Shown in pieces: positions 1-11,228 of a stretch of DNA of 11,228 nucleotides. Below the pieces are notes generated by a model, which did no database searches, was not told the origin of the DNA, and was given only the letters and a program-made list of their open reading frames with translations. Origin of the DNA: Pseudobdellovibrionaceae bacterium (GTDB taxonomy: Bacteria > Bdellovibrionota > Bdellovibrionia > Bdellovibrionales > Bdellovibrionaceae); NCBI GenBank assembly GCA_044359815.1, contig JBIKLL010000084.1, positions 1 to 11,228 on the forward strand. The letters run 5' to 3'. Position numbers and translations under genes: made by a program. Positions within the stretch are counted from its first letter, which is position 1. Every line of letters begins with the position of its first letter.

Positions 1-530
1 TTCATTAAATTTTCTACTTTTTCTTTCAACAGCATAACGGCCTCGTTGGCATTGGAGCCACCAGCAAATCGAGTCGGTATCCCAGAAAACCATTTTACGA
101 AATCATAGATTTCCTGTGATTTAATGCTCTTTATTGCTTCTGCGATCTGCGGATTTTTGACTACATCAAAGGTACCAAATTTCAGTGAATCATATTCCGA
201 GTCCACCTTGAACCGTTTAATCAGCTCGCTGAACGCGTTTTCAGTTTCATCGCGGGCAATTTTAAAACCTCCACACCTGCCGTTGGCGTGTTGGTACATT
301 GAAATTATCTGCAATTGCTCAGGTGTGGCTCTGACTATGGAAACACCTGTTGCCGTATTGGTTAAAATCGTTTCCATCTGCAAGGCCTGAGCGACCTCTG
401 TATCCAGCATAACGGGTACTGACTCTGCTTTTAGAGTCCATGGATATTGGCTATGAGCACTGGCCACTGAATTGATTGCCAAGATCAAACCAACCGTAAG
501 TCCTTTTATTAGTCGTTGCAAAAAGATCAT
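1..530 (-). CDS. Secreted M28-family (bacterial leucyl) aminopeptidase-like precursor, N-terminal part; runs off the left edge
   Basis: Not in the ORF track; translated by hand. ATG at 530 with a G-run RBS (535-540), open to position 1: MIFLQRLIKGLTVGLILAINSVASA-HSQY...QHANGRCGGF...NPQIAEAIKSIKSQEIYDFVKWFSGIPTRF... Signal peptide, an H-x3-RCGGF propeptide motif and a segment resembling the start of the mature Vibrio-type aminopeptidase (…ITGTISSLESFTNRF). Metal ligands lie outside the window. Confidence 0.75.
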   Translation of the reverse strand, partial: MIFLQRLIKGLTVGLILAINSVASAHSQYPWTLKAESVPVMLDTEVAQALQMETILTNTATGVSIVRATPEQLQIISMYQHANGRCGGFKIARDETENAFSELIKRFKVDSEYDSLKFGTFDVVKNPQIAEAIKSIKSQEIYDFVKWFSGIPTRFAGGSNANEAVMLLKEKVENLM

Positions 531-698
531 TATTCCCCCCTTGGAATGTATTAATTATTGTCTGTCTTGAAAATTTTGTGATCAACGGATTTCAGATTTA
601 TTTAAACTGCCCACTTGCGTTAATATTCGACCTACACGAAATCTCTCATCAGAAAATTTTAGTGTCCTCAGGTTAATTAAATAAAAAAAGGATCATAA

Positions 699-2099
699 AT
701 GAAATTGAAAGTTACAAAAATCAGCCCTGTTTTAACCCATTTAGTTCTGGCCATTTGGTCCTTAAACAGCGGCGCCAACGATTTTGTATCCCCCAATGGA
801 GTTAAAGAAATCTGCACGGCTCCAGCAAAATTGACTGCGGCAATGATTGAGTCTGGTGACTTCAAAAAAGGCGACTTAGCTACCGAGGAAAAGCTCTGCA
901 AAGTGGATTTTTATAACGGTTTTGGCGTTTGTCCAAAATATTCCTCCACCAACCCAGGATTGCTAATCAGTCATTTGCCAGAAGGGATGACGGCAAATGT
1001 TTTTAATTCTGAACATTGTCACCAAGACGATCCTGAGCAAAAAAATATCGCAAAATTTAAGCAAAGCATAACCTGTTCCTACACACCTGCCGGATTAGCA
1101 GCTTATCAGCTTTCCAGAATTTTAGGAGGCGCAGGCCGTGTACCAGTAACTGTCTATCGAACAATGGATGCCAAAGAACATCTGAGCAAAGTTGAACAAG
1201 CTCTGCTGGAGCTGGGAAATTCGAAAGATGCAATTCACGCAGCTTGGTATTCTCAAAAAAAATCCCACACAAAAAAACCTGCAAAAATGTTTTTATCTGA
1301 AGACCTGATTTATGGATTTTTAGCTGACAATATCAAGGGTGAAGAGATTTACACCGAAGTCAGCGGTAAAGGCTCTTACAGTAATCGCTACAAAAGATTC
1401 ACAGAACAACCTGCCTTCAACCGACTGACTAGCGCCGAACCGGCTGAGGCCCTATCGACCAGCAAAGACCTGAAAGACTTAATCCCGATGATAGTTCAAA
1501 TGAAAGACGTCAGTGACATGATTTTAATGGACACGCTGTTGTCCCAGGATGATCGCATCGGAAATATCCATTTCAAATTTCGATGGTACTATTTGGAAAA
1601 TGGGACCTTAAAAGAAGAAAAATCAAAAGCAAAAAAAGCCAGCCGTAAAAAAACAGCAAATTATAAAAATAATTTGTTTGAAGCTTATGTTCCCACAGAA
1701 GAATTGTTGCTATACCAAGATCAGAAGCAAGGCTTTTTGGTAAAAGAAATGATTCTGAAGGACAATGATTGCGCAGTTGACGTGGACAAAAGATCTAATG
1801 AAATGAAACGCACTGGCGCCTTAGAGAAAATCAGACACATGAGCTTTGAAACCTACAGAAAATTTATGAATCTAAGCAAGTATGTTGAGGCCAACAATGA
1901 AACGGTCAAGCAGCATTTTATCAACGAACTAAAATTTAGAGCTAAGGACTTCGAGGGTGACAGCAAAAGCTTCTTGCGAAATCTAAAATACGCTACCAAG
2001 GTTTTGTCAGACAATTGCCGCAGTGGTTTTTTAAAACTGGATCTGGACAAAGAAAACTACCTACCTGGCATGACAAAAACCAATCCATCCTGCGATTAA
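699..2099 (+). CDS. Secreted 466-aa protein with FAM20C/Four-jointed-like atypical kinase motifs
   Basis: Long ORF, RBS AAAGGA just upstream, N-terminal signal-like segment. Motifs AKFK(121), LAAYQLSRILGGAGRVPVTVYR, DMILMDTLLSQDDRIGN(289) and MILKDND(357) occur in kinase order. The CDS is certain; the fold is inferred by eye. Confidence 0.7.
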   Translation: MKLKVTKISPVLTHLVLAIWSLNSGANDFVSPNGVKEICTAPAKLTAAMIESGDFKKGDLATEEKLCKVDFYNGFGVCPKYSSTNPGLLISHLPEGMTANVFNSEHCHQDDPEQKNIAKFKQSITCSYTPAGLAAYQLSRILGGAGRVPVTVYRTMDAKEHLSKVEQALLELGNSKDAIHAAWYSQKKSHTKKPAKMFLSEDLIYGFLADNIKGEEIYTEVSGKGSYSNRYKRFTEQPAFNRLTSAEPAEALSTSKDLKDLIPMIVQMKDVSDMILMDTLLSQDDRIGNIHFKFRWYYLENGTLKEEKSKAKKASRKKTANYKNNLFEAYVPTEELLLYQDQKQGFLVKEMILKDNDCAVDVDKRSNEMKRTGALEKIRHMSFETYRKFMNLSKYVEANNETVKQHFINELKFRAKDFEGDSKSFLRNLKYATKVLSDNCRSGFLKLDLDKENYLPGMTKTNPSCD

Positions 2100-2117
2100 T
2101 CTCTACTAAGCCTTGGG

Positions 2118-2266
2118 GCACAGAAAACAGATTTTAAATTATAAAAATACAATTTAAATAAAAAAGGTCCTCTGCGGAGGCGGGGGCTTGCCCGAGCAGA
2201 GAAGCACGAGCTGTGACCTTTTTTAATTAAATTGTATTTTTATAATTTAAAATCTGTTTTCTGTGC
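2118..2266. repeat. Long inverted repeat: 52-bp arms (2118-2169 / 2215-2266, one mismatch) around a 45-bp GC-rich spacer
   Basis: Left arm GCACAGAAAACAGATTTTAAATTATAAAAATACAATTTAAATAAAAAAGGTC. The reverse complement of the right arm is identical except TTAATT vs TTAAAT. It lies between convergent stop codons. Confidence 0.95.
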
Positions 2267-2279
2267 TGAATAGTTGAGA

Positions 2280-2999
2280 TTAAGGGCAGATCAGGTTTTT
2301 TTCATTGCTGGTAATTTGATATTGAGGGTAGGGTTTGAATTCCAAAATTCTTTTTTTTACTGAGTCGTAACCCGAAGAATTGCCGTCCGTATTGACTGTC
2401 CAATATTTTAAAGCCTGCTGCGGACTCCAGCCACAAAACTGCTGAAGCGCCATAGCTGCTATCATTCCGGATGCATGCCAGCCGTTCCAACAATGTGCAT
2501 ACAGAGGACCTGGCCGATTGCCTTTGATATGTCTAAACACAGTGTTTATGAATTTTTCTTGATTGCTTGAATCAAAAGCCGTGGATTGATTGTACTTTAA
2601 ATTCTGATCGTCGTTTTCAAAGTCCCGGCAATCTGTGTTGGCATTAGCGCTAGAAAAATTGTCCCTATACAAGTAAAGAGCTTCTGAGAATCCATTTTTG
2701 CAAAGGTTTTTGAGTGCATGATTTTGCAATGGATTTTGATTAGGCCGCTTGTTGATGCGGTTGTATTTATTGTTAGCCCCTCCCCGATAATATATGCCAT
2801 GCAACACCACGCGGAAATTGCGAACCCCGTAAAGTCCGTCATACCCGTCGCCTCTATTGTCTACAAGTTTGTCGTAGGGATTTTTAAGATTGTACATTTG
2901 CTTATAAATATCAACTTGTCGCTTCAGATCAAATTCCACTGCGAAAGCTTCTACACAAAAACCAAAGACCGCAGCCATCAGTAACAATCGATTTATCAT
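2280..2999 (-). CDS. Secreted protein-tyrosine/dual-specificity phosphatase-fold protein with atypical P-loop
   Basis: Likely ATG at 2999 (the track uses TTG at 3005). Signal peptide MINRLLLMAAVFGFCVEAFA. RNFRVV..GIYYRGG matches the typical N-terminal NFxxV..lYRsg of DSP/PTP-like proteins. GPLYAHCWNGWHASG followed by a helix and GWSPQQAL matches PvlvHCxxGxxRtG...GWs.e.Al. Confidence 0.75.
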   Translation of the reverse strand: MINRLLLMAAVFGFCVEAFAVEFDLKRQVDIYKQMYNLKNPYDKLVDNRGDGYDGLYGVRNFRVVLHGIYYRGGANNKYNRINKRPNQNPLQNHALKNLCKNGFSEALYLYRDNFSSANANTDCRDFENDDQNLKYNQSTAFDSSNQEKFINTVFRHIKGNRPGPLYAHCWNGWHASGMIAAMALQQFCGWSPQQALKYWTVNTDGNSSGYDSVKKRILEFKPYPQYQITSNEKNLICP

Positions 3000-3133
3000 A
3001 TGCAAATTAAAACTTAAAAATGCATGATTAGTAATTTCAAAACTGTGGCGATTGCAGATTTAAGACCTTGGTCCTGATAGGCCATTTTTAGATTTTAGTT
3101 TTTTTATCTGAATTGAACTTATAAGATCTGAGG

Positions 3134-3997
3134 ATGAAAAAAAATAATCAAAACGTAAAAACATTCACTGAAATCATCCTCGTCCTGCTGGGAATTTTAT
3201 CGGCAACTATTGGCTTAAAAGGCTTTTTGCTGCCCAATGGCTTTTACGATGGCGGGGCCATGGGAATAGCCTTATTGCTGGATTATTTTGTACAAGGCGA
3301 TTTGGCTCTATATATCATACTGATCAACATCCCCTTTGTGTTAATCGGCATCAAACAAATATCATGGGCCTTTGCTATCAGAAGTGCCGCAGCAATATTT
3401 ATGCTGGCAATGAGTGTGCATTTTTTGGAAATTCCGACTTTCACTCATGATAAAATTTTAATTTCTATTTTTGGCGGAGTGTTTTTAGGAATGGGAATCG
3501 GTTTATCCATGCGTGGAGGTTCTGTGATTGATGGCACAGAGGTTCTGGCAGTTTCTGTGAGCCGCAGGTCAAGCTTGAGCGTCGGAGACTTTATTGCTTT
3601 GTTTAACCTGGGATTGTTTTTGATAGTCGCTTTTTGGGTTAATTTGGAAACTGCCATGTATTCGATGCTGACATATTTTGCCGCTTCAAAAAGCGTGGAT
3701 TTTTTGATCAGCGGTATCGAAGAATACATAGGAGTCACAGTCATATCTGCTGATCACGAGAAAATCAGACAGCTTTTTGTGAATGATTTATTGCGTGGAG
3801 TGACTGTTTACAAAATTGAAGGAGGTTTTAACAAAGCCGAAGGCGATGAACGCAAGGCCCTGTTTTGTGCGGTGACTCGTTTAGAAGTTTCAACTCTAAT
3901 CAATGAGGTTGAAAAAATAGACCCTGATGCCTTTATCATTCAGTACGCTCTTAAAGACACTAGAGGCGGTATGATTAAAAAGCGCCCCTTACACTGA
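3134..3997 (+). CDS. YitT family membrane protein (DUF161 + C-terminal DUF2179)
   Basis: 287 aa with multiple TM helices. Motifs FLLPNGFYDGGAMGIA, LINIPF, GGVFLGMGIGLSMRGGSVIDGTEVLA, RGVTVY..EGGF and EVEKIDPDAFI. Confidence 0.92.
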   Translation: MKKNNQNVKTFTEIILVLLGILSATIGLKGFLLPNGFYDGGAMGIALLLDYFVQGDLALYIILINIPFVLIGIKQISWAFAIRSAAAIFMLAMSVHFLEIPTFTHDKILISIFGGVFLGMGIGLSMRGGSVIDGTEVLAVSVSRRSSLSVGDFIALFNLGLFLIVAFWVNLETAMYSMLTYFAASKSVDFLISGIEEYIGVTVISADHEKIRQLFVNDLLRGVTVYKIEGGFNKAEGDERKALFCAVTRLEVSTLINEVEKIDPDAFIIQYALKDTRGGMIKKRPLH

Positions 3998-4030
3998 AAA
4001 AAAAGGCCCCGTGATAACCGGGGCCTTTTT
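3997..4030. terminator. Bidirectional intrinsic terminator
   Basis: A8-GGCCCCG-tgataac-CGGGGCC-T5 between convergent genes. Confidence 0.9.
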
Positions 4031-4052
4031 GGATTAACATTTTGAATCTGAA

Positions 4053-5252
4053 TTAGGGCGTAAAAGCCGTTGTTGGCAAATCTGTTGTATCAGTGAATGA
4101 AATCACATCAGCATCAGTCAAACCAGCTGTTCCCCATTGAGCTGCACCTACAGTTGCCGCGTAAGCTGTAAAATAGTTTCCCATTACAGTATCGCTACCG
4201 GCCACATCTGCTCCATTCAGTCTTAATGAACTGGCTGTGCAGCGTGAGCCGTCTGTAGTGATAGACCCATCAGCAGACAGAACACATGCTTCGTAACTAT
4301 TTGTATTTGAGAATTGGGTATCTGCTCTCATGCTCAGTGAAAAAGCATCACCAGTATTTGGCTTACCCGCCAATATATATCTGTTACCACTGGTCACAGC
4401 CGTCGTGTTGCCTCTGTATGACAATACCATACCGATATCGTTGGTTTCGTCATAATAAATCCTGCCAATTTCAACAGAACCCGTCGTTGAAACTTTAGGA
4501 GCCCAAAAAGCCTCGGCTCGCGTCACTCCAGTAGATTTGTTGTATTCTGCAACTGTTCTTGAATACCCTTCATCGCTGTCTTCTGCCGTCGCAATCCGTA
4601 GGACGGTGTCGTCATTTTTAACCATGTAGGTTTGATCAAATATATCGAATGAAAATACTTTGTCGTAATTGGTTGAACCCGAAGCCACTGTCATTGTCAT
4701 TGAAGCATCAGTGGTGATGTTTGATGTATCAATACCGCAACCACTGGTCATTGCCGCTTTAACTGCTGCTGTAAAAGTGATAGTGTAAGACCCATTGTCG
4801 ATATATCCAAAGCTACTGACTGTTATGCCTTCAGATTTTGAACCGACGCCGATTGCACAAAATATTTTAAATGCATTATACATTCTTCCAAAGATATTTA
4901 CATTACCACCACCAGAACTAACAGCATCGGGATTTAACTGAATACCCATATAATCCTGAAATGAAATCATGCTGCCACCTGAAGCTGTTGGATCTTGAAT
5001 CCCAGGTGAGTTTGTTGTCCACGCCGTAGAAAAACTTGCCAGCGGTCTGATGCCGGGAACAACTCTGTTTGAAAAAGTTGTTGTGTCCAAAACACCTGTC
5101 ACTCCTGAAATCTTTGAATTCAAAGTATTTACAGTGCTGGTGATAGTGTTTGATGACAAGCTATCAGAAGCTGCGTCTGTGCTGGATTTCGAACAACTGA
5201 TTAAGGCTGTTGCCAAAGCAGTAACAATCAATGCATTTCTTATGTTTAACAT
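4053..5252 (-). CDS. Ser/Thr-rich lipoprotein of unknown function (399 aa)
   Basis: ATG at 5252 with RBS AAGGGG. Lipobox LIS-C (Cys20) followed by an S/T-rich linker; beta-strand-like body with four further Cys. Confidence 0.85.
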   Translation of the reverse strand: MLNIRNALIVTALATALISCSKSSTDAASDSLSSNTITSTVNTLNSKISGVTGVLDTTTFSNRVVPGIRPLASFSTAWTTNSPGIQDPTASGGSMISFQDYMGIQLNPDAVSSGGGNVNIFGRMYNAFKIFCAIGVGSKSEGITVSSFGYIDNGSYTITFTAAVKAAMTSGCGIDTSNITTDASMTMTVASGSTNYDKVFSFDIFDQTYMVKNDDTVLRIATAEDSDEGYSRTVAEYNKSTGVTRAEAFWAPKVSTTGSVEIGRIYYDETNDIGMVLSYRGNTTAVTSGNRYILAGKPNTGDAFSLSMRADTQFSNTNSYEACVLSADGSITTDGSRCTASSLRLNGADVAGSDTVMGNYFTAYAATVGAAQWGTAGLTDADVISFTDTTDLPTTAFTP

Positions 5253-5399
5253 TTACAATCCCCTTGTTGGTTTAGTTTCATTGCTATGCTAACAAGCACA
5301 GAGTTCGGCAGAAAAGTAAAAATGAGTCCAGCCCGACATAGGGCCTGCATCAAAATATTTCTGAAAAATAATCTTTAGACCAAAGGGGGATTTTGGCTG

Positions 5400-5433
5400 A
5401 TCCAATTTGACCCGTCGTTGTGTCATAAATTTT
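5400..5433. promoter_or_regulatory. Putative activator (enhancer) site pair upstream of the csbD-like gene
   Basis: ATCCA-ATT-TGACC (5400-5412) and TGTCA-TAA-ATTTT (5421-5433), 21 bp apart. 5403-5413 is the exact reverse complement of GGGTCAAATTG at 7992-8002. Confidence 0.5.
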
Positions 5434-5504
5434 AAAATAGAAGCCCCATTTGTTGAAGACCACCCTTCAAACCCACCAAAACAGCTCAAGACCAAAAGCC
5501 GATG

Positions 5505-5520
5505 TGGTCATTTATTTGCA
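5505..5520 (+). promoter_or_regulatory. Putative sigma54 (-24/-12) promoter
   Basis: TGGTCATTTATTTGCA has GG-N10-GC spacing with TTGCA at -12, about 28 bp upstream of ATG 5548. Confidence 0.65.
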
Positions 5521-5619
5521 AAGCACTCAATCAACAAGGGAGTAAAAATGAAAAATGAAACTGGAAATCATCAGGACACGCAGGCTCAAAACAAATCAGC
5601 CAATCATAAGGAGGCATTT

Positions 5620-5862
5620 ATGGACTGGAAACAAATCGAAAGCAACTGGGACAACGTCAAAGGCAAAGTGAAGGAAAAATGGACAAAATTCACTACCGAA
5701 GATCTGAGCACAATTAAAGGCAACAGAGATCTTCTTGTGACTCAGCTTTTGAAAACTTACGATTTCGGCAAAGAAGAGGCCGAAAAACAGGTGAATGATT
5801 TTAAAATGATGATCAATTCAAACAGCAAAGACAATTTGAAACCCATCGAACACAAACTTTAA
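5620..5862 (+). CDS. csbD: CsbD/YjbJ family general stress protein
   Basis: MDWKQIESNWDNVKGKVKEKWTKFTTEDLSTIKGNRDLLVTQLLKTYDFGKEEAEKQVNDF matches the CsbD/YjbJ pattern. RBS AAGGAGG (5608-5614) precedes ATG 5620. There is an alternative in-frame ATG at 5548 with RBS AAGGGAG. Confidence 0.88.
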   Translation: MDWKQIESNWDNVKGKVKEKWTKFTTEDLSTIKGNRDLLVTQLLKTYDFGKEEAEKQVNDFKMMINSNSKDNLKPIEHKL

Positions 5863-5891
5863 AAACTAACCCCTCGTAAAAAAATAATTGC

Positions 5892-5923
5892 GGCCACTCG
5901 AACAGAGTGGCCTGAGGGTTTTT
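5892..5923 (+). terminator. Stem-loop after the csbD-like gene (terminator or mRNA-stabilising hairpin)
   Basis: GGCCACTC-gaaca-GAGTGGCC, followed after 6 nt by T5. CCCTC(5871-5875)/GAGGG(5914-5918) could add an outer stem. Confidence 0.55.
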
Positions 5924-5961
5924 CAAGTTTCTGAACCAACTGAAACAAAGGAAACTAACCA

Positions 5962-6186
5962 ATGAAAACCAAACATAAAAAACATCAGACCAGTCTTTCA
6001 AACACTTTAAGGCAATGGCCAGATTCGTTTGCCAATATTAGCAACCACAGAATCAGTCATGCTATCTATAAAATTGAAGATCGTTTATTGATGCTACGAT
6101 TCAGAATCATGAGTCTGGCACAATCAGCTGGCACTGAGGCCAAAAATTTTAGCAAACGTGCAAAAAACCAGTTTAGTTTATACTAA
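5962..6186 (+). CDS. Small basic hypothetical protein (74 aa)
   Basis: RBS AAGGA about 9 nt upstream of the ATG. It fills the gap and ends inside a bidirectional hairpin. Confidence 0.55.
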   Translation: MKTKHKKHQTSLSNTLRQWPDSFANISNHRISHAIYKIEDRLLMLRFRIMSLAQSAGTEAKNFSKRAKNQFSLY

Positions 6187-6196
6187 ACTGGTTTTT
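6163..6196. terminator. Bidirectional terminator-like hairpin with a perfect 15-bp stem
   Basis: AAAAACCAGTTTAGT-ttat-ACTAAACTGGTTTTT between two convergent small ORFs. Confidence 0.75.
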
Positions 6197-6199
6197 CTT

Positions 6200-6424
6200 C
6201 TATCCCGATTTCCTGCTGTGAAATCTCCAACTTTCTGACAGCCCAGACTCACCAAAGGAATCCAAATCCTTCGAGCTCATCAGATACTCTATAGACTTAA
6301 TTACTTCGGACACATCGGCCACTATTTCTTGAAATTTCTCATCCACATTAGCAAGGCCCCTATCCTTGTAAAAAACCAAACCCGGATTCAATTGTATAAA
6401 AGTTGCTTCTTTAAACTGTGCCAT
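6200..6424 (-). CDS. Small hypothetical protein (74 aa)
   Basis: RBS AAAGGGA before ATG 6424. Protein-like composition, divergent from the activator gene, ending at the hairpin. Confidence 0.6.
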   Translation of the reverse strand: MAQFKEATFIQLNPGLVFYKDRGLANVDEKFQEIVADVSEVIKSIEYLMSSKDLDSFGESGLSESWRFHSRKSG

Positions 6425-6518
6425 AATTTCCCTTTCTAAATTAGTGGTTGTAATTAGTACTGTTGCAATCTTCAGACTGAGTGCTGAGCCATCAGATTCG
6501 AGTCGGCAATTCGATGCA

Positions 6519-6552
6519 GGTCACTTTGACAAATACATGAACCGTTATGACC
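6519..6552. promoter_or_regulatory. Putative activator-binding site pair in the divergent region upstream of the NtrC-family gene
   Basis: GGTCA-CTT-TGACA (6519-6531) and AACCG-TTA-TGACC (6540-6552), 21 bp apart. Confidence 0.55.
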
Positions 6553-6631
6553 TGATTAACAGAGTATTAACTTGTAACAGATCTGTGCCCATGAGACCGG
6601 TGACTCACAAACAATGCAGAAAGAAGTTAGT

Positions 6632-7990
6632 ATGAAAATAATTTTCGTGGATGACTCCACTGATGACTTAAGGATTTTTTCTGTATTTGCTAAAAACAAA
6701 AACATATCTCATATTTGTTTTTCTGACCCCCTGTTGGCGATTGAACATATTAAACAAAACCAATCCGAAAAGTTTTTGATTGTATGCGACGTTTTCATGC
6801 CTCAAATGAACGGATTTGATTTTCTGGATGCCATCCAAAAATTGCTGTCACACTCCCCGATTATTTTCACCTCAGGAGCCGCTGAAATTGATATTCCCAT
6901 AAGAGCCCTACGCAGTGGGGCTTTAGACTATTTGCCAAAGCCAATAGGCATTTCCGAATTAGAAACCAGAATTTACAGGGCGATAAAATTGCTGAGCTCT
7001 GCCGAAATCTCGAATGCCATTGGCATCCCAGAAAAACTGCAACCCATGAATTCAAAATATTCCTATGTAATTGGCAAAAATGAAGACAGCCAAAAACTGA
7101 TGGCATTTATTGAAAGGCTTTCTCCCTTTGACTCTTCAGTCTTTATCACGGGGGAAAGCGGCGTGGGTAAAGAAAACATCGCCCGACTGATTCACCAAAA
7201 AAGCCCCAGGGGAAATCGGGATTTCACTGCGATAAACTGCGCCTCCATTCCTGAAAATTTGGTTGAATCAGAACTGTTCGGACATGTTAAAGGCGCTTTT
7301 ACGAGTGCCGATCGTGATAACCCAGGTCTGTTTGTTAATGCCCATATGGGAACTTTATTTTTGGATGAGGTTGCAGAGTTGTCATTGTCAGTACAGGCAA
7401 AACTGTTAAGGGTCTTGCAAGAAATGGAAGTCAGACCCGTGGGAGGAAAAAAATCTGTACCTGTTGATGTCAGAGTTATTTGCGCCACGCACAGGAATAT
7501 TCATCAAATGATCCAAGACGAAGCTTTCAGGAGCGACTTATTTTACCGTCTTAACGTGATACCTATAAACATAAAACCTCTGCGCGAACGCCCCGAGGAC
7601 CTGAAACAGTTGATCAGTCATTTTATGCAGAAAATGTCATCCAGGTTCAAAATTCAAAAATCCTTAAGCGATCAAGCCCTGCAGTTTCTAAAACAGTATC
7701 ATTACCCAGGTAATGTGCGAGAACTGCAAAATCTTATCGAACGAGCTTTTATATTAAGTACGAACAATTCAATCGAAGTCAGCGACTTTAATCTGCAACC
7801 CTCAACCCCAATAGCTTCGAGCACATTTTTCAAATTGGGACCAATAATGCCCACACTAGAACAAGTCGAAATGGCTTACATCAAAGAAGTCTTGGATCAC
7901 AATCAGTCCAAAAAAAAGGCGGCAGAAATATTAGGTATTGGACGAAAAACTCTGTTTCGAAAAGAGCTCACAGCAAAGCAATCAGTATAG
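6632..7990 (+). CDS. Sigma54-dependent NtrC/AtoC/ZraR-family response regulator (REC-AAA+-Fis HTH)
   Basis: REC: IIFVDD, CDVFMP, YLPKP. AAA+: Walker A GESGVGKE, ESELFGHVKGAFTSA, Walker B LFLDEV, QAKLLRVLQE, FRSDLFYRLNV, YPGNVREL. HTH: KKKAAEILGIGRKTLFRK. Start is 6632 (MKIIFVDD) or 6614. Confidence 0.96.
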   Translation: MKIIFVDDSTDDLRIFSVFAKNKNISHICFSDPLLAIEHIKQNQSEKFLIVCDVFMPQMNGFDFLDAIQKLLSHSPIIFTSGAAEIDIPIRALRSGALDYLPKPIGISELETRIYRAIKLLSSAEISNAIGIPEKLQPMNSKYSYVIGKNEDSQKLMAFIERLSPFDSSVFITGESGVGKENIARLIHQKSPRGNRDFTAINCASIPENLVESELFGHVKGAFTSADRDNPGLFVNAHMGTLFLDEVAELSLSVQAKLLRVLQEMEVRPVGGKKSVPVDVRVICATHRNIHQMIQDEAFRSDLFYRLNVIPINIKPLRERPEDLKQLISHFMQKMSSRFKIQKSLSDQALQFLKQYHYPGNVRELQNLIERAFILSTNNSIEVSDFNLQPSTPIASSTFFKLGPIMPTLEQVEMAYIKEVLDHNQSKKKAAEILGIGRKTLFRKELTAKQSV

Positions 7991-7992
7991 TG

Positions 7993-8005
7993 GGTCAAAT
8001 TGACA
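7993..8005. promoter_or_regulatory. Putative enhancer palindrome
   Basis: GGTCA-AAT-TGACA starts 3 bp after the activator stop codon and 73 bp upstream of a sigma54-like promoter. A weaker TGATC half-site follows at 8021. Confidence 0.6.
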
Positions 8006-8065
8006 TCTATCAGATTTTTTTGATCCAAGACTGCCAGCTGTCATCAATAGAGAGTGGTTTCATAA

Positions 8066-8081
8066 TGGCACGTTTGTTGTA
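8066..8081 (+). promoter_or_regulatory. Putative sigma54 promoter for the membrane protein-kinase-DHp operon
   Basis: TGGCACGTTTGTTGTA has a perfect -24 box (TGGCACG) and correct spacing, with TTGT instead of TTGC at -12. Confidence 0.65.
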
Positions 8082-8127
8082 CCTACAGTCTTTTGAAAGC
8101 AAACAAAAAAAACAAAAGCGAGGGGAT

Positions 8128-8469
8128 ATGAAAACAATTTTTAGCATTATAGTAACAGTTGCGATGATCTTTCTGTCGATCACAGTTTTTCTGTGGTTAC
8201 CATTTGTCTTGGTTGGGTTGATAGTTTATGGAATTCCATTATATCTTTTGGCATTCCTGCCTGGTCTTGCTCCCTACCCTACCATCGCAAAAACAAATCA
8301 AAGGCCGGCTGTCCCGATCAGACATCTGAAATTCATAGATACAACAAGAAAAGAATTGCGACTGATTCCTGGATCAAATTTATCCTACATACGAGTTCCG
8401 TTGATACAAAATCAAATGACAAAGCATCCGCATCTGACAAAAAGATTTAATCCTAAGATTGTCCAGTGA
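8128..8469 (+). CDS. Small membrane protein (113 aa; N-terminal hydrophobic hairpin, basic C-terminal tail)
   Basis: RBS GAGGGG (8120-8125) and ATG 8128. MKTIFSIIVTVAMIFLSITVFLWLPFVLVGLIVYGIPLYLLAFLPG gives about 2 TM segments. The stop is 1 nt before the kinase ATG. Confidence 0.75.
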   Translation: MKTIFSIIVTVAMIFLSITVFLWLPFVLVGLIVYGIPLYLLAFLPGLAPYPTIAKTNQRPAVPIRHLKFIDTTRKELRLIPGSNLSYIRVPLIQNQMTKHPHLTKRFNPKIVQ

Positions 8470-8470
8470 C

Positions 8471-10627
8471 ATGAAGATTAAAAGTCCATTAAAGGCCGTC
8501 AGAAAAAAACTTATGCTTCCGGAAGACCTGGTCAGTTTGGTTTTTGAGAATCTGCCTTCTATGGTCACAATTAAAAATACAAGAACTCTGAAATACGTTT
8601 ACATTAACAAAGTTGGCGAGGGGATTATGGGCGTCACGCAAAAGTTTATTGTAGGTAAGCGAGAACCTGATGTGTTTTCGCACCAAAACGAAAATGAGGT
8701 TTTAAAAAATGAACGGGAAGTTATTAAACAAAACTTAGTTGTGGATTATCCCACGGCTTTATTGGTAACACCTACAGGCATAAAATGTTTTAAAAAAAGA
8801 GCCATTCCATTCACTTCGAAACAAGATGGCGCTACGTATCTGATAGAAGTTTACGAAGACATGACCGAGTTTGTTTTACCAACCAAAAGAAAATCTTCAG
8901 CGAAAAGGCAAAGCCAAGAAATTCTGGATAAACTTAAAAACGCCAGGCGCGTGAATTTTATGAACGATGCAACAGCCGCCCTGAATGGCACTCTGGATAC
9001 AGAAGATCTGATTGAAGATTTTGCAGCCGTTGTTGTCAAAGACATCGCTGATTGGTGCTGTGTGGATTTGTTTGATACCACAGGTAATTCAATTAAAAGA
9101 CAAATTTCAAAACACAAGCACAACGCATTGACAATCGAGGCCACCGTTTGGAACAGTTTGGAGCATTCATCAAAACTAAATCAAAATACAATTTCAGATT
9201 TAATACTGCAGAAAAAACCCTATCTGTACCAACTGTCCCATATCACCAAAGACACCAAGATTTATCGAGTCACTGACAAAAACAACGATGCCTCATTTAC
9301 GGCTCAGTCAGCAATGATCATTCCCTTGGTCAGTTACAAAAAAATCATTGGCTTGATAGCTCTGCTGTCGACAAGTAAAAACAATATCTACTCGGAGCTG
9401 GACTTGCTGTTTGCCGTCGAAATTGCAAAACGAGTTTCCTTAGCCATTGAAAACGCCAATTTATTTACCAGGGCTAATGAATCCAATAGAACCAAAAGTT
9501 CTTTCTTAGCAAATATGAGCCATGAAATCAGAACCCCACTGGGTGCTATGATTGGTTTTGCGGATTTAGCCCTTGGTGATGGCAATCTGAGCGATACCCA
9601 AAGGGACTACATTTTAAAGGTGATAAGAAACGGAAAACAAGTTTTAAATCTGGTTGATGACATATTGGATCTGTCAAAAATTGAATCAGACTTTATGCAC
9701 ATTGAAAAAATATCATTTCAATTCTCTAAAATTATTGAAGACATCAAGTCGATGCTAGAAATCCGAGCCAAAGACAAAAATATAAAACTGGAATTGGTTT
9801 TGGAGCAGGGATTGACAGATTCAAAACTGATCACAGATCCCAATAGGCTTAGGCAGATTCTGATAAATGTTATTGGAAATGCAGTTAAATTTACCGAGAC
9901 CGGAATTGTTCGTGTGGAATTCAAACTGGTCAAAGAAAATACCTTAAACTATTTACAAGCAGATGTCACAGACACTGGGATTGGAATAGCTGAACACCAA
10001 CAGAAAAATCTGTTCAATGCCTTTTTGCAATTGGACCCTTCTAACAACAGGAGATTTGGCGGAACTGGTTTGGGGTTATTCTTATCCCGAAAGCTGGCAA
10101 AATTGTTGGGTGGAGATATTATCTTGGTCAAATCTGATGAAACTAATGGATCACACTTTAGAGCCTCGATTCAAGTTGAAATTGTCGAGGCCTCCATGGA
10201 CCAAAAATCTGAACAAGATTTAGAGTCAGAGACACCGAAATCCAGCAACCCGGTTTTTGTAGGATCAGTCTTGATCGTAGATGATTCTGAAGACAATTTA
10301 ACTTTGCTGGGACATTATCTAAAAAACCTTAACATCCACAGCGAAAGCGTTAATTCGGGTAAAGAAGCCATTGCACGAGCCCTTCGGCATCCTTACGATT
10401 TGATTTTACTCGACATTCAAATGCCTGATCTGGATGGGTACGAGGTCGTGCAATTACTAAGACTTAAAAATTACACAAAACCTGTTGTTGCACTCACTGC
10501 CCACGCTATGAAAGGTGACCGTAAAAAATGCCTGGAAGCTGGATTCACAGATTATTTATCAAAGCCAATTGATAAAATTCAATTAACAAAAATCCTTACC
10601 CTTTTTCTGAAGCAAAAGGATAAGTAA
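8471..10627 (+). CDS. Cytoplasmic hybrid sensor histidine kinase (PAS-GAF-HisKA-HATPase-REC)
   Basis: PAS-like VFENLPSMVTIKN..YVYINK. GAF: IADWCCVDL...SAMIIPL...RVSLAIENA. H-box FLANMSHEIRTPL, N-box NVIGNAVKFT, G1 DTGIGI, G2 GGTGLGL. REC: LIVDD, LLDIQMP, LTA, SKP. No TM segment and no Hpt. Confidence 0.96.
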   Translation: MKIKSPLKAVRKKLMLPEDLVSLVFENLPSMVTIKNTRTLKYVYINKVGEGIMGVTQKFIVGKREPDVFSHQNENEVLKNEREVIKQNLVVDYPTALLVTPTGIKCFKKRAIPFTSKQDGATYLIEVYEDMTEFVLPTKRKSSAKRQSQEILDKLKNARRVNFMNDATAALNGTLDTEDLIEDFAAVVVKDIADWCCVDLFDTTGNSIKRQISKHKHNALTIEATVWNSLEHSSKLNQNTISDLILQKKPYLYQLSHITKDTKIYRVTDKNNDASFTAQSAMIIPLVSYKKIIGLIALLSTSKNNIYSELDLLFAVEIAKRVSLAIENANLFTRANESNRTKSSFLANMSHEIRTPLGAMIGFADLALGDGNLSDTQRDYILKVIRNGKQVLNLVDDILDLSKIESDFMHIEKISFQFSKIIEDIKSMLEIRAKDKNIKLELVLEQGLTDSKLITDPNRLRQILINVIGNAVKFTETGIVRVEFKLVKENTLNYLQADVTDTGIGIAEHQQKNLFNAFLQLDPSNNRRFGGTGLGLFLSRKLAKLLGGDIILVKSDETNGSHFRASIQVEIVEASMDQKSEQDLESETPKSSNPVFVGSVLIVDDSEDNLTLLGHYLKNLNIHSESVNSGKEAIARALRHPYDLILLDIQMPDLDGYEVVQLLRLKNYTKPVVALTAHAMKGDRKKCLEAGFTDYLSKPIDKIQLTKILTLFLKQKDK

Positions 10628-10630
10628 GTC

Positions 10631-10828
10631 ATGACCACTGCAGACAACCACAGCAAACTAATACATAACCTCAGAAATTCAATCGGAGCCATGCAGTTAG
10701 CGACAGATCTGCTGCTGAAATTTCCACAGATGAGCCCCGAAGATAAATCTGAAACAATCATCATCATCAACCGACAATTAAAAAAACTGACAGAACTTAT
10801 CAAAGCTGTCACAGAAAATCAGAACTAG
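10631..10828 (+). CDS. Stand-alone HisKA/DHp-like mini-protein (65 aa)
   Basis: Starts 3 nt after the kinase stop. LIHNLRNSIGAMQLATDLL...IINRQLKKLTELIKAV matches the two-helix HisKA pattern (lsHElRnPL.aI....elL ... I.r...rl..li.dl). Confidence 0.72.
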   Translation: MTTADNHSKLIHNLRNSIGAMQLATDLLLKFPQMSPEDKSETIIIINRQLKKLTELIKAVTENQN

Positions 10829-10836
10829 CACCAGCT

Positions 10837-10871
10837 GGTCTTAGTGACCCTGATGATTTAATTTCTGACCC
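10837..10871. promoter_or_regulatory. Putative enhancer site pair
   Basis: GGTCT-TAG-TGACC (10837-10849) and TTAAT-TTC-TGACC (10858-10870), 21 bp apart. The first site is 72 bp upstream of a sigma54-like promoter. Confidence 0.55.
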
Positions 10872-10908
10872 GAATAATTTTTCAGATCATCGAAATCAGA
10901 ACAAACCC

Positions 10909-10924
10909 TGGCATTTAAAGTGCA
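10909..10924 (+). promoter_or_regulatory. Putative sigma54 promoter
   Basis: TGGCATTTAAAGTGCA: TGGCA at -24, TGCA at -12, GG-N10-GC spacing. Confidence 0.68.
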
Positions 10925-11003
10925 GGGACTAAAATAAAACTACAAATCAATGTTCCGAAATAAATCCGAACAAAAGATTTGGATAAATAAAAAGGAGAGC
11001 GAA

Positions 11004-11228
11004 ATGATCACTCAACGACTTAAACTAGGAACTGGGGCTTTAGTGATGCTATTGTCGATTCTGGCTTCCGCGGAAGATCTGGCCAATCCTTCGGATGTTC
11101 CCTATGATTCAGCCTTTGAATCTGTTTTTCAATTGGATGACAGCTTCCCTGACAGTCAGGAGCAATTGGTAGACGACTACCAGTCCTATGATGTTTCCGC
11201 GGAATTCAGCGAAGATCCCACGGACTTT
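11004..11228 (+). CDS. Secreted acidic protein, N-terminal part; runs off the right edge
   Basis: Not in the ORF track. RBS AAAGGAG, ATG 11004, open to the end: MITQRLKLGTGALVMLLSILASA-EDLANPSDVPYDSAFESVFQLDDSFPDSQEQLVDDYQSYDVSAEFSEDPTDF. AxA signal peptidase site. Confidence 0.8.
   Translation, partial: MITQRLKLGTGALVMLLSILASAEDLANPSDVPYDSAFESVFQLDDSFPDSQEQLVDDYQSYDVSAEFSEDPTDF

Follow-up and report, generated by a model that had tools for sequence, protein, structure and literature searches.

In a stretch of 11,228 nucleotides from a Pseudobdellovibrionaceae bacterium (assembly GCA_044359815.1, contig JBIKLL010000084.1), referred to here as the window, we identified a gene, named K, whose product, judging from its predicted structure, is very probably a FAM20-fold phosphotransferase that is exported, locked by disulfides and dependent on metal. 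Phosphorylation has hardly been described outside the bacterial cytoplasm, where it raises the question of the origin of the phosphate donor. We tentatively suggest that K might work outside the cytoplasm with polyphosphate, or some other non-nucleotide phosphoanhydride, as its donor, a reading that we place barely ahead of the use of ATP. K is a soluble protein of 50 kDa with orthologues in cultured Bdellovibrio (e.g., the named record Bdt_0782), which offers a direct test of the donor question. Should the donor prove to be polyphosphate, this would be new chemistry for the kinase fold, and it would give the widespread VTC/DUF4956 cassette a purpose; with such a polyphosphate-fed system, K would be a bacterial relative of FAM20C with new donor chemistry. 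Even if ATP is the donor, K represents an unannotated family of 565 clusters whose nearest fold is FAM20, and its pairing with exported pseudophosphatases of a new class extends across phyla.

K belongs to an unannotated family of exported proteins

The features of K in the window are the following.

699..2099, plus strand: kinase gene K, encoding an exported 466-residue enzyme with a FAM20-like protein-kinase fold, from a family without annotation
699..776, plus strand: probable signal peptide of K (about residues 1-26), from a hydrophobicity rule and low N-terminal pLDDT
930..959, plus strand: C78-P-K80-x-x-S83-T84-N85-P86-G87 in the beta1-beta2 loop, the presumed equivalent of the glycine-rich loop (K80 in 131/132 rows)
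1053..1076, plus strand: beta3 of K, with K119 (adenine-cap position, Lys in 127/132), K121 (canonical Lys, 130/132) and C126
1530..1571, plus strand: catalytic loop of K, D278...Q283-x-D285-R286-x-G-N289-x-H291
1758..1772, plus strand: K354-D355-N356-D357-C358, with the metal-binding Asp, a Lys at the preceding, normally hydrophobic position, and C358, which co-varies with C126

Translation of positions 699-2099 places all motifs exactly where the initial annotation had put them, namely AKFK at residues 118-121, AGLAAYQLSRILG at 131-143, RVPVTVYR at 147-154, then D278, D285-R286-I-G-N289 and L353-K-D355-N356; the protein contains eight Cys. A signal-like N-terminus had also been pointed out. 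The best 11-residue hydrophobicity mean of this region is 1.86, and the hydrophobicity rule is passed by 115 of the 120 close and 124 of the 136 distant homologues (11 of 50 cytoplasmic controls), so that the predicted signal peptide, and with it export, seems plausible.

The expectation that such a protein would normally be called hypothetical was borne out. A word-seeded search gave 269 relatives at E<=0.001 among 6,955 candidates, and the named ones, mostly from Bdellovibrio, are all described as 'hypothetical' or 'periplasmic'. A profile search of 1.84 billion representatives delimited the family as 565 clusters at 50% identity, 274 of them at E<=1e-30. Among the groups with records bearing K are Bdellovibrionota, Alpha-, Beta- and Gammaproteobacteria, Deltaproteobacteria, Myxococcota and Acidobacteriota, to which the Atlas adds Verrucomicrobiota clusters; in the Atlas feature ranking a bacterial Fam20C-domain cluster takes eighth place (0.92). 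The genome from which the window comes has a single copy of K, whose nearest neighbours in a FastTree tree, used for the spread of neighbours only, are Bdellovibrio-family records. Fusion partners of K in some records are SH3b, DUF2252 (P0123, L021) and a second K.

No match for K was found in Pfam (E<=1), NCBIfam or PADLOC, and a sequence search of solved structures with the K protein and two profiles returned chance matches only. At the locus, Rfam gave no match and a promoter/terminator scan remained at chance level. Our literature search found no description of the K family or of its Arg-less partner; the supplements of kinase surveys (PMC9758233; bioRxiv 10.64898/2026.09.18.752743) and KINtaro, which lay outside that search, may list it. 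In the part of a Fam20 review available to us, bacteria appear only in a reference title (PMC7948968).

The predicted fold of K is nearest to FAM20

The AlphaFold2 model of K, built from 120 sequences, has a mean pLDDT of 93.4 and a pTM of 0.91, and the predicted fold confirmed the initial proposal of a protein-kinase-like enzyme nearest to FAM20. The top Foldseek match is zebrafish Fam20C (E 1.8e-5), and in an unbiased search of 48,161 chains Hydra Fam20 comes first (Z 18.1, rmsd 4.1, 274 aligned), followed by Fam20C (Z 17.4), PI4KII-alpha (15.6), CtkA (11.3), HipT (10.4), CotH (10.1) and actin-fragmin kinase (9.6); a repeat search left this order unchanged. Over the FAM20 structures (Hydra 5xom/5xoo, zebrafish Fam20C 5yh0, human Fam20C 5yh3, C. 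elegans 4kqa/4kqb and the pseudokinase Fam20A 5wrs) Z ranges from 18.1 to 14.5 at an rmsd of about 4 A, with 274-289 aligned residues and 12-19% identity. The long insert noticed between N289 and D355 is real and is modelled as ordered strands with pLDDT >90. Given the fold match and the covariation of C126 with C358 described below, K121, D285 and D355 would cluster in space.

The type II PI 4-kinases (4pla, 4yc4) lie only 2-3 Z units below FAM20 (Z 15.6-15.8, rmsd 4.1-4.3, about 250 aligned) and share the DR..N and DN motifs; K, unlike them, is exported and disulfide-bonded, has no PF00454 match and has a polar adenine slot. CotH belongs to another family (Z 10.1-10.4; K has no PF08757 match), and the comparison with CotH and PI3/4-kinase that the initial annotation had recommended thus revealed no family match. 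CtkA, HipA/HipT and actin-fragmin kinase come from the same branch of the kinase fold as K and score clearly lower (Z about 8-11); they are cytoplasmic or host-acting ATP kinases, unlike the exported K. Four-jointed, whose motifs had also been invoked, is absent among the matches listed in the structure searches, and SelO is absent among the 50 listed.

With FAM20, K shares export, four disulfides, the D-x6-DR and DN motifs and, if motif order and fold are taken as the basis of equivalence, the catalytic and the metal-binding Asp (D478 type). It differs in having no beta3-alpha3 Glu, in carrying Lys at the adenine positions Met235 and Leu429, in its DR-x-x-N loop and C126-C358 clamp, and in being bacterial with an Arg-less phosphatase partner. 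PF06702 (FAM20) has no match in K, in the scanned K homologues or anywhere in the window's genome. A profile comparison of a bacterial Fam20C-like protein with the K family aligned 18 columns only (prob 4.9), thus no residue register can be drawn from it. In summary, K resembles the FAM20-type kinases by its fold and its location, and departs from them in lacking the Pfam match, the essential Glu and the adenine sandwich. To judge from the sequences, K is not a member of FAM20C in spite of its fold, since it has no Glu after beta3 and has Lys at two adenine-slot positions. Of the suggested secretory-pathway-kinase identity, the fold and the catalytic residues stand, while membership of FAM20 and the picture of an ordinary ATP kinase are not supported, the Glu being absent and the slot basic or polar.

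The catalytic residues of K are conserved and its two active-site halves may be joined by a disulfide

We compared 120 close rows (the query and 119 of the 120 matches listed, one fragment being omitted) and 132 distant rows (the query and 131 of the 150 matches listed, fragments and two fusions of about 820 residues being omitted), the latter spanning 24-50% identity to the query. K121, D278, D285, R286, N289, D355 and N356 are invariant in the close set. In the distant one, D278, Q283, D285, R286 and N289 are present in 132/132 rows, D355 in 131/132 and K121 in 130/132, and the four residues on which the kinase assignment had been staked (K121, D285, N289 and D355) are thus all retained. Given such conservation across homologues, the motifs are evidently not due to chance, and this conserved catalytic set leads us to argue that K is a working enzyme.

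The alphaC Glu had been described as replaced by Gly. Its absence is a property of the whole family: no Glu occurs at columns 122-136 in any of the 132 rows, so that the family as a whole is without the alphaC Glu as well as the loop Glu needed by FAM20C and lost in Fam20A (PMC5413348). The Gly is not; Gly132 is peculiar to the K of the window, in a column that holds Ile in 77/132 rows and in which Gly falls outside the six commonest residues. D357, in a column with 130 Asp and 2 Glu, is a candidate replacement acid for the missing Glu.

The paired Cys that had been taken as a sign of an oxidising compartment are indeed paired, as the eight Cys co-vary as four pairs over the 132 rows, related rows being non-independent. 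One row is discordant for C39-C67, two for C78-C107 and one for C440-C465, and none for C126-C358, of which both members are present in 107 rows and neither in 25. As C126 is K121+5 and C358 is D355+3, this last pair would join the two halves of the active site, independently of the model. We infer that a C126-C358 disulfide could replace the missing Lys-Glu ion pair.

The partner gene P encodes a Siw14-like protein lacking the P-loop Arg

Downstream of K, and convergent to it, lies a second gene, named P.

2280..2999, minus strand: partner gene P, encoding a 239-residue exported PTP/DSP-fold protein, Siw14-like, without the P-loop Arg
2466..2495, minus strand: P-loop HCWNGWHASG of P, with the catalytic Cys and the Siw14-type His kept and Arg replaced by Ala

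Neither P nor the genomic links described in this and the following sections appear in the initial annotation. The model of P (pLDDT 92) matches Siw14 (Z 14.6, rmsd 3.0, 155 aligned), tied with VHZ (14.1) and TpbA (13.8), and Y_phosphatase2 is matched below cut-off by 30/135 rows. P is like Siw14/PFA-DSP in its PTP/DSP fold and HC-x-x-G-x-H loop, the loop of Siw14 itself being HCxRGKHRT (PMC10653929). C172 and H177, the Siw14-specific His, are present in 135/135 rows. Unlike Siw14, P is exported, has four further conserved Cys, and in all 135 rows carries Ala (116) or Ser (19) in place of the CX5R Arg, which was found in 0/131 profile-found homologues as well. Two other Arg are conserved, R65 in 135/135 and R74 in 134/135 rows; they are candidates that could substitute for the one lost. 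Auxilin, whose PTEN-like domain has kept the Cys and lost the Arg, is a precedent for such a loop (PMC3507883). In ten long forms P is fused to an OmpA peptidoglycan-binding domain, and one record (P0394), possibly two genes merged by error, joins CotH, P and LysM.

P accompanies K in several phyla

In a set of 41 relatives, drawn from 39 genera, 10 have K and 8 have strong P matches, all 8 being K-positive (one weak match was set aside). Among 301 genomes of the phylum, K was found in 49, P in 34 and both in 28, in 21 of which the two lie within 1.5 kb; one weak K match and eight genomes with only a weak P match were dropped from these counts, in which kin are non-independent. P is present in 25/80 K-centred loci, in convergent, divergent and tandem arrangements, in several phyla and across the K tree, and K and P form operons in records of Bradyrhizobium, Methylococcales, Acidobacteriota and Deltaproteobacteria.

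P is not an obligatory neighbour of K, as only 23/80 P-centred loci contain K, two of these matches being weak or spurious; among P-centred loci with long flanks the figure is 9/26. In one genome without K (G282), P lies beside a sister kinase. Two sister subfamilies of kinases were found beside P genes. K121 has been lost in one, which retains K80 and K119 and carries Arg in front of the Asp; the other (L129, L130) is taken up with the adenine slot.

K is associated with a VTC/DUF4956 cassette in Bdellovibrionota

A cassette of DUF4956, an HlyD-like adaptor, a TolC-like protein and a VTC polyphosphate-polymerase domain recurs with K. Bdellovibrionota are enriched in K, with up to 3-4 matches per genome, and within this phylum VTC is present in 32/49 K genomes as compared to 27/252 others. 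With the largest genus removed, these figures are 15/32 and 27/248; 17 of the 49 K genomes have no VTC. By coordinates, K lies <5 kb from VTC in 18/32 genomes, 15 of the 18 being from one genus and mostly convergent, thus inherited synteny explains much of this proximity. The main Bdellovibrio paralogue of K is convergent with the cassette, and a divergent paralogue overlaps the start of DUF4956 (L186, L187). In L184 and L185, from two other families, the order is P-K-VTC-DUF4956 or VTC-metallophosphatase-K; K is co-oriented with the cassette in all four of these loci, which were chosen because coordinates showed K-VTC adjacency. On the FastTree tree the K-VTC joins are two or three separate events.

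Outside Bdellovibrionota, a Pfam VTC match was found in 0/15 K-positive genomes, of unstated completeness, and DUF4956 in 3/10. DUF4956 adjoins K in the gammaproteobacterium L083. L024 and L127 carry, upstream of K, an exported gene that resembles VTC (hhalign E 3e-5, prob 72, as against 0.15 for a reversed control). The 1,100-residue proteins of VTC loci gave no significant alignment to K. In the window's own genome (91% complete) the cassette is intact but lies on a contig other than that of K (C124), and CotH is on C104.

CotH, described as a protein kinase, is, like K, an extracytoplasmic atypical kinase found beside VTC and DUF4956 genes, and it takes the kinase place of the cassette in 8/40 VTC loci (60 selected proteins scanned). 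The cassette thus does not demand a polyphosphate-using kinase. A set of cotH, polyphosphate-polymerase and DUF4956 genes has been described beside pel genes (PMC7112168). Judged by eye, the cassette CotH proteins mostly keep an aromatic residue before the metal Asp, unlike K.

DUF2252, which has a permuted kinase fold (PMC9758233; bioRxiv 10.64898/2026.09.18.752743) and is merely listed in the available parts of PMC13700237 and PMC13118837, occurs in 15 of the 80 K loci; 10 of these 80 contain a second K. As an obligatory partner of K it was rejected, being present in many K-negative genomes (16/40 relatives matched) and not found in the 91% complete genome of the window.

The adenine slot of K is, by sequence register, basic or polar

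The adenine bound by Fam20A is covered by Met235 and Phe343 and rests on Pro279, Leu344 and Leu429, in a pocket resembling the one of ceFam20; the residue right after Leu429 is Asp430, which binds the metal (PMC5413348). This hydrophobic sandwich is not matched in K, where sequence register places K119, K/E/D210, N211 and K354 in the slot. K119, two residues before the beta3 Lys, is presumably the counterpart of Met235, if K285 is the right number for the corresponding Lys of FAM20C; it is Lys in 127/132 rows and bulky hydrophobic in one. K354 directly precedes D355, as Leu429 precedes Asp430, and this position is Lys or Arg in 104/132 rows and bulky hydrophobic in 6. At N289+2 (H291) there is His, Ala or Asp, with a bulky hydrophobic residue in 1/132, and at the hinge residue N211 in 6/132. 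The position before the Asp was taken from published numbering (PMC5413348), and the hinge register, including position 210, was set by eye. A motif-anchored count over 111 locus-derived kinases, a set overlapping with the 132 rows, agrees with these slot residues.

The first two slot positions (the residue before the metal Asp and that two before the beta3 Lys) are hydrophobic in PI3K, PI4KII, HipA and CtkA. By eye, Val and Ile occupy positions 119 and 354 in a bacterial protein that Pfam recognises as Fam20C-like (L100). In the sister kinase of L129/L130, Leu stands at position 354 and Phe at 291 (hhalign prob 94.6); a TLC ATP/ADP transporter gene is found two genes away from it, in one lineage only. 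In the VTC-linked kinases of L184 and L185 the residue before the Asp is Asn or Thr, not Lys. Besides its beta3 Lys, FAM20C uses a second phosphate-binding Lys, Lys271 (PMC5413348); K keeps K121 and lacks a conserved Lys at 87-92 on beta2, with K80 and K119 being conserved. The basic character of the slot suggests that adenine is not bound there in the usual way.

Polyphosphate and ATP as possible donors of K

We propose that K is made with a signal peptide and then folds with four disulfides; export and disulfides together would place it outside the cytoplasm. C126-C358 would tie the beta3-alphaC loop to the D355 motif, in place of the missing Lys-Glu ion pair, D285 would be the catalytic base, and N289 and D355 would bind the metal, as the fold suggests. 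The adenine slot, lined by K119, K354, H291 and N211 with K80 near, would most likely hold phosphates, and this Lys-lined slot points to inorganic polyphosphate, or another non-nucleotide phosphoanhydride, as the donor. Fusions to cell-wall-binding domains suggest an envelope acceptor, which may be a protein or a glycan. P would bind the polymer or the phosphorylated product, acting as a reader or a slow eraser; it may be relevant that Siw14 of fission yeast is an exopolyphosphatase that hydrolyses polyphosphate (PMC10653929). In Bdellovibrionota, the VTC-DUF4956-adaptor-TolC-like cassette would be the likely supply of polyphosphate, the polymerase activity of bacterial VTC domains being putative. 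It is the Siw14-like partner, together with the repeated joins to the polymerase cassette, that makes us prefer polyphosphate. To our knowledge, no kinase of this fold has so far been found to use polyphosphate. It is unlikely, taken as a whole, that a polyphosphate-using kinase-fold family, supplied through the VTC-DUF4956-adaptor-TolC duct and served by an Arg-less Siw14-like reader, makes up a full phosphorylation system that works outside the cytoplasm and independently of ATP.

The strongest competitor, which we regard as possible if doubtful, is a secreted K that uses ATP to phosphorylate proteins or glycans, like FAM20C or FAM20B, with P as a phospho-reader pseudophosphatase. The FAM20 kinases phosphorylate S-x-E proteins or xylose, depending on Mn and ATP. 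The top structural matches of K, Hydra Fam20 and Fam20C, are ATP kinases, all catalytic residues are kept, no VTC was found in the 15 K genomes outside the phylum, and the SH3b fusions of K and the OmpA/LysM fusions of P fit an envelope substrate. On one hand, Lys residues on both faces of the adenine slot and the lack of the ion-pair Glu (0/132) speak against ATP, and no ATP carrier recurs beside K in the neighbourhood scans. The periplasm also has little ATP. On the other hand, FAM20C itself uses two Lys and, by analogy with its Lys271, K119 or K80 may be a relocated ATP ligand; in a similarly doubtful version of this idea, both would be relocated phosphate-binding Lys whose aliphatic chains pack on adenine.

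It is improbable, though it would explain the basic slot, that the nucleotide is flipped in K, so that the adenine slot receives the phosphates, and that AMP or some other NMP is what K transfers. SelO transfers AMP in this manner and has no catalytic Asp, a point on which K differs, since D285 is present in 132/132 rows. A basic slot suits a flipped triphosphate, and Fam20A shows that the fold tolerates inverted ATP (PMC5413348), but an NTP would still be required outside the cell.

Less probable still is a pseudokinase, that is, a disulfide-locked binder of phosphate polymers or nucleotides with the pseudophosphatase as a non-catalytic sensor or scaffold. Glu213 of ceFam20, whose change to Gln258 makes Fam20A inactive, has no counterpart in K (PMC5413348), P shares the loss of the CX5R Arg with auxilin (PMC3507883), and K121 is lost in a sister subfamily; yet D278, Q283, D285, R286 and N289 in 132/132 rows and D355 in 131/132, at 24-50% identity, form the pattern of a working enzyme. 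Finally, a predation effector acting inside prey with the help of prey ATP, an idea raised by the enrichment and the multiple matches per genome of K in Bdellovibrionota, is very improbable given the K-P operons of Bradyrhizobium, Methylococcales, Acidobacteriota and Deltaproteobacteria records and the presence of K in just 49/301 genomes of the phylum.

A repeated hairpin separates K from P

One further feature lies between the two convergent genes.

2118..2266, no strand: long hairpin between K and P, with 52-nucleotide arms that are 98% complementary

This hairpin is one of 32 copies of a genome-wide repeat, and thus it is not specific to the K-P system.

A REP-like repeat between the kinase gene and its Siw14-like partner

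The intergenic region between K (the exported FAM20-like kinase-fold gene) and P (its convergent partner, which encodes an exported Siw14-like fold) contains one copy of a repeat that occurs 32 times in this genome:

2118-2266, REP-like element

Each copy is built around a GC-rich core, conserved and about 56 nt long, with AT-rich arms on either side. In 29 of the 32 copies the two arms pair with each other over 41-68 nt, mismatched at no more than 2 positions, and yet, despite this self-complementarity, arms compared from copy to copy are only about 58% identical. The element had no match in Rfam.

Genes found next to K, P or VTC in related loci

Loci around K, P or VTC (polyphosphate-polymerase domain) genes in other genomes carry several further exported families, one of them with a related ORF in the window's own genome:

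L004 473-1498 and 12 other loci, exported family of 340-510 aa, its stop abutting the K start
L024 2636-3973 and L127 2833-4200, exported proteins that carry VTC/CYTH-like motifs, encoded immediately upstream of DUF2252-K or K-P
L205 8052-11549, L207 7212-10526 and L208 7666-10992, exported proteins of about 1,100 aa, immediately after VTC or DUF4956
C90 3910-5982 (own genome), ORF related to the preceding three

The 340-510-aa family had no Pfam match and resembled none of K, VTC, DUF2252 and DUF4956. The two VTC/CYTH-like proteins were likewise without a Pfam match; hhalign gave them a probability of 72 (E 3e-5). The proteins of about 1,100 aa had no Pfam match either, and their alignment to K was not significant; by eye they show kinase-like motifs, with K-x-K on the presumed beta3 and a His preceding the metal Asp.

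Two more FAM20-like kinase subfamilies, exported and unannotated, adjoin P genes (L095, L151, L160, L162, L178, L228 7827-8981; L129, L130). One lacks the canonical beta3 Lys, and the other has a TLC ATP/ADP transporter gene close by. A calcineurin-like metallophosphoesterase gene adjoins K in L014, L184-L187, L226 and L227.

Remaining genes of the window and a possible active phosphatase elsewhere in the genome

3-530, minus strand, exported protein, N-terminal part only, truncated by the contig end
4053-5252, minus strand, Ser/Thr-rich lipoprotein-like ORF, 399 aa
3134-3997, 5407-5862 and 6614-10627, YitT membrane protein, CsbD-like protein, sigma-54 response regulator and PAS/GAF hybrid histidine kinase
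C68 9678-10232 (own genome), exported PTP/DSP-like protein, Cys-x5-Arg loop intact

Neither the truncated protein, which resembles secreted leucyl aminopeptidases, nor the lipoprotein-like ORF matched Pfam or NCBIfam. The YitT, CsbD-like, sigma-54 regulator and PAS/GAF kinase genes are ordinary neighbours that do not recur beside K. The PTP/DSP-like protein may be an active eraser.

Follow-up and report, generated by a model that had tools for sequence, protein, structure and literature searches.

How a hybrid histidine kinase that lacks an Hpt domain reaches a separate regulator, and whether a protein of only 65 residues encoded directly behind it takes part in this step, are the questions raised by the locus described here. 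For many hybrid kinases an Hpt partner is not recognisable, and sequence searches detect Hpt proteins poorly. The window (the whole stretch of 11,228 nucleotides from a Pseudobdellovibrionaceae bacterium that was analyzed, contig JBIKLL010000084.1) contains the following relevant features.

6614..7990, + strand: NtrC-type sigma-54 activator with REC, AAA+ and Fis-type HTH domains (Pfam, NCBIfam)
8128..8469, + strand: small predicted membrane protein between activator and kinase (ORF list, translation; hydrophobic stretches identified by eye)
8471..10627, + strand: hybrid histidine kinase (Pfam, NCBIfam; 718 aa by translation)
10616..10620, + strand: AAGGA ribosome-binding site of the small ORF (read from the sequence)
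10631..10828, + strand: 65-aa free-standing DHp-like helical hairpin, P0002 (translation, HisKA match, AF2, homologues)
10845..10880, + strand: direct repeat with two 15-nt copies (repeat search, family D1)
10909..10923, + strand: sigma-54-type -24/-12 element, TGGCA-N7-TGC (pattern search)
11004..11228, + strand: 5′ part of the next gene, which runs off the window end (ORF list, sequence)

The small gene and its surroundings

According to Pfam, the kinase is composed of PAS_4 (residues 25-134), GAF (194-326), HisKA (342-406, with His351), HATPase_c (455-569) and Response_reg (600-709) domains, and its own H-box is intact (H-E-x-x-T). The protein ends at residue 718, nine residues past the REC domain, of which Asp648 is the phospho-acceptor. 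An Hpt domain was found neither in the kinase nor in any of the 23 window ORFs scanned (Pfam, E<=1), which confirms the preliminary description of a kinase ending in a REC domain without Hpt. An orthologue of the kinase (P0006; 72% identity over 717 residues) has an identical C-terminal end right after its REC domain, and a search with the sensor region alone yielded the same orthologue (71%) and one distant match (P0007, 31%). The activator encoded further upstream matches Sigma54_activat (1e-66), Response_reg (1.1e-16) and HTH_8 (6.2e-10) in Pfam, and ntrC in NCBIfam at 1.4e-104, a score under the equivalog cut-off. Its REC domain contains D13/D14, D59, T86 and K109, and the GAFTSA loop is present. 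The REC domains of kinase and activator, which both retain their catalytic residues, share an uninformative 27% identity. The membrane ORF situated between the two genes is listed from a GTG at 7990; its likelier start is the ATG at 8128 (Met47), and it does not belong to any Pfam family.

The small ORF starts with the ATG at 10631, 3 nt past the stop of the kinase gene, and ends with a TAG after 65 codons. It lies in the reading frame of the kinase, from which it is divided by the kinase TAA (10625-10627) and a GTC. Its AAGGA motif is located 10 nt before the ATG, within the last kinase codons. The codons of the two residues discussed most below are 10664-10666 (His12) and 10676-10678 (Asn16). 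On the opposite strand, a 77-aa ORF without a Pfam family overlaps the small ORF.

Only 175 bases separate the small ORF from the next ORF, and the expectation of a clean stop followed by a promoter element instead of a HATPase remnant proved correct, with the -24/-12 element lying in this interval. The pattern occurs twice in the window, against 0.40 expected matches, and at least two matches were obtained in 15 of 200 shuffles. The element also makes up the central part of a 9-bp hairpin (10906-10927; -9.7 kcal/mol, z -2.2). An intrinsic terminator 3′ of the small ORF was rejected, as the hairpins present there, this one included, are not followed by a U-run. The copies of the direct repeat are 80% alike, start 21 nt apart and precede the -24/-12 element by 29-64 nt, which makes the repeat a candidate binding site of the activator. 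The next gene, with an ATG at 11004, a GGAG 6 nt upstream and a signal-peptide-like N-terminus, is possibly a target of the activator. It has no Pfam family and no HATPase match. A search against Rfam gave no matches.

A search among proteins of similar length returned two homologues besides the query (P0003 and P0004), both of exactly 65 aa, 77-78% identical and without any indel; they come from short contigs of 522 and 1520 bases. Among longer proteins, none of 49 candidates was a homologue. An exhaustive phmmer search of 1.84 billion representatives found only the cluster of the query itself and P0005, a 717-aa repeat protein, which was judged spurious from its sequence and rejected. The claims that homologues are consistently about 65 aa long, that they are not N-terminal parts of kinases and that His12 is conserved thus held for both relatives, the histidine being present in all three sequences. 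When a contig collection was scanned with the three-sequence alignment, 144 pattern matches were obtained and none was confirmed, implying that the source lineage is absent from the genomes scanned. A scan of contigs with the kinase as query gave 44 loci, all of them distant (24-44% identity) and none with a kinase orthologue. The 4075 six-frame ORFs compared from these distant hybrid-kinase loci did not include a relative of the small ORF, and no other free DHp-like ORF turned up in a set of 3612.

It would be conceivable that the small ORF is a non-functional leftover, such as what remains of a former kinase gene downstream, or an artefact of gene calling. The sub-threshold HisKA score of the protein (see below), the very narrow family and the overlapping antisense ORF would fit with this idea. 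However, a length of 65 aa kept without indel at 77-78% identity in both homologues, the Shine-Dalgarno sequence and tight coupling to the kinase, and the confident hairpin model all speak against it, as do the missing HATPase remnant with the next gene so close, the lack of a Pfam family for the antisense ORF, and Atlas clusters of the same size class with 52-220 members. A leftover or artefact is therefore considered very unlikely. The idea that a nonsense mutation recently divided a fused gene was rejected, as the kinase orthologue P0006 ends at the same residue. As both homologues are exactly 65 aa long and the kinase orthologue stops at the identical point, the small ORF is not a fragment. 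Conservation of the small protein (77-78%) also equals or exceeds that of the kinase (72%). Judged from these sequence comparisons, the small ORF is a genuine gene under selection, which is coupled in translation to the hybrid kinase and encodes a HisKA-type DHp hairpin alone.

Relation of the small protein to DHp domains

The Pfam HisKA profile aligns to residues 12-59 of the small protein with its positions 11-56 (E=6.6e-4, 20.1 bits). His12 falls on profile column 11, the column of the phospho-acceptor, which is also occupied by His351 of the kinase. The proposed membership in HisKA (PF00512) was therefore supported in the placement of the histidine but not in the score, which does not reach the curated cut-off of 26.9 bits. 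All three family members match the profile (best E=5.7e-4). The translation agrees with the earlier reading of the ORF as a HisKA-like hairpin with the histidine kept: the H-box reads L-I-H-N-L-R-N-S, with Asn at H+1 and Ser at H+5, two positions that are Glu and Pro in the adjacent kinase.

A local DHp profile, built from 44 distant, unrelated kinases with the window left out, recovered the small protein at E=0.0012 with His on His. This was the sole match at E<1 among 3612 small ORFs (six-frame, <=150 aa), the next-best ORF having E=2.9. When the protein was compared with the kinase at 654 ungapped offsets, the best offset was the one with His on His in six of six comparisons, and 30 of 1000 shuffles reached the offset score of P0002. 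The hydrophobic register points in the same direction: 17 of its 25 hydrophobic positions fall on hydrophobic positions in the kinase DHp, which is the best of 15 shifts and was reached in 20 of 10000 permutations. BLASTP of the small protein against the adjacent kinase gave nothing significant (E=0.99) and, with 12 of 65 residues identical, a recent duplicate of the DHp of this kinase was rejected. A higher similarity (22 of 48 residues, 46%, His on His) was found to the DHp of a full-length REC-PAS-kinase-REC protein from Cupriavidus. The nearest Atlas feature clusters are HisKA proteins of 63-72 aa, with members from Gemmatimonadota, Acidobacteriota, Planctomycetota and Bdellovibrionota. 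A sequence search of the PDB found no kinase and only two matches to an unrelated GTPase (E=0.96).

The AF2 model of the small protein is a two-helix hairpin (H3-33 and H36-64) with a mean pLDDT of 90. The hydrophobic arcs of both helices span 240-260 degrees, an indirect sign of a possible homodimeric four-helix bundle. Eight of ten Atlas structure rows are HisKA kinases, with TM scores by query of 0.88-0.95. Foldseek against the PDB had the DHp-CA part of SrrB as its top match, most other matches being generic hairpins, and none of the matches was at E<=0.001. The protein stops at residue 65 and has no HATPase match. It contains no C-terminal alpha/beta (degenerate ATP-binding) domain, and Pfam (E<=10) did not find any Spo0B or ChpT family. 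An Hpt protein was rejected as an assignment: Hpt (PF01627) does not match any of the three members (Pfam, E<=10), there are two helices only, and the family reads H-[ND]-L-[RK]-N instead of HxxKG.

In the three sequences His12 and Asn16, the H+4 residue linked to phosphatase activity, are invariant. Position H+1, in contrast, is Asn in the window protein and Asp in both relatives. The missing acid at H+1 is consequently a local feature and not a family trait, which weakens the argument of the preliminary description. As the family is tiny, the invariance of His12 in three close sequences is weak evidence.

Possible roles of the small protein

The small protein most probably serves as a minimal shuttle for phosphate or as a phosphatase. 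The proposed role as a shuttle, which is favored here although it is held somewhat short of an even chance, is that of a dimeric DHp-only protein which docks REC domains and passes phosphate from the kinase REC to the NtrC-type activator. Two copies of the hairpin would pair into a four-helix bundle as in DHp domains, Spo0B and ChpT, and the receiver domains would dock on the segment of helix 1 that lies below the histidine and does not vary (Asn16-Leu28). His12 would accept the phosphoryl group of Asp648 in the REC domain of the kinase and hand it on to Asp59 of the activator, encoded two genes upstream, so that the small protein would provide the His step missing from the Hpt-less kinase. 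The activator would then switch on sigma-54 promoters, among which the element at 10909 may be counted. In HisKA kinases the acid at H+1 is described as needed for autokinase activity only and the Thr/Asn at H+4 for phosphatase activity only (PMC3510030). A varying H+1 (N/D/D) next to an invariant Asn at H+4 is the pattern to be expected of a protein that never autophosphorylates, and self-phosphorylation would be impossible for a protein without a catalytic domain. As the phosphatase residue Asn16 is invariant, the small protein may also drain REC~P and thereby act as a shuttle with a built-in leak.

Such a relay is not required, as hybrid kinases can also donate phosphate straight from their own DHp to a separate regulator. 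A dedicated shuttle would, moreover, not be expected to retain the phosphatase residue at H+4. The main rival is a REC-directed phosphatase or damper: the DHp-only dimer would dock the REC domain of the activator or the kinase, and Asn16 would hydrolyze the acyl-phosphate. The protein would then never be an obligatory intermediate but a brake which resembles Spo0E in function and is built from a kinase part. Isolated EnvZ DHp reportedly has phosphatase activity, which counts for this alternative. So does the invariance of Asn at H+4 in all three sequences while H+1 drifts, as Thr/Asn at this position serves phosphatase activity specifically in HisKA kinases (PMC3510030), and the HE/DxxN/T motif is given as kept in 711 of 1556 HisKA proteins without HATPase in SMART (PMC3591291). 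Yet His12 is invariant as well, albeit across three sequences only, and no Pfam phosphatase family, Spo0E-like or other, was matched at E<=10; with Spo0E-like phosphatases the protein has nothing but its small hairpin form in common. The kinase with its intact H-E-x-x-T could do the job itself, and it would be left unexplained how a kinase without Hpt reaches the activator. A phosphatase is thus regarded as rather unlikely, and the relay is preferred over it.

Two further readings are improbable. As a decoy, the hairpin would pair with the DHp hairpin of the kinase or cap its bundle and block autophosphorylation or access of the REC domain. The common hydrophobic register, a G-A-M triplet (H+7 to H+9) found in both proteins and the co-translation with the kinase are in line with this. 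The low identity to the kinase DHp (12/65, a likeness to which BLASTP is blind) indicates, however, that the protein is not a recent copy tuned for heterodimerizing; the DHp of a foreign kinase from Cupriavidus is closer (46%), and a decoy would need neither His12 nor Asn16. Similarly doubtful is a split kinase of which the small protein would form one half: His12 would be phosphorylated in trans by the CA domain of the adjacent or another kinase, and the protein would then phosphorylate the activator without an intermediate, which would give a second output. Asp at H+1 in both relatives would suit this, splits of HisKA and HATPase are predicted in genomes, and EnvZ is described as working in split form in vitro (PMC3591291). 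In the window protein, however, Asn occupies H+1, a position on which autokinase chemistry depends, and the kinase already has a complete DHp.

Known phosphotransfer proteins and wider meaning

The relay preferred here resembles that of LuxQ, LuxU and LuxO, which likewise combines a hybrid kinase lacking Hpt with a separate small His carrier and a sigma-54 activator of the NtrC type. LuxU folds as a monomeric Hpt four-helix bundle and is roughly double in size, whereas the small protein has no Hpt match and only two helices. ChpT from Caulobacter and Spo0B from Bacillus are dimeric and share with it the His-bearing hairpin, two of which form a four-helix bundle; they shuttle phosphate between REC domains without autokinase activity, as is proposed here. 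Both retain a C-terminal alpha/beta (Bergerat-like) domain, which the small protein, with its HisKA-like sequence, does not have. The hairpin domain of ChpT is given as residues 20-83, and these 64 residues equal the size of the whole small protein (PMC3433190). The isolated DHp of EnvZ (domain A) is a hairpin of similar size and active when separated from the catalytic domain (PMC3591291), but it is a laboratory fragment and not a natural gene.

Similar in gene arrangement is HmrB from Caulobacter crescentus, described as an alpha-helical hairpin of 108 aa and a putative "atypical HPT", the gene of which adjoins those of the hybrid kinase HmrA and the small membrane protein HmrC (PMC11481889). 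AF-multimer predicts a dimeric four-helix bundle for HmrB, and His-to-Ala versions fail to complement according to the same report (PMC11481889). Genes for a membrane protein, a hybrid kinase and a hairpin occur together in the window too, although the resemblance is architectural only. HmrB is longer, has two candidate histidines and is not presented as HisKA-like in that description, and its output is c-di-GMP instead of a sigma-54 activator. In P2CS and P2RP, a "phosphotransfer protein" is a protein with a HisKA or Hpt domain and without REC or HATPase (PMC4618731, PMC9953108), and HATPase is stated to be absent from 1556 of 42417 HisKA proteins in SMART (PMC3591291). The small protein contains neither REC nor HATPase, and its HisKA match (20.1 bits) is missed by the Pfam gathering threshold; the class itself is one of bookkeeping, with no biochemistry behind it. 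Stand-alone HisKA proteins are thus already in the databases and hardly studied. With such a recognised class, and with the hairpin of HmrB published beside a hybrid kinase, the idea is less new than the preliminary description had assumed. Its interpretation is supported in part, namely in a free-standing DHp, kept at 65 aa, that accompanies a hybrid kinase lacking Hpt and an activator of the NtrC type in the window; the transfer itself stays at the tentative strength given above.

A bolder extension, considered unlikely, is that a natural DHp-only protein of 65 aa might be a complete histidine phosphotransferase and the smallest known, belonging to a widespread but overlooked class, represented by the Atlas clusters of 63-72 aa, which serves Hpt-less kinases and in which the leak through Asn at H+4 would set the gain. 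If a bare DHp hairpin does suffice, shuttling would not depend on the CA-like domain that Spo0B and ChpT retain, and tiny ORFs, which often score below threshold, would close many "orphan" phosphorelays. The protein would in this case also provide a natural 65-residue scaffold for studying and engineering the specificity between DHp and REC domains. If it is a phosphatase or a decoy instead, it would represent a small regulator of a new type, derived from part of a kinase.

Gene row and the hybrid kinase

Four consecutive genes, coding for an activator, a small membrane ORF, a hybrid kinase and the 65-aa protein P0002, lie on the + strand of the window, which has a G + C-content of about 39%.

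Features of the gene row and its downstream region
6614-7990, + strand: NtrC-type sigma-54 activator (Pfam Sigma54_activat 1e-66, Response_reg 1.1e-16, HTH_8)
7990/8128-8469, + strand: small membrane ORF of no family, with hydrophobic, membrane-like stretches
8471-10627, + strand: hybrid kinase, 718 aa (Pfam)
10631-10828, + strand: 65-aa ORF (P0002), AAGGA 10 nt upstream, TAG stop
10909-10923: sigma-54-type TGGCA-N7-TGC element (pattern search)
ATG 11004, running off the window: next ORF, GGAG 6 nt upstream, signal-peptide-like and secreted-looking

The receiver domain (REC) of the activator keeps D13/D14, D59, T86 and K109, and the GAFTSA loop is also present. The GTG start listed for the membrane ORF (7990-8469) overlaps the activator stop, and translation more likely begins at Met47 (8128). 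The kinase comprises PAS_4 (25-134), GAF (194-326), HisKA (342-406, with His351), HATPase_c (455-569) and REC (600-709, with Asp648) and ends 9 residues beyond the latter. No Pfam match to Hpt at E<=1 was found in the kinase or among the 23 window ORFs scanned, which bears out the preliminary description of a hybrid kinase with a terminal REC and no Hpt.

Elsewhere in the window, two large ORFs have signal- or lipoprotein-like N-termini: 699-2099 (+, 466 aa), whose sole match is MYEOV2 at E=0.15, and 4053-5252 (-, 399 aa), with no Pfam match at E<=1. A secreted-looking 241-aa protein (2280-3005, -) exhibits weak tyrosine-phosphatase-like matches (Y_phosphatase2 0.031, Y_phosphatase3 0.049) surrounding H-C-W-N-G-W-H-A-S, without the Arg expected in a C-X5-R motif. 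The ORF at 5545-5862 (+) resembles CsbD-like small stress proteins (E=2.6e-8, under the Pfam cut-off of 40 bits).

The 65-aa ORF as a conserved gene

The 65-aa ORF is a real, conserved gene, starting 3 nt beyond the kinase TAA. Its family is very narrow: among 5.8 billion clustered proteins searched, the sole relatives found were P0003 and P0004, known from contigs of 522 and 1520 bases, each exactly 65 aa long and 77-78% identical to P0002 without indels. Homologues of about this length had been anticipated, and N-terminal parts of full-length kinases, the sign of a pseudogene fragment, were not encountered, as none of 49 longer candidates matched. An exhaustive phmmer search of 1.84 billion representatives returned only the protein's own cluster and one 717-aa repeat protein, taken as spurious. 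The antisense 77-aa ORF overlapping the gene belongs to no family.

The same 5.8 billion proteins contain one orthologue of the kinase, P0006 (72% identity over 717 residues). As it ends at the same residue as the window kinase, the stop between kinase and 65-aa ORF is old and not a fresh nonsense mutation. Judged by these identities, conservation of the small protein equals or exceeds that of the kinase. A scan of 185,579 species genomes did not recover P0002 which, together with the single kinase orthologue, suggests that the source lineage is poorly sampled.

The 65-aa ORF lies in the reading frame of the kinase, with TAA and one codon (GTC) between them (10625-10633), and read-through would yield a kinase-REC-DHp fusion. 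With odds of 1 in 3, the shared frame may be coincidental, and the split is conserved, as the common end of P0006 indicates.

Relationship to DHp domains

On balance, P0002 consists solely of a DHp hairpin of the HisKA type. Pfam HisKA was matched by all three members, with His12 on profile column 11, the column of kinase His351, but the P0002 match is weak (E=6.6e-4, 20.1 bits vs the 26.9 cut-off). In NCBIfam, the best match covers the DHp part of a kinase model (2.5e-4). Distant hybrid kinases, 44 in all and excluding the window, supplied DHp segments for a local profile; searched against 3612 six-frame ORFs (<=150 aa) from their loci and from the window, it matched P0002 alone below E=1 (E=0.0012, 16.8 bits; next 2.9), His on His, while P0003 and P0004 scored 0.0031 and 0.011.

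When every ungapped offset along the kinase (654) was scored with BLOSUM62, the His-on-His register came out best, in six of six comparisons (three small proteins, two kinases); the P0002 score was reached by 30 of 1000 shuffles. In this register 17 of 25 hydrophobic positions of P0002 coincide with those of the kinase DHp (reached in 20/10000 permutations, top among 15 shifts). With just 12 of 65 residues identical, P0002 was rejected as a copy of the neighbouring DHp; an Hpt was also rejected, P0002 having no Hpt profile match and just two helices. A tblastn search of plasmid records gave one match (E=0.2), to a full-length Cupriavidus protein of REC-PAS-HisKA-HATPase-REC architecture; it falls on the DHp, with 22/48 residues identical and the two His aligned (pairwise E=5e-8).

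The AF2 model is a hairpin (H3-33 and H36-64, pLDDT 90). Speaking against a DHp, Foldseek gave no match at E<=0.001; its top match was SrrB DHp-CA (E=0.16) in a list dominated by generic hairpins. A PDB sequence search found no kinase, and BLASTP against the adjacent kinase found nothing. In the ESM Atlas, whose rows are leads only and whose small clusters could contain fragments, HisKA kinases made up eight of ten rows by structure, at a TM by query of 0.88-0.95. Compared by features, the closest clusters were of 66, 63, 72 and 63 aa, the first three with HisKA in 76%, 12% and 41% of members and the fourth without it; the HisKA set was common to 16/30 matches in all clusters and 24/30 in named ones. 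A neighbouring unnamed 67-aa cluster, commonest in Bdellovibrionota, may be that of P0002 itself.

Possible role in phosphotransfer

The H-box L-I-H-N-L-R-N-S reads as first described, and that sequence observation as a whole was confirmed. His12 is invariant in all three proteins, as are Asn16 (H+4) and the entire stretch Asn16-Leu28, and Ser at H+5 is common to them. The reported loss of the H+1 acid holds for P0002 (Asn) but is local to the window, as both relatives have Asp. Work on HisKA kinases (PMC3510030) assigns the H+1 acid an essential role in kinase activity alone, and H+4 Thr/Asn one in phosphatase activity alone. A drifting H+1 and a fixed H+4 fit a protein that never autophosphorylates yet acts on phosphorylated REC. 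A pure REC phosphatase appears rather unlikely, though less so than a decoy pairing with the kinase, a split-kinase substrate phosphorylated in trans or a non-functional leftover, all three improbable.

The preferred reading of P0002, plausible but tentative, is a dimeric DHp-only phosphate shuttle. A His phosphotransferase is typically the intermediate between hybrid kinase and separate regulator (PMC11481889), and none is apparent among the window ORFs scanned for Hpt. Phosphate would pass from kinase His351 to Asp648, to P0002 His12 and to activator Asp59, and the shuttle might in addition leak phosphate via Asn16. We infer that P0002 dimerises and docks REC; receiver domains are described to dock on helix 1 below the His (PMC3433190). 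By analogy, it would function most like Spo0B and ChpT, in which two hairpins make the bundle; the ChpT hairpin domain has 64 residues (PMC3433190). Unlike these, P0002 has no alpha/beta domain and is therefore a member of neither family. The nearest published analogue, by architecture, is HmrB, a 108-aa hairpin adjoining a hybrid kinase and a membrane protein, for which AF-multimer predicts a dimer and His mutants are inactive (PMC11481889). The membrane ORF beside the kinase recalls the layout of HmrC with HmrA/HmrB in Caulobacter. P2CS/P2RP list stand-alone HisKA proteins under a class name of their own (PMC4618731, PMC9953108), and in SMART HATPase is missing from 1556 of 42417 HisKA proteins (PMC3591291). 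Literature searches outside subscription journals yielded no biochemical work on a DHp-only protein occurring in nature.

Past the stop of the 65-aa ORF, the described absence of a HATPase remnant was borne out. Upstream of the TGGCA-N7-TGC element lies a 15-nt direct repeat (10845-10880) whose copies start 21 nt apart. The pattern of the element occurs twice in the window, where 0.40 matches are expected (15 of 200 shuffles give at least two), and the bases of the element also form a 9-bp hairpin without a U-run after it (repeat-to-hairpin region 10845-10927). Repeat and element may be a candidate activator site and promoter of the next gene (ATG 11004), which may be a target of the activator.
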